A stretch of 64,000 nt of DNA from Candidatus Latescibacterota bacterium (GTDB taxonomy: Bacteria; Latescibacterota; UBA2968; GCA-2709665), in NCBI GenBank assembly GCA_965226795.1, contig CBDDDZ010000005.1, forward strand, positions 2,912,001 through 2,976,000, read 5' to 3'. The notes under the pieces were generated by a model. That model saw nothing but the letters and a program-made list of their open reading frames with translations, searched no databases and was not told where the DNA came from. Of the stretch, positions 1 to 64,000 are shown piece by piece. Within the stretch, counting starts at the first letter, position 1; each line of letters opens with the position of its first letter. Made by a program: the position numbers and the translations under genes.

Positions 1-1
1 A

Positions 2-34
2 GAACCCGTGAGCGCAATGGTTGCCAATGGCTGA
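2..34 (+). CDS. C-terminal end of probable AbiEi-type/DUF6088-like antitoxin (runs in from upstream of the window)
   Basis: Frame 2 reads EPVSAMVANG-stop. Its stop overlaps the toxin start (ATGGCTGA), the usual coupling in AbiE operons. Confidence 0.5.
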   Translation, partial: EPVSAMVANG

Positions 35-1043
35 CACACCGTTTCAATCCCTCTCCCCGGACGACCGGCGGGATGCCCTGAACGTGGCCGCCAGCCTCAG
101 TGGGAGGAGTACCCATCTCCTGGAGAAGGACATATGGGTAGTGCATACGTTACGCGCCCTGATGGAGAGTCCTTACGGTAGAGACCTGACCTTCAAGGGA
201 GGCACCTCTCTGGCCAAGGCGTATCATGCCATCCGTCGATTCTCGGAAGACCTTGACATCACCTATGGCATCCGAGCCATCGCTGCCGACCTCGTGGAAG
301 GCTATGGGGAAGATGCACTGCCATCCACGCGCAGTCAGGAACGGAAGTGGACGCGGGAAATTAGACGGCGCTTGGCCGAGTGGGTGGAAAATCATGCGCG
401 GCCCAACATTGAGTCTAACCTGTTTGAGTCCGGCCTTTCCGCACGGATACGTGCCGACGGAGACCGGATATTCGTCAGTTATGAGCCCCTGTTCCCAGAT
501 TACGGATTCGTAAGCCCGGAGGTGTCGGTGGAGTTTGGGGGGCGTTCCACCGGGGAGCCTCGCGAAGAACGTCCTATAACGTGCGATGCGGCGCCATATG
601 TATCGGAAGTCGCATTCCCCTCGACCCATACTCTTGTCATGTTGCCTGAGCGTACCTTCTGGGAGAAGGCCACAGCCGTACACGTTTTTTGCCGCCAACA
701 ACGAAGCCGAGGTGAGCGGCTCTCCCGGCACTGGCATGACCTCTTCCACCTGGACGACGCGGGTTTCGTCGAAAGGTCGCTCGTCGACCGAGCCCTGGCA
801 ATGTCGGTAGCACGACACAAGGCGATGTTCTTCCGCGAGAAGGACGCCGCAGGGAGTTGGATCGACTACGAGGCTGCGGTATCTGGTGCATTGCAGTTGG
901 TGCCGCATGGACTGGCATATGAGGCGCTGGCTGACGACTACGGAAAGATGCTCAGCGATGGGATGTTGCTTGAAGACGAAGAGCGATTCGAGGCCATAGT
1001 GGACAGATGCGCCGAAATCGAGACGAGGGCGAATCGAAGGTAA
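27..1043 (+). CDS. Nucleotidyltransferase AbiEii/AbiGii toxin family protein
   Basis: LEKDIWVV, FKGGTSLAKAY..IRRFSEDLDIT, ERTFWEKAT and SRHWHD motifs; ATG at 27. Confidence 0.9.
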   Translation: MADTPFQSLSPDDRRDALNVAASLSGRSTHLLEKDIWVVHTLRALMESPYGRDLTFKGGTSLAKAYHAIRRFSEDLDITYGIRAIAADLVEGYGEDALPSTRSQERKWTREIRRRLAEWVENHARPNIESNLFESGLSARIRADGDRIFVSYEPLFPDYGFVSPEVSVEFGGRSTGEPREERPITCDAAPYVSEVAFPSTHTLVMLPERTFWEKATAVHVFCRQQRSRGERLSRHWHDLFHLDDAGFVERSLVDRALAMSVARHKAMFFREKDAAGSWIDYEAAVSGALQLVPHGLAYEALADDYGKMLSDGMLLEDEERFEAIVDRCAEIETRANRR

Positions 1044-1069
1044 GCATAACTGATGTATAGACAAATCTC

Positions 1070-1246
1070 GGCCCCAATGCCGGGGAACTCCTCGCCGAAG
1101 CCGTCCTCGGCGTTGAAATGGCCGCGGTCGCCGAAGACCTGGCGCACACGATTCATCCTCACCCTTCCCTATCCGAATCCCTGGGCATCGCCGCCGAGAT
1201 CCACCTGGGTACCGCGACCGACCTGTACATTCCCAAAAAGAGATAG
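1070..1246 (+). pseudogene. lpdA: Orphan 3' fragment (58 codons) of dihydrolipoamide dehydrogenase
   Basis: A frame missing from the ORF track reads GPNAGELLAEAVLGVEMAAVAEDLAHTIHPHPSLSESLGIAAEIHLGTATDLYIPKKR-stop, with the catalytic HPHPxLSE motif. No start codon or 5' part. Confidence 0.85.
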
Positions 1247-1437
1247 CGTTTTAAAGGCACCCCCATACTTACTTACCCCTCTTTCCCCCATCGTTCACCC
1301 ACGGGTAGATAAATACAAAGAAGCCAACACAATTGAGTAAGGAAGATCCTCACGAGACGGCGCGTAGGGAAGCACAAGCGATTCTTAATAATAAATATGA
1401 TGAGGGATATGTTTGGTGATACAAGGAGGATAGGTCT

Positions 1438-2106
1438 ATGAAAATTTATCTTTTTTGCCTAATTATTGGGCTGGTGAGTTTGCCCAATTGTATCTTGGCG
1501 GAGGAAATTGAACCTATTCCTGGAGATTTAAATTTAGATGGTACAGTAGACTTTGCCGATTTTGTTATATTTGCACAGAATTTTGGTAAGACTGTCCCAC
1601 CGCCAGAAGAAGTGAAGTGGGCGGCCATGGCTAAAGAGTTATTGGGTTTCTGGCGTTTTGATGGTCAGGATCGACAGTATTATTTCATTATAGGAGAAAC
1701 GCGATTACCGAGTCGAGAAATGGCTGATATAGTGCCCTTGGCTTATGGAATTACAAATAAAGGAGGTTCGGCGTTAGCGGGATATACGCCTGGAATAGAG
1801 AAGTATACGATACTTTACAGACCTTCAGAAACATCCACTGTTTATGTTGCTATTTTCTTTGAATTGGTTTTTGACGATAACCAAATCAGACCATTTGGAA
1901 CAATCGTACATATATAGAGTGACGGCGATATAATTCTTAATTCTGAGTTTATAGAAGGGTCCAGTATACGTGGTATCGATGTATTGAAGGATGAGAATGA
2001 ATTTTTGCTTAGTAAGGATTGGTTGCCCAAGGTTGATGCATCGTCTATTCAAACTGAACAAGAATTATTCAGGCATTTTCAAAGAATAATTCCCCTCATT
2101 AAATAG
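1438..2106 (+). pseudogene. Secreted protein with dockerin/EF-hand-like motif; in-frame TAG at 1915-1917
   Basis: AGGAGG RBS, signal peptide, GDLNLDGTVDFADFVIFAQNFG. The same frame stays open for 62 more codons after the TAG, to 2106. Confidence 0.6.
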
Positions 2107-2187
2107 TAAAGGATGATCACAAATATGTTAATTTTACTGCTATTGATGCCGACTTCCGCTCACTGCGATACCATCGGGAAGAATCTA

Positions 2188-3651
2188 GTGTTATGTCCCT
2201 AAAATAACCTGGTTAATTCTTGAAGTTGTCCTATGTTCTCTCTAAACATTTTTGCACCTTTCAATAAAGGAGAGAGCCATGGGACGTGGTCGCCCTCGAA
2301 AGCCGATTGTGTTGAGTGCTGAGGTCCGTGAGGAACTGACGTCACTTTCACGGTCTCGTACGTTGTCGCATGGTCTCGTGCGACGCGCCAATATCATCTT
2401 GATGAGCGTCGAAGGTCTCAGTAACCGTGTGATTGCCGAAAAAGTCGGGCTGAGCCAGCAGAGTGTCGTCACCTGGCGTAACCGCTTTCTAGTGTTATGT
2501 CCCACCTGGTTAATTCTTGAAGTTGTCCTATGTTCTCTCTAAACATTTTTGCACCTTTCAATAAAGGAGAGAGCCATGGGACGTGGTCGCCCTCGAAAGC
2601 CGATTGTGTTGAGTGCTGAGGTCCGAACTGACGTCACTTTCACGGTCTCGTACGTTGTCGCATGGTCTCGTGCGACGCGCCAATATCATCTTGATGAGCG
2701 TCGAAGGTCTCAGTAACCGTGTGATTGCCGAAAAAGTCGGGCTGAGCCAGCGAGTGTCGTCACCTGGCGTAACCGCTTTCTCCAGCAGATTAATGGGTCT
2801 GTACGATGAACGCCGTTCGGGCAGACCACGCACCGTCGAGGCCGAGGAGATCACAGCGCTGGAAGACGCTCACCACAAAACCCGAAGATGGCAGCACCCA
2901 ATGGACGTGTCGATCCATCGCTGTCGAAACGAAGATATCCAAATCCGAGGTGCAACGTATCTGGTCCACATTGGGGATTGCGCCACACCGGCAGAAGCAC
3001 TTCAAGCTATCCAACGATCCCTTCTTCACTGAAAAAGTGCACGACATCGTCGGACTGTATCTGGACCCACCCGATTGTGCGATGGTGCTTTGTGTCGACG
3101 AGAAAAGCCAGACGCAGGCGTTGGAACGTACCCAACCGCTTTTGCCGATGGGGCTGGGATACGTGGAGGGCGTGACGCACGATTACGTCCGCCACGGTAC
3201 CACGACGTTGTTCGCCGCCCTGGACATTGCCTCAGGCGAGGTTTTGACGCAATGCAAGCGCAGGCACCGCCACCAGGAGTTTTTACAGTTTCTCAACCAC
3301 ATCGACCAAAACATACCTGAAGATCTCGATGTACACTTAATCGTCGACAACTATTGTACGCACAAACACACCAAGGTGAAACGATGGCTTTCAAAAAGAC
3401 CCAGATACCACCTTCACTTTACTCCCACATACGCATCCTGGCTCAACCAAGTCGAGATCTGGTTCAATATCATCACACAGAAAGCCATCAGGCGGGGCTC
3501 CTTCAGATCCGTGAGAGAACTCATCGACAGAATCCAAACCTTCACCGACAACTACAACAAGACGTCGAAGCCATTCGTCTGGACCGCCACCGCAGTATCC
3601 ATCCTCCAGAAAATCGAACGATTATGTAAATCTATTTCTGGGACATGACAC
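2188..3651 (+). mobile_element. IS630-family insertion sequence with a duplicated left end
   Basis: Ends CTAGTGTTATGTCCCTAAAATA (2185) and TATTTCTGGGACATGACACTAG (to 3654) are imperfect inverted repeats with TA duplication in a CTAG target. A second left end starts at 2489. Confidence 0.92.
2576..3648 (+). pseudogene. IS630 transposase, frameshifted in its 5' part
   Basis: DDE motifs [41 protein letters not shown]. The N-terminal HTH region is split over several frames. Confidence 0.9.
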
Positions 3652-3743
3652 TAGATCAATATATGGGTAAGTCGTATGATGAGTTGAAAATTATCTTTAA
3701 TGGCGATTTTCCTTATTTTTATTCACCAGAACGTGAATACAGA

Positions 3744-4000
3744 TTCAAGCATTTAGGTTATTATAAGGGTCGGCGGTGTGGTGTCTTATTTACATTTGAT
3801 GACAAAAAACGTGTTGTTGTGGTTGATGCTGTTGGTCCAGGGTGTTATGATAATTGGAAGGGTCGATCTGAAACGGAGCTGAAGACGATTCCTGTTGATT
3901 CCATATTATCAAAATTAAGTTATAGAAATGTTGCAGATGTTGTAAGGCTTTTCAAGCATTTAGGTTATTATAAGGGTCGGCGGTGTGGTGTCTTATTTAC
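3744..4000 (+). repeat. Exact 50-bp direct repeat (3744-3793 and 3951-4000)
   Basis: TTCAAGCATTTAGGTTATTATAAGGGTCGGCGGTGTGGTGTCTTATTTAC occurs twice, 207 bp apart. Confidence 0.95.
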
Positions 4001-4325
4001 GGTATGTATGTTTTATCTCTTGGTTCGTGTGCAGGTGAAACGATGGGCTATACTTTGGATAGGAAATTTACACTATATTCTGGTGCATACGAAATGCTGA
4101 AGGAATTTCGTCTAAGTAAATGTGGTTTTACTGTTAGATATAATAAGGGCATCATAAACGATGTTCAATTAACCAGGAACAATGCCTGTGTTTATGAGTA
4201 CTATCCGAATGAGCTTTTGAACGGGATTATTCACGGCAAGTATTAATTACATGGTCGGTTAGTGGAGAAGATACGGTATCGAGCCCTGGTATGAATTAAC
4301 CGCGGGCTTATTTCCGGACGGCACA

Positions 4326-7300
4326 TCATTTCATCAGCACCATCTTCCTTACCGCCGTGAACTCGCTGCCGTTCACCACCAGACGGCTGCAGTAGACGCC
4401 GCTGGACACTTCCCTCCCCGAGTCATCCCTCCCGTCCCAGGCGACCTGGTAATATCCGGCCTGCCGGTTTCCCTCGGCCAGCACACGGACCCGTTGACCC
4501 AGCAGATTGTAGACGATCAGCGAGATTTCACCGGCCTCGGGCAGCTGGTATGAGATCTGGCACTCGATGTTGAAGGGGTTGGGGAAATTCTGATGCAGGG
4601 CATATTCCCCTGGCTCGGCCGGTGCATCTCGCATGAAGCTACCACCGATCTTCCATCCCGTCACGTCGCCCCGGTCGGTCCCGACCACCACGCCGTCTCC
4701 CAGTCTCAGAATATGGGTCGGCTTCCCCGAGACCTTTCCCAGACCCCGGACCTCCCCGGATCCGTCCAATACGACGACGCTGCCGTCCTCGCAGCCGGTC
4801 ACGACCCAGGACGCGTCATATGCGCGCAGAAACGCCAGCACGGTGGGCGGGCTGGGAAGCCGGCGAGTCCACACACGGTTGCACCGCGCATCCAGCGCGA
4901 CCACGAGTCCCTTCGACGTCGCCGCAAGAATCTCCTTCTTCCCGTCTCCGTCCAGGTCGCCGATGTCCAGGTCGCGAATATTCTGTGCAGGGATCGGATT
5001 CCCCGGTCCAAAATTCGCGTTATAAAGAGGTGCGCCGTTCTCACGCCACACGCTCACCCTGTTCCACGTGCCGTTGATCTCGCTGACCACCTCTCTCGTC
5101 CCGTCTGCGTCCAGATCTTCGTAGAAGATGTGTTTCCGGCTCATCGAGGCCCATCCGCCAATATACGTGTGGCCTGCCGGAACCCCGGCAAACCTGCCAC
5201 GTATCACGTCGCTCGTTCGGCTGTTTACCAGCGAGAGCGCATGCGAATCCGTGGGCTGACGCGCGATCAGGAGATCGACGCCGCCCCTGGGACTCTCGAT
5301 CAGTGCGAACCGGGTTCCGGGCCCCCAGAATACCGGCAGCCGCTCCACGAGTTCACCCCTGCCGTTAAGGATCTCCAGCGTACAGGCGCTTCCCACGAAT
5401 GCCTGGCTCTGTCCGTTTCGAAAGATTCCCGTATGCAACCCGTGGATCCCCTCGTGACCCGGTGCGGTCTTGAACCAGTAGGTCTTCCCGGCCTGGTAGA
5501 CCGCCGGGGCCATTTCGGACACAAACGTCCACCGGCGTCTTCCCTCCAGGTCGAATGCAATAACCTGTTCGTCCCTGCATCCGACAAGCAGCAACTGGAA
5601 AGCATCCCACCAGCGAAGCACCCGAACCGGCCCGTCCGTACCGAAAAACCGACCCTCCCGGCCATCCGATGTCAGCAGATGTACCCCTCTGTCCTCAGCG
5701 ACTCCGATCCAGGTCTTGCCTTCGGCTTCGAAGGAGATCATGTCCGTCACCGCACCGCCGATCCGTGACCTCAGAAACATAGGCGTGGGTGGGCCGTCCG
5801 GCGCTGCCGGCGTAACATGAATCTCCGCATCCCGCCGGCGCGCCGTCAGGGCCTGCGACAACAGCCCCCTGAGGCGATCGACCGTTTCGGAGAGCACAAT
5901 CGGATCTGGTGTCGCGCCTGTCAATTCATGCCTGCCCTTCGGTACATGGAACACGGCGCCGCTATCGGAAACGGAGCTCAGCGGCAGCGGAACGCCATCC
6001 AGACGGACGTCCGACGGTTCAGCGAACGCCGCGCGGATGTGTGTCTCGTCTCTTGTTGTTAGCGCCGCGGATCCAGTGCGGAAGTCCCAGTCCAGATCAA
6101 CCGGCGCATCCGATGCGAAAAGAACCGCCTCCATCCCCGCGGATTTCAGATCTTTCCCGAAGAGGTGGTCGCTGGCCAGGAGAACGATGTCGCCCTGAAT
6201 ACCGGCGTACTCTCCGCCGACGACAATGGCCGGTTCGGGAAGTCCCAGTGCCGCCGCCTGCGGCCCGAGCCGCAGGCACGCAACCGGGGCTTCAGCCGTG
6301 CCGTTCCCGGCAATCAGCGAAAAGAACGCGCGCTCCTCACCGGACGAAACGGAGCCCGTCCACACCAGGAATGCCGTTCTTCTATTGAGTACAATCTCAA
6401 CCGGGTCGGAGGCGCGGATCCCGAAACGGGTACCGCCACTCTCGATGTACGACTCGCCACCCGATGAAATCGAACGCCATCGTCCCTGTCCCGTCCATTC
6501 GGTCCTCACTTCGAGATTCGCGCTGTCCACCCGGAATTTCAGTCGATCCACAAACAACGCATACCTGCCCACGCGTTGTACCAGGGCGCGACGCCAACTG
6601 CAGAATGCCGCATCGGACACCTCGGCGACGGCCACGGCCGTCCGGCCCAACACATCCCGATAGCGAAGCGCCGCGTCCATTGGGCTGTGCGGCTCCACCA
6701 GCCCGTCCGCCCCGGTCAGCACCTGATTTCCGTACCCCTCGAGTACAGTCTCCCCATCCAGGCGGAGTTCCAGAACCGCGTACGAGTGGTAGGGATTTCG
6801 GGACGCCCCGTTCAATCCGTCGATCAGGATAAAATCGCCCGTCGCGTCGGTTGTGCTTCGAAAGCTCCCGAATTGAAACGAGTCCGACAGCGGCAACCCG
6901 CTCCCGCGTCGTTTCCACAGGGTCTCCGGCAACTCGAGAATACTCCATTTGAGGGTAAGATCGGTCGGTTGCTCCGGAACAAGGTCCGGCTCCGGCCAGA
7001 ACGACTGGCCCAGCCGGAACCCGTCCAGGTCCAATCCGGTCCGGCGCGTGTATTCCAGATATCGCCCGTCTCCCATGAGATACGCGGCTTTGTGGAGATA
7101 TCCGATGGAAGCGTAACGAAGAGCCCAGTCCGGTTCGCGGCCGGATATCAGCATCTCCTGCCCGCGCAGCAGCGTCTCCAGAACGCCGTTCCGCAACGCC
7201 GCCCGATCTCCCGAAATCAGCATATACGTGAAAATCGGGGCAATGCCCGTACTGTACCAATACAGATTGTCGGCTTCGCCCATCACCCATGCGTGGTTAC

Positions 7301-8444
7301 GCAATGGAGAGAATTGCCATTCAGCCGCCCACATGCAGTGCTTCCAGAGCGGGTGCGGGTAATCCTTCTGAAAGTACCGTCCGAGGCAGTAGAGCGCGAT
7401 GGCCGCCCATTGGTGATGCCGGGTACCTACTGCGGAGGGCGGCGTGTCATATGCCTCTCTGCCCATATCCAGGTTTCGTACGATCAAGGCCGTCCGGCTC
7501 TGGCCATAGGGGTCATGCGAAAACTGCTGCGCAAATGCGTTGGTGATCCTCAATCGCTGTTCGTCCGTGAAGACCGGGCTTTCCTCGATCAGATCCCAGT
7601 ACAGGATCAACATATGCGCGGTGTAATGGTACGGGCCGCTGAGGGGCTGATCTTTATTCTCGATCCTTTCACCGTCGATCGACGCAATCCGGGCCTTCGC
7701 CTCCGCGTCGGGAAAGGCCAGCCGCAGAAACTCCCGCGCATGGTGTTCTTCACCGGTCATATAGTACATCGCCATATGCTTGCTGATGCTGTTCCAGCCG
7801 AAATACCCCACGGACCGGTAACCCGCGGAGGCCTCCCAGGTCTCGAAATCCTGAAGCTTCTCCGGTACCTGCATCCCGTTTCCAAGACGGATTTCCACCA
7901 GCCAGCCGACCGACAGGCCTGCTCCACCGCCGGGAACTCCGGCAAGCTTTCGAATAAGCACATCGGTCGCCAGACCCACGCCGGCGGCATCGCTCCCACC
8001 GACTGCAATCACATTGCGCCCGTTCCCGAAGGGATTGTGGAGAGACCGCACAACGTAGCCGTCAGGTCCGGGATATTTCAGGTCCAGCAGTGTGTAATAG
8101 CGATCGTACAGCCCCGCAATGGTGCGATTCGTGGACCTGTTGCCGAGCACAATCAGGTTTTCCGAAATTGGCACGGACCCGGCAGGTGAATCGTCCCGCG
8201 CCACCGGTACCTCCACCCCGGTCCGGGCGAGAATCGCCCGCTGGATTCGCACCGCGTCGGTGTCGTAGATTCCGCTTGAGGGAACCACGATAGTGGCGGC
8301 TGCCCGCCCGTTCTCCACCAGGACGGTGGTCAGGTGCAGATCTTTAAGGTCGAGGTATACGGGAGGGATTGGCGCGGAGTTTGCGTACAGGGGCGTTGCA
8401 GAGGGTGCGAAGAGAAGGAGAAGGGCAACCACGCGCGGGTACAT
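4326..8444 (-). CDS. Large secreted protein: possible polysaccharide-lyase-like core, FG-GAP/beta-propeller region, C-terminal FlgD-Ig/secretion-type domain
   Basis: Signal peptide MYPRVVALLLLFAPSATPLYA; DLDADG/GDLDGDGKKEIL repeats; C-terminal QNFPNPFN...IVYNLLGQRVRVL...WDGRDDSGREVSSGVY. The catalytic assignment is weak. Confidence 0.75.
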   Translation of the reverse strand: MYPRVVALLLLFAPSATPLYANSAPIPPVYLDLKDLHLTTVLVENGRAAATIVVPSSGIYDTDAVRIQRAILARTGVEVPVARDDSPAGSVPISENLIVLGNRSTNRTIAGLYDRYYTLLDLKYPGPDGYVVRSLHNPFGNGRNVIAVGGSDAAGVGLATDVLIRKLAGVPGGGAGLSVGWLVEIRLGNGMQVPEKLQDFETWEASAGYRSVGYFGWNSISKHMAMYYMTGEEHHAREFLRLAFPDAEAKARIASIDGERIENKDQPLSGPYHYTAHMLILYWDLIEESPVFTDEQRLRITNAFAQQFSHDPYGQSRTALIVRNLDMGREAYDTPPSAVGTRHHQWAAIALYCLGRYFQKDYPHPLWKHCMWAAEWQFSPLRNHAWVMGEADNLYWYSTGIAPIFTYMLISGDRAALRNGVLETLLRGQEMLISGREPDWALRYASIGYLHKAAYLMGDGRYLEYTRRTGLDLDGFRLGQSFWPEPDLVPEQPTDLTLKWSILELPETLWKRRGSGLPLSDSFQFGSFRSTTDATGDFILIDGLNGASRNPYHSYAVLELRLDGETVLEGYGNQVLTGADGLVEPHSPMDAALRYRDVLGRTAVAVAEVSDAAFCSWRRALVQRVGRYALFVDRLKFRVDSANLEVRTEWTGQGRWRSISSGGESYIESGGTRFGIRASDPVEIVLNRRTAFLVWTGSVSSGEERAFFSLIAGNGTAEAPVACLRLGPQAAALGLPEPAIVVGGEYAGIQGDIVLLASDHLFGKDLKSAGMEAVLFASDAPVDLDWDFRTGSAALTTRDETHIRAAFAEPSDVRLDGVPLPLSSVSDSGAVFHVPKGRHELTGATPDPIVLSETVDRLRGLLSQALTARRRDAEIHVTPAAPDGPPTPMFLRSRIGGAVTDMISFEAEGKTWIGVAEDRGVHLLTSDGREGRFFGTDGPVRVLRWWDAFQLLLVGCRDEQVIAFDLEGRRRWTFVSEMAPAVYQAGKTYWFKTAPGHEGIHGLHTGIFRNGQSQAFVGSACTLEILNGRGELVERLPVFWGPGTRFALIESPRGGVDLLIARQPTDSHALSLVNSRTSDVIRGRFAGVPAGHTYIGGWASMSRKHIFYEDLDADGTREVVSEINGTWNRVSVWRENGAPLYNANFGPGNPIPAQNIRDLDIGDLDGDGKKEILAATSKGLVVALDARCNRVWTRRLPSPPTVLAFLRAYDASWVVTGCEDGSVVVLDGSGEVRGLGKVSGKPTHILRLGDGVVVGTDRGDVTGWKIGGSFMRDAPAEPGEYALHQNFPNPFNIECQISYQLPEAGEISLIVYNLLGQRVRVLAEGNRQAGYYQVAWDGRDDSGREVSSGVYCSRLVVNGSEFTAVRKMVLMK

Positions 8445-8689
8445 TTCCACGATCCTTTCTCGTGCCCTGAAGCGCCGTGCGGCGCGCGAGGCCGTCGATG
8501 AGCCGCGAAAACGCAAATATATGGGAATATACCCTGTTTGAGGTCGAATGTGTAGTCGTACCTTTCCATCCGTCGCGTCGACCGGGCGCGCGGGCGCCTT
8601 CGCACGGTCAATGCATGGACCCCCGACGCCTTGCATGACCGGATTCATTCGGCTATCTTTTGGTCAGAGAAGCCTGGAAAGGAGGGAAC

Positions 8690-9553
8690 ATGGAATACCG
8701 TCCGTTCGGTAATACGGGCATGCGGGGCAGCGAGGTCAGTCTGGGGGGCGCGTACATCGGCGGAACGGATCCCGAACGCGCTCGCGAGAACGCAGTCGAG
8801 ATCGTCCGCCGTGCGAACGACCTGGGAATCAACTATATCGACACCGCACCCCTATACGGAAAAAGCGAAGCGCTATTCGGCTACGCCCTCGAGGCCGCGC
8901 AATCGCACATGCACGTCGCCACGAAGGTTGGATTTGATCCCGAAAACTTCGACTATCGGCGGGATAGCGTACTTCGCAGCGTCGAACGAAGCCTCCAGCG
9001 CCTTCGTCTTTCGAAGCTCTTCTCCGTCCAGATTCACCAGGTGAGCGTAGCGGGTTGGGAGCGCATCATGGAGCGGGGCGGAACGCTCGAGGGGTTGCGA
9101 GACGCTCAAAAACGCGGCATGTGCGACCATATCGGCATTACGGACAGGGCTATCCCCCTGCTGGCGAAACTCGCCCGTACAGGGGAGTTCGATTCCCTGC
9201 TTGTCTTCCACGACTACCACCCTTATTCGCAAAAGGCCGCTGAAGAGGTCATACCGGCCGGCGCCGCAAGCCAGATGGGCATTGTCGTTGCCACCGCGCT
9301 CGCCGGCGGGCTTTTTTCCGATCCCCCCCGGCGCCGGGCCGCGCTCGAGAATCTGGAAGATCACGGGGAACGCACCAGAGCCGAGGGGATCATTGAGCGT
9401 CTCAGCAATGAACCCGGCACCGTACCCCGGAATGCATTCAGGTGTGTCCTCGCCGACTCGAGGGTCAGCACGATCTCGAGCGGAGCGGCGACCGCGGTCG
9501 AACTGGAAGACGTGGCACGCGCCTCGGAAATGGGTCCGCTCGCGTGGCGCTGA
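8690..9553 (+). CDS. Aldo/keto reductase
   Basis: MEYRPFGNTG..SEVSLGG, GINYIDTAPLYGKSE, VATKVG, SVERSLQRL; GGAGG RBS. Confidence 0.9.
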   Translation: MEYRPFGNTGMRGSEVSLGGAYIGGTDPERARENAVEIVRRANDLGINYIDTAPLYGKSEALFGYALEAAQSHMHVATKVGFDPENFDYRRDSVLRSVERSLQRLRLSKLFSVQIHQVSVAGWERIMERGGTLEGLRDAQKRGMCDHIGITDRAIPLLAKLARTGEFDSLLVFHDYHPYSQKAAEEVIPAGAASQMGIVVATALAGGLFSDPPRRRAALENLEDHGERTRAEGIIERLSNEPGTVPRNAFRCVLADSRVSTISSGAATAVELEDVARASEMGPLAWR

Positions 9554-9608
9554 GCCGGTGGGAAACGCCAAGCGGTGACGCAGCGTGTTGCGCCGTTGGG
9601 ATTTGCAC

Positions 9609-9635
9609 GGAACCCTTCCCCCAAGAATCGTGTCT
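9609..9635 (+). promoter_or_regulatory. Putative ECF-sigma promoter upstream of the GWxTD gene
   Basis: GGAACC-N16-TGTCT about 140 nt before the ATG at 9778. Confidence 0.35.
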
Positions 9636-9777
9636 TTCATGGGTGCGTGAATCACCATCTCAGCCCTGGTTGCGCTGTTGAATTCCGCTGTAAGCCGGGA
9701 CATGCGCTCCGAGGTGAATCCGGACAGATACTCCGGCGCTGGCGCGCCACAGCCGTTTCCGTGTGGAGGGTTGCACG

Positions 9778-12240
9778 ATGAAATACGTTCTGGCTTTCGC
9801 GGTTGCATTCGTCCTGGGGACGTCCGGCGAGAACCATGCCCGGTCGACCGACACCCTTCAGGCGCCGGTTGAAGCGCTTTACAGCGAGGGCATGCGGCTT
9901 TTCGAAGCGGAAGACCTGGACGCCGCACTGGCGACATTCAGGAAAGCGCTGGGTATCAATAAGAAACATGCACCGTCGCTGGTCGGCATGGGCCACGTGT
10001 ATTTGAAGCGCGGCGACCTGGATGCGGCCGAAGACGCGTTTATGGATGCCAGGCGCAGGCAACGGAAATTCGCGCCCGCTCACAATGGGTTGGGGTTGGT
10101 GTATATGCGGAAGAAAAAGGGGTTGCAGTGGGCAATCAGATATTTCCAGGATGCGATTTCCGCGGATCGAACGTCCTCCGAAGCGTATTACAATCTGGCC
10201 GCGACGTACCGACGAATTGGAGACACCAAAGAACTGATGGCCTACAAACGGCTCGCGAGAATCGCACCGGAACATTGGGATGTCTGGTTTCGTATCGGTT
10301 GCATCTACAAAAATGGAGAATCGGGAGAATACGTCCAGAACGAAAAGGCGGAAGCGGCCTTTCGGAGGCAACTCGAGGTCAACCCCGATCACGCGGAGGC
10401 ACGGCTGAATCTGGGAAAAGTATTGAGGGAACAGGACAGAACGGAAGAGGCCGTACCGCTTCTGAAACCACTTGTGGAGTCGCGCAATCCTCATCAGCAG
10501 CGGTCGCTGTTGGCGCTGGCAGAAGTCTACTTGAAGCAACGTGAATACGACCGGGCCGACGTCCTGTTCGACCGGTATCTGGAAGGCGTGGGGGCGGATA
10601 CGCAGGCCGTATATTACGACTTGCGCAAAGTCGCGGAGGAGGAGCAGGAGAGGTTCGATTCTGCGCCCGCGGCGGAGTGGAAAGCGCTTTGCGAGAAGTA
10701 CTGGGCGGGGCGGGACCCTGCCCCCGCAACGGCCGCAAATGAGCGAAAGCTGGAGCATTATCGGCGCGTGGCCTACTCGTTGGAGTATTTCGGACGGGAC
10801 CGGTTCCCATGGGACGTGCGCGGCGACGTCTATGTCCGGTACGGCCGTCCCGCCCATGTGAGCAGTTCCGGAAATATCCGATTCGAAACGGATCCGAAGG
10901 CGATAAGGATCAAGGAACGGATCGCGCTTCAGGCCGGCGATGCGGTATCCCAGATGCTCAGGGTGCGAAACAGCGAAACGACTTCCTTCGGTGGAAGGGT
11001 GGGAGGGATCGGACAGGCTGATGTTTTAGGGCCTATCAGCGAGACTCTGCGCGAGACGGAGGCGGCGGGGATCACCCGGACGGCGGACGGCGGCTACCGG
11101 GAGGTCCCGCTAGGCGACGGCTCCGGGGATCTCTCCGGCAAGCTGCGGATGGCGTCGAGCATTCTGGGCTGGCCGGTGTATCCGGTTTACGGCAAGGTGT
11201 GGGAATACTGGATTTACACGGACGTGGGACCTGGAATGGAGATTACGTTCACCCGCACGTTGGGACAGACGACTTTCAAATTCGCCGATATGCCGAGCGG
11301 CAAGGGCGGACACTCCCGCCACCTTTTTACGTGGCAGCGCATGAATCCGAAATTGCAGCTTGACCAGGTGGGGCGTCGCGTGCCCGTACTCTACCGGTCC
11401 GCGTTCGCCACAGGACCGCTGGCTTATTTTTTCGACTCGGCGGCGTTCAAGGGGGCGCAGGACGCCACAAATCTTGAGGTGTACTATGGAATTCCCGTGT
11501 GGGAGCTATCCTTCTCGCCGGGGCCCGACAGAAAACCCGCAACCCGACTGAAAAAGGGGGTGGCGCTCTACAACGAGTCGAATGAGCGGGTGCTTCGGAG
11601 AGACGGCGAATTTGAGCTGTTTTCCGATGTGCCGGCGGATACGGCCCGAAAAGCCTACGTACCGGAGATGTTCCGTGTTGCTGCGCCACCCGGCCGATAC
11701 CGGTTGTCCGTCCAGGTCCTGGAAATCGATACGGGCAGATCGCAGGTCTACGAGCAACAGGTCGTGTTGCCGCCATATCCCAGGGGATATTTAAGGCTGA
11801 GTGGCATTCAACTGGCCGCGTCAATCCGTCCGGCGGACAGTGATCGATTCCGCAAGGGGGACATCCAGGTCGTTCCCAATCCCACGCGGGCGTTTGAACG
11901 AGGGCAATCGGTTTTCATTTATTATGAAGTGTACAATCTGAAGCGAGACGAACTCGGAACCACGCGGTTCCGGGTGTCCTACGAAATGCGGTCGGCGTTG
12001 AGCGAATCGGTGGGCGCCCGTATTCTGGGCGGAATCGGAAAGCTGCTGATCGTTCGGCAACACAATCAGGCGTCGATTTCGATCGAGTACGCCCATATTG
12101 GCAGTCGTGAAGACGACCAGGGATACGTGGAGTTGGACATGGCCGCTTCCGATCCGGGAGAAAAGTTCCTGACGGTGACCGTAACGGATCAGGTGTCAGG
12201 ACAGACAACGACGGGAACCACGAGATTGAGTATCAGATAG
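9778..12240 (+). CDS. Secreted TPR-repeat / GWxTD-domain protein
   Basis: Signal peptide, multiple TPRs, YWAGRDPAPATAANERKLEHYRRVAY..F and WDVRGDVYVRYGRP (GWxTD-type core), Ig-like C-terminus. Confidence 0.8.
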   Translation: MKYVLAFAVAFVLGTSGENHARSTDTLQAPVEALYSEGMRLFEAEDLDAALATFRKALGINKKHAPSLVGMGHVYLKRGDLDAAEDAFMDARRRQRKFAPAHNGLGLVYMRKKKGLQWAIRYFQDAISADRTSSEAYYNLAATYRRIGDTKELMAYKRLARIAPEHWDVWFRIGCIYKNGESGEYVQNEKAEAAFRRQLEVNPDHAEARLNLGKVLREQDRTEEAVPLLKPLVESRNPHQQRSLLALAEVYLKQREYDRADVLFDRYLEGVGADTQAVYYDLRKVAEEEQERFDSAPAAEWKALCEKYWAGRDPAPATAANERKLEHYRRVAYSLEYFGRDRFPWDVRGDVYVRYGRPAHVSSSGNIRFETDPKAIRIKERIALQAGDAVSQMLRVRNSETTSFGGRVGGIGQADVLGPISETLRETEAAGITRTADGGYREVPLGDGSGDLSGKLRMASSILGWPVYPVYGKVWEYWIYTDVGPGMEITFTRTLGQTTFKFADMPSGKGGHSRHLFTWQRMNPKLQLDQVGRRVPVLYRSAFATGPLAYFFDSAAFKGAQDATNLEVYYGIPVWELSFSPGPDRKPATRLKKGVALYNESNERVLRRDGEFELFSDVPADTARKAYVPEMFRVAAPPGRYRLSVQVLEIDTGRSQVYEQQVVLPPYPRGYLRLSGIQLAASIRPADSDRFRKGDIQVVPNPTRAFERGQSVFIYYEVYNLKRDELGTTRFRVSYEMRSALSESVGARILGGIGKLLIVRQHNQASISIEYAHIGSREDDQGYVELDMAASDPGEKFLTVTVTDQVSGQTTTGTTRLSIR

Positions 12241-12340
12241 ACGGCTCGTGGCAATGGAAGCTGCGTGCAGCGGCGAATGCGGAGAACCCGGCAAGGTCGG
12301 TAAATTCCGGCACGTAAACAGGGTTTGTGGGGAGCGATCC

Positions 12341-14626
12341 ATGAACGGATACCCGCCAGCCTGGCTGGCTCTGGCATTTGTTCTGTCGGCTTGTGCGGGA
12401 GAAGAGGCCGTGGTTACCGTTTCCGGCGCCGTGGCGCGTCCCGGACGGTATGCCCACAGGCCCGAATGGACCGCCGACGATTACGTAGAGGCCGCCGGCG
12501 GATATACGGCGGAAGCTGTCGCGTCCGAAGGAAAGTTGATCCGGGTGCGGCGGGACAGCGTAACCAACGAGGAAGCGAACCGGTCGTGGTGGCCTCTGGC
12601 ATCGTCGCCCCTTGTCAGGGCGGGGGATGTGATCCTCGTCCCGTTTCGGACGTACGCGGTGCGGATGGATACGGTATGGCCCCTGGAAGACCTGACCCTT
12701 CGCTGGCAGGATAGGGAATATCGGGTTCCGAGAGGATGGCTGGCCGAAGGCCGGACCAGCGCGGGGGTGATGGTTGCCGCCGTGATTGGAGAAGGCACGG
12801 TGGTCGGAAACGAAAGCGGCGATACGCTGGGCAGATTTCAGTATCTATATCTTCACTTGCATCCCGCCGTATATGACGAACTGGCCATGCCCGTCGGAAG
12901 TCCCGATGAGAACAGCCTTCTTCTGGAGGATGCCCTGGGTATCCATCAGAGTATTTTTTCCAGAGTCCTGCACCGGTCCGGCGAACGCGCAGAAATGCCC
13001 CCGGAGGGGTATTTTCGGGTCATTGCAGGCGTGTGGCCAAAACCCCGAAGCAAGACCATGCCCGGTTCGGGCATTCGTAAGCGAAAATACAGAGACGGTC
13101 GCGAGTGGACCACGTTTCCGGATGGCAGGCAACGCATGGTGTTCCCCGACGGACGCGTGGAAATGGAATTGCCCGACGGGTCGCGTGAAAAACGCCTTGC
13201 CGACGGCAGGGTCGAGGCGACAGATCTGAAGGGAGACGTGCTGGTGACGCATCCCGACGGAAGAATCGCCGCCACATTTGCGGACGGAAACCGGGAAGAG
13301 CGGTTTGCCGACGGGCGCATCGTGCAACGCTTCAAGACCGGAACAAAGCGTACGATTTTTCCGGATGGCAGGGAGCAAACGCGATTTGCGGACGGCACTC
13401 TGCATGTCAAACGCAAAGACGGAACCGTGGAGATGACCTTTCCCGAGGGGATGAGGGAAACGCGACATGCGGACGGGCGGAGGGTGGCCGTGACCAGAGA
13501 AGGACACCGGGTGACGGTGTTCCCGAACGGACGACGTCTGACCCGGACAGTGGACGGTACGGTACTCGAAGAATTCGCGGACGGGCGGCGCGTGCAACGG
13601 GGCCCGGACGGCGAGCGGGTGGAGGTGTTTATAGACGGGACCAGGCGAACGGTCTTGAAGGATGGCTCCACGGTGATCCGGAAACCGGACGGCTCCCGCG
13701 TGGAGCATCACGTGGATGGCATGGTAATGGAGATATTTCCGGGTGGGCGCAAGGTACAATCCGGCGCGGACGGCGTCCGGCTGGAGACGTTTCCGGACGG
13801 CCGGGAGGTACAGACCGACGATCAGGGCAACCGGCTGGAGACGTTTCCGGACGGCCGGCGTTCTCAAAGCGACGCCGAAGGCAACCACGTTGAGGAGTTT
13901 CCGGATGGGACGCAGGTCAAAACATTCGTCAACGCCTACAGGTACTGGGGACCGTTAGAGAGCAATCTGGTGGAGGTCGACGACACGCCGGAGCGGCTGC
14001 CTCCAGGGGTTCGTCTGCAGGTGGCTGGCGCCGTACGTTCCGATCTCGAAGGCATGCTGGCGGCGGTTTTCCGGTTACCCGATGGGAATGTTTTTGAAAT
14101 TCCCGTCGAACGTGAGAAAAAACGCTTTCACTGTGTGTTTCCGGACAGCGTTTTTGCGGCATCCGGGCATTACCGGGTGCAGGTCCGGGCGCAACTCACC
14201 CGCGGGTCCGTGGTGGCCGAAGACCGGCCGCTGGTCGTGGGGGATCCGCGACCGCTTGGGAAGATGGTCCTGACGGTTATGCCGTTTCGGGGCGCGGATG
14301 ATGCCCGAAACCGACTTTCACAGATGATTCATACGGCGCGCAGCCGTCTGGAGTTGCCGGTCCTCGAGGCGCACCCGAAACTGATGGAGTCCGCCCGGGC
14401 TAAACTTTGGGACGTGCTGTCGTCCGGCGCCTTCACGTGCGAGCGGGCACACGGGGGCGCGGAGAGTTTCGCCCGGGGTCCTTCCGTTGAGGAGGTATAT
14501 ACATTTATGATGCTGAGCGGAGCTCACAGAAAGGCCATTCTGAGTAAAGAATGGACGCACTGGGGCGTGTCCGTCCAACAGGACGGTGGGGACATCCTTG
14601 TGGTAATGGTTTTTGACACCACTTGA
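12341..14626 (+). CDS. Lipoprotein: SLBB domain + long (F)PDG beta-hairpin repeat array (Tcp10/CENP-J G-box-like) + C-terminal CAP-like domain
   Basis: Lipobox LSAC; VTVSGAVARPGRY...AAGG; about 30 xDG turns; SGAHRKAILSKEWTHWGVSV. Confidence 0.7.
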   Translation: MNGYPPAWLALAFVLSACAGEEAVVTVSGAVARPGRYAHRPEWTADDYVEAAGGYTAEAVASEGKLIRVRRDSVTNEEANRSWWPLASSPLVRAGDVILVPFRTYAVRMDTVWPLEDLTLRWQDREYRVPRGWLAEGRTSAGVMVAAVIGEGTVVGNESGDTLGRFQYLYLHLHPAVYDELAMPVGSPDENSLLLEDALGIHQSIFSRVLHRSGERAEMPPEGYFRVIAGVWPKPRSKTMPGSGIRKRKYRDGREWTTFPDGRQRMVFPDGRVEMELPDGSREKRLADGRVEATDLKGDVLVTHPDGRIAATFADGNREERFADGRIVQRFKTGTKRTIFPDGREQTRFADGTLHVKRKDGTVEMTFPEGMRETRHADGRRVAVTREGHRVTVFPNGRRLTRTVDGTVLEEFADGRRVQRGPDGERVEVFIDGTRRTVLKDGSTVIRKPDGSRVEHHVDGMVMEIFPGGRKVQSGADGVRLETFPDGREVQTDDQGNRLETFPDGRRSQSDAEGNHVEEFPDGTQVKTFVNAYRYWGPLESNLVEVDDTPERLPPGVRLQVAGAVRSDLEGMLAAVFRLPDGNVFEIPVEREKKRFHCVFPDSVFAASGHYRVQVRAQLTRGSVVAEDRPLVVGDPRPLGKMVLTVMPFRGADDARNRLSQMIHTARSRLELPVLEAHPKLMESARAKLWDVLSSGAFTCERAHGGAESFARGPSVEEVYTFMMLSGAHRKAILSKEWTHWGVSVQQDGGDILVVMVFDTT

Positions 14627-14656
14627 GAGGCATGGGGAGCGGAGGATGCAGATACC

Positions 14657-14688
14657 GAAAGGGCCGCCACGAATCTGGCGGCCCTTTC
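14657..14688. terminator. 13-bp stem-loop between convergent genes (probable bidirectional terminator)
   Basis: GAAAGGGCCGCCA-cgaatc-TGGCGGCCCTTTC. Confidence 0.65.
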
Positions 14689-14779
14689 CGGATTGAAATC
14701 GACTACCGCACCGGTCCTAATGTTCCGACCCCGGGCCGGACGGCGCCCGCACCCGTGTAGCAACGACGATGCGGACCCG

Positions 14780-15862
14780 TTATTTGCGTCCGTATTGCAG
14801 GATGAAGTCTTCCACCATTTCCCGGGCCTCTTCGTCGCTGAACTGCTCGGGCGGGGTCTTCATAAAGTAGGACGAGGGGCCCGGCAACGGCCCCTTCAGG
14901 CCGTGCTCGAGGCCCAGCTTGCAGCAACGAACGGCGTCGATAACCACGCCGGCGGAGTTGGGCGAGTCCCAGACTTCCAGCTTCAGTTCCAGGTTGAGCG
15001 GCACACCGCCAAAGGTTTCGCCCTCCATCCGGATGTGGCACCATTTCCTGTCTTCCAGCCACGGCACATGATCGCTCGGGCCGACGTGTACATTCTTCTC
15101 TCCCAGGTCGTAGTCCAGCTGGGAGGTAACGGCGTTGGTTTTGCTGATCTTTTTGGATTCGAGCCGGGAACGTTCCAGCATGTTGTAGAAGTCGGTATTC
15201 CCGCCAAAGTTCAGCTGGTACGTGCGCGTAAGCTTGACACCTCGTTCACGGAAGAGCCGGGTGAGTACCCGGTGGACGATGGTGGCGCCAACCTGTGATT
15301 TGATATCGTCTCCGATGATGGGAAGGCCGTGCTTTTCAAAGCGTTCGGGCCAATGACCCGCGCTCGCAATAAAGACGGGCACGCAGTTGACAAAACCACA
15401 ACCGGCCTGAAGAACCTGCTCGACGTACCACTTCGTGGCTTCTTCGCTGCCTACCGGGAGATAGTTGACAACCACGTCGGTTCCCGTGGCTTTCAGAACC
15501 TCCGCCACATCCACGGTACTGCCGTCCGCCTTCTTTATGACCTGGCTGAGATACCGGCCCAGGCCGTCGTGGGTCATGCCGCGCTGAACGGGCACGTCGA
15601 GGTGAGGAACATCCGAAAATTTGACGGTATTATTGGGGTCGGTGAAGATCGCCTCACTGAGGTCTTTGCCGACCTTGTTCCTGTCGATGTCGAACGCGGC
15701 GGAGAATTCGATGTCGCTGACGTGATACCCGCCCAGATCGGGATGCATCAGGCCGGGTATGAAGCTGTCTTTCTTAACATCTCTATAATATTGGACGCCC
15801 TGTACGAGAGACGATGCGCAGTTGCCGACGCCGACGATGGCAACCCGGACTTTTCTGACCAT
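14780..15862 (-). CDS. ino1: myo-Inositol-1-phosphate synthase
   Basis: [67 protein letters not shown]. Confidence 0.96.
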
Positions 15863-15967
15863 TGAAAGACTCCTTAGAGGGTTGAAAACCTGCCGTAATG
15901 AAATTAAACGGAGCTTAAAGATAGGAACATTTATATATTTGACAAATGAATAATTACTATATTATTT

Positions 15968-15982
15968 ATAGATTATTTTTAT
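15968..15982. promoter_or_regulatory. Putative LysR box in the AT-rich divergent intergenic region
   Basis: ATAG-N7-TTAT (T-N11-A) between ino1 and the LysR gene; a TTGACA lies nearby at about 15939. Confidence 0.45.
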
Positions 15983-16133
15983 AGGTCTTGCGTCGGCGCG
16001 TTCGGGGCACAATTCCGTTCGGGCCGCGGTGCCGAAACCTCGGAACGGCAGTCGGCCACAGCCGCCACACGTTCAATCCCTGCCGGGGCCGCGCCGGTAC
16101 CACCGCGTTTCGCTCGTGTCCAAGGGGGCGTTT

Positions 16134-17057
16134 ATGAACCTGCAGCACCTGAAATATTTCCTGGCCGTGGCCCGCGCAAACAGCTTCAGCAGGGCCGCGC
16201 GAGAACTGCACGTGACACAGCCCACCGTCAGCACCGGGGTGGCGGACCTGGAGCGCGCGCTGGGGATCCGCCTTTTCAACCGGGGCAGCCGCCACGTGGG
16301 CCTGACAATGGAGGGTAGAACGCTGGTGAATTACGGCATGCAGATCCAGGATCTGGTTGAATCGACTGAAGATCGGCTGAAGCGCCGCGACGTCCTCCCG
16401 GGCGAAGGATTTCAGTTCGGGGCGATCGACGCCGCCGTGACCTACCTGCTGCCGGAAATCCTGAAGGCATATATGCGGGATTGTCCGGATGTAGCGCTTT
16501 CCGTACAGGTGGCGCCTTCCAGGTACCTGGTTGAGGATCTGCTTATGAACCGTTCTGAATTCGCCGTAATTTCGCTTCCGTTCACCCATCCGAAATTGAA
16601 AACGGTTTCCATTTATGGAGATTCCATGCCCCTGGTCGCGGGGGCGTCGCATCGGTTTTCCCGGCGTCCCTCCGTTGGCCTGCAGGAAGTCGCTGAGGAA
16701 CCCCTTATCCTGTTTCACGCCGATTCCGTGTCACGAAAAATCGTAGACGAACGGTTCGCGGAGGCCGGTGTGTCCCCCGGCGTGGTTATGGAAATGCGAA
16801 GCCCCGAGGCCATGCGGAAACTGGTTGAGGTAGGCGTGGGAATTTCTTTCCTGCCACACCTGGCCGTGCGGGACTCTCTGACGTCGGGAGCGCTGGTGAC
16901 CGTACCGGTGAAGGGAGTACAATTCAGCCGCGAAATCGGCGTGGCGTGGCGCGAGGGACGCTATTTCGGCCCTGCCATCCGGCACCTGCTGGACGCCATT
17001 TATGAACGGTTCGGGATAGCAGTGGGCGGGAGGCACGGCGACCAGACGGATGTCTAA
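16134..17057 (+). CDS. LysR-family transcriptional regulator
   Basis: MNLQHLKYFLAVA..SFSRAARELHVTQPTVS..LE..LG..LFNR HTH plus substrate-binding domain. Confidence 0.95.
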   Translation: MNLQHLKYFLAVARANSFSRAARELHVTQPTVSTGVADLERALGIRLFNRGSRHVGLTMEGRTLVNYGMQIQDLVESTEDRLKRRDVLPGEGFQFGAIDAAVTYLLPEILKAYMRDCPDVALSVQVAPSRYLVEDLLMNRSEFAVISLPFTHPKLKTVSIYGDSMPLVAGASHRFSRRPSVGLQEVAEEPLILFHADSVSRKIVDERFAEAGVSPGVVMEMRSPEAMRKLVEVGVGISFLPHLAVRDSLTSGALVTVPVKGVQFSREIGVAWREGRYFGPAIRHLLDAIYERFGIAVGGRHGDQTDV

Positions 17058-18226
17058 ATCTTTACTGTAATGACGTCCGTCGCCTTCAGTGCCTGTTCAA
17101 TCAGCGGGGAGAGTTCGAGTTTCGGTTCGATCGCATGAACCGTCTTCAGATCGGCGCGGGTCTCCGGATGTTTGGGCACAAAGACCGTGCAACAATCTTC
17201 ATAGGGCTCGATCGAGATATCGTAGGTCCCGATGCGCCGGGCGAGATCGATAATTTCCTCTTTGTTGTCGCCGCATAGTGGGCGCAGAAGGGGCAGCGGT
17301 GTCACTTCCTCGATGGCGCGCATGTTGGACAGGGTTTGCGAGGCGACCTGACCGATACTCTCGCCCGTAACGAGGGCCTGTGCGCCTTCTCGCTCGGCAA
17401 TGGTTTCGGCGATGCGCAACATCGCTCTGCGATAGAAAATCACCCGGTAACCGGGCGGCGCATGGGTCATCACGCGGCGCTGGATTTCAACGAACGGGAC
17501 CAGATACAGCGTCGATTGGTACTGGTACCGTGTCAGCACGCGGACGAGTTCCTCGGTATTGCGCTGGGAGCTTCGGTTGGTATACGGCTGGCTGTGAAAG
17601 TGTACGAATGAGAGCCGCACGCCGCGTTTCATCGTCTTGTATGAAGCAACCGGCGAGTCGATTCCGGAGGACAGCAGACTGACGGCACGCTCGTTGGCGC
17701 CGACGGGCAGACCGCCGGGCCCGGGTGTTTTCCCGGTGTAGATGAAGGTGCCCTGGTACGAAATTTCGATGAAACAGGTCAGGTCCGGGTCATCCAGCTT
17801 GACCCTTGCCCTGGAGAGGGTCTGGACATGGGCTCCGACGTCGCGGTTGATCTCCTCAGACGTGAGCGGGAAGTTCTTGTCGCCGCGACGGGCTGCAATC
17901 CTGAAAGAGCCGAATTCCACGTTCCGGACGACGTCCCACGCCTCCGCCCGTATGCGTTCGATGGAGTTGGGCACGCGAACGGCTTCGGAGAAATTCGCAA
18001 TCCCGAACACGCCGGCCAGGCGTTCCCGGATGGGTCCAAGATGTGCGTCCGGTGCGAGTTCCAGGGTAATGCGACCGGAAAGACGGCGGGCGGCGCCGTG
18101 TGGCAGGCCTTTCAACGCACGTGCGATATTTGTGAGCAGTTGCTGTTCGAACCGGCCGCGGTTCCTCCCCTTCAGGCCGATTTCGTGGTAGTGGATGAGG
18201 ACAACCCGTTCGGGCACGGCGTCCAT
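17054..18226 (-). CDS. thiI: tRNA 4-thiouridine synthase
   Basis: HYHEIGLKGRNR, THUMP domain, GGLPVG, LLSSGIDSPVA, TGESIGQVASQTL, EDCC. Confidence 0.95.
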   Translation of the reverse strand: MDAVPERVVLIHYHEIGLKGRNRGRFEQQLLTNIARALKGLPHGAARRLSGRITLELAPDAHLGPIRERLAGVFGIANFSEAVRVPNSIERIRAEAWDVVRNVEFGSFRIAARRGDKNFPLTSEEINRDVGAHVQTLSRARVKLDDPDLTCFIEISYQGTFIYTGKTPGPGGLPVGANERAVSLLSSGIDSPVASYKTMKRGVRLSFVHFHSQPYTNRSSQRNTEELVRVLTRYQYQSTLYLVPFVEIQRRVMTHAPPGYRVIFYRRAMLRIAETIAEREGAQALVTGESIGQVASQTLSNMRAIEEVTPLPLLRPLCGDNKEEIIDLARRIGTYDISIEPYEDCCTVFVPKHPETRADLKTVHAIEPKLELSPLIEQALKATDVITVKI

Positions 18227-18291
18227 AGCGTCTTTCCGAAGCGTCGTTCGCGGCGAAACAGGCCGGGATCGGTGCTTCCAGCGGTTGGCCG

Positions 18292-19401
18292 CTACATCGC
18301 TTTTAAAATGTGGTAGAGATTGTGCAGAAAGATCCGGTTGTCGCCGTCGACGTATACCATCTCTCCTCCCATGCGGCTGAATGACTTGCAGAATCTGAGA
18401 TAGTAGGCAGGGTTATCTTTCGGCGGTTCGCCCCTGGACCAATCCCAGGTCATGGGCGAAAGATCGTTGACAACGATAAATGGGCGCACAACGCACTTGT
18501 TTTCCTGAATTCGAAGATTGTTGGCCAGCGAAAGGGCTTTCTCAAAGACCTGCGGCGCCATGACGGCCGAACCTATTGAGAGAAACACGCCGCCATCCAG
18601 ATCGACTACACCCCGGGTAAAGACACGAAAGTCGATATCCGCACCGCGCCCGATGGCCGCACCGTTGGCGAGGTGGTGGTTGTGGATGATGTCGTAACCG
18701 ATGCCCGGATGTACCGTAAGCGCAACACCGAGGCTGTATGCCTGGGCCGTTAGCGACGTATCCTTAAACGGGTGTTCCACCCGGCAGCGGCCGGAAGGAA
18801 TGTCAAATCGAGTAACGACCTGCAGAAGGTCGGCGTACGCCGGCATGGCGGGCCAATCCGTGGGGTCGTGAACCCAACGGCGCAGACCGGATGCCAGTTC
18901 GCCGCGGGTAGGTATGTCGCAACCGTCGTCGGAGATGAATTTTCCGAGGGATTCGCCGTACCCCATGCCCTTTAGAGCGCCGGTGAGAACGGCCAGATGA
19001 ATGTAGCGACCCGTTTCCTCCCATGTGCCGAAACATCCCTGTGCGACGTTTGCCCGCACGTCTTCTTCGGAGCACCCCTGAAATGCGTATTCCCAGTCGT
19101 GAATGGTGCCGGCTCCGTTTGTGGCCAGATGGGTGATCCAACCTGCCTCCATCATGCGTACAACAACCGGCCCCAGGCCATTCTTGACCAGATGCGCGCC
19201 GTAGGCCAGCATGACGGAAGCACCCCGCCGCCTGGCACGGTGGATTTCTTCAGCAACTCGCCGGAGCCTGTCCACCAGCATCCCGGGGGCGGGAGCGGGT
19301 GTGTCCGGGTCAACCATGATCTCTTCGACCGAGAATTTGCTATGTCTTTCCGACAGGGGTCTGAGGACGACATCGCGGTGATCGATCTGTTGGTAGGGCA
19401 T
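18292..19401 (-). CDS. Hypothetical protein, deoxyhypusine-synthase-like fold
   Basis: YGAHLVKNGLGP, THLATNGAGTIHDWE, LTVHPGIGYDII, SIGSAVMAPQVFEKALS. Confidence 0.55.
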   Translation of the reverse strand: MPYQQIDHRDVVLRPLSERHSKFSVEEIMVDPDTPAPAPGMLVDRLRRVAEEIHRARRRGASVMLAYGAHLVKNGLGPVVVRMMEAGWITHLATNGAGTIHDWEYAFQGCSEEDVRANVAQGCFGTWEETGRYIHLAVLTGALKGMGYGESLGKFISDDGCDIPTRGELASGLRRWVHDPTDWPAMPAYADLLQVVTRFDIPSGRCRVEHPFKDTSLTAQAYSLGVALTVHPGIGYDIIHNHHLANGAAIGRGADIDFRVFTRGVVDLDGGVFLSIGSAVMAPQVFEKALSLANNLRIQENKCVVRPFIVVNDLSPMTWDWSRGEPPKDNPAYYLRFCKSFSRMGGEMVYVDGDNRIFLHNLYHILKAM

Positions 19402-19414
19402 ACAACCGGTTTCC

Positions 19415-19840
19415 CTATTCAGCCACCCAAACCCGTCTCAGCGGGACATCGGGAGATTGGCAGACGCCGCCGTAGATTGTCACGGCGGTTATTTTGTCGT
19501 TCCGAAACCGGCACAGGTGCACTTCGGTCGCTTCCAGACGTTTGCCATACAGCGCTTCGGGCAGTCCGGGAAGGGGCTGGTTTACAATGCCCTTATGGCG
19601 AAACTCCACAGCGACCATGTCGCCGCCGGCGATGACGTTGAGAATCTCGAGCCGCAGGTCTCGCTCTTCCTCGTGGCAGCCCCGCCAGAGCGCCACCATG
19701 TTATCCGCGCCGCGGATGTCCAGTCCGCCGCCAACCATGGTCGCGCCGTCGTCGTAGGTTTCCCGAAGGCGGTTCCAGTCCGAGGCAAATGCGGCTTCGA
19801 GGGACTCCCTGGCAATACGCGCGTTTTTCCTTGATGACAT
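19415..19840 (-). CDS. SnoaL/NTF2-like (ester cyclase) protein
   Basis: DLRLEILNVIAGGDMVAVEF...GKRLE...CRFRNDKI pattern. Confidence 0.75.
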   Translation of the reverse strand: MSSRKNARIARESLEAAFASDWNRLRETYDDGATMVGGGLDIRGADNMVALWRGCHEEERDLRLEILNVIAGGDMVAVEFRHKGIVNQPLPGLPEALYGKRLEATEVHLCRFRNDKITAVTIYGGVCQSPDVPLRRVWVAE

Positions 19841-19878
19841 TGGGAACACCTCCGGAATTTCAAATCCACGTTTTATTG

Positions 19879-20667
19879 CTATTCAACGCTGGCGTCGGCC
19901 CGGTACTGTTCGAGATTTCCTCTGTATTCCAGGCCGAGTATTTCCCGGGACCGTGCGACGTTGCAGGTTCTGTCGGCCCCCGGCGTACCCACAATGTGGA
20001 AAATGTCGAAGTCGATGGACTGGGATTCCAGGCTCAGCCGGCAGGCCTCCGCAAGGTCGTGGCGGCACACCCATCCCTGGCGGTAGGGACGCTCATCCGT
20101 ACCCAGTTTTTCCCTGTACCGACCGATGCCGAGTCGGCTGTCAACAATGTAGTCCGGCCGAAGCACGATAATGCGGAGACCGAACGCGTCGTGGTACTGC
20201 CGGCACATTTCTTCCTGAAGGCGTTTGGTGACACCGTAAAGGCCGCCGTCGGGCCGCCTGACGTCGGCCGTGAAAAAGATGCCTTTTGGATGGGCGGTCT
20301 GACAGGAGCCGAGATGCACGATCCTCCCGATGCCGTGCCGCCGGGCAGATTCGAGTACGTTCCAGAGGCCCTTGATATTGATAAGGAAGGGTTTCACGTC
20401 GTCTACCCCGTGGGCGCCGGGAGCGTCCGAGTGGTACACGGCCATGTGCAGAACCGCGTCCATACCCTCCATGGCCCGGTGTACGGCTTCAAAATCCACG
20501 ATATCTCCGTGTACGATGTCACCGCCCGCCCATTCACCGTCGGTGTCTTGCCACGCGCGCCACGCCTGCGGACCGAAATCGAAAGCGCGGATCCGATGGT
20601 TTTCGTCCAAAGCGGCCAACGCGGCCCGTCCGAGCCAGCCGGCCGCGCCGAATACGACAATATTCAT
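19879..20667 (-). CDS. NAD-dependent epimerase/dehydratase (uronate-dehydrogenase-like SDR)
   Basis: GAAGWLG, HGDI.D, YGVTK motif. Confidence 0.85.
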   Translation of the reverse strand: MNIVVFGAAGWLGRAALAALDENHRIRAFDFGPQAWRAWQDTDGEWAGGDIVHGDIVDFEAVHRAMEGMDAVLHMAVYHSDAPGAHGVDDVKPFLINIKGLWNVLESARRHGIGRIVHLGSCQTAHPKGIFFTADVRRPDGGLYGVTKRLQEEMCRQYHDAFGLRIIVLRPDYIVDSRLGIGRYREKLGTDERPYRQGWVCRHDLAEACRLSLESQSIDFDIFHIVGTPGADRTCNVARSREILGLEYRGNLEQYRADASVE

Positions 20668-20697
20668 CTTCCGGGCTCCTTATGCGAAGAGCAGGTG

Positions 20698-22104
20698 TCA
20701 GAACCTCTCTTTGGCAAGTCCGTACTTCCGGTAAAAATGACGAAACTGATCGTAGCTCAGACTCAGCGATTCGGCCGCCTTGCGCTGGTTCCAGTCTGCG
20801 CGGTTCAGCGCGCTCCTGAGCAGCCCGAGTTCAAAGGCCGTGACCTGAGCGTCGAAACCGTCTCCCGGCGGCGCCGGAGCCCCGCTGGAGATTTCGGGCG
20901 GCAGATCGCAGGGTTCGATGGATGCGCCCGTGGCCATGCAGGCGGCACGTTCGGCGGCGAATTTGAGCTCGCGCACGTTTCCGGGCCACGGGTACCCCAA
21001 CAGGAGGCGGAGGGCGCGTTCCGAAAACGGACGGACCACGAGTCCGGGCACCTCCCGGACGATCTGTTCAACAAAATACAGGGCAAGTGGCTGGATGTCT
21101 TCATTCCGTTCGCGGAGTGGAGGAATGCGAATGATTTCAAAGCGGAGGCGGTCGTAGAGATCCTGACGAAAACGGCCTTCCATGATCTCTCGTTCAAGAT
21201 CGGCATTCGTGGCGGCAATGATCCGGACGTCCACCGTGGTGGGCGTGGCCCCGCCCACGCGTTGAATTTCCTGGTACTCGATGGCGCGCAGGATGTTCTG
21301 CTGGAATTCCGGGGTGGTGTTGCCAATTTCGTCCAATAACAGGGTACCGCCGTTGGCCGCTTCAAACCGGCCGGGGCGGGCTTCCGTGGCTCCGGTAAAG
21401 GCGCCCTTTTCGTGGCCGAAGAGTTCGCTTTCGAGCAAATTGGCGGAGAGGGCGGCGCAGTTGACTTTAACGAAGGGACGATCTCTGCGTACCCCGCCGT
21501 AATGAATCGCGGCGGCCACGAGTTCCTTCCCGGTACCGGGTTCGCCGAGGACCAGTACCGGTCGCGGGATGGAGGCGATGCGCCCGGCCTGCTGCATAAT
21601 CCGCAGCATCTGCGGGCTGGCGTTGACCGTCCTGTATTTTTTCCCGAATTCGTCCCGGTAGTAGCGATTCTCCCGGTCCAGATTCTTTACCTGGGCTTGC
21701 AGCCGGGCATTCTCCCTCAGGACGGCGAGTACGCGGTCGAGTTTTTCCAGGCTGAGTTCAAGCCGGTCCTCAATATAGAAATCTTTTTCGATGAAGTCGG
21801 AGGCGCCCATCCGCAGGGCCGCTACGGCGTTCTCCACGGTGCCCTTGCCCGTGAGGATGATAACCGGCAGATCGGGTACGAGGTGGCGAATTTGCCGGAG
21901 GACTTCCAGACCGTCCGGCTCGGCCGGACCGAAGTCGATATCCAGAATGGCCATGTCAACGACCGAAACGTGCTCTCGCAGGTATGCAAAGGCCTTTCTT
22001 CCCGTCGGGAAAGCCCTCACGATCCGGCCATCCACCTGGAGGCTTCGCGTGAGCATGCCCAGTATTTCGGGCTGGTCATCGGCGATAACGATTTGAGCAT
22101 TCAT
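20698..22104 (-). CDS. Sigma54-dependent response regulator (REC + PspF-like AAA+ + Fis-type HTH)
   Basis: REC with [55 protein letters not shown]-terminal LSYDQFR. Confidence 0.92.
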
Positions 22105-22107
22105 GGG

Positions 22108-23736
22108 TTACTCAAGGAATTCTTCGGCCAGGGGCAGCCGCGCGGCCGATATCGGATCGCCGCTCCAGCCGATACTTTCCGTACCGGAGACGAGTTCGAA
22201 GTCCACCGGAAGATCGATGCGGAACACGGCGCCTGCGCCCGGGCGGCTGATCATGCGCAGGCTTCCTCTGTGGGCGGACACAATGCGGGAACAGATGCTG
22301 AGGCCGAAGCCATTGCCCTTTTCCTTGGTGGAAAACCCTGGATCGAAGATTCTGGACTGGATCTCTTCGGAAATGCCGGGTCCATTGTCTTCCACTTCAA
22401 TGAAAACCGACGCCCGCTTATTGTCGTAGCCGGCCTGTACTGTGACCGCTCCGTCTTCATCTACGGCGTCCAGTGCGTTGAGAATCAGGTTGGTGACGGC
22501 TTCTCGCAGCATGCCGGGATCGACCTTGACCTGGGGAACCTGGGGCTCAGATACGTAGCGGAGCGCCGCGCCGCCGGTTCGGGTCGAGACGGCTTCTTTG
22601 ATTTTCCCCACCAGTTGCGGAATATCCACCAAAGAGGGATTCAACGGATCCTGTTTCATGCTGCGCAGGTAGGCCACCCATTGGTCGTAGATGTGTTCCT
22701 GGTCGCGGGCGAGATTTCTCAGGTCGGCGAGAACAGTGTCTTCCGGCGGCGCCCTTCGAATGAGCCGGCGCGTACGGCTCCCTACCAGACCCATCAGGTT
22801 CTTGATCTGGTGACCCCGCGTATACAGGCTCTCTCCCACCTGCACGCGACCCAGGTCGATGAGCTCGAGGGATAAACGCGACAGGACCGAGGCTGCTTTG
22901 CCGCCGAATTCTTCAATGATGGATGTGTACTCCTGTTCCATCTGAGCCGAACTTCTGTGATCGAAAAGAAGGTTCGCCAGGTTTCTGTAGGGTAGCGCAT
23001 AGTCCGGCTCGAGCTGGATCGCTATCTTGAATGCGCCCAGAGCCTGGAGGGTCTGACCCGTCTGCATGAGCAGAACGCCAAGGTTGTTGTGGCCCGGGGC
23101 GAACAGCGGATTCGCTTCCAGCCCGCGACGGTAGACCATGATGGCTTCATCGATGTTTTCCGGAAGGTCGTCCAGAAAGCTGGCGAGCAGGAAGCAGGCG
23201 CCGTCCACATTGGCGAAGGGCACGCCCCGGTCCACGGCCCCGAGAATATAGCGAAGCGCTTCAACCGCCTGTTGCCGGCCATTCGACCCCGATTCCGCAC
23301 CTTCGGCCTGCAAAATCGCCAATTGAAACTGCGCCTCCAGATGGTCCGGATCACGTTCGGTGGCGGCTTTAAAGGCCTTGAGAGCTCCTCCGGCGCCCCC
23401 TTTGAGCCGGCAGAGTCCCATCTTGTAAAACAGGTCCGCACCGTGATCCGGCGCAAGATCGAGGCAGCGCGTAAAGCAGGTCAGTGCGTTCCGCCAGTTG
23501 CCTTGCCTGCAGTACACAACACCCAGATTGTGGCGTGCTCGAATATTCTGAGTATCGGTGGACAATGCCGCCCGGTAGGCGGCTTCGGCCATTTCCAGCC
23601 TGCCTGTTTCCAGCGCAGCGTCCCCTTCCCGACAGTGTCGGCGCGCAGTGGGGTTTCCGGATTCAGGCAGGGCGTACGCGATAGCGATGCGCTCGGCGGG
23701 AGCAGGCGCGTTGTCGGTCACGGTTGGATTATGCAA
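22108..23736 (-). CDS. Soluble TPR-repeat sensor histidine kinase
   Basis: N-terminal TPRs; H-box GHQIKN, NLILNALDA, EDNGPGI, FDPGFSTK, GNGFGL; no TM segment or signal peptide seen. Confidence 0.9.
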   Translation of the reverse strand: MHNPTVTDNAPAPAERIAIAYALPESGNPTARRHCREGDAALETGRLEMAEAAYRAALSTDTQNIRARHNLGVVYCRQGNWRNALTCFTRCLDLAPDHGADLFYKMGLCRLKGGAGGALKAFKAATERDPDHLEAQFQLAILQAEGAESGSNGRQQAVEALRYILGAVDRGVPFANVDGACFLLASFLDDLPENIDEAIMVYRRGLEANPLFAPGHNNLGVLLMQTGQTLQALGAFKIAIQLEPDYALPYRNLANLLFDHRSSAQMEQEYTSIIEEFGGKAASVLSRLSLELIDLGRVQVGESLYTRGHQIKNLMGLVGSRTRRLIRRAPPEDTVLADLRNLARDQEHIYDQWVAYLRSMKQDPLNPSLVDIPQLVGKIKEAVSTRTGGAALRYVSEPQVPQVKVDPGMLREAVTNLILNALDAVDEDGAVTVQAGYDNKRASVFIEVEDNGPGISEEIQSRIFDPGFSTKEKGNGFGLSICSRIVSAHRGSLRMISRPGAGAVFRIDLPVDFELVSGTESIGWSGDPISAARLPLAEEFLE

Positions 23737-23761
23737 TCGGAGACTCCTGGTTGAAGCCGAT

Positions 23762-25276
23762 CTATTCCGAAGATGTCTTCGGTCTTTCCGAAGGGTCGCC
23801 TGTCGGATTGTTCTCGCCTGTCATTCTACCCAGGAATTCCGGTAGTTCGAGGCCCGCCAGTTTTGCCAATTCATGCATCGGCGGAATGGCGCCCATCAGG
23901 CGCTGGCCGAGATTGGACATACCTCCCTGTCCGTTGCCGCCGTCCCAGACCACGATTTTATCAAGGGGCAGATTCTTTATGGCTTCGGCCTGGATGCCTG
24001 CGACCTCGGTCAGCCGTTCCACGATGAGGAAGGCTGCGGCGGCCTGGTCGTTTCCTCCGCATGCCGCCATCAACTCCTTGTAGCCCTCCGCCTTGGCCTC
24101 CAGGATGGCCTGAGTGCCCTCGGCTTCGGCTCGCTTCTGTGCCAAAATGGCAGCAGCCTTCCCCTGCGCCACAAGTGTCCTCTGCTCCTTCTCGGCCTGT
24201 GCCTGTACCACCAGCTTTTGCTTTTGCGCATCGGCCTGTACGACGATTTCCGCTCTCAGTCGAGCTTCTTCGCGCAGCGCGCGGGCATCCTCGGCATCTT
24301 TTTCCGCACGTTCCTGGGCAACCCGTATAGCGCCGTCCGCAGCCTTCGCGGCCTCCTGCCCCTTCTGCCGGGCGATCTCTTCGGCCACTTTCTGCTGCGC
24401 CATATAGCCGGCCTTTTTGGATTCGGCCTCGGCCTCCGCATGGACCGCTTCCGCATCCAGAGAAGAGACCATCTGGCGTCTGTTTCTTGCGGCCTCGGTC
24501 TCGCCGATTTCGGCTTCGGATTCGAGAGCGGCAACCCTTTGGCGCCGGTCCCTGGCGGCTTCGGCCTCGCCGATTTCGGCGGCCGCGTTCGCAGCAGCCA
24601 CGTCCGTGCGCTGGTCCCGTTCCCGTTCCGCCACCCCCACCTTGCCCATTTTCTCCTGCTCGGCCACGTCGACGGTCGCCTGGTTGATAGCTTCGGCCGC
24701 GGCCTTTTGCCCGAGAGCCTTGATATAACCGCTTTCGTCTTCAATATCCTTGATGTTCACGTTAATCACGGCCAGGCCGATTTTCTCCATTTCGGTGGAG
24801 ACTGCTTCATTGACCTTGAACATAAAAGCCTGCCGGTCCCGGTTGATTTCTTCGATTTCCATAGTGGCTATCACCGCCCGCATCTGACCGAGGATGATGT
24901 CCTGCGCCTGACTCTGGATCTGTTCGCGAGAAAGACCCAGGAGACGAACTGCCGCATTTTGCATCACGCCCGCCTGATTTGACACCGCCGCGGTGACGGT
25001 TGTCGGAACGGACACACGGATGTTCTCCTGCGAAAGGGCGTTGTCCAGGTCTATGGGAACGACAAACGGCTCCAGGTCCAGATACTCATAGTCCTGCAGG
25101 AGCGGAAGAACGAAGGCAGCGCCCCCGTGAATGCATTTCGCCGCCCCCTGTCCGGTCTTGCCGTAGACGACCAGTATTTTGTTGGATGGACACCGCCTGT
25201 ACCTGGAAATAAACGTCACGAAGAGCAGAAATACCACTAACAGCATTATAATTGTCAGTATCGTCTCAGTTGCCAT
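23762..25276 (-). CDS. Flotillin / SPFH-domain protein
   Basis: N-terminal TM, RYRRCPSNKILVVYG, GGAAFVLP, GQMRAVIATMEIEEINRDR, AEA-rich coiled coil; GGAGG RBS. Confidence 0.93.
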   Translation of the reverse strand: MATETILTIIMLLVVFLLFVTFISRYRRCPSNKILVVYGKTGQGAAKCIHGGAAFVLPLLQDYEYLDLEPFVVPIDLDNALSQENIRVSVPTTVTAAVSNQAGVMQNAAVRLLGLSREQIQSQAQDIILGQMRAVIATMEIEEINRDRQAFMFKVNEAVSTEMEKIGLAVINVNIKDIEDESGYIKALGQKAAAEAINQATVDVAEQEKMGKVGVAERERDQRTDVAAANAAAEIGEAEAARDRRQRVAALESEAEIGETEAARNRRQMVSSLDAEAVHAEAEAESKKAGYMAQQKVAEEIARQKGQEAAKAADGAIRVAQERAEKDAEDARALREEARLRAEIVVQADAQKQKLVVQAQAEKEQRTLVAQGKAAAILAQKRAEAEGTQAILEAKAEGYKELMAACGGNDQAAAAFLIVERLTEVAGIQAEAIKNLPLDKIVVWDGGNGQGGMSNLGQRLMGAIPPMHELAKLAGLELPEFLGRMTGENNPTGDPSERPKTSSE

Positions 25277-25430
25277 TGCTAATCCCTCCTCCATTGGATA
25301 TTTTCAACTTTGATTGAGATCTATCCCGGAGCGAATCCGGTGCGGGTTGAAACCCCTACCTGTCTCATCCATCGGCGCAATCAGACAGTTGGGAAATCCA
25401 GGAAACATAGACATTTAAAACAAAATCCAC

Positions 25431-26039
25431 TCAGGACACCAACGGCTCGACCTCAAGCGTGGTTGGATCGAGCACACGTAGAATGCGGACCGGCGTATTG
25501 GCCGAGATGGGCATGCCATTTTTTCCGCGGGCAGATACGTAGGCGACGGTTCCGCTCTCCATCACCCGGACCTGTCCGGTGCCGCCTTCCAGGATATCCA
25601 GATATACCTCGCCCGACGTACCAACGCATGTATCCAGGCTGGCGTTTCCAGTCTCTGTAAGCTGCCGGATTCCGTGGAAAAAATAGGCCACAACCGCCAT
25701 GCCTGCACTGCCCCAGACAAGCGCGTAAAGTAGGGCGGTCTGAATATCCAACCCTCTCTCGAGATACAGGGCGCCCGCCCACCCGAACAGCATGCCAAAG
25801 GCGATCAGGCACCTGACAGATAGCAGTTTGAAAGAAGCAACCGTACCGTTTTCCAGTCCGTCGTTAAATTCCGGGCCGGCGTCGCCGAGGTTTGTGTCTC
25901 CAGAAACGCCTGCATCCGAACTGTCTCCAAGACCAAGTACAACCACCAGGAGTTGCCAGACGAAAAACGCACTGAAAAAAATCGCCACGATGTAGAAAAT
26001 CTGGTTGAGCGTGGTCAGATCCGTCCACCAGGCATCCAT
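25431..26039 (-). CDS. Short NfeD-like membrane protein (flotillin partner)
   Basis: Three TM segments plus OB-fold pattern VGTSGEVYLDI..GGTGQVRV...LEVEP; directly upstream of flotillin. Confidence 0.8.
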   Translation of the reverse strand: MDAWWTDLTTLNQIFYIVAIFFSAFFVWQLLVVVLGLGDSSDAGVSGDTNLGDAGPEFNDGLENGTVASFKLLSVRCLIAFGMLFGWAGALYLERGLDIQTALLYALVWGSAGMAVVAYFFHGIRQLTETGNASLDTCVGTSGEVYLDILEGGTGQVRVMESGTVAYVSARGKNGMPISANTPVRILRVLDPTTLEVEPLVS

Positions 26040-26311
26040 ATTTCGTTCCCTTCGCCGGGTCGCTGGGTCTCTGACATCGAATACGTAAAAATGTGCAGGA
26101 TTTCAGAGGTTCTGGGGCCAGTAACGCACCCCTCAAGAATGTGACATAGAACGCCAACGGAGTCAACAATAAACCCAGTGGGTTTCCGGCGGCGTTTGCA
26201 GCTGCCGAATCCTCTGTTCCCGTCAAACCCCTCTGGCACGGGGAGGCGGCATCAATTACGACGATTTCCCGGCCCTGAAATCTGCTTGTCCGCGACCTGC
26301 GGCAAGCTGTC

Positions 26312-26887
26312 TCAGAAAGGGACCAACCCGTGCTTCCTGAATTCGCCCTTCAATTGATATCTTCCACGGTTGAGCCAGGTCTTGACCGTACCCATCGGAA
26401 GTTGCAACTCCCGTGTAATCTCCTCGTATGACCAGTCCCTGACATAACGCATCCAGACGACTTTGCGATACCTGGCCGGCAATGCGCGAATACTCTTCCT
26501 GACAAGCTCGCGGTGCTGGCTTCGCTGGGCCGAAATTTCCGGATTTTCGCCGGTAGCGGGCACGCGCGTGGCTTCTACAAGCGCCGCGGGGTCTTCGGTT
26601 ACTTTTATCCACCGCCGGCGCACCTGTTGTTTGCGGTAGTGGGATTTATGTACGTTCAGCGCGATTTGCGTAAGCCAGGTGGCAAACGCGGCCTCTCCCC
26701 GATAGGAGCCCAGGGCGGTATATGCCCTCAAAAAGGCGGTTTGCACCAGATCCTGTGCGGTTTCAGGATCGCTGGTTCTACGCATCATCGTGGCGTAGAT
26801 CTGTTCATGGCAGGCCTTGTAGAGAACACCGAAGGCAGCGGCGTCACCTTCGATTGCCCTCCGGACCAGATGCCGTTCGTTTTCCAT
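26312..26887 (-). CDS. ECF RNA polymerase sigma factor
   Basis: GDAAAF, AQDLVQTAFLRAY, FATWLTQIALN, SYEEI..LQLPMGTVKTWLNRGR. Confidence 0.93.
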   Translation of the reverse strand: MENERHLVRRAIEGDAAAFGVLYKACHEQIYATMMRRTSDPETAQDLVQTAFLRAYTALGSYRGEAAFATWLTQIALNVHKSHYRKQQVRRRWIKVTEDPAALVEATRVPATGENPEISAQRSQHRELVRKSIRALPARYRKVVWMRYVRDWSYEEITRELQLPMGTVKTWLNRGRYQLKGEFRKHGLVPF

Positions 26888-26918
26888 TAATAGGATATCC
26901 TCTCGAAAGGATGGTCAT

Positions 26919-27095
26919 TTACCTGGAGTCACTCGAAAGCAGTCGATAACCCACGTAAATCAGGACGAACGAAACCAGCAGTTTCAGGAGCAAAAACAGG
27001 ACTTCCAGGGACACGCCGATCAGCTTGATCGCTTCGAAAATACCGAAGTATGCGCCGATGGCGATAAGGATGATGCCGAGGATTTTCGCGAGCAT
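26919..27095 (-). CDS. 58-aa two-TM membrane protein (below the ORF-track cutoff)
   Basis: MLAKILGIILIAIGAYFGIFEAIKLIGVSLEVLFLLLKLLVSFVLIYVGYRLLSSDSR-stop, preceded by an AAAGGA RBS. Confidence 0.75.
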   Translation of the reverse strand: MLAKILGIILIAIGAYFGIFEAIKLIGVSLEVLFLLLKLLVSFVLIYVGYRLLSSDSR

Positions 27096-27253
27096 TGCTC
27101 TGTCCTTTCTCTCTTGCGGTGTTGTATTGAATGAAGGTCCCGGACCAGGTTCGAACGCGAGTCACGGAGGGCTTCGAGATCGTTCAGGCGCTGGTCCACG
27201 GTGTCCAGCCGCGTGTCGAGAATCAAGCGAAGGATTTCCCACGCAGTGAAGTC

Positions 27254-27628
27254 TCAAGCCACCTTTTTAACATTTCCGTGGTCTGCGTCCGGCGTAAGGG
27301 TTCCCACGTCTGCTGTTTTGAAAATACCGGACAGTCTCGTCGTTCTCAGAATCCTCTCGAGCCGCCCGGAAACGCCGCTCAGCTTCAGGTCGCCTCCCGC
27401 GTCTCTAATGGACGTCAGACCCCTGATCAACTCCCCCAGCATGGCGGCGCCGACACGGTTCGCCTTTGAAAGGTCCACCACCACCATGCCAGCGCCTCGC
27501 TTGACAAGTCTGGCAATTCTGCGCCGAAACGGCGCACCTTCCGACTCGGCGATGAGGTCGCCACCTACGGTGACAATGACCACACCATCCCGAGTGCTTT
27601 CGCTGAGGTGAAGACGATTTGCGTACAT
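27254..27628 (-). CDS. STAS-domain protein (anti-sigma-factor antagonist-like)
   Basis: VIVTVGGDL, VVVDLS, GGDLKLSG, ILRTTRLSGIF. Confidence 0.85.
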   Translation of the reverse strand: MYANRLHLSESTRDGVVIVTVGGDLIAESEGAPFRRRIARLVKRGAGMVVVDLSKANRVGAAMLGELIRGLTSIRDAGGDLKLSGVSGRLERILRTTRLSGIFKTADVGTLTPDADHGNVKKVA

Positions 27629-27721
27629 GGTTCAATGCCCCGCGTTACTGTGTAGGTTTGATCTAGGTGCCGTTGCCCGAACCTGTTTCTCTTGGAGCCA
27701 AAGTGACCGCGCCGTCGCCGA

Positions 27722-27937
27722 TCATGAGGTCCCTCGCGAGCCCGGCCGATTCAGCTTTTCGTCGATCGCGATCATGATTTCCTGGATATCCGTCAGTCGC
27801 CGGTCGAGGTCGTCCAGCCGGGCATTCAGGCGCCCTTCGACCTTGCCGGGCAGGACGCCTTTGGTTTGTCGATCTACATATTTAAGGACCGCCGTCGCGA
27901 GAACAATTAGCGCAATGCCAACACCGAATTCAAACAT
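27722..27937 (-). CDS. Small single-TM coiled-coil protein (PspB-like topology)
   Basis: N-terminal TM then RLDDLDRRLTDIQEIMIAIDEKL; GGAGG RBS. Confidence 0.7.
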   Translation of the reverse strand: MFEFGVGIALIVLATAVLKYVDRQTKGVLPGKVEGRLNARLDDLDRRLTDIQEIMIAIDEKLNRPGSRGTS

Positions 27938-27963
27938 GACATCCCTCCATCAAATTCAAGATA

Positions 27964-28605
27964 TCAAAGGTCATCCACCGGTTTTGCCCGGTATTTCTCG
28001 GCCCCGCGTTCAATTTCAGGAAAGTGATAGACAACCAGACCGGACTCGGAAACGCGAACTTCGGTGCTGCCGCCGACGGCCAACGCGCCGAGGATCTCGG
28101 CGGCTCTTTCGACGGTCATCCTGCCGTCGGTAGCGGCCTCCAGAACGGTGAGGCTTCCGCCTTTCTCCCGTGCGAGTCTGAGCAACCGATGTTGGTATTG
28201 CGCGTACCGTTTGCGCTCGGCCGCCGTGTGGACCCTGCACCCGGCCAGCCAGAAGACCAGCGCGATGGCGACAACGACAAGCCCCATGCTGAAATCAAGC
28301 GCGTCGAGGCGGAAGCCGGACGGCTGGAAACCGGAGAAAACGGGCCCCATCAGGCCGCCGAGTCCAAACAGAATCGCTGTGGATTTTAGAACGAACGCGA
28401 GGGCGTATCGCATGGCGCAGCTCCCGTCAGTGGCCAGATCGGAGAATCGGAAAGACAGGCGACGCGATCGTGGGTGCCGAACCGTTCGCGGCTCTTGCCG
28501 CATGGGTCGGGTTTTCCGGACGTCGCGCCAGGCCTTTTTTGTGTCGCGCATCGCCTTTTCAATTTCGTAAGCGATTTCGTCCAGGATTTTTCGCAATTCA
28601 TGCAT
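27964..28605 (-). CDS. Two-TM membrane protein with C-terminal winged-helix-like domain
   Basis: Start overlaps the pspA stop; two hydrophobic helices; LLRLAREKGGSLTVLEAA..AAEIL..L..VSESGLVVYHFP. Confidence 0.7.
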   Translation of the reverse strand: MHELRKILDEIAYEIEKAMRDTKKAWRDVRKTRPMRQEPRTVRHPRSRRLSFRFSDLATDGSCAMRYALAFVLKSTAILFGLGGLMGPVFSGFQPSGFRLDALDFSMGLVVVAIALVFWLAGCRVHTAAERKRYAQYQHRLLRLAREKGGSLTVLEAATDGRMTVERAAEILGALAVGGSTEVRVSESGLVVYHFPEIERGAEKYRAKPVDDL

Positions 28606-29275
28606 CGGATTTGCGGAGTTTGTCTTTCAAAGCCTCAAGTTCCTCTTCCACGGTGTTCCGGCGTTCCAGTTTTTCGAACGAGCCTTCGAGCGAGGCATCC
28701 TCGCCTGCGATTTCGGCGTGAGCGGAAGCCTCGGCTTCTTCGTTTTCAACCCGGCTGCGAAAGCGTTCGAAGCTGGAAAATGCGTCGTCGCCGATGCCCG
28801 AAAGGCCCTGGGCGATCTGCTTTCGGGCCTGGGCGGCTCGGTGCCGCGCGATAAGGGCCACCTGGCGGGTGCGTGCTTCGTCCAGTTTGGACTTTAGCTG
28901 CGTCAGCTGTTTCTTGAGTTGGTCGGAGGTCTTGTGGCTTTCGTCGAAAGCGACTTCCAGGTCGCGGGCGGCCTTTTCGAGGGTGGCCTTTCGTTCCAGC
29001 GCGCGCCGGGCGAGGTCGTCCTCGCCGTTTTCCACGGCCAGTTCGGCCTTTTTCTGCCAGGCTTCGATCTGGTCCGTTTTTTCCAGAAATTGACGCTCCA
29101 GGCGTTTTTCGTTCGCAACGGCGGTCCCGACGGAAGCAGTCGCCTTGTTGACGGCGTCTTCCATTTCGAGAATCATCTGCCGAATCATCTTTTCCGGATC
29201 TTCGGCGCGATTCAGAATGTCGTTGATGTTGGCCTTGATAATGTCCGCCATTCTGGAGAAAATCCCCTTAGCCAT
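28598..29275 (-). CDS. pspA: PspA/IM30 (Vipp1/ESCRT-III superfamily) protein
   Basis: GIFSRMADIIKANIN..AEDPEKMIRQMILEME, GEDDLARRALERK, VEEELEALK. Confidence 0.95.
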   Translation of the reverse strand: MAKGIFSRMADIIKANINDILNRAEDPEKMIRQMILEMEDAVNKATASVGTAVANEKRLERQFLEKTDQIEAWQKKAELAVENGEDDLARRALERKATLEKAARDLEVAFDESHKTSDQLKKQLTQLKSKLDEARTRQVALIARHRAAQARKQIAQGLSGIGDDAFSSFERFRSRVENEEAEASAHAEIAGEDASLEGSFEKLERRNTVEEELEALKDKLRKSDA

Positions 29276-29368
29276 GGTCGTACTCCCTTCTAAGGTGGGC
29301 ATCTGGACCCCACCATGGTGGAATGATACAGTTTCCAGTTTCTATCCACGGTTCGGCCGATTACACGC

Positions 29369-29384
29369 TGCAAAGAACGTACCC
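29369..29384 (-). promoter_or_regulatory. Sigma54 (-24/-12) promoter of the pspA operon
   Basis: The minus strand reads GGGTACGTTCTTTGCA, i.e. GG-N10-GC with TTGCA, about 95 nt upstream of the pspA ATG. Confidence 0.7.
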
Positions 29385-29650
29385 GTATGACAAAAAAACC
29401 AGGCTGCTATTAAGTGCCAGTATTTATTAGATTTATCCCGTCCATCGAGACGGAGCTGCCAAAAGCTGTTGGTGAAAAACGCCATACATTAGGCGAAAAC
29501 AGCCGGATTGGGCCGGCGTTGTCCACTTGTTCCCGGGCGGAGCCGACTTGCCTTTTTCGGACAAATGGCGTAATATCAGAGGTGCTCTCTCAGGAGGGCA
29601 TAACGGGTGCGGACACCGATCTATGGGAGCTTCCGAGTAGAACGAAAATT

Positions 29651-30772
29651 ATGGAATACTATCGACATTTGCGCCTGCTGTGCGCTGTACTCTGCCTGGT
29701 CATGTTGCTCGCAAGCCCCCTTTCCGGACTCTCGATGGTTTACAAGGTTCGGAAGGGCGACTCTCTGTATTCCATTGCCCGGCAGTTCGATACAAGCGTC
29801 CGGGAGATCAAGCGAATCAACAAGCTACGCACAAATAACCTCTATCCGGGGCAGGTGCTGCGGCTGGGTCCACGGATTGTCAAATATGACGCGCAGAACG
29901 GTCCGTACTACTGGCGAAAGCCAAAGGCGTCCAGGCAAAAGCACCGGAACTATTCGGAGGCCGCGCGTTCCGCCCCGAGTCTGGACTATCGGCGCGCTCA
30001 GATCCTGTTGCGCGCCTTTGACAACGAGATTCTCTCCCGGGCCCCCGGGAAGAGACGGCAGCCGCTCAAAGGCTGGCGGATTGTGCTCGACCCGGGGCAC
30101 GGGGGGATCGATCCGGGAGCGATCGTTTCCAATACCACGGGCGAGAACAGGCGGGTTTACGTCGTCGAAGATGAATATGTATACGATATTGCACTGCGAA
30201 TGTACAGGAAACTTCGACTTCTGGGCGCGGAGGTGGCATTGACGGTGATCAGTCCCAATCATCTGATTCGGGATAACGAGGTGGCCAAGGTTACATTCGT
30301 CCACGAAAAGAACGAAGTCTATAACGATGAACGGTACAACCGGAGAAATTCGGATCGGGTGCGACCCAGGAGCGCCAATCTTTCGCAGCGCGTTCGAGTT
30401 GCGAACCGCTTCTTCAAAAGAGCGCGCAGGGGCAGGAGCCTGTTTGTCTCACTGCACGCGGACAACAACCCAGGACGGTCCGAGGGACCGCTGGCGATCC
30501 ATCTGAAACGGCGGGGCAAGGTAGACAGCCGTTCCAGAACGTTCGCACGCATCATGCGTTCAGCCCTGAACCAGCCCGATTTGCCCGCGAAGGTTCAGGG
30601 ACGGAACCTCTGGGTCTTGCGAAACAACCTGGCCCACGCCGAGATTCTGGTTGAGATTCACAACGTCCACGACAAAAACGACGCCTATCGGATTCGGCAT
30701 CATAAGGACAGGGAGCGGAACGCGCAGCGGCTCGTTAACGGAATCCTTACGTATGCGAAGAAGCGCCGATGA
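29651..30772 (+). CDS. LysM-domain N-acetylmuramoyl-L-alanine amidase (Amidase_3)
   Basis: Signal peptide, YKVRKGDSLYSIARQF LysM, IVLDPGHGGIDPGA, FVSLHAD, ILVE. Confidence 0.9.
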   Translation: MEYYRHLRLLCAVLCLVMLLASPLSGLSMVYKVRKGDSLYSIARQFDTSVREIKRINKLRTNNLYPGQVLRLGPRIVKYDAQNGPYYWRKPKASRQKHRNYSEAARSAPSLDYRRAQILLRAFDNEILSRAPGKRRQPLKGWRIVLDPGHGGIDPGAIVSNTTGENRRVYVVEDEYVYDIALRMYRKLRLLGAEVALTVISPNHLIRDNEVAKVTFVHEKNEVYNDERYNRRNSDRVRPRSANLSQRVRVANRFFKRARRGRSLFVSLHADNNPGRSEGPLAIHLKRRGKVDSRSRTFARIMRSALNQPDLPAKVQGRNLWVLRNNLAHAEILVEIHNVHDKNDAYRIRHHKDRERNAQRLVNGILTYAKKRR

Positions 30773-30887
30773 TTTCCCGGATAAGGAGCGAGATCGACGC
30801 CTTCGCCAGGCTCCAACTCTCAGGGTTGGCATTGCTCCTGGTGCCGCGCATATTCTGGTGTGGCGGGCCGGAGAACGGCAGCCTTTC

Positions 30888-33332
30888 CTATCGCGTGAAT
30901 CCCCTGATCCGGAGTGAATTCGAGATTACCGAGACGGAACTCAGAGCCATTGCGCCGGCTGCCACCATGGGCCCGCCGAGCGGGTTGAGCAGGCCGAAAG
31001 CGGCTACCGGTATCAGCAGGATGTTGTAGACAAACGCCCACAGCAAGTTCTGGCGGATCGTGCGCATGGTCCGGCCCGATAGGCGGATCGCGGTTTCTAT
31101 TCCGGAAAGGCTGCCGGACATGAGGGTGATGTCCGCGCTTTCCATGGCGGCGGCCGTGCCGGTGCCGACGGCAATGCCAACGTCGGCGGTCGCCAGGGCA
31201 GGCGCGTCGTTGACGCCATCCCCGACCATGGCCACGCGATGACGCTCCGCTTGCAGTGCTGCGATACGTGCTGCTTTCTCTTCGGGCATTACCTCCGCAA
31301 TGACCTGGGCGATCCCCGCCTGCTCAGCGATGGCCCCGGCGGTTCTTGCGTTGTCTCCCGTGAGGAGGATGACGTTCAGGTCCAGTGACTTGAGTTCGGA
31401 AACGGCACGCACGACATCCGGCTTCAGGATGTCGGCGACGCCTATGAGACCGTCTACCTGATTGCCTGCGGCGACAAACAGAACCGTTTTTCCGCCGGCT
31501 TCAAGACGCGCCGCCTGCGCGTCCAGGTCGGTCGGTACTATAGCCCGGTTATCCATCAACCGCCGGTTGCCCAGAAGAATGGTGCGACCGGCCTTTTTTG
31601 CGCGTACGCCCTGCCCCGGCAGGGCTTCGAATTCCAGGGAATCTTCAATTGGCTGCCCCCGTTCCCGCGCCGCGTTGCGGATCGCCTCTCCGAGGGGGTG
31701 TTCGGAACCCTGTTCGACGGCCGCGGCCAACTGGAGCAGTTCCGTTTCCGTGCATGTACCGGTGGTTATGAGATCGGTAACGGCGGGGCGGCCGGTTGTG
31801 AGGGTGCCGGTTTTGTCCAGGACAATCGTGTCGAGCCGGTGGGCGTTCTCGAGGACGGCGCCGCCCTTGATGAGGATCCCCAGTTCCGCGGCCCGGCCAG
31901 TGCCGACCAGAATGGCCGTGGGTGTGGCCAGGCCGAGCGCGCACGGACATGCGATAATGAGGACCGCTACGGCGTTGAGCAGCGCGTTGGGGGCGCCCGC
32001 TTCAGACCCGGCGATCCACCACAGTGCGAACGTAAGAAGGGCAACCCCAAAGACCACGGGCACAAAGATTCCGGCAACGCGGTCTGCGATGCGCTGAACG
32101 GGCGCACGCGAGCCCTGGGCCTGGCGCACCATCCGAACGATTCGGGCATGCACCGTCTCGGCGCCAACCTGTGAGGCTCTAAAGGTGAAACTCCCGGTCT
32201 GGTTGAGGGTTGCCCCCAGTACCATGCTCAGGGTGCGCTTTTCCACGGGCATGCTCTCACCGGTTATCACGGATTCATCGACGCTGGATTGCCCCTCCTC
32301 AACAACGCCGTCCACCGGAATTCTGTCACCCGGCCGAATGCGAATAAGGTCGCCAACGGCGACATCGTCCACGGAAACCACCGACTCTTCACTATCTCGA
32401 ATCACACAGGCGGTTTGGGGACGAAGATCCATCAGCCTGCGAATGGCTTCGGTGGTGCGGCCTCTGGACCGGATTTCCAGCAGTCGGCCAAGAAGGATGA
32501 GGGTGACAATCATTGCGGAGGTGTCGAAGTAGACGCTGATGGGCTGGCCCGCGCCGTACACGAACCGGGGAGCGAACACGCCGGCGACGCTGTATCCATA
32601 GGCCGCCAGGGTCCCAACTGCAATGAGGCTGTTCATGTCGGCTGTTCTGTGTCGCAGGCCGCTCCAGAACCCTCTGAGAAAACGCCAGCCGCACCAGAAC
32701 TGCACGGGAGTGGCCAGGAGGAGGAGCAGAAGGTGAACCTCCTGGATAGAGTTCGCCGCGCCGCGGACGTTGTGCAGCATGCCCACGCTCATGATGAGCG
32801 CTGACAGCACGGCCGCAACGATGAAGCGAACGCGCACCGAACGGCGTTCCGACCGTTCTGCCAACGCTGCGCCGTCTTCCGCAATCGGGCTCTTTTCGAC
32901 GACCGTCGCGCCGTACCCGGCATCGGTCACCGTCCGTTTCAGAATGGACACGGGTACGCGAAGATGTCGCACGGTAGCCTGACGGGTCGCGAGGTTGACC
33001 GCGCTATCGAGGACACCGGGAAGGCCGGCTAATGCGTTTTCAATCCGGGAGACGCAGGCGGCACAGCTCATGTCTTGAATGGCAAGCTTCGTTTCTTCCG
33101 CGCGTATACCATAGCCGAGATTCTCTATTCTACCAACAAGCTGTTGTACCCCTGTCCGATCGGACCTGAGCAACACAGTGGCCTCCGCCGTAGCGAAGTT
33201 GACGTCGGCTTCGCTTACGCCGTGGATCTTTCGCAATTCCTCCTGGATCCGGGCAGCGCAAGCCGCACAGTTCATCCCGGTGACGGGCACGGTCAGGCGG
33301 ACCGCAGGATTTGACTCGAGAATGCGTCCCAT
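30888..33332 (-). CDS. copA: Copper-translocating P1B-type ATPase
   Basis: Two HMA CAAC motifs, [31 protein letters not shown] and MALSS. Confidence 0.93.
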
Positions 33333-33384
33333 TGATTACCTGTCCTGGTCGTTCCAATGCGATGGGATTCGTCTGATGGGGCTT

Positions 33385-34416
33385 TCAGAGAACCGTTCCA
33401 CGGGCATGGAAACCTGAAAAATGGTCGAAGCCTTGCGTTTCCAACTCCGTCCTCGTGCCTTGCGTATTTTCGAGATAAACGCTCCCGTCCCCCGCTTCGA
33501 CTCGCCCGATTCGGCAAATCCGAGACCCGCCATCGAGCGCCTCGATGTCATTTCTCGCTCCGGGCGTTACCGTAAACAGCAGTTCATAGTCCTCGCCACC
33601 TGAAATCGCCAGATCCAGGGTTCCGAGATTTGAAAGCTCGCAGAATCGCCGGAACGCAGGTGAAACGGGAATCATCGTTTCGCCGATGACCGCAGAAACC
33701 CCGCTCTGCCTGCAGATATGCCGTAAATCCGAAGCCACGCCATCCGAGAGATCCAACATCGCGGTCACGGCGCCCGATGCCGCCAGCGCCTGTCCCAACG
33801 CCACCCGGGGCTCAGGCCGGTGGTGCCTGCCCAGCAGAAACTCACGGTCCACATCCGAAAGGCCGACTTCATATCCCAGGGCCAGCTTCAAGCCTGCCGC
33901 GGAATCCCCCAGGGTGCCCGACGTGTAGATCAGGTCGCCGGGGCGCGCGCCCGAACGGTAACACACCCGGCCCTCATCCATCTCGCCCGTCAGCGTCAGA
34001 TTCATGACCAGCGGCCCTGTATTCCGCGTTGTGTCACCCCCCACGACGTTGACGCCAAAACGGACTGCGGATGTGCGCAATCCATCGTATACCCGTTCCA
34101 AATAGCCGACGTCGAAATCGGGGGGTACCGCCACGGAAACCAGCGCCTCTCGAGGTTCCCCGCCCATCGCCGCGATATCCGACAGGTTCACTGCCAGCAG
34201 TTTGTAACCGAGCCACCTGGCGTCGGACGCATCGACCACGAAATGCACGCCTTCCACCATAAGATCGGACGTAATGAGCCGTACCCGATCGTTTCCGCGC
34301 CCCAATACGGCGCAATCATCCCCAATACCACAACGCACGTCGGCAGGCCGCGCCAGGCCGGCTGCTGCAATCCGCTCGATAAATTCAAACTCGCCTATCT
34401 CCGCAAATGTCGTCAC
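33385..34416 (-). CDS. thiL: Thiamine-monophosphate kinase
   Basis: GEFEFI, GIGDDCA, EGVHF, NLSDIAAMGG, GGDT, DLSDG, GGEDYELLFT; GTG start with GGAG RBS. Confidence 0.95.
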   Translation of the reverse strand: MTTFAEIGEFEFIERIAAAGLARPADVRCGIGDDCAVLGRGNDRVRLITSDLMVEGVHFVVDASDARWLGYKLLAVNLSDIAAMGGEPREALVSVAVPPDFDVGYLERVYDGLRTSAVRFGVNVVGGDTTRNTGPLVMNLTLTGEMDEGRVCYRSGARPGDLIYTSGTLGDSAAGLKLALGYEVGLSDVDREFLLGRHHRPEPRVALGQALAASGAVTAMLDLSDGVASDLRHICRQSGVSAVIGETMIPVSPAFRRFCELSNLGTLDLAISGGEDYELLFTVTPGARNDIEALDGGSRICRIGRVEAGDGSVYLENTQGTRTELETQGFDHFSGFHARGTVL

Positions 34417-34493
34417 CGGGTTCTCCGAGGGAAATGGAAGCCGGCTTGACCCGCTGAAAGAGGCAAGCAAGTCCGGACAGCCGGCGGGCGGTC

Positions 34494-35261
34494 TCATCCT
34501 GGCCGCACACGTCGACGCTGCCAGGCCACCACCTCCGCATAGGGTACGTCGCCGCCGAATATATCCAACGCGCTGCCAATTGTCAGCCCCACACGACCGC
34601 TCCCCAGCTTCTCGACGCGATCCAGATCTTCCAGGCGCCGCGCGCCGCCCGCGTACGTCACTTCTATCGGCGACTCGGCGCCCAGCAATTCCACCAGCGT
34701 ATCTTCTATCCCCGCCCGCTTGCCCTCTACGTCCACCCCGTGCACCAGGAAGCCGTCGCAAAACTCCGAAAGCCAATTCAACGTTGTACCGTTAACCTGG
34801 ACGCATGTAGACCTCTGCCACAGATCGGTCACCACCAGATAAGCACCGCCACGCCTTCGGCAACTCAGATCCAGCACCAGGCGGCCGCGACCGACAGTTC
34901 GCACCATCCTGTCCAGCCGATCGGTATCCACGCGTCCATCCCGAAATACATACGATGTTACAATCACGTGGCTGGCGCCTGCATCCAGATATCGGCGGGC
35001 GTTTTCCGGCCGGATGCCGCCGCCGACCCGGAGCCCGCCGGGATAGGCGGACAACGCGGACAGCGCGGCCGTCTCGTTGCCAGGTCCCAGCATGATGACG
35101 TGACCTCCCGGCAGGTTGTCCGACCTGTACATCCTCGCGTAGTCGGCCGGCAGCCGGCCTGACTCGAAGTTCGTCGCCGGCGTGGCGCCGCACCGCAGCG
35201 ACCCCCCCACAATTTGCACCACGCACCCGCCACGCAGATCTATACAAGGCCTGAAATTCAC
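34494..35261 (-). CDS. hisA: ProFAR isomerase, eukaryotic (His6)-type
   Basis: FRPCIDL..G.VVQIVGG, GGHVIMLG, GASHVIVTSYVF, LVLDLSCR, HGVDVEG, TIGSALDIFGG. Confidence 0.92.
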   Translation of the reverse strand: MNFRPCIDLRGGCVVQIVGGSLRCGATPATNFESGRLPADYARMYRSDNLPGGHVIMLGPGNETAALSALSAYPGGLRVGGGIRPENARRYLDAGASHVIVTSYVFRDGRVDTDRLDRMVRTVGRGRLVLDLSCRRRGGAYLVVTDLWQRSTCVQVNGTTLNWLSEFCDGFLVHGVDVEGKRAGIEDTLVELLGAESPIEVTYAGGARRLEDLDRVEKLGSGRVGLTIGSALDIFGGDVPYAEVVAWQRRRVRPG

Positions 35262-35660
35262 GGATACTCCCTTTGGCGGCCAGAGAATACAGTGTCCAGT
35301 TCCAGAAATATGTTACCATTCATCCGCCGATTCATCCCGTCTCGCTACGTTGCCTTCCCTCGGCGGCCGAATTTCGGCAATCTATTTCCGGGACGGAACA
35401 CCAGGGTTTCACGCCGCACCATGGACACGGCCCCGACCGGGCATGCCGCAGGCGTCGTGGAGACGCCCGTTTCGTCCGCAACGGACCGATAAACAGCCAT
35501 GCCAATATAACGTACAACAGCAACCACTTCAACCCTGGCACATTAAGCGATACGGACAAGAAAAAGCCGGAGGCTGACATCTCCGGGGTAGACGTCTTCC
35601 AGGGAAAACCCCTTGAACGACCACCTGCGGAACGGTTCCCTCCCCGGACGCCTCCGCCAA

Positions 35661-38600
35661 TCAGTCGTCCGCCGATTGATCGTAGGCGGCCGGCCGGAAG
35701 AATACGGCGCTTACGATCCTCTGCAGAAACGCTCGCAGATCGTCCAGCAGCGTATAGAATATCGGCACAAGCAGCAGGGTCAGGAACGTCGACACAAACA
35801 GCCCGCCCATAAGGGTTCGTCCAAGGGGCGCGTAGGGAATCCCAATCAGATTGCTATTGCCCAGGGCCATTGGCACCAGGCCGAACACCGTGGTAAACGT
35901 CGTCATCAGGATGGGCCTGAAACGGTTGTACCCGGCCTCCAGAATCGCCTCTGCCCGGTTCATCCCCTCCTGGCGCATCCGGTTGATCATATCCACCAGC
36001 ACAATCGCGTTGTTTACCACCACCCCGATCAGCACGATCATGCCGATATTGGCCATCATGTCCATCGGCGTGCCGGTCAGATAGAGCGTCCAGTACACCC
36101 CCAGGAATGAGAACGGAATGGAAAACAGCACCGAGAACGGAAGAACCACGGACTCGAACAACACCCCCATCAGCAGAAAGACACACGTGACCGCCATCAC
36201 CACCGCAAATATCGTCTCGTTGTCGGACTCCTGGAACCTGGCGAAACGCTCGCCCTTGTTCCACGAATAGCCCCTCGGCATCTCAAAGCCAGCCATCGCA
36301 CGATCGATGTCGGCGTAGAGACTCTTTAAATCGTCCTTGGTCGTAAACGCCCTCACCACCAGGCGCGTCTTGCCGTCTTCCCTTCGAATTCTCCCGCGCC
36401 CGGGCGTTACCTTGAAGCTGGCCAGTTCGGAAAGGGGAATTTCCTCGCCCGACGCCGACCTGAACATAAAACTCTTGAGATGATGCAGCGTCTGCCGGTC
36501 CGCCTCTTCCAGGTACAGTCGCGTATCCACCTCGCGCTCGCCGGACTGGAACCGGGGCAGGCTCACCCCCTGCATGGAAAAGGCCAGCGTTTGCGCCACG
36601 ACCCGCGGAGAAATCCCGTAGCGCCTCGCCCGCTCCCGATCGATATGGACCTGGACCTCGTCGGTGGACCGTTCCAGGTCCGAGTCCACACTTACCACCG
36701 AGGGTATCGCCCGGAGCCGGCGCTCCACTTCCGTTATGAGAGGGGCCAGCACCTCGGTGTCGTCTCCGTAGAGATACACCGAAACCGAAGGATCGCCGCC
36801 GCCCCTGCCGCGGCTCTCCACGCCGATCCGCACGCCCACATACTTGGGCATGTTCTCTTTCAGATCCTTAACGACCTCCGTGCGACCTATCGTTTTATCC
36901 ACCGGAACGCCCAGACCCGACCTCAGGTTCTTGTACGTGACGTACCACCAGGCTTCGTTCGGATTGGTGTCGAGGTAGATCTCGAAATTTCCCCGGGTCT
37001 TTCGGAACCAGGACCGGATGGTCCTGACACCGTATGCCTCCCGCTTGGAGTTCAGAAAATCCTCCACCTCGTTCATCAATTCAAAGGTCTCATGCGTTGA
37101 GAAATCACGGGGCGTGCGAATATAGATATCGATATCGTTGATGTTTCCCCGGGAGGCATCCGAGCGTTTCATTTTGCCTGCGGGAATCGAAATGGTTGCA
37201 AATACCGCCAGCAGGATCAATATTGCGTCCCGCCGGTGGCTCAACGCCCATTTCAGCACACCGCCATAACGCATCCGGGCCCATCCGATGGACTTGGAAT
37301 CCGGCTTCACCCGGCTGCCGCCGAACCGCACCGAGGCCAGCGGGATAATCAGGAGCGCCACGAACAACGACCCCACCAGCATCACGATAACGGGGACACC
37401 CATTCGAGAGAGATAGAACGTCATCCCCGCATTGCCGGTCATCAACATCAGCGGCAGAAAAACCACGACCGAGGTCAGCGTCGCCATGGTAATCGCCATG
37501 GCGACTTCGCTGGCACCCACGACGGCCGCCTGCTTCGGCGACTCGCCCTTCTCCCGCCGCCGATAGATGTTCTCCAGAATCACAACCGCATTGTCCACAA
37601 CCATACCCACACCCACCATCAGACCCATCATCGTCATGAGATTCAGAGACCACCCGAGAAAATAGAGCACCGTTACGGTTATCATCGCGCACAGTGGAAT
37701 CGACAGCGTGATTATGGCCGTCAATCGGATCACACGCAGGAAGAACAGCAAGACCAGCGCGGCAAACAACCCGCCCCAGAGGCCCGTATTCCTCAAGTTG
37801 GAAACGGAGGCCCGGATGAACTCGCCCTGATTGAAAAACACGTTGAATTGCACTTTACCGGCCGCACCGGACGCTGTCTCGATCTGCCGAAGTGCCGCCG
37901 CCACACGGTCACACACCGCTGTGATGTCGGCTCCCGACTCGGCCTTGATCCCGACGGATGAGGCCGGTTGGCCATCGATTCTCTGATACCAGCTTCGGGC
38001 CGGGACATCGTAGACCACGTCGGCAACTTCGCGCAACCTCACGCCGCCCTCGCGGGAATCGATCGGGATATTGCCGATCTCTTCCAGACTGCGGTATCGC
38101 GCCAGAGACCGGACGTAGAATTTCTTCGTGCCCTCGTTCACGTAACCGCTCTTGAGCGCGAAATTGTCGTTCCGCAGGCGTTGAACCATCTCGTAGACGT
38201 TCACGCCCCGCGCCATCAGTTGCTCCCGGTCGATCTCGATCATTACCTCTTTGGGGTCCGTTCCCCAGAGTTCCACTGTGGCCACGCCTTCGATACGCTC
38301 CAGAGGCCGTTGCACGTGGGTTTCCAGGAAATGGTACACATCGACAATTGTGGAGTCCAGAGCCGCTCCGAACCACATAATTGGCCGGTCTTCGTCGTTG
38401 TACTTCCATACGAAAATGCCATCTCGCACCTCGTCCGGAAGGTCCGGTTTGAGCCGGTCCAACTGATCCCTCAACTGGTTGTACGCCAGGGCCATGTCGG
38501 CATCCTGCCGAAATCGGAGGGGCGCGCCGACGCCCCGCCTGTCCGTGTACGTCCGGATTCGTTCGATTCCCTTGATTGTCCGCAGGCGCTCCTCCAGGGG

Positions 38601-38819
38601 GCGTGTAATCTCCTGTTCGACCTCTTGAGGCGTGGCGTTCGAGCCGGGATACCGGACGCTCAACCACAGGAAGGGCGGATTAAATCCCGCCGGCATCATT
38701 TTTACCGCGATCCGGGAATAGGCCACGGCACCCATCACGAGCAGCGCAATCAGACACACCGTAACTGTCACCGGACGATTGACGGAAATGCCTGAAAGAA
38801 GGGAACGTCTGTTGTTCAT
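35661..38819 (-). CDS. RND efflux permease (AcrB/AcrD/AcrF family)
   Basis: RPVT, GMVVDNAVVILENI, GVVVNNAIVLVD, RFRPILMTTFTTVFGLVPMA. Confidence 0.93.
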   Translation of the reverse strand: MNNRRSLLSGISVNRPVTVTVCLIALLVMGAVAYSRIAVKMMPAGFNPPFLWLSVRYPGSNATPQEVEQEITRPLEERLRTIKGIERIRTYTDRRGVGAPLRFRQDADMALAYNQLRDQLDRLKPDLPDEVRDGIFVWKYNDEDRPIMWFGAALDSTIVDVYHFLETHVQRPLERIEGVATVELWGTDPKEVMIEIDREQLMARGVNVYEMVQRLRNDNFALKSGYVNEGTKKFYVRSLARYRSLEEIGNIPIDSREGGVRLREVADVVYDVPARSWYQRIDGQPASSVGIKAESGADITAVCDRVAAALRQIETASGAAGKVQFNVFFNQGEFIRASVSNLRNTGLWGGLFAALVLLFFLRVIRLTAIITLSIPLCAMITVTVLYFLGWSLNLMTMMGLMVGVGMVVDNAVVILENIYRRREKGESPKQAAVVGASEVAMAITMATLTSVVVFLPLMLMTGNAGMTFYLSRMGVPVIVMLVGSLFVALLIIPLASVRFGGSRVKPDSKSIGWARMRYGGVLKWALSHRRDAILILLAVFATISIPAGKMKRSDASRGNINDIDIYIRTPRDFSTHETFELMNEVEDFLNSKREAYGVRTIRSWFRKTRGNFEIYLDTNPNEAWWYVTYKNLRSGLGVPVDKTIGRTEVVKDLKENMPKYVGVRIGVESRGRGGGDPSVSVYLYGDDTEVLAPLITEVERRLRAIPSVVSVDSDLERSTDEVQVHIDRERARRYGISPRVVAQTLAFSMQGVSLPRFQSGEREVDTRLYLEEADRQTLHHLKSFMFRSASGEEIPLSELASFKVTPGRGRIRREDGKTRLVVRAFTTKDDLKSLYADIDRAMAGFEMPRGYSWNKGERFARFQESDNETIFAVVMAVTCVFLLMGVLFESVVLPFSVLFSIPFSFLGVYWTLYLTGTPMDMMANIGMIVLIGVVVNNAIVLVDMINRMRQEGMNRAEAILEAGYNRFRPILMTTFTTVFGLVPMALGNSNLIGIPYAPLGRTLMGGLFVSTFLTLLLVPIFYTLLDDLRAFLQRIVSAVFFRPAAYDQSADD

Positions 38820-38907
38820 TGAGAACACGCTCCGTGGAGTGATGTGTCCCGGAAATAGATTGCCGGGCCTTTCATCTGTCGAAGGCCGTAACAAGCCATA
38901 ACCATAG

Positions 38908-38933
38908 GACGCACCGACCCTCGATATGATTCA
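38908..38933 (-). promoter_or_regulatory. Putative SigW-like ECF promoter upstream of the RND permease
   Basis: Minus strand TGAATC-N16-CGTC. Confidence 0.35.
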
Positions 38934-39057
38934 GCCTTGCCGTCGAAAATGCTGAAATTCGGGTAGGAGTCGAGCGCAGGGTCGGATCCGGACCACGGGT
39001 CCGGCGGGCGTGGAATGGCACAGGACGTGGCGGTTGCCCAGAACCCTGATTCGAAGG

Positions 39058-39408
39058 CTACGGATACGAACTTTCCGCGATGCGGCGAAGTGATTTCTTG
39101 CGCGACAGACGTCGCTTCTGTTCCAGACGTCGTGCCAGGGACGCTCGTGTAGGTCTGCTGGGTATGCGGGGTTTGTCTCGCCGGTTCAACCCGATGAGTA
39201 TTCGACGGAGACGCTGGAGGGCAAGGTCCCTGTTGCGTCCCTGGAGGCGATGTTCGGACGCAACGACAGTGATACCGGTGGGAAAGTGTACAAGCCTGAC
39301 CGCGCTTTCAACCTTGTTGCGATGCTGGCCGCCCGGACCGCCGCCGCGAAAGGGATGGAATCGCACTTCCTTGAGGAGAATTTCAGGATCGGTGTTATAG
39401 AGGGGCAT
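39058..39408 (-). CDS. Short GGQ peptidyl-tRNA hydrolase / ribosome rescue factor (ArfB-like)
   Basis: RGGGPGGQHRNKVESAVRL, basic C-terminal tail RRLEQKRRLSRKKSLRR. Confidence 0.85.
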   Translation of the reverse strand: MPLYNTDPEILLKEVRFHPFRGGGPGGQHRNKVESAVRLVHFPTGITVVASEHRLQGRNRDLALQRLRRILIGLNRRDKPRIPSRPTRASLARRLEQKRRLSRKKSLRRIAESSYP

Positions 39409-39483
39409 GTCGGGATCCGTGGCCGTCTTCGGCCGCCCCGGCCTCGTCAAACCGGCCCGAATACCGGATCCTCAGGTCCGCTT

Positions 39484-40710
39484 CTAAAGCAATCCGGCCC
39501 GGCGGAGGGCGTCGGCCATAACGCTTTCAGATTTGTTGTCGGACGTGTTTTCCTTGATCTTGGACGCTTCGATTTCCTTGACTTCAACGGCTTTCTTTTC
39601 TTCTTCCTGTACGTCGCGTATGGAAAGGGAGATGCGTTTCTTGTCGCGGTCGATTTTCCGGACTCGGGCGCGAACTTCCTGCCCGACCGATACGACGTCC
39701 GAGGGCCGCGCCACTCGGCTTCGTGCGAGTTGGGAGACGTGAACCAAGCCTTCCACACCCGGAGCAACTTCGACAAAGGCGCCGAATTGCTGAATCGAGA
39801 CGACTTTTCCGGTGATAACCTCCCCCTCTCGATATTTCTCGACCGCACCGTCCCAAGGATCGGGCAGGAGCGCTTTAATGGAGAGCGAGATCCGTTCTTT
39901 GTCTCCTCCGATCCCCTTGAGTTCGAGGATCTTGACGTTGACTTCGTCTCCGGACCGAAGCACGTCTTTCGGATGCCCGACGCGGTTGTGCGCGATTTCC
40001 GATATGTGGACCAGCCCCTCCACGCCACCGAGGTCGACAAATACGCCGAAACGCTCAAGCCGGGTGATCTTTCCCGTGACTTCGGCGCCCTCATTGAGTT
40101 TTTCCCGGATTTCGTCCGCGCGGCGGGCGGCCTCGGCTTCGAGATGGGCGCGGCGCGACAGCACAATGTTGCGGCCCCGGCCGCGAAACTCGACAATTTT
40201 AAACGTAAGGGTCTGGCCGGCATAAGAAACCAGATCTTTGCTATACCCCGTATCGATCTGTGAGACCGGACAGAAAGCCCGCCGGCCGCCGAGGTTGATA
40301 ACCAGACCGCCGGAGTTGAAACCGGTAACCCGCCCGTCGACCGGTATATTTTTTTCGAAGGCCTGACGCAGTATTTGAACGTTGCCCGTACGCCGGGACA
40401 GGGTCAATCGGACTTCGTTTTCCACCGAGGCGACAAAGGCTTCAATGTTGTCGCCAACCTGGCATGAGACCTCACCGTGTTCGTCCCTCAGTTCCTGGAT
40501 GTCGACAACGGCTTCGCTTCGGCCTCCATAGTCTATAAACACGGAGGATTCATCGATGGTCTGGATACGGCCCGAGAGCCGCTGGCCCACCGAAAGTAAC
40601 GGCTCGGGCGACTGATCGGGTTCTCCTTCGAGAATTGCTGCGAACTCGTCGCTGGAACGGTCGGCGACGTATTTTTCGTCCATTTCATGGACTTTTCGCG
40701 GTTCGTTCAT
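39484..40710 (-). CDS. S1 RNA-binding protein with four S1 domains (RpsA-like)
   Basis: Repeated FGVFVDLGGVEGLVHISEI and FGAFVEVAPGVEGLVHVSQL; ends MADALRRAGLL. Confidence 0.85.
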   Translation of the reverse strand: MNEPRKVHEMDEKYVADRSSDEFAAILEGEPDQSPEPLLSVGQRLSGRIQTIDESSVFIDYGGRSEAVVDIQELRDEHGEVSCQVGDNIEAFVASVENEVRLTLSRRTGNVQILRQAFEKNIPVDGRVTGFNSGGLVINLGGRRAFCPVSQIDTGYSKDLVSYAGQTLTFKIVEFRGRGRNIVLSRRAHLEAEAARRADEIREKLNEGAEVTGKITRLERFGVFVDLGGVEGLVHISEIAHNRVGHPKDVLRSGDEVNVKILELKGIGGDKERISLSIKALLPDPWDGAVEKYREGEVITGKVVSIQQFGAFVEVAPGVEGLVHVSQLARSRVARPSDVVSVGQEVRARVRKIDRDKKRISLSIRDVQEEEKKAVEVKEIEASKIKENTSDNKSESVMADALRRAGLL

Positions 40711-41048
40711 GCGGGTTCTCTTTTGCTCCTCTTCCGGCGATGTTCGGTCAAACCCCCGCGCTCTCGCGCCGGCGCGCCCGGCGCGGGGATCTGCAGGCCT
40801 GCTCCCTTCACGAGGCCCTCGGATCAAAACATATAAAGGTATGAGAAAATTTGAAAGACGCAAGGTTTTTTTTGGATATTCACATCGACGGCGACGGACG
40901 GTCAACCGCAGGATCGCGGTTTCCGCGGGATCCGGCCTCACAGGTTACCCAAATCTCACCGTTGATCGCGGGCGGGCGTTATCGTATATTTTTTCGGGTT
41001 CGGGAATTCGGTGGCCAACTGAAGGTATTCACGGACAGGGGACGCGAG

Positions 41049-42260
41049 ATGAACGAAATAATCGAAGAGGCGCGGCAGGTTGCGCTTCAGATCTTGAAGC
41101 CGCGAAAGGTGGAGTTGGAACACGGGCTGGCCTTGCACACCGACTCAATCGTGTGCGACACGTACGGATTCGCCCCCCGGGCAGCCATAGATGGAGACGC
41201 GATGGCAGCTACCGCGGCAGCCGGTGCGTCGGAGGCGGAGTTGAACGATATGAATGAGGATATGTCAATGACCCGGTGCGCAACCGATCCGGGCGAGCGG
41301 GCGGAGTTTCAGGAGGCATGGCGTTCGGGCGGCGTGACCTGTATCGTGCAGAACGCCGGCGAGGAGGGTCAGGCGCCTTTGCGGTTGATTAAACGTCTCG
41401 CGCGGTTTACCTATGTGGCCGACGTCATGCGGGATTTCCTGATGCGTGCAACCACGCCGGCGGATATTGAGGCGGCCAAGGAACAGGGCAGACAGTGTTT
41501 TTATATGAGCGGCAACGGCGTACCTCTTTCACAGGACTGGGTGTCCGTGGAGGAGGAACTGAGGTATATTCGGATCTTCTTTCAACTGGGGATCCGGATC
41601 ATGCACCTGACCTATAACCGTCGCAATATGCTGGGAGACGGGTGTGCCGAGCCGGCCAACGCGGGATTGAGCGACTTCGGCAGGTCGGTGGTGGCCGAGA
41701 TGAACCGGGTGGGCGTTATCGTGGACGTTGCGCACGCGGGCTGGCAGACCAGCCTGGAGGCGGCTAAAGCGTCTTCGGTCCCGATGGTGGCAAGTCATTC
41801 GGGCTGCTGTTCAGTGAACGAACACATCCGATGCAAGCCGGAAAACGTAATCCGGGCGATTGTGGATTCGGGCGGTTACGTGGGCATCTGCTGCATTCCG
41901 GCCTTTCTGGGGCGAAGTGGAGACATAAAGGCGCTCCTGGATCATGTCGATTATATGGTCAGGACGTACGGCGCCGATCACGTAACGATCGGGACGGACA
42001 CGGCCTACGCCTCGCGCGCGTCCAACGCGGAAAGGAGGAAGGCGCCGCGTTCGCAGAGGCGTCCGCGCTGGTCGGCGTTCTGGCCGCCCGATGCGTTCGA
42101 CGCCCACTGGCGGCAGGATCACATGGTGAAGAGTCTGGCCTGGACCAACTGGCCGCTTTTTACGGTGGGTATGGTCCAGCGCGGTTATACGGATGTGGAT
42201 ATCCGAAAGATCCTGGGTGGCAACATGCTCCGGGTAGCACGGGCGACCCTGGCCGGCTGA
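41049..42260 (+). CDS. Membrane dipeptidase (M19) family protein
   Basis: LTYNRRN, GLSDFG..VVAEMNRVGVIVDVAH, ASHS, IGTD, KILGGN. Confidence 0.88.
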   Translation: MNEIIEEARQVALQILKPRKVELEHGLALHTDSIVCDTYGFAPRAAIDGDAMAATAAAGASEAELNDMNEDMSMTRCATDPGERAEFQEAWRSGGVTCIVQNAGEEGQAPLRLIKRLARFTYVADVMRDFLMRATTPADIEAAKEQGRQCFYMSGNGVPLSQDWVSVEEELRYIRIFFQLGIRIMHLTYNRRNMLGDGCAEPANAGLSDFGRSVVAEMNRVGVIVDVAHAGWQTSLEAAKASSVPMVASHSGCCSVNEHIRCKPENVIRAIVDSGGYVGICCIPAFLGRSGDIKALLDHVDYMVRTYGADHVTIGTDTAYASRASNAERRKAPRSQRRPRWSAFWPPDAFDAHWRQDHMVKSLAWTNWPLFTVGMVQRGYTDVDIRKILGGNMLRVARATLAG

Positions 42261-42341
42261 CGGCCGCGACTTGTGTTCCGTCGGGGGCTACCGCTGGAAA
42301 AATTCCGAGAAGGCCTGAGCGCCTTCAGAAAAGGATGTTTC

Positions 42342-43592
42342 ATGACTGGGAATCTCAACCGATTGCTTTTTGTCTTTTTTTCACTTTGTGCTTCCGCATA
42401 TCCGGCGCATGGACAGAATCCGAGGTTGTTATGGCAGCCCAAAGGACCCGTAACGCATGGGTCGAGCGGTCCGCTCGCGGCGGATTTTGACGAAGACGGC
42501 GTTATCGGGTTCTCGGATTTTCTGTTGTTCGTGCGCAGCTTCAATGCCCGGGAAGGCGAAACGGCGTACGACGCCAGGATGGACCTGAACGGCGACGGCA
42601 CGATTAATTTTCCCGATTTTGTCTCTTTCGGTGCCGCGTACGGCGCCCGTTCCGACGCCGCGGCCACCACCCGCTACGCCGTTTACGTGCTCGACCCGGT
42701 GCTGGGGGGGGCGGCGGTCATCGATTCGGAATCCCATTTGCTTTCGGACTATCTGAGGTTCAGGGGACCGACCGGAATCGCGGTCTCGTCGGACGAGCGG
42801 ACGATCTACGTCTCGGAAGGATTCGGGCTATTCGCCATCGATGCGAATCACGAAGCCCTGTTCTCGATCCCCACGGAATCCCAGGGAAGGGTTGTATTGA
42901 GCCCCGACGAGCGGTTCGCATACGTGACGGAAGAACGGCACCACCGGCTGGTGATGTTGGATCTGGTGGCGCGGGTTCCCGTGGATACGATTTCCGTCGG
43001 ACAGAGACCGATCGACGTGGCGATTACACCGGATGGCAAGAAGCTCTACGTGGCGAATGCCGACAGTCGCGACGTTTCGGTGATCGACGTGGATAGCGGG
43101 GAAATCGTGGGCCGCATCATCATCGGCGCCGTCCCCGGTGAGATTGGCATAACGGCGGACGGCAGGCGGGCGTTTGTGACCAACATAGACCGCGGTGTCA
43201 TTTCGGTTCTGGATCTGAATTCGGATCAGGTCGCGGGTGGCATTCAGCTGAGTGGAGATTCCGCGCGGGGACTGGCGTTCTCACCAGATGGCCAGACACT
43301 TTACGTGGCTTCCACGGGGACACTGTCGGGCGGATTCCTGTTTGCCATTGACGTGCAGCGCAATCTTATTTCGAAACAACTGAGGGTTGGCGATGCCGCG
43401 TCTACGATTGGCGTTTCTCCGGATGGTTCGCGCCTCTACATCGGCACTCTGGTGCTTGACGGCGGCGGCCCGGGGCTGAGCGCCGTCGACCTTGACGAAT
43501 GGCGGGTCATGGGTCGGTTGCTGGGTATCGACTTCATCGCTCAGTTCGCATTCCGCACGCTTTCGCAACCGGGATCCAGCCGCGAGCGTTGA
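42342..43592 (+). CDS. Secreted dockerin/EF-hand-like + YVTN/YncE beta-propeller protein
   Basis: Signal peptide; ADFDEDGVIGFSDF and DLNGDGTINFPDF; SPDERFAYVT, TPDGKKLYVAN, SPDGQTLYVA repeats. Confidence 0.85.
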   Translation: MTGNLNRLLFVFFSLCASAYPAHGQNPRLLWQPKGPVTHGSSGPLAADFDEDGVIGFSDFLLFVRSFNAREGETAYDARMDLNGDGTINFPDFVSFGAAYGARSDAAATTRYAVYVLDPVLGGAAVIDSESHLLSDYLRFRGPTGIAVSSDERTIYVSEGFGLFAIDANHEALFSIPTESQGRVVLSPDERFAYVTEERHHRLVMLDLVARVPVDTISVGQRPIDVAITPDGKKLYVANADSRDVSVIDVDSGEIVGRIIIGAVPGEIGITADGRRAFVTNIDRGVISVLDLNSDQVAGGIQLSGDSARGLAFSPDGQTLYVASTGTLSGGFLFAIDVQRNLISKQLRVGDAASTIGVSPDGSRLYIGTLVLDGGGPGLSAVDLDEWRVMGRLLGIDFIAQFAFRTLSQPGSSRER

Positions 43593-43639
43593 CCGCACGC
43601 CGGGGCCCGCCGCGAATCGCTGGAGACGTTGCAATATCC

Positions 43640-44104
43640 TCAATCGACGGCCTTGACAATCCGGATTTTGACCCGGGCAACGCCCTCCTCGACCATGTCC
43701 AGACGACGGGCGGCGCCCAGGGAAAGGTCGAGAATCCGGCCTTTGACAAAGGGTCCCCGGTCGTTGACCTTCACCTGAACGCTCCGTCCGTTGCCGAGAT
43801 GGGTTACGTGGATAACGGTACCGAGTGGAAGTTCCCTGTGCGCGGCGGTGAGGCCGTACATATTGTAAATCTCACCGCTGGCGGTGGGACGGCCGTGAAA
43901 CTTGTGCGCATAAAAGGAGGTAAGGCCAACCTGGAAGGCGTCTGCGGTGGAAATCCTGGGAGGTTCAATTGTTGTTTTTTCGGAGTCGCTTCTGGGAGGC
44001 GAGGAGCGATACCGCGGTCGCGAGAAACAGCCTGAAGTCAGACCGATTGCGAAAATCAAGAGAATGTAAAATGCAACACGGTCAGTTCCGCGGCCCGGTT
44101 TCAA
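43640..44104 (-). CDS. rlpA: RlpA-family septal ring lytic transglycosylase lipoprotein (start uncertain)
   Basis: Lipobox TSGC; SFYA..FHGRPTASGE, TAAHRELP, VKVNDRGPF, LDLS. Confidence 0.88.
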   Translation of the reverse strand: MKPGRGTDRVAFYILLIFAIGLTSGCFSRPRYRSSPPRSDSEKTTIEPPRISTADAFQVGLTSFYAHKFHGRPTASGEIYNMYGLTAAHRELPLGTVIHVTHLGNGRSVQVKVNDRGPFVKGRILDLSLGAARRLDMVEEGVARVKIRIVKAVD

Positions 44105-45038
44105 ACGAACCCACGAGGTCTGATACACGCCCGATCCGGTGGCTGCGGCAGTATTCGGAAATGCCATCGACAATCTCCACGGCAGCCCAGGGGTTGACAA
44201 AGGTGGTCGTTCCTACCTGTACGGCGGACGCGCCAACGACAAGAAACTCGATTGCGTCTTGAGCCGTAGCGATACCGCCCATGCCGACAATCGGGATCGT
44301 AACCGTGTTTGCGACCTTCCACACCATCGCGAGCGCAACCGGCTTGATGGCGGGCCCGGAAAGGCCGCCGGTAATATTGCCCAGAACGGGGCGCCGGGAC
44401 CCGATGTCCACGGCCAGCCCCAGCAGGGTGTTGATAAGCGCGATACCGTCCGCGCCGGCTTCTTCCACGGCGGAAGCCACGGCGCCGATATCGGTTACGT
44501 TGGGTGTGAGCTTGACGATAACCGGAAGTCTGGAGGCTGCCTTTACTGCTGCCGTAACATCATGCGCGGCCTGCTCATGACACCCGAAGAGCTGGCCGCC
44601 GTCTTTCATGTTAGGCGACGAGATATTCAATTCGAGGGCGTCGATATCCGGTATATCGTTGAATCGCCGCGTCATCTCGGCGAATTCATCGTTCGAAGTG
44701 CCGGCGATGCTGACAACACGCGCTGTCGGTAGTGCCTGCAAGGCCGGGACCTTTTCCACAATAAACGCGTCAAGTCCAGGGTTCGTCAGGCCGATGGAAT
44801 TGAGCATCCCCGACGGGGTTTCCGCGGTTCGGGGGGTACTGTTGCCCGCGCGGGGGTAATAGGTTATGGTTTTGGTGACCACGCCGCCGACCCGCGCGAA
44901 GTCGAACATGCCCGCGTACTCGGCGCCGTGCCCGATGGTGCCTGAGGCCATCATGACAGGGTTCCGGATGGTCAGACCGCCACCTATGTGTGTGGAAAGG
45001 TCCATAGGCGTTATGGGCTGGGAATTCGAATGTGACAT
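44082..45038 (-). CDS. pyrD: Dihydroorotate dehydrogenase, family 1B catalytic subunit
   Basis: NPVMMASGT, MLNSIGL.NPG, ELNISSPN, VKLTPNVTDI, GGLSGPAIKP. Confidence 0.94.
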   Translation of the reverse strand: MSHSNSQPITPMDLSTHIGGGLTIRNPVMMASGTIGHGAEYAGMFDFARVGGVVTKTITYYPRAGNSTPRTAETPSGMLNSIGLTNPGLDAFIVEKVPALQALPTARVVSIAGTSNDEFAEMTRRFNDIPDIDALELNISSPNMKDGGQLFGCHEQAAHDVTAAVKAASRLPVIVKLTPNVTDIGAVASAVEEAGADGIALINTLLGLAVDIGSRRPVLGNITGGLSGPAIKPVALAMVWKVANTVTIPIVGMGGIATAQDAIEFLVVGASAVQVGTTTFVNPWAAVEIVDGISEYCRSHRIGRVSDLVGSFETGPRN

Positions 45039-45083
45039 CGCCGTCTGCCGCGAGACGTGTATACGGGGCAGGCCGAGCGCAGG

Positions 45084-45878
45084 CTACCAGATGATCGCGT
45101 GGGCATCCACCACCGGCCCTTCCACGCAGACCCGCCGGTACCGATGGTCTTCCCGGCCCGCTTCCCGGTATTCCACCACACAGCCGACACAGGCGCCGAA
45201 TCCACAGGCCATATGGTTTTCGAGGGAAGCGAAGCAGGGCAGACGATACTCGGCCGCGATCTCGGTGACCCGCGTCATCATGGCGTGGGGGCCACAGGTA
45301 AGGACCTGCGTTCCGTCCTTTAGAACATGCTCCGAAATCAGGTCAGTTACAGGGCCTCTATGCCCCAGACTGCCGTCGTCCGTAGCCAGCCGTCGACACA
45401 GATCGGCCGGAATCACACGATCCATGTCGGGCATGCGCGCTTTGCTCGCAGCCCCCATCAGAAAAACCATTTCAGCGCGCCGTTCTTTATGGAACCAGGC
45501 CATAAAGGCGAGGGGGACCAGACCGACCCCCCCGGCGACCAGCAGCACACGACCTGTGTCGGCCGGGGCAAAGGGTCGTCCGAGCGGACCGATTATATCC
45601 AGGTTCTGACCGGCCGCGGATCCGGCCATCCGGCGGGTGCCTTCCCCGATAGCGTCGTAGACAATTTCCAGCCACCCGGCTTCGGGGTCCACGCGGAGCG
45701 CGCTGAAAGGCCGACGCAGAAAAGGCGCCTGGCCAGCGTCGGTCCGGATCTGAACAAACTGGGCGGGGCGGCATACCCGGGCAATTCGCGGGGCCCGGAG
45801 GCGCATCAGGTAGACGTTTCGAGCGATCTGCTCGTTGACGAGGACTTCGGCGTTTTCCTGGGAAAAGTGTGGAATCAT
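45084..45878 (-). CDS. pyrK: Dihydroorotate dehydrogenase electron transfer subunit
   Basis: LRRPFS, GPLG, AGGVG, CGP, MACGFGACVGC..RVCVEGPV. Confidence 0.93.
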   Translation of the reverse strand: MIPHFSQENAEVLVNEQIARNVYLMRLRAPRIARVCRPAQFVQIRTDAGQAPFLRRPFSALRVDPEAGWLEIVYDAIGEGTRRMAGSAAGQNLDIIGPLGRPFAPADTGRVLLVAGGVGLVPLAFMAWFHKERRAEMVFLMGAASKARMPDMDRVIPADLCRRLATDDGSLGHRGPVTDLISEHVLKDGTQVLTCGPHAMMTRVTEIAAEYRLPCFASLENHMACGFGACVGCVVEYREAGREDHRYRRVCVEGPVVDAHAIIW

Positions 45879-45942
45879 TGGGCGAAAACGTCACGCGGAC
45901 TTTTGGAATCAGATTGAAGAACGGGGTGGCTCATCCGGTCGG

Positions 45943-47720
45943 CTATTTCTTTCGCGGGCTTTCGGAATCGCGCCGGCGTTTTTCATTCCTCCGGTCGGAA
46001 GGGGTCGTTCCGTCGGTTCCTCCGGCGGATTCCGCTTCCGGATCGGATTGCGCGATGGCCTTCAGAAAATCGCCCTTCAGGCTTGTCGACGCGATTTCCG
46101 CGAATTCGGTTAGAGGATAGCTGTCCACAAGCCGCTGGTAATAGACCCGGGCGGTATCCGGGTTCTCCAGGCGATTCGCATAGGTCCAGGCGATTGTATA
46201 AAGGGCCTTGGCCGCAAAGGGGCTGTTCGGGTAATCCGATGGCAGTTGTTTGAGGATTTCGAGATAGCCGGTAGGGGTCGCCGCCCTGTCTATCAGCGCC
46301 TCGGCCTCGCGAAACCGGGCTTCCGCGCCGGCGTCCTCCTCACGGGCTTGCACCAGCCGCTGGCGGGCATCCACTGCGTAGGGGTTGACCGGATACGCGT
46401 CGATCAGTTGCCGGTACGTCTTCTCGGCAGCTTCCTGGTTCTTAAGGCTGTCCGCGTAGATGAGGCCAATGGCATAGAGGGCCTTGGGCGCCAGTTTGGT
46501 ATCCAGGCTATCGGCGATTTCGTAGGCTCTGCGGTAGGTGGCGAGCGCGGAATCCGGTTCGGAGAAGTTGAATAAATACATTTCAGCCACATTGAAGAGC
46601 GCATTCAAACCCTTTTTCTTGCCCTTGGCGGCCTGCTTCCGGTAGCGCACCAGCTTGCCCAGGTCTCTTTCCCGGTCTCTCGCCGCCCTGCCGGCGTCGG
46701 ATCCGGGATTTTCTTTTCGGGCGCTGGCGAAAAGCTCTTTCGCCTTTTCCATATCTCCGTGGGTCCTCTGCGCCACCACCGCCAGGCTGTAGTACGCTTC
46801 GGCGCTGTACTCGGTCTTCGGATTGCGCTCGATGACTTCACTGTAGATCTGATCGGCGATATCCTGTTTGCCCATCAGTTGATACACGTTCGCCCGTCTG
46901 AGTTGGACGTCGGGTTCGTAGGATTTCAGGCTCTTGATCTTCAGAATCCGCCTGTATTCCTCAAGGACTTCGTCCAACTTTCCCTGGCGCTCCAGAATTC
47001 GGCCGATCTGAAGGCGGGTCTCGTAATTGATCTTGTTTTTCGGCTTTGATTTCAGAACGCGGCGATAGGCCAGCAGGGCTTCTTCGTACTGTTCCAGCTG
47101 AAACCTGGCGTTCCCGATGCCCTCCCATATTTTTGTGGCGAGACCCCTGGGCTTGCTCTCTAGCAGCTTCTGATACGCATCAATGGCGGCGGCGTGCTCA
47201 CCGGCTTCGGCTTCCAATTCGGCCAGCGCTAGCCGTGCTTTCGCGGAAAAATGCGGATCGGCACGCTCACCGACGTTCGCCAGTACAGGCCGCGCTTCTT
47301 CGGCTCTTCCGGCCGCCCAGAGCGTAAGCCCTTTCCAGTACATCGCTTCGGTGAGCAGCAGGCTTCGAGGAAAATTGTCCTGAAATTCCTGGAACTTCAG
47401 CAGGGCGTCGCCGTAGCTGCCTCGCCAGTAGAACGCCTTGCCGATGAGCAGAAGGCTGTCGTCCACCCACTTGCTGTCGGGATGCCGGTCGAGGACGATG
47501 GAGGCCTTACGGATGGCCCGCATGTAGAATTCGCGGTACCGGAACATCATCTGCTTGCTCTTCCGGCCGGAGGAGGCCACGTTCTCGGCCTCCTCTCGTT
47601 TACGTTCCGCCTCATGGTACACTTTTCGGGCGTTATAAAATGTATTGTAATAGACACACCCGGAGACCAGGGTTCCCGCAAGCAGGACCATCCATGGCAG
47701 GAGGATCTTTCGGTTCGTTT

Positions 47721-47736
<16 letters not shown>
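45943..47736 (-). CDS. TPR-repeat lipoprotein
   Basis: Lipobox VSGC followed by YYNTFYNA; HPDSKWVDDSLLLIGKA; many TPRs. Confidence 0.8.
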
Positions 47737-49553
<1,817 letters not shown>

Positions 49554-49585
49554 GGCGATTACCGGACTCGCTCGGACTCTTGATA

Positions 49586-51034
49586 TTACGCGATGAGGCC
49601 CGCGAGTTCCTTCTCGCATTCGGTGATCTGTCTCAGGTTCTCCAGGAACCAGGGGTCGATTCCCGTGAGATCGTAGAGTTCCGAAATGGGCCAACCTGCT
49701 TCCAGCGCGGCCTTCAGATAGAAGATTCGTTGTGAATTGGGCACCCGCAGCCGGTGTTCGATAACGGCGCGGTCCAGCGTGGAGATGTCCAGATCTTTCC
49801 CGTCGGCACCGAAACCGGCACGGCCGATTTCGAGGGAACGCAGTCCCTTCTGAAATGCCTCTTTGAACGTCCGCCCGATGGCCATGGTTTCGCCTACGGA
49901 CTTCATCTGGGTACCCAGAAGGTCTTCTGTCTGCGGGAATTTTTCGAACGTCCACCGTGGAATCTTGACCACGCAGTAGTCGATGGTCGGCTCGAATGAG
50001 GCGGGCGTTTCCCGGGTGATGTCGTTCCGGATTTCATCCAGTGTGTATCCCACCGCGAGTTTGGCGGCGATTTTTGCGATGGGGAATCCTGTTGCTTTCG
50101 AGGCCAGGGCGGAACTCCGGGATACCCGTGGGTTCATCTCGATGATGACGATGCGTCCATCCCGCGGATTCAGCGCGAACTGAATATTGGAACCGCCCGT
50201 CTCCACGCCGATCTCCCGGATGACGGCGATGGAAGCGTTCCGCATGGCCTGGTACTCTTTGTCGGTAAGGGTCTGCGCCGGCGCCACCGTAATGGAGTCG
50301 CCGGTATGTATGCCCATGGGATCGAAGTTCTCGATGGAACAGATAATGACCACGTTGTCCTTCAGATCGCGCATGACCTCCAGTTCGAACTCTTTCCAAC
50401 CGATGATGGATTCTTCGACCAGGATTTCGGTGGTAGGCGAGAGTTCCAACCCCCGAACCGCGAGGTGTTCGTAATCTTCCGCGTTATAGGCCGTGCCCCC
50501 GCCGGTTCCTCCCAGCGTGTAAGACGGGCGTATGATGGCGGGATAGCCTATTTCGGCAATCACTTCCAGGGCTTCTTCCGCGCTGTGCGCAAATCTCCCT
50601 TTCGGGAATTCGACGCCGATCGCGGCCATCGCCGCCTGGAAGCGTTCCCTGTTTTCGGCCTTTTCGATGGCTTCGGCCTTTGCGCCGATCATCTCCACGT
50701 TGAATTTCGCGAGAACTCCGCTGTTGTAGAGATCCATGGCCACGTTCAGGCCCGTTTGTCCGCCAAGTGTTGGAAGAAGCGCGTCGGGACGCTCCCGTTC
50801 GATAATGGCGGCGCACACCTCCGGCGCAACCGGTTCCACGTAGGTCCGGTCCGCCATTTCCGGATCGGTCATAATCGTAGCCGGATTGCTGTTTAACAGG
50901 ACAACCGTATATCCCTCTTCCTTGAGGGCCTTGCAGGCCTGCACGCCGGAGTAGTCGAACTCACAGGCCTGGCCGATCACGATCGGTCCGGAACCGATGA
51001 GCATGATTTTCTGGATGTCGTTACGTCTGGGCAT
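49586..51034 (-). CDS. carB: Carbamoyl-phosphate synthase large subunit, N-terminal part (482 aa)
   Basis: [48 protein letters not shown] then stop. Confidence 0.92.
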
Positions 51035-51189
51035 ATTTAATATGGAAATCGCCGTTTAATCGGCGGATACGGATATCATCCATCGGCCCCCGGTATCCCG
51101 GACCGGGTTCCGAGAAAAAAAACACCTGCGGCTGTCCTTGGAAAAGGGGGATGATCGCAGGCAGTGTGGAACCGTATGGCAGTCTGCAT

Positions 51190-51732
51190 TCAGACATTTT
51201 GCAGCAGAACCAGGTAGACCAGCACGAGGATGAAGAACAGTGTGACGGCAAAACAGGTTTTCAGGAAGAGATCCCTTACCCTGTTCGGGGGTGCGTTGCC
51301 GCCAATGGGTAGAGCCGGGGCGGCCGGTTCGTGGAGCGACCCCGAAAACCGCTCCTGTTCAATGAGTTGCTCCAGTTTTGGATCGCACTCCCTGATGACA
51401 CGGAGTATGAGGCGCTTGTTGCGGGCCGCCCTTTCGACGTACCGGCCCTGGGGCGACGTGCGCGCGCCTGCTTCGGGGATGAGAAGCTCCGAGTCGTCAC
51501 TGGATCCGGGAGCGTCTTCAACCAGGCTGAGCGCGCTGGCTCTGGCCAGTTGTTCGGTGAGTCTGCGGGTTTGCTTCCTGTCGTGGACGTTCTCCCGGAT
51601 CACCCTGCCGCAGATGCTCACGAAGCGTTCCATATCCGCTCTGATCTCACCTTCCGTGAGACCGACGAGATAGGACTCTTCAATCATTTCGTCGATGCTT
51701 TCGCGAATATCCGGCACGGGTCGGGTTCTCAA
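51190..51732 (-). CDS. Hypothetical protein with C-terminal membrane anchor
   Basis: Start overlaps the nnr stop; helical body; hydrophobic tail FAVTLFFILVLVYLVLL. Confidence 0.6.
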   Translation of the reverse strand: MRTRPVPDIRESIDEMIEESYLVGLTEGEIRADMERFVSICGRVIRENVHDRKQTRRLTEQLARASALSLVEDAPGSSDDSELLIPEAGARTSPQGRYVERAARNKRLILRVIRECDPKLEQLIEQERFSGSLHEPAAPALPIGGNAPPNRVRDLFLKTCFAVTLFFILVLVYLVLLQNV

Positions 51733-53336
51733 TTTAACGTATGAAATCGAATGTATCGATCTTTATCGGCGCCTGTTTCGATAACGCGATGCGCGCGCGG
51801 GAGCGCCGCCGCGATGTCGCCCGCGATCAGTCCGGCCTCGCCCATGGGTTCCGCGCACAGGTCCCCGGCGAGGCCGTGCACGTAGACACCCAGACAGGCC
51901 GCCGTTTCGGGCTCCATGCCCTGCCCGATCAGAGCCGCGAGGATTCCGGTGAGAACGTCTCCGGAACCGCCCGTGGCCATGCCGGCGTTGCCGCTGGGAT
52001 TGACGTAGACGCGACCGCCCGGGATGGCCACAACGGTAGGCGCACCCTTCAGGATCACGATGACGTCCGCCGACCGAGCCAGCGTCTGCGCCGAACCGAT
52101 CGGATCGGCACGAATGGCCTCATCACCGAGACCGGTTAGACGGGCGAATTCCCCCGGGTGCGGCGTGACTACGGTTGGCGCGGTCCGCATTTTCAGGTTG
52201 TCCGGCGCTCCGGCGAGGGCGTTGATGCCATCGGCGTCCAGGACGAGGGGTACCTGGACATCGTGAACGATCCGCCGGACCAGTTGCACGGTTTCCCTGT
52301 GAGTACCGAGGCCGGGGCCGAGCGCGACGCAGTCGGCGTCGGCAACCAGTCTCTGAATCTCACCGCGTGCGCGGAGGGCCAGGCAGCGGCGTTTTCGGAC
52401 CTCCGGAAGTGGATGGGTCATCGCCTCCGTAAGCTTGACCTCCAGAATATCGTTCAGACCCTCGGGAGCGCCAACCCGAACCAGACCGGCGCCGGATCGG
52501 AGCGCCCCCTGCGCCGAGAGCGCCGCCGCGCCCGTGAAACCCATTGAGCCGGCTAGAATGACCACACGGCCGCAGTCCCCCTTGTGGGCGTCGGGCGGTC
52601 TTCGCGGCAGAAGGGGTGCGCCGCCGTGCGCGGCAATAAGCCGGACATTGACGTTCTCGGCGTCGACGGCTGCCTGTGGCAGACCGATGTCAACACAATA
52701 CAGGGATCCGCAAAGCGCGCGGCCAGGATAAAAAAACTGGCCGATTTTGGGCTGTCCGAACGTAACGGTGCGTGTAGCAGCCGAACAGGGCCCATCCGTA
52801 CGGCCCGTGTCGGCATCCAGACCCGACGGGATATCCACTGCCAGAATGGGACAGGCAACGTCCCGAAGCGTTTCGATTGCGCCTGCGACAAGCCCGCGGG
52901 GGCCGCCCCGAATGCCGGTGCCCAGGAGGGCATCTACCGCCGCGGATGCACCCGAAAGTGCGTGGCTGATCCGTCCCAGATCATTGGAATCCCGGATTTC
53001 CTGGATACAGAGTCCGTTTTTCCGGACGCGGTCGACGTGATACCGGGCATCGCCTTTGATCTGATCGATGGTGGACAACAGGAAGACGGAAACCGAAGCT
53101 CCCGCCAATGCGGCGAGGTCTGCAATGACGAATCCGTCGCCGCCGTTGTTGCCCTTGCCGCAAAGGACCACAATCCTTTTGCCCTGAAACCCGTCCACAA
53201 GATCGCCAAGCACCCTGGCGGCGCCACGCCCGGCGCGTTCCATCAGTTGGATGCCGGAAACCCCTCGCTCAATGGCGTCATGATCGATCCGGGCCATCTG
53301 CGCACCGGTAACAAGCGCGGCATGGACTTGCGGCAC
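51729..53336 (-). CDS. nnr: Bifunctional NAD(P)HX epimerase/dehydratase (YjeF)
   Basis: LMERAG, GKGNNGGDG, DALLGTG, HKGDCG, GPGLG, LDADG, TPHPGEF, ATGGSGDVL; GTG start with GGAGG RBS. Confidence 0.94.
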   Translation of the reverse strand: MPQVHAALVTGAQMARIDHDAIERGVSGIQLMERAGRGAARVLGDLVDGFQGKRIVVLCGKGNNGGDGFVIADLAALAGASVSVFLLSTIDQIKGDARYHVDRVRKNGLCIQEIRDSNDLGRISHALSGASAAVDALLGTGIRGGPRGLVAGAIETLRDVACPILAVDIPSGLDADTGRTDGPCSAATRTVTFGQPKIGQFFYPGRALCGSLYCVDIGLPQAAVDAENVNVRLIAAHGGAPLLPRRPPDAHKGDCGRVVILAGSMGFTGAAALSAQGALRSGAGLVRVGAPEGLNDILEVKLTEAMTHPLPEVRKRRCLALRARGEIQRLVADADCVALGPGLGTHRETVQLVRRIVHDVQVPLVLDADGINALAGAPDNLKMRTAPTVVTPHPGEFARLTGLGDEAIRADPIGSAQTLARSADVIVILKGAPTVVAIPGGRVYVNPSGNAGMATGGSGDVLTGILAALIGQGMEPETAACLGVYVHGLAGDLCAEPMGEAGLIAGDIAAALPRAHRVIETGADKDRYIRFHTLN

Positions 53337-53606
53337 CGGGCCTCCGTGAGAAGCTGTCTTAAAATCCCCAGCGGTCTTCGCGCCTGCCTGCTGACGCAGG
53401 CAAGGCAGGCGGCTGCAAAAGCATGCAGAATCCGGGCCACCTGAGAACGCCTCAAACTCGCCTAATAATACAGGAATCGCCAGGGCTACGCAACTGCAAT
53501 TTTGAACCGTCGAAACCGGTAAAAAACGCGATCGATAGAGCCGAAGCCGTGTAGGCCCGGACCCTCGCGCGGCAAAGGCAAACAACCGGTTCGAGAGACA
53601 AAGTGC

Positions 53607-53635
53607 TTGACAGGATGCAACCATTTACACTAATT
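53607..53635 (+). promoter_or_regulatory. Possible sigma70 promoter for tRNA-Ser
   Basis: Perfect TTGACA at 53607; only an imperfect -10 (ACTAAT). Confidence 0.4.
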
Positions 53636-53680
53636 TTTCCATTGAATCTCAACAGGCCCCAGGCCTGCATCGGTTGTGAC

Positions 53681-53769
53681 GGTGGGGTGACGGAGTGGTC
53701 GAACGTGGCGGTCTTGAAAACCGTTGATCCTTACCGGATCCGTGGGTTCGAATCCCACCCCCACCGCCA
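53681..53769 (+). tRNA. tRNA-Ser (anticodon TGA)
   Basis: Acceptor GGTGGGG/CCCCACC-G-CCA, anticodon arm GCGGT-CTTGAAA-ACCGT, long variable arm GATCC-TTACC-GGATC, GGTTCGAATCC T-loop. Confidence 0.97.
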
Positions 53770-54597
53770 AGTATTCGAAAAATGCCGGGACGACAGGCAG
53801 GGGTCACGACTTGCCCGCAACCGTCCCCCCGTAGCCGCTGTATTCCAATGTCCTTCTCAAAAGCCGGATTCGAGTAAACCCCACCGGCGTCCAGTGCCTC
53901 TCCCGCGATCGCAATATCCCAACAGAAGCTGAAGATTCTCCGTACGGTGAGCACCGATCCGGATCCAGGAAATGGTTCGGTCATTCCGATACCGTCTAGT
54001 ACGCTGTACAGGAGTGAGCTGTAGCCCGGTCGATTTCCTGCGCGGAATATGACTGAGATGCCCGGGCCGACCTGCTCCTGCATTAATTCACTCGATCAAT
54101 CTTGCTCCTGGACAACACCGCCGGCACTGCAAGCGGTGTTGTCTTGACCGTCTCCCATTCCGTGCGCAGCGCGTTCAGCCAGGAGGGAGTCCTCCCGAGA
54201 CGCAATTCGAGTTGTGCTTCAAAAGCGATTCTGGTTCAACCGGGCGGCCGTTGGATTCGAGGACCTCAAGTTGGTCCTGGTCAAAGGTGAGTTGATTACT
54301 GTGCAACCCGGTGACAATGGGTTTTACAAGATGAATTGACCCGGGCGCAGGTCCAGGGCTGATCCATCAAATATTGCGCTCAAACTTCGACTGCGGGAGG
54401 CAAGAAAATCAATGTGGAATATTGGTGGTTTATCCGGCTAACTGCGTGGTATTTTGGTGAACGCGTCCCCTGCTGAGGGATTTTCTCTTATATTTCGCAG
54501 AACATCTGTCCGAAGAGGTTACAAGTCGAACCAGCGTCCGACCGGCCTTCTTCAGACTGAATTCCCTGATGAGGTCTCGCCTCGAAAGGAAGGAAGA

Positions 54598-56701
54598 ATG
54601 AAGTCAGCAGCGGAGCTGGAAAGGGAAAACAAGACGCTGCGGGATTTTCACAGCCACACACGGGCGCTTGGCCTTCCGGAGTTCACGCCGCCCGCGCCGA
54701 CGAGTCCAGAGCTTACGTACCTGGCCGCGCCGATCCGCCACCACGGTGAGAGTGTCGGGACCTTTTTCGTGTCGGAGAAGCAAGGCGGCCGGGAGTTTAC
54801 CGCCGAAGACGAAGAGACGCTGGTGATGTTCGCTTCGCAGGCGGCGCTCGTCATTGCCAACGCCCGGCGATTCCTGGACGAAAAGCGTGCCAGGGCTGAT
54901 CTCGAGGCGCTGATCTACACCTCGCCGGTGGGCGTCGCTGTCTTCGACGCCAAGACCGGCAAGCCGGTGTCAATCAACCGCGAGGCGACAAGAATCGTGG
55001 CCGGTTTGCGTATTCACGACTGTAACCCGGAGGATCTCCTGGACGTCGTGAGCATCCGACGAGCGGACGGCAGAGAACTTTCCCTGCAGAAACTGCCCAT
55101 TGCCGAGGCGCTGAGCGCCGGCGAGACGATCCGGGCCGAGGAAGTCGTCATCAAGGTCCCCGACGGCCGCATGGTGACCGCCCTGATAAACGCAACCCCA
55201 TACGTTCCGGTGAGGGAGACGTAAAGTCCTTTGTGGTGACGTTTCAGGACATGTCGCATCTTGAGGAATTGGAGCGGCTCCGGGCCGAGTTCCTTGCCAT
55301 GGTTAGCCACGAGCTACGCGCGCCGCTGGCCGCTATAAGGGGTTCCGCGGCGACCGGTCTGGGGGATGCCTCCACCCTCGGAACGGCCGAGATCGTTCAA
55401 CTCTTCCGCATCGTAGTCAATCAGTCAGACCACATGGACGGACTGATCAATGACCTGCTGGACGTTGCACGCATCGCGACGGGCACCTTCCAGATCAATC
55501 CTGAATCGACGGAAGTGATCGGCATCTTGGATCAGGCCAGGAACATGCTTCTCAGTGGGGGATAAAAAACGATATCCACTTGGAATTGGCGCCCGGACTG
55601 CCCGCGGTGATGGCCGACCGCCGGCGCATCGTCCAGGTGCTGGACAACCTGCTGTCCAACGCGTCCCGGAACTCTCACGAGGCCACGCCGATTCGGGTGA
55701 CCGTCGTGCAGGAGGGCGCTCACGTGGTATTCTCCGTATCGGACAAGGGACGAGGCGTGCCAGCAGAGCACCTGCCGCAACTGTTCAGAAAGTTCCCCCG
55801 GCTCGTAGGAGACGAGCGGGCCGGCGACGATACAGGAGCGGGCTGGGGCCTGGCCATCTGCAAGGGCATCGTGGAGGCCCACGGTGGCCGGGGCCGCGCC
55901 GAGAGCGACGGGGTGGGCAAGGGAGCACGGTTCACGTTCACCATTCCAATCGCCGAGGAAGCCGAGTGTGTCCCAGTCGTTGCACCCCCTGACCGACAGC
56001 AGCGGAACCGTCAGGAACCAACGCCAATCCTGGTTGTGGACGACGACCCGCAGATACTGCGGATTGTCCGGGAGGCCCTCTCGAACGAGGGTTACGTTCC
56101 TTTCGTGACAGGTGACCCGGAGGAAGTGCCCACGCTTATGGAAATGCACGGTCCCCACCTGGTACTTCTGGATCTTGTGCTGCCGGGTACCGACGGGGTC
56201 GAGGTGATGCGGAAAATCCTGGAGAACGCAGATGTACCAGTCTTCTTCATTTCGGCCTACGGCCACGAAGAAACGATCGCCCGTGCTTTCGACGAAGGCG
56301 CCGACGATTATGTAGTCAAACCCTTCTCGGAGACAGAGTTGGCCGCCAGAATCAGGGCGGCCCTGCGCAAGCGGACGGCGCCCGACCGAACCGGGCCGAG
56401 CAAACCTTTCGCGCTTGGAGATCTTAACATACGACTACGCCGGGTGACCGTTGCCGGACGGCTGATACGGACAACCGACATCGAGTACCGGCTGATGGTT
56501 GATCTTTCAGTTAATGCAGGCAAGACCTTGACATATCGACACCTGCTGAAAACTGTCTGGCGCACGTGGAGCTACGACGACACTCGGTCGCTGCGCTCCA
56601 CCGTGAAGAACCTTCGCCGCAAGCTGGGCGACGACGCGAACAACCCTATCTACATCTTCAACGAACCTCGCGTCGGCTACCGCCTGGGGATGGCTGAATA
56701 A
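54598..56701 (+). pseudogene. Fused GAF-PAS-histidine kinase-REC-OmpR winged-helix regulator, frameshifted at about 55199 and 55560
   Basis: ORF pieces give EFTAEDEETLVMFASQAA (GAF), PAS, MVSHELRAPL, QVLDNLLSNA/GWGLAICKG, ILVVDDD/LLDL, LRRKLGDDANNPIYIFNEPRVGYR. Confidence 0.8.
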
Positions 56702-56855
56702 GAGGAAAGGCCGGCTGAAAGTCTCAGGGGGACCGGGTCTTGTATTTGCTTTCGCTGACCGAGAAACCAGGGCTTTCCAAATTCCGGCGGATATTCCATT
56801 CGATCGATCGACGTGCGGGGCGTCCCTGGCGTATCCTCCGTGTATCCAGGTCGCC

Positions 56856-58002
56856 CTAAAAACCGAAGCCCCCATGTAGCCTGATTACATTCAACGCATA
56901 GCCGCCGGACGTCGCATTCATTGCGCCCTCGAGAGACACGGTCGCCGCCGATCCGAAATACCATGGGATGCCAGTCCAGGAAGTGCGGCAACCGGCCGTT
57001 ACTACGCGGCCCCCGAAGTCGCCGACACTCATGCCCGCGTACGGGATGAGCACCCCGTCCCTCCTTCCGAACCCGTAGCCGACCTCCGCATCCAACCGGC
57101 CCGTGGCTTGAGAACCCTCGGCAGGAGCGAGCACCGTCGCTTCTCGCGCTGACCACAGACGTTGGGTAGCGCTGAATGGATCTCCCCAGGATGGCGCCAG
57201 TCTAAGAGAAAGCCCCCGACCGGAGGCAACCGGCGCCAGCAGGATCGACCCGGAGGCGCCCCATTCCCTGTAGCCCCTCTCCTGGTGGACCAGCAATCCA
57301 CGAACCGTCCCCTCAACTGTAAGTGGGCCCACGACCAGCCGCAATCGCGCGCCACCCTCCACGCCGGTTCCGGTTTCCGCATCCCCGCCATCGCGACGAA
57401 GCCCCACTTCACCACCAGGACTGAGCGTCACGCCATCATGGACCCTGAACATCCGGTCGGCTTCGAGGATGAACCGCAGCCTTGTAACGCCGCCGTCTGC
57501 GCTCGCCAGGCCGGCCACGGCATCGGATCCGGTTGCTACCCAAAGCAGGTCGGACTTCATTGCCAGACCGAACCCGCCGGCGCCCGCGTTTAGCAGCACC
57601 GCTCTTCCTCCGAATGCCCCCGTAAGCATATTCAGGTCTGTCTGTAGCGGTGACTGGCCGCCGAAGTCAAGCGTCAGTTCGCCCGCGCCGTAGCCTGCAA
57701 GTCCCCACGCCGAGAACCATTCGCTCATTTTGAACCGCGCGAAGGAATAAATGCCGGTTACCCTGCTATCTACATCACCCTGTCGATTGCCTTGTCCGAA
57801 GGCATTGTAGGAGCCGTCACCCGTACTGTGTGAGACGAGTACGCCAGCAAGCAGACGCTCCCACGAGGCATCGAATCCGAGAAACCCCGTGGCCACGCCG
57901 CCCTCCGTCCTCAAACCGCTATCTGAAGACCTGAATCCTCCCGTCGAAAACCGGCCCCAGGCGGCTAGTGAGGGCCCTGCGGAGGCACCCCCGCCCGAGG
58001 AA
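56856..58002 (-). CDS. Autotransporter beta-barrel; detached 3' part of the giant adhesin gene
   Basis: AAWGR, GFLGFDASWERLLAGV, WGLAGYGAG, EVGLRRDGGDAETGTGVE, LDAEVGYG; ends in Phe. Confidence 0.8.
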
Positions 58003-58366
58003 GTCGACGCTTTTGGCCCATCGATCAAAATGTCGAGTCAAGGAAAAGTCGGTGTCGCCACGTACACAGAGGCGCTTGGCGTGGGGCTGCACCAGCGCCA
58101 AGGCCGCGTCGATCCAGGGTGCCGCACCGGTGTGGCTGGGCACATTCCCCGGTCGGTTGACCAGGAAGAGCACTTCCTTCGTGTTGGAAAGTGAGATCAC
58201 CAGCGGATGGTAGCCCCAGATGCCCTGGTAAGAGATGTCCATACCCCTCTTGCGCTTTCCATATGTCGGCACGTTTGTGCCGTCCACGTCGATATAGGTG
58301 ATGTCACAAAGCAATTTGCGCCCACGCGATGCCCACAAGGAGGATCGCACCGCGTTGATGCACGAA
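58003..58366 (-). mobile_element. Internal fragment of an IS1380-family transposase inserted in the adhesin gene
   Basis: IDVDGT...GMDISYQGIWGYHPLVISLSNTKEVLFLVNRPGNVPSH...RGDTDFS; no terminal inverted repeats seen. Confidence 0.8.
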
Positions 58367-61300
58367 ACGTGGAAGGCGCTCCGGATCAGCAGGTCACGGT
58401 TGGCCATGGCGCTCCTGGCCTGGGGCCGCTCGGCCGCCAGTTGTGACCATTCCGCAAGGCTTGCATGGCTGGCCCTCGTGTGCCGAGTCACCTGCGGCCC
58501 GGCGCCGCCGAGGCGCATGCCTCCCACGGTCACGTGCGGAGTGGGCCTGCCATCGAGCCTTGACATGACTGCCTCCACCACCTGGCCACCGACGGTCCGC
58601 CCGAAACGCACGATCCACTCCTTCGGCATCGGATCGGTGTTGTGGATGGTCCCGGTGGCGGTCCCGTCGCCTATGAGAGCAATCCCGACGACCTCCGACA
58701 TCTCACTCTTGAGGTCCCCGTCGATCTCTGTATTAATGCGTGTAACTGTCAGCGTGAGGGTCTCGCTGCCCTCGTCGTGCGCATCCTCCAGCACAGAAAT
58801 CGAGGCCGTCCTCGAGGTGACACCCGGCGCGAAAACCAGATGTCCTTTTTCGGCGACGTAGTCCTCCCCGGCGGTGGCGGTGCCGTCGCCGGTCTCGAAA
58901 TATACCCACGTTCGCTCATCCTTCGGCCGGCTCAGGGTGACCAGGAAGTCGAGCGTCGCCCTCGGACCTTCGCGGACCTCGGCATCCGCGACGGAAAACG
59001 TCGCGGGTCCGTGTACCGTCACGTCGATTCCGTTCGAGAGGACGCGACTGTCGGCGGTGCATATTGCCCCGGAACTCCCGCACGGCCGCATCGGCAGCGA
59101 GATGGTCACGTCGGCGAGCGACGCCGGATCGATCTCCACATTCCACCCGAAGTTGCTTCCGGTCAGTGGTTCGGCCTTCCCCACGGTGCCCCCGGTGACG
59201 TCGAGGAAGCTCCCGGGCGATGAACCCTGGCTCAGCACCACGTTTTCGCTGAAATGCACCTCGAAGGTGAAGCTGACGCCAATGTGCTCTCGAGGGACGG
59301 CGGTGAACCCGGCGGTAAGCTCAGGGGGCGGCGTTGCGCCGCGTTCCGCACCTGCATGCGCGAGCACGATTTTCCCCCCATGCGGATCGCTGCTGCCAAT
59401 TGCTCCCCCGTTGAGCAGCATGCTGTTCTCTGGCACCCGCACCGACGTGTGCGAACCGTCCGATGTCGACAGGGTGTACGCGAACACGAGTTGCGTCGTC
59501 CCGCCCCCCCTGTCGAAGCTGGCGGCGCGCGCGGTTGAGCCGCCCAACACGATGCCCACCGTCGGCGTACCGTTCCCGGTTCCCACCGTCACCTCCTCGC
59601 TGAACGTGAGGGTCACCTCGACCGTCTCTCCCTCCCCGTAAAACATGTCGGATCCCGGGCCGCTCAACGCCGGGACACCCTGCACCCTCGGCCTTCTCAG
59701 CGCGCAGCGCAGCCCGGCATCTTCACCGCCCTGGGTGTTGTGCTCGCCCCAGGGCAGGTGCCCACAATCGACCAGCCTGTTCTCGTCGCCCGTGCATTGC
59801 AAGTCATCCAGCCAGATGGGGACGTCCGAGGCCGCACCGCCGAAATGCGATTCCAGGAAACGCGCGCTGTTGCCCACCGAGCCCGCATCATAACCGAGTT
59901 GCCTGCACGCGACGTCCGACTCCACGTCGGTCCAGAAGTCGTCGGCGATCGTTCCCCACTCCCCATTGTGGTAGACCTCCAGGCGGCCCTCGTTCCCTGT
60001 CTTTCCGTCCACGAGCCGCAGGTCGCCATCGGAGAACTGGCCCTGCGGCCCCGCCTCGATCACGTCGGTCACCGTCACCGCGAGCTCCTTCTCAGCCCTG
60101 TTCTCGTCGGCGTCCGTCGCTTGCAGCGTCACTTCATAGCCGTTGTCGGCGTCGTCATCCTCAGGGCTCTCATAGTCCCGCGCTACCATCGACAGCACCC
60201 CAGTGGACGTGTCGATGCTGAAATCCGCAGAGTCGGCCCCCGCCATGCCCCATGTCACCAACCCGACCGGTGTGCCGGTCAGCGCAGGCGTCCAGGAAGT
60301 GAAGGCAAGGTTCTCCGCTACCGTCGTGTCCGCAAGACCTGTGATCGACAGCGTCGCACTCTCCTGTACGTCTGTTACCGCCACCTCGATCGCCATCGTC
60401 GCCGTGTTGTCGTCGGAATCCGTGGCTTTGACGGTCACCTCGTACGCATTGTCCGTGTTCTCGTCGGCCGGGCTCTCGTAGTCCCGAGCCACCATCGACA
60501 GCACCCCGGTCGAGGCGTTGATGCTAAAGTCTTGCTCGTCGGCGCCTTCCTTCGTCCACGTCACCTCGCCGATCGGCGTGCCCGTCAGCGTGGGCACCGG
60601 CGACGTCCACGGCGCGTTTTCCTCCACGCTCGCATCCGGCAACCCCGTGATCGACAGCGTCGCACTCTCTACCACGTCCGTCACCGTGACTGTGATCGAG
60701 ACCATCGCTGTATTGCCGTCGGCGTCCGTGGCTTTGACGGTTACCTCATAGCCGTTGTCGGCGTCGTCATCCTCCGAGCTCTCGTAGTCCCGTGACACCA
60801 TCGACAATTGGCCTGTCGTACTGTTGATGGTGAAATCTTCCGCGTCGTCCCCCTCCTTGCTCCAGGTCACGTCACCTACCGGCGTGCCCGTCAGCGTGGG
60901 CACCGGCGACGTCCACGGCGCGTTTTCCTCCACGCTCGCATCCGGCAACCCCGTGATCGACAGCGTCGCACTCTCTACCACGTCCGTCACCGTCACCTCG
61001 ATCGAGACCATCGCTGTATTGCCGTCGGCGTCCGTGGCCTTCACCGTCACCTCGTAGACGTTGTCCGTGTTCGCGTCGGCCGGTGACTCGAAGTCCTGCG
61101 ACACCATCGACACCACACCTGTAGACGGGTCGATGCTGAAGTCCTCAGCGTCGGTGCCTTCCTTACTCCAGGTCACGTCCCCTACCGGCGTGCCCGTCAG
61201 CGACGGCACCGGCGACGTCCACGCCTGATTCTCCTCCACACTCGCGTCCGCCAGCCCCGTGATCGACAGCGTCGCCGTCTCCACCTGGTCGGTGACGATC

Positions 61301-64000
61301 ACCGTGATCGAGACCATGGCTGTATTGCCGTCCGCGTCGGTGGCTTTGACGGTTACCTCGTACCCGTTGTCGGCGTCGTCATCCTCGGGGCTCTCGTAGT
61401 CCCGCGAGACCATCGCCAGCACCCCGGTCGAGGCGTTGATGGTGAAGTCGTCCGCGTCGGTGCCTTCCTTACTCCAGATCACCTCCCCGATCGGCGTACC
61501 CGTCAGCGTGGGCGCCGGCGACATCCACGGCTCGTTCTCCGGCACGCTGACGACTGCCAACCCCGTGATCGACAGCGTTGCCATCTCCTGCACGTTAATA
61601 ATGGTCAGTGTGATCGCCTTTGTCGCCGTATTGTCGTCGGCATCGGTGGCCTTCACCGTCACCTCGTACCCGTTGTCGGCGGCGTCATCCTCCGGGCTCT
61701 CGTAGTCCCGTGACACCATAGACAACTGCCCCGTACTACTGTTAATCGTGAAGTCGGCCGCGTCCGTTCCCTCTTTGCTCCACGTCACCTCCCCTATCGG
61801 CGTGCCCGTCAGTGTGGGCACCGGCGACATCCACGGCGTGTTCTCCGCCACGCTCGCATCCGCCAGACCCGTTATCCCCAGCGTCGCGCTTTCCTGCACG
61901 TCCGTCACCGTCAACGCGATCGAGACCATGGCTGAATTGCCGTCGGCATCCGTGGCCCTCACCGTCACCTCGTACACATTGTCCGTGTTGGCGTCGTCAG
62001 GGTCCTCGTAATCCCGTGACACCATAGACAACTGGCCTGTACTGCTGTCAATGGAGAAGTCGGCCGCGTCCGTTCCTTCCACGCTCCATGTCACCTCACC
62101 GATCGGACCTCCCGTCAGCGACGGTGCCGGCGACGTCCACGGCGCGTTCTCCGGCACATTGGCATCCGCCAACCCCGTGATCCCCAACGTCGCACTCTCC
62201 CGCACGTCCGTCACCGTTACTGTGATCGAGGTCATCGCTGAATTGCCGTCGGCATCCGTGGCTTTGACGGTCACCTCGTAGGCGTTGTCCGTGTTCGCGT
62301 CGGCCGGTGACTCGAAGTCCTGCCCTACCATCGTCAACACCCCGGTCGAGGCGTTGATGCTAAAGTCTTGCTCGTCGGCGCCTTCCTTCGTCCACGTCAC
62401 GTCTCCTATCGGCGTGCCCATTAACGACGGCACTGACGACATCCACGGCTCATTCTCCTCCACGCTCGCGTCCGCCAACCCCGTGATCCCCAACGTCGCA
62501 CTCTCCCGCACGTCCGTCACCGTCACCGTGATCGAGACCATCGCTGTATTGTCGTCCTCGTCGGTGGCTTTGACGGTTACCTCGTAGCCGTTGTCGGTGT
62601 TCGCATCCGCCGGGCTCTCGTAGTCCCGTGACACCATCGACAACTGGCCTGCACTGCTGTCAATGGAGAAGTCGGCCGCGTCCGTTCCCTCTCTGCTCCA
62701 TGTCACCTCCCCTATCGGTGTGCCCGTCACCGACGGCACCGGCGACATCCACGCCTGATTCTCCGGCGCATTGGCATCCGCCAGCCCCGTAATCGACAGC
62801 GCTGCAAGCTCCTTCACGTTAAGGATGGTCAGTGTGATCGCCTTCGTCTTCGTATTGCCGTCCTCGTCGGTGGCTTTGACGGTCACCTCGTAGACGTTGT
62901 CCGTGTTCGCGTCGGCCGGGATCTCGTAGTTCCGTGACACCATAGACAACTGCCCCGTACTACTGTTAATCGTGAAGTCGGCCGCGTCCGTTCCCTCTTT
63001 GCTCCACGTCACGTCCCCTATCGGCGTGCCCGTTAACGACGGCACTGACGACATCCACGGCGCGTTCTCCGGCACATTGGCATCCGCCAACCCCGTGATC
63101 CCCAACGTCGCACTCTCCATCTCGTCCGTCACCGTTACTGTGATGTCCACCGTCTCCGTATTGTCGTCGGCATCCGTGGCTTTGACGGTTACCTCGTACC
63201 CGTTGTCGGCGTCGTCATCCTCCGGGCTCTCGTAATCCCGTGACACCATTGACAACTGGCCTGTAGCGCTGTTGATGGTGAAGTCTTCCCCGTCGGTGCC
63301 CTCCACACTCCAGGTTACGTCCCCGATCGGTGTGCCCGTCAGTGTGGGCACCGGCGACGTCCACGGATCGTTCTCCGGCGCATTGGCATCCGCCAACCCC
63401 GTGATCGACAGCGTCGCCTGCTCCTGCACGTTACGGATGGTCAGTGTGATCGCCTTCGTCGCCATGTTGCCGTCCTCGTCGGTGGCTTTGACGGTTACCT
63501 CGTACCCGTTGTCGGCGTCGTCATCCTCCGGGCTCTCGTAGTCCCGAGCCACCATTGACAACCGGCCTGTACTGCTGTCAATGGAGAAGTCGGCCGCGTC
63601 CGTTCCCTCTTTGCTCCAGGTCACCTCCCCGATCGGCGTACCCGTCAGCGTGGGCACGGGCGACGTCCACGGATCGTTCTCCGGCATGCTGGTGACTGCC
63701 AACCCCGTGATCGTCAGCGTCACCTGCTCCTGCACGTTAATGATGGTCAGTGTGATCGCCTTCGTCGTCGTATTGCCGTCCTCGTCGGTGGCTTTGACGG
63801 TCACCTCGTAGACGTTGTCGGCGTCGTCATCCGCCGCGCTTTCGAAGCTCCGCGCCACCATAGACAACTGCCCCGTACTACTGTTAATCGTGAAGTCGGC
63901 TGCGTCCGTTCCCTCTTTGCTCCAGGTCACGTCCCCTATCGGCGCGCCCGTCAGTGTGGGCACCGGCGACGTCCACGCCTGATTCTCCGACACATTGGCA
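58367..64000 (-). CDS. Giant surface adhesin passenger: at least 13 cadherin-like repeats, SRCR domain, Ig-like domains, Calx-beta (5' end beyond the window)
   Basis: DYESPxDxxxDNxYEVTVKATD repeats; LRLVDG..EGRLEVYHNGEWGT; DGTATAGEDY..DEGSETLTL; frame open to the window edge. Confidence 0.88.
60060..64000 (-). repeat. Tandem 306-bp (102-aa) coding repeats, 13 units in the window
   Basis: Unit markers EN(Q/D/A/E/T/L)xW recur every 102 aa; DNA periodicity of 306 (e.g. 63655 vs 63961). Confidence 0.93.

Follow-up and report, generated by a model that had tools for sequence, protein, structure and literature searches.

Results

Gene content and conserved core of the locus

The locus lies in a stretch of 64,000 nucleotides (the window; positions 2,912,001 to 2,976,000 of contig CBDDDZ010000005.1, assembly GCA_965226795.1) from a Candidatus Latescibacterota bacterium and comprises ten co-oriented ORFs on the minus strand, all present at 20698..29384. 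A preliminary description had named these ten genes and a σ54 site, and both are real, the labels being upheld by domain profile searches (PspA_IM30, STAS, ECF, Band_7/FloT, TPR + HATPase_c, REC + Sigma54_activat). The cluster is also kept across genomes, i.e. in 53 loci from three Latescibacterota families, although only some of the ten genes originally described belong to the conserved core. In this core the σ54 promoter is followed by pspA, a gene for a 2-TM winged-helix protein, a PspB-like gene, a gene for a 58-aa hairpin, a TPR kinase gene and the gene of a receiver-fused PspF relative, an order found in 51/53 loci, the remaining two being cut by contig ends; L014 and L015 are partial, non-orthologous matches and were excluded from all counts. 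The ECF, NfeD-flotillin and STAS genes are lineage-specific add-ons. The absence of PspC, claimed for the window, extends to the whole 95.9% complete genome, which gives 0 matches to PF04024; rpoN is present. Four metatranscriptome runs yielded only contigs with even coverage of the cluster and the genes around it, a pattern that DNA carry-over could also produce. Contigs of two metatranscriptome studies end in the divergent promoter gap (29343-29570 and 29390-29452), which is a weak hint only. A consensus scan of the locus gave no terminator signal above chance.

PspA and its small membrane neighbours

PspA (225 aa, 28598..29275, minus strand, as are all features below) matches PspA_IM30 with an E value of 1e-48. 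The gene next to it (27964..28605) encodes a 213-aa protein without a Pfam family that contains two hydrophobic helices and a predicted C-terminal winged helix at residues 133-200, and belongs to the core with 51/53 loci. Foldseek returned nothing for this protein at E 0.001, and in structure comparisons of the winged helix 3cuq_A (Z 9.9, rmsd 4.5, 75 aligned residues) and 1w7p_A (Z 9.8, rmsd 2.3, 69 aligned residues) scored level with ArsR and Z-alpha folds; the ESCRT-II (Vps22/25/36) matches tie with unrelated winged helices.

The PspB-like protein (71 aa, 27722..27937) has one TM helix and a conserved cytoplasmic helix, RLxELERRLTDIQDVMIxIDEK. In relatives there are 0-5 paralogues per locus, none being detected in 6/53 loci, and the copies combine varied membrane parts with one common C-terminal helix, one copy being fused to a TM2 domain. 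The name denotes a resemblance in architecture: hhalign to E. coli PspB gave a probability of 7.8, none of 23 members matched PF06667 (PspB), and the Atlas lead of 0.79 refers to a cluster of which PspB makes up 14%. In the window the 3' end of a deleted paralogue persists at 27176..27220, the intact gene still being present in relatives. The 58-aa two-helix membrane hairpin (26919..27095) occurs in 45/53 loci, shows weak LiaF-TM matches in 4/19 cases (best E 0.035) and has a homologue 3' of the second pspA of the genome. A role of the hairpin as anti-σ factor was ruled out, as it occurs without the ECF gene in family f4 and at the second pspA.

Promoters and enhancer sites

The σ54 -24/-12 promoter (29369..29384) agrees with the consensus at 10/12 positions, and a counterpart with at least 9/12 was found in all 51 upstream regions of at least 134 bases, as compared to 159/3000 random 300-mers. 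It is preceded by a proximal PspF-type enhancer site (29470..29484), a TGGYG-N5-CRCCA palindrome 100 bases before the -24 box, and a distal one (29491..29505); these score 10/10 and 7/10, but the pattern was made degenerate after the site in the window was known and the window is thus no independent test of it. Across the loci, the best site upstream of the promoter scores 9-10/10 in 50/50 cases (60/1500 shuffles), and a tandem pair with at least 16/20 is found in 47/50 (21/1500 shuffles). The E. coli sites of matching pattern are the UAS of PspF. Moreover, matrices derived from 36 loci that belong to other genera placed the two pspA promoters of the genome at ranks 1 and 2 of 3088 candidates; they supersede a looser genome scan, whose 27 unranked sites did not include the second pspA since GC was required at -12. 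The presence of PspF-type enhancer sites before the pspA promoter supports in silico the earlier proposal that the activator drives it and, with the cluster conserved as well, both checks that could have refuted the preliminary reading came out in its favour at the level of sequence.

A candidate internal promoter of the σ70 type (TTGAC-17-CACATT, 26138..26166, 8/12 positions) lies after the ECF gene, and scores of at least 8 recur in 23/34 loci (110/1500 random), the site falling below the threshold of a consensus promoter scanner, which did not list it. This suggests that, while the genes and the σ54 site stand, some of the ten genes may be transcribed independently of the σ54 promoter.

A receiver-fused relative of PspF

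The activator (468 aa, 20698..22104) consists of REC, Sigma54_activat and HTH_8 domains with an intact GAFTGA motif. Its best NCBIfam model is TIGR02974 (PspF), below the cut-off (342.3 vs 443.55), and among the bEBPs of this genome it is the reciprocal best match of E. coli PspF and retains the PspF-type helix-turn-helix. The previously claimed kinship to PspF is borne out by its place in the PspF clade with a support of 100/100 in a tree of 88 rows, from which tandem-AAA hits, fragments and most (two thirds) of the generic outgroups had been dropped. The receiver residues DD/D/T/K and GAF(Y)TGA are kept in 52/52 activators, whereas a classical PspF has no N-terminal regulatory domain. Conversely, Trp56 is found in 0/52 activators, which carry polar or small residues instead (Arg in the window), while Tyr51 of the YLW patch is mostly retained. 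Within the PspF clade Trp56 is present in 12/12 classical PspFs vs 0/37 other members. In E. coli, loss of Trp56 abolishes binding of PspA to PspF (PMC6003685, PMC3791423). As PMC6003685 describes a second PspA site on E. coli PspF, bound by the C-terminus of PspA, a direct PspA:activator contact may occur even with Trp56 lost. Monophyly of the non-classical members of the clade remained acceptable in an AU test (p 0.508, 53 rows), which leaves a classical PspF nested within receiver-bearing lineages without support from this tree.

A soluble TPR kinase and its predicted contact to PspA

The kinase (542 aa, 22108..23736) combines TPR repeats, variable at the N-terminus and with a conserved core at 130-290, with an intact DHp-CA fold (HATPase_c) that contains the H-box His309 and the N, G1, F and G2 boxes. 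It has no TM helix (maximum hydropathy 1.18) and is found in 98/168 genomes of the phylum, in one copy each and in families f1, f2 and f4 only. His309 and the ATP boxes are kept in the window and in 40/40 loci and, as the receiver is likewise complete in its catalytic residues, kinase and activator may well form the phosphorelay that had been postulated.

In a complex model PspA is placed on the TPR core of the kinase with a score of 0.69 (best of 3 controls 0.00), helices 41-62 and 109-123 of PspA being predicted to touch the kinase. This mark is reached by 116/157 solved pairs and 2/215 mismatched pairs of a calibration set that, unlike our model, was not built with own alignments and a dimer. 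At least 92% of the contacts are common to the runs, with a partner pLDDT of at least 84. Predicted interface residues include Lys237, Gly234 and Glu276 of the kinase and Thr51, Asn55 and Gln119 of PspA; the product of the second pspA has Asp at 51 and Gly at 55 and would be expected to be a poor binder. Within Latescibacterota the interface residues are more conserved than the rest (PspA 21/25 vs 65/127; kinase 11/24 vs 26/148), a comparison that is partly circular as it uses the same alignments as the model, and between Latescibacterota and Kofleriaceae they are not shared above other positions (PspA 9/25 vs 45/127; kinase 6/24 vs 46/148). The model gives binding only, and that this contact is inhibitory is our inference. 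Four points were missing from the preliminary description, namely that the activator lacks Trp56, that enhancer sites precede the promoter, that the regulon contains another pspA and that PspA is predicted to contact the kinase.

Accessory genes

The ECF σ factor (191 aa, 26312..26887, r2 and r4 domains) is an order-level accessory that adjoins the kinase in 33/33 loci of the order, lies downstream of the σ54 promoter with short gaps, and is absent from family f4 (0/76 genomes, 0/20 loci). It does not reach the cut-off of the SigW model (106-117 vs 209-243 bits), and no anti-σ gene was found in the loci. A 3-TM NfeD/YuaF-like protein (202 aa, 25431..26039; weak Pfam NfeD match, E 0.079) directly precedes a FloT-like flotillin with a Band_7 domain (504 aa, 23762..25276). 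Both are patchy: they stand beside the kinase in 39/98 kinase-bearing genomes and flotillin is missing from 59/98, while all 39 flotillins by which this orthologue group is represented in the order adjoin the kinase. No conserved ECF-type promoter was seen by eye before nfeD-flotillin, which appears to sit behind its own σ70-like site. The STAS protein (124 aa, 27254..27628, E 1.5e-10) lacks the usual phosphorylated serine motif and is confined to the genus (12/13 genus loci, 0/40 others), and was rejected as a core anti-anti-σ factor on these two grounds. A STAS paralogue with 45% identity is encoded elsewhere in the genome.

A second pspA and recurrence in Myxococcota

The genome contains a second, unlinked pspA, whose σ54 promoter and enhancer pair are kept in 21/21 genomes. 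Additionally, the series kinase, activator and pspA recurs on Kofleriaceae-like (Myxococcota) contigs, with the activator in 53/55 and, where there is room, pspA in 41/44. The gene order of these loci differs from that in Latescibacterota and none of the membrane genes is present, PspB-like or winged-helix genes being found in 0/80, which leaves PspA as the only partner common to both lineages. No σ54 or enhancer site is recognisable before pspA in 47/48 of them (one site, in L107), and none is clear upstream of 16 long loci. In 27/30 a different ECF gene lies 3' of pspA; it scores ~100, whereas orthologues reach 260-324, and an anti-σ-like gene of its own lies next to it.

Discussion

Based on our findings we consider it probable that the locus is a phage-shock operon in which a soluble TPR kinase acts on a receiver-fused PspF relative, which in turn acts on the σ54 promoter of pspA, and in which free PspA brakes the kinase. 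The kinase would phosphorylate the receiver, and the activator would then drive the pspA promoter from the PspF-type enhancer sites. By the complex model, free PspA would bind the TPR core of the kinase and may thereby hold the system off until membrane damage, the presumed signal, draws PspA to the membrane via lipids and, possibly, the winged-helix, PspB-like and hairpin proteins. Release of the kinase would finally result in induction of pspA, its membrane partners, the ECF σ factor and the second, unlinked pspA. The order of the genes, the catalytic residues, the missing Trp56 and the conservation of promoter and enhancer sites can be read from the sequences themselves; that PspA reports to the kinase rather than to the activator is predicted from the complex model.

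The same two-component control could also operate with PspA as a mere effector and a kinase that reads the PspB-like helix (or the winged-helix protein). TPR grooves commonly bind helical peptides, and the variable number of PspB-like copies, with their varied membrane parts and one C-terminal helix, would suit a set of several sensors that feed into a single output. This is nevertheless unlikely, since 6/53 loci have no detected PspB-like gene, the Kofleriaceae-like loci retain kinase, activator and pspA with neither of the membrane genes, and it is PspA for which the complex model with the kinase passed. The preliminary description had gone further and proposed a merger of the Psp system with the logics of Bacillus, in which a σ54-to-ECF cascade and flotillin microdomains as scaffold of the kinase are integral. 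The proposed control of pspA by kinase, activator and σ54 is supported, and the strict adjacency of both the ECF gene, which lies downstream of the σ54 promoter without an anti-σ neighbour, and the flotillins to the kinase as well as the different ECF gene after pspA in Kofleriaceae-like loci speak for more; cascades from a bEBP to an ECF σ factor are known, e.g. HrpRS-HrpL (PMC4145663). However, the SigW/flotillin part falls outside the core, as the ECF gene is absent from family f4, most kinase-bearing genomes lack flotillin, STAS does not extend beyond a single genus, nfeD-flotillin follows a σ70-like site, and the Kofleriaceae ECF is, by its score and anti-σ-like neighbour, a different one, which makes an integral role quite unlikely.

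The second PspA site on E. coli PspF and the mostly retained Tyr51 could point to a dual control, in which phosphorylation, with the kinase sensing an unrelated cytoplasmic cue, adds to direct inhibition by PspA via another surface of the activator, but with Trp56 replaced in every activator and the PspF-binding coiled coil of PspA predicted on the kinase instead we regard this as very improbable. Finally, the σ70-like site that some members of the order have between the kinase-activator pair and the genes upstream would suit an unrelated two-component system that merely lies beside pspA. Such a coincidence is hardly credible, given that the genes adjoin in three families and also, in another arrangement, in a second phylum, that the activator belongs to the PspF clade and that enhancer sites lie at both pspA promoters.

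The system proposed here, i.e. the kinase-controlled operon with PspA as brake, shares with enterobacterial Psp (E. coli pspF || pspABCDE, pspG) PspA, the σ54 promoter, an activator of the PspF clade with its HTH signature, tandem enhancer sites of matching pattern and spacing, a small regulon (two promoters) and single-pass proteins that resemble PspB in architecture. It differs from it in the intact receiver and missing Trp56 of the activator, in the soluble TPR histidine kinase encoded in the operon, in the absence of PspC, in an activator gene that is co-oriented and downstream instead of divergent, in the extra winged-helix membrane protein and in the feedback, which is predicted to run from PspA to the kinase. 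As in LiaFSR/liaIH of B. subtilis, a PspA homologue and a two-component system share one locus and a small two-helix membrane protein lies beside pspA (here with weak LiaF-TM matches), but there the kinase, LiaS, is membrane-bound and its partner LiaR is a REC+HTH regulator of σ70 promoters, as opposed to a soluble TPR kinase and a σ54 AAA+ activator; REC+wHTH contexts are tabulated in Table S3 of PMC11237479. ECF, NfeD-like and flotillin genes near pspA recall the Bacillus σW regulon (pspA, floT, floA), and neighbourhoods of PspA with band-7, NfeD and ECF genes are already described in PMC9239133, PMC11237479 and PMC8144471; here, however, the three genes are accessories, there is no anti-σ factor, and ECF control of pspA or flotillin is unsupported. 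A bEBP-controlled ECF σ factor without anti-σ factor would be a possible parallel to HrpRS-HrpL of Pseudomonas syringae, where activators and targets differ. In the literature searched we did not find a wiring of pspA to a kinase and a receiver-fused PspF relative.

We further speculate, tentatively, that the ancestral circuit was kinase-controlled, with PspA, the bacterial ESCRT-III, binding and switching off its soluble TPR kinase, that the E. coli form goes back to a branch in which kinase and receiver were lost, Trp56 was gained and the brake moved to the activator, and that the winged-helix protein is an ESCRT-II-like anchor of PspA.

The Psp response is the textbook example of a partner-switch in which PspA holds PspF. 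If our reading is true, the same lineage of activators is phosphorylated by a soluble kinase, with the PspA brake on that kinase, which would constitute a third way of coupling the state of an ESCRT-III-family protein to transcription and would offer a testable route to the receiver-less PspF. Since these enhancer sites follow the pattern known from E. coli, a pspF mutant of that species and the pspA reporters already available for it should allow the circuit to be rebuilt. Moreover, a histidine kinase whose read-out is an ESCRT-III-like coiled coil would be a new type of sensor.

Gene cluster and its conservation

All ten genes of the preliminary description are present as described, as minus-strand ORFs at 20698-29275, and Pfam and NCBIfam label PspA, STAS, ECF sigma, flotillin, TPR with HATPase_c, and REC with sigma54 activator and HTH; the PspB-like and LiaI-like labels rest on architecture. 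The genome (5.4 Mb, 95.9% complete) contains rpoN and three pspA genes, and the noted absence of PspC extends from the window to this whole assembly, which has zero PspC matches.

The kinase, 78-86% identical to those of close relatives, is carried by 98 of 168 genomes of the phylum, exclusively in families f1 (21/22, own genome included), f2 (28/31) and f4 (49/76). A comparison of neighbourhoods, which the preliminary description had proposed, covered 53 of the 97 other kinase-bearing genomes (13 loci from a close-relative search, 40 regions picked for spread over genera), with gene presence scored by profiles made from these same loci. The activator lies immediately 3' of the kinase in 52/53 loci, pspA and the gene of the winged-helix protein with two transmembrane helices lie upstream in 51/53, the exceptions being truncated by the end of a contig. 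One or more PspB-like genes are found in 47/53 loci, and the 58-aa hairpin in 45/53. The ECF gene occurs in 33/33 loci of the order, in 0/20 f4 loci and, genome-wide, in 0/76 f4 genomes, NfeD-flotillin in 23/33 and 0/20 loci, respectively, and STAS in 12/13 own-genus loci and 0/40 others; by genome-wide coordinates, flotillin adjoins the kinase in 39 of the 98 kinase genomes. Based on these counts, pspA, the winged-helix protein, the PspB-like proteins, the hairpin, the kinase and the activator form a core that is kept across the 53 loci of three families, and the other genes are add-ons. Thus flotillin and the ECF sigma, which the preliminary description stressed, are accessories.

A PspB-like paralogue has been lost from the window, leaving a 3' remnant at 27176-27220. 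Between the winged-helix gene and the ECF gene lies a variable slot (e.g. L012:5356-6561, L048:8382-8741, and loci L051, L052 and L065) holding a DUF2807/Toastrack protein, a fusion of a TM2 domain with the PspB-like helix, or repeat proteins without Pfam family. In one locus (L068, genome G105) a second pspA immediately follows the activator. In the window, NAD-dependent epimerase and SnoaL genes (19415-20667, minus strand) start 30 bases after the activator on the same strand, a synteny restricted to the genus, and myo-inositol-1-phosphate synthase-like (14780-15862, minus strand) and ThiI-like (17054-18226, minus strand) genes were recognized by eye. At 25280, just 5' of the flotillin ATG at 25276, contigs from three RNA runs are one base shorter, and therefore this start is favoured over an upstream one.

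A PspF relative with a receiver domain

The activator shares the C-terminal helix-turn-helix with PspF, its best NCBIfam model is PspF (TIGR02974; 342 bits, below the cut-off of 443.55), and among the 11 sigma54 activators of the genome it is the best match of E. coli PspF. A tree was built from AAA+ domains, using 88 of 145 rows (tandem-domain hits, fragments and two thirds of the generic outgroups dropped), and the activator falls into a 49-row clade with support 100/100 that also includes 12 classical PspFs, among them that of E. coli. These 12 form a sub-clade, the base of the 49-row clade lacks resolution, and an AU test does not reject a monophyletic group of the non-classical members (p-AU 0.508). 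All 52 Latescibacterota activators have intact receiver residues and an intact GAFTGA, and Trp56 is found in 0/52; in the clade, Trp56 is present in 12/12 classical PspFs and 0/37 other members. PspA binds PspF mainly at the W56 loop (PMC3791423), and W56A abolishes PspA binding (PMC6003685). Further activators of the clade have degenerate receivers (protein rows P0374-P0401), and P0397 and P0398 lack both receiver and Trp56.

Kinase and predicted PspA contact

The kinase has no membrane helix and a variable N-terminal TPR stretch; its conserved TPR core (about 130-290) continues into the His309 helix, and the ATP boxes are intact. In a distant branch of TPR kinases (P0099-P0104, P0114) Thr or Ser replaces the phospho-His, suggesting possible pseudokinases.

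Modelling two copies of kinase residues 128-515 with PspA 1-155 gave a score of 0.69, the best of three controls reaching 0.00; the score mark is met by 116/157 solved and 2/215 mismatched pairs, counts only roughly valid for the present model. We are not aware of a solved structure of a comparable complex. The runs shared at least 92% of their contacts, reached a partner pLDDT of at least 84, and place PspA helices 41-62 and 109-123 on kinase TPRs 203-244 and 272-280. Within Latescibacterota the predicted interface is conserved on PspA (21/25 vs 65/127 residues elsewhere, p 0.002) and on the kinase (11/24 vs 26/148, p 0.004), as judged from the same alignments that fed the prediction. Neither the strength of binding nor its sign follows from the model; PspA would inhibit the kinase by analogy to the E. 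coli protein, whose corresponding coiled coil inhibits PspF.

The 213-aa membrane protein is modelled with two membrane helices and a winged helix (pLDDT 78), for which ArsR and Z-alpha folds score as high as ESCRT-II Vps22 (Z about 10), so that a putative ESCRT-II-like role is only a lead.

Promoter, enhancer sites and regulon

The sigma54 promoter suggested previously is borne out by a site matching at least 9/12 positions 5' of pspA in 51/51 regions long enough to test (background 159/3000). The E. coli psp region contains two TRGYG-N5-CRCYA 15-mers, the binding sites of PspF, which lie 100 and 80 bases upstream of the -24 box. With two short regions left out, this pattern occurs at 9-10/10 in 50/50 regions (60/1500 shuffles), and pairs 19-23 apart scoring at least 16 in 47/50 (21/1500 shuffles), usually 90-125 bases upstream of the -24 box; as the degeneracy was fixed with the window's site already known, the independent evidence comes from distant families and from matrices derived from 36 loci in other genera, which ranked the window's pspA promoter first and that of a second pspA second of 3088 candidates. 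This second pspA (contig C2 of the own genome, 563900-565000, locus L167; 43% identical) keeps promoter and enhancer pair in 21/21 genomes, is accompanied by a 62-aa homologue of the hairpin and does not have the residues of the predicted kinase contact; it is likely a second target of the activator. The third pspA (contig C3, 229000-231700) has no sigma54 or enhancer sites; by eye, a CesT/Tir-like gene lies upstream and a YdjG-like gene downstream.

After the ECF gene a sigma70-like site (at least 8/12) is found in 23/34 loci (110/1500 random), so that the genes from nfeD and flotillin through to kinase and activator may be expressed at a basal level of their own; in f4 it is present in only 3/20. 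Divergent from pspA lies a gene with LysM and N-acetylmuramoyl-L-alanine amidase domains (29414-30772, plus strand), kept in 29/33 loci of the order, the remainder being cut short, and absent in f4. Its start is likely near 29650, placing the enhancer in the shared gap, and the enhancer could therefore regulate the amidase, too.

A second lineage

Using five distant kinases to scan metagenomes revealed a Kofleriaceae-like lineage (80 of 182 loci kept) with the order kinase, activator, divergent pspA, small ORF, a different ECF and an anti-sigma-like gene; where room sufficed, activator (53/55), pspA (41/44) and ECF (27/30) were present. Its activators group with P0384, whose cluster includes members named Kofleriaceae. 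The 80 loci have no winged-helix, PspB-like, hairpin or flotillin genes, and the interface residues are not common to both lineages. A search of these loci for sigma54 sites and enhancers detected only a single site, in L107, which counts against our reading.

Relation to known Psp systems

Full-text searches returned no publication that pairs a TPR kinase with a receiver-fused PspF, and none on Latescibacter and phage shock. The PspF variants listed in PMC11237479 are receiver-less or carry ACT/PAS, and 12/12 HISKIN rows of its supplement are membrane kinases with REC+wHTH; Desulfovibrio PspF is receiver-less (PMC4641369), pspA-pspF is taken as the ancestral core (PMC3041696), winged helices near pspA are described (PMC11188069), and band-7 with NfeD near pspA is already known from a paper whose main text does not mention Latescibacterota (PMC9239133). 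Further background is provided by work on SigW and LiaRS (PMC8144471) and on HrpL (PMC4145663).

Compared with the classical PspF circuit, a receiver has been gained or kept and a kinase added, whereas Trp56 and PspC are absent. The pspA promoter is very probably under two-component control, and PspA rather likely acts on the kinase. Taken together, the cluster is a real, class-wide Psp variant that works like Psp, but outside the classical PspF circuit.
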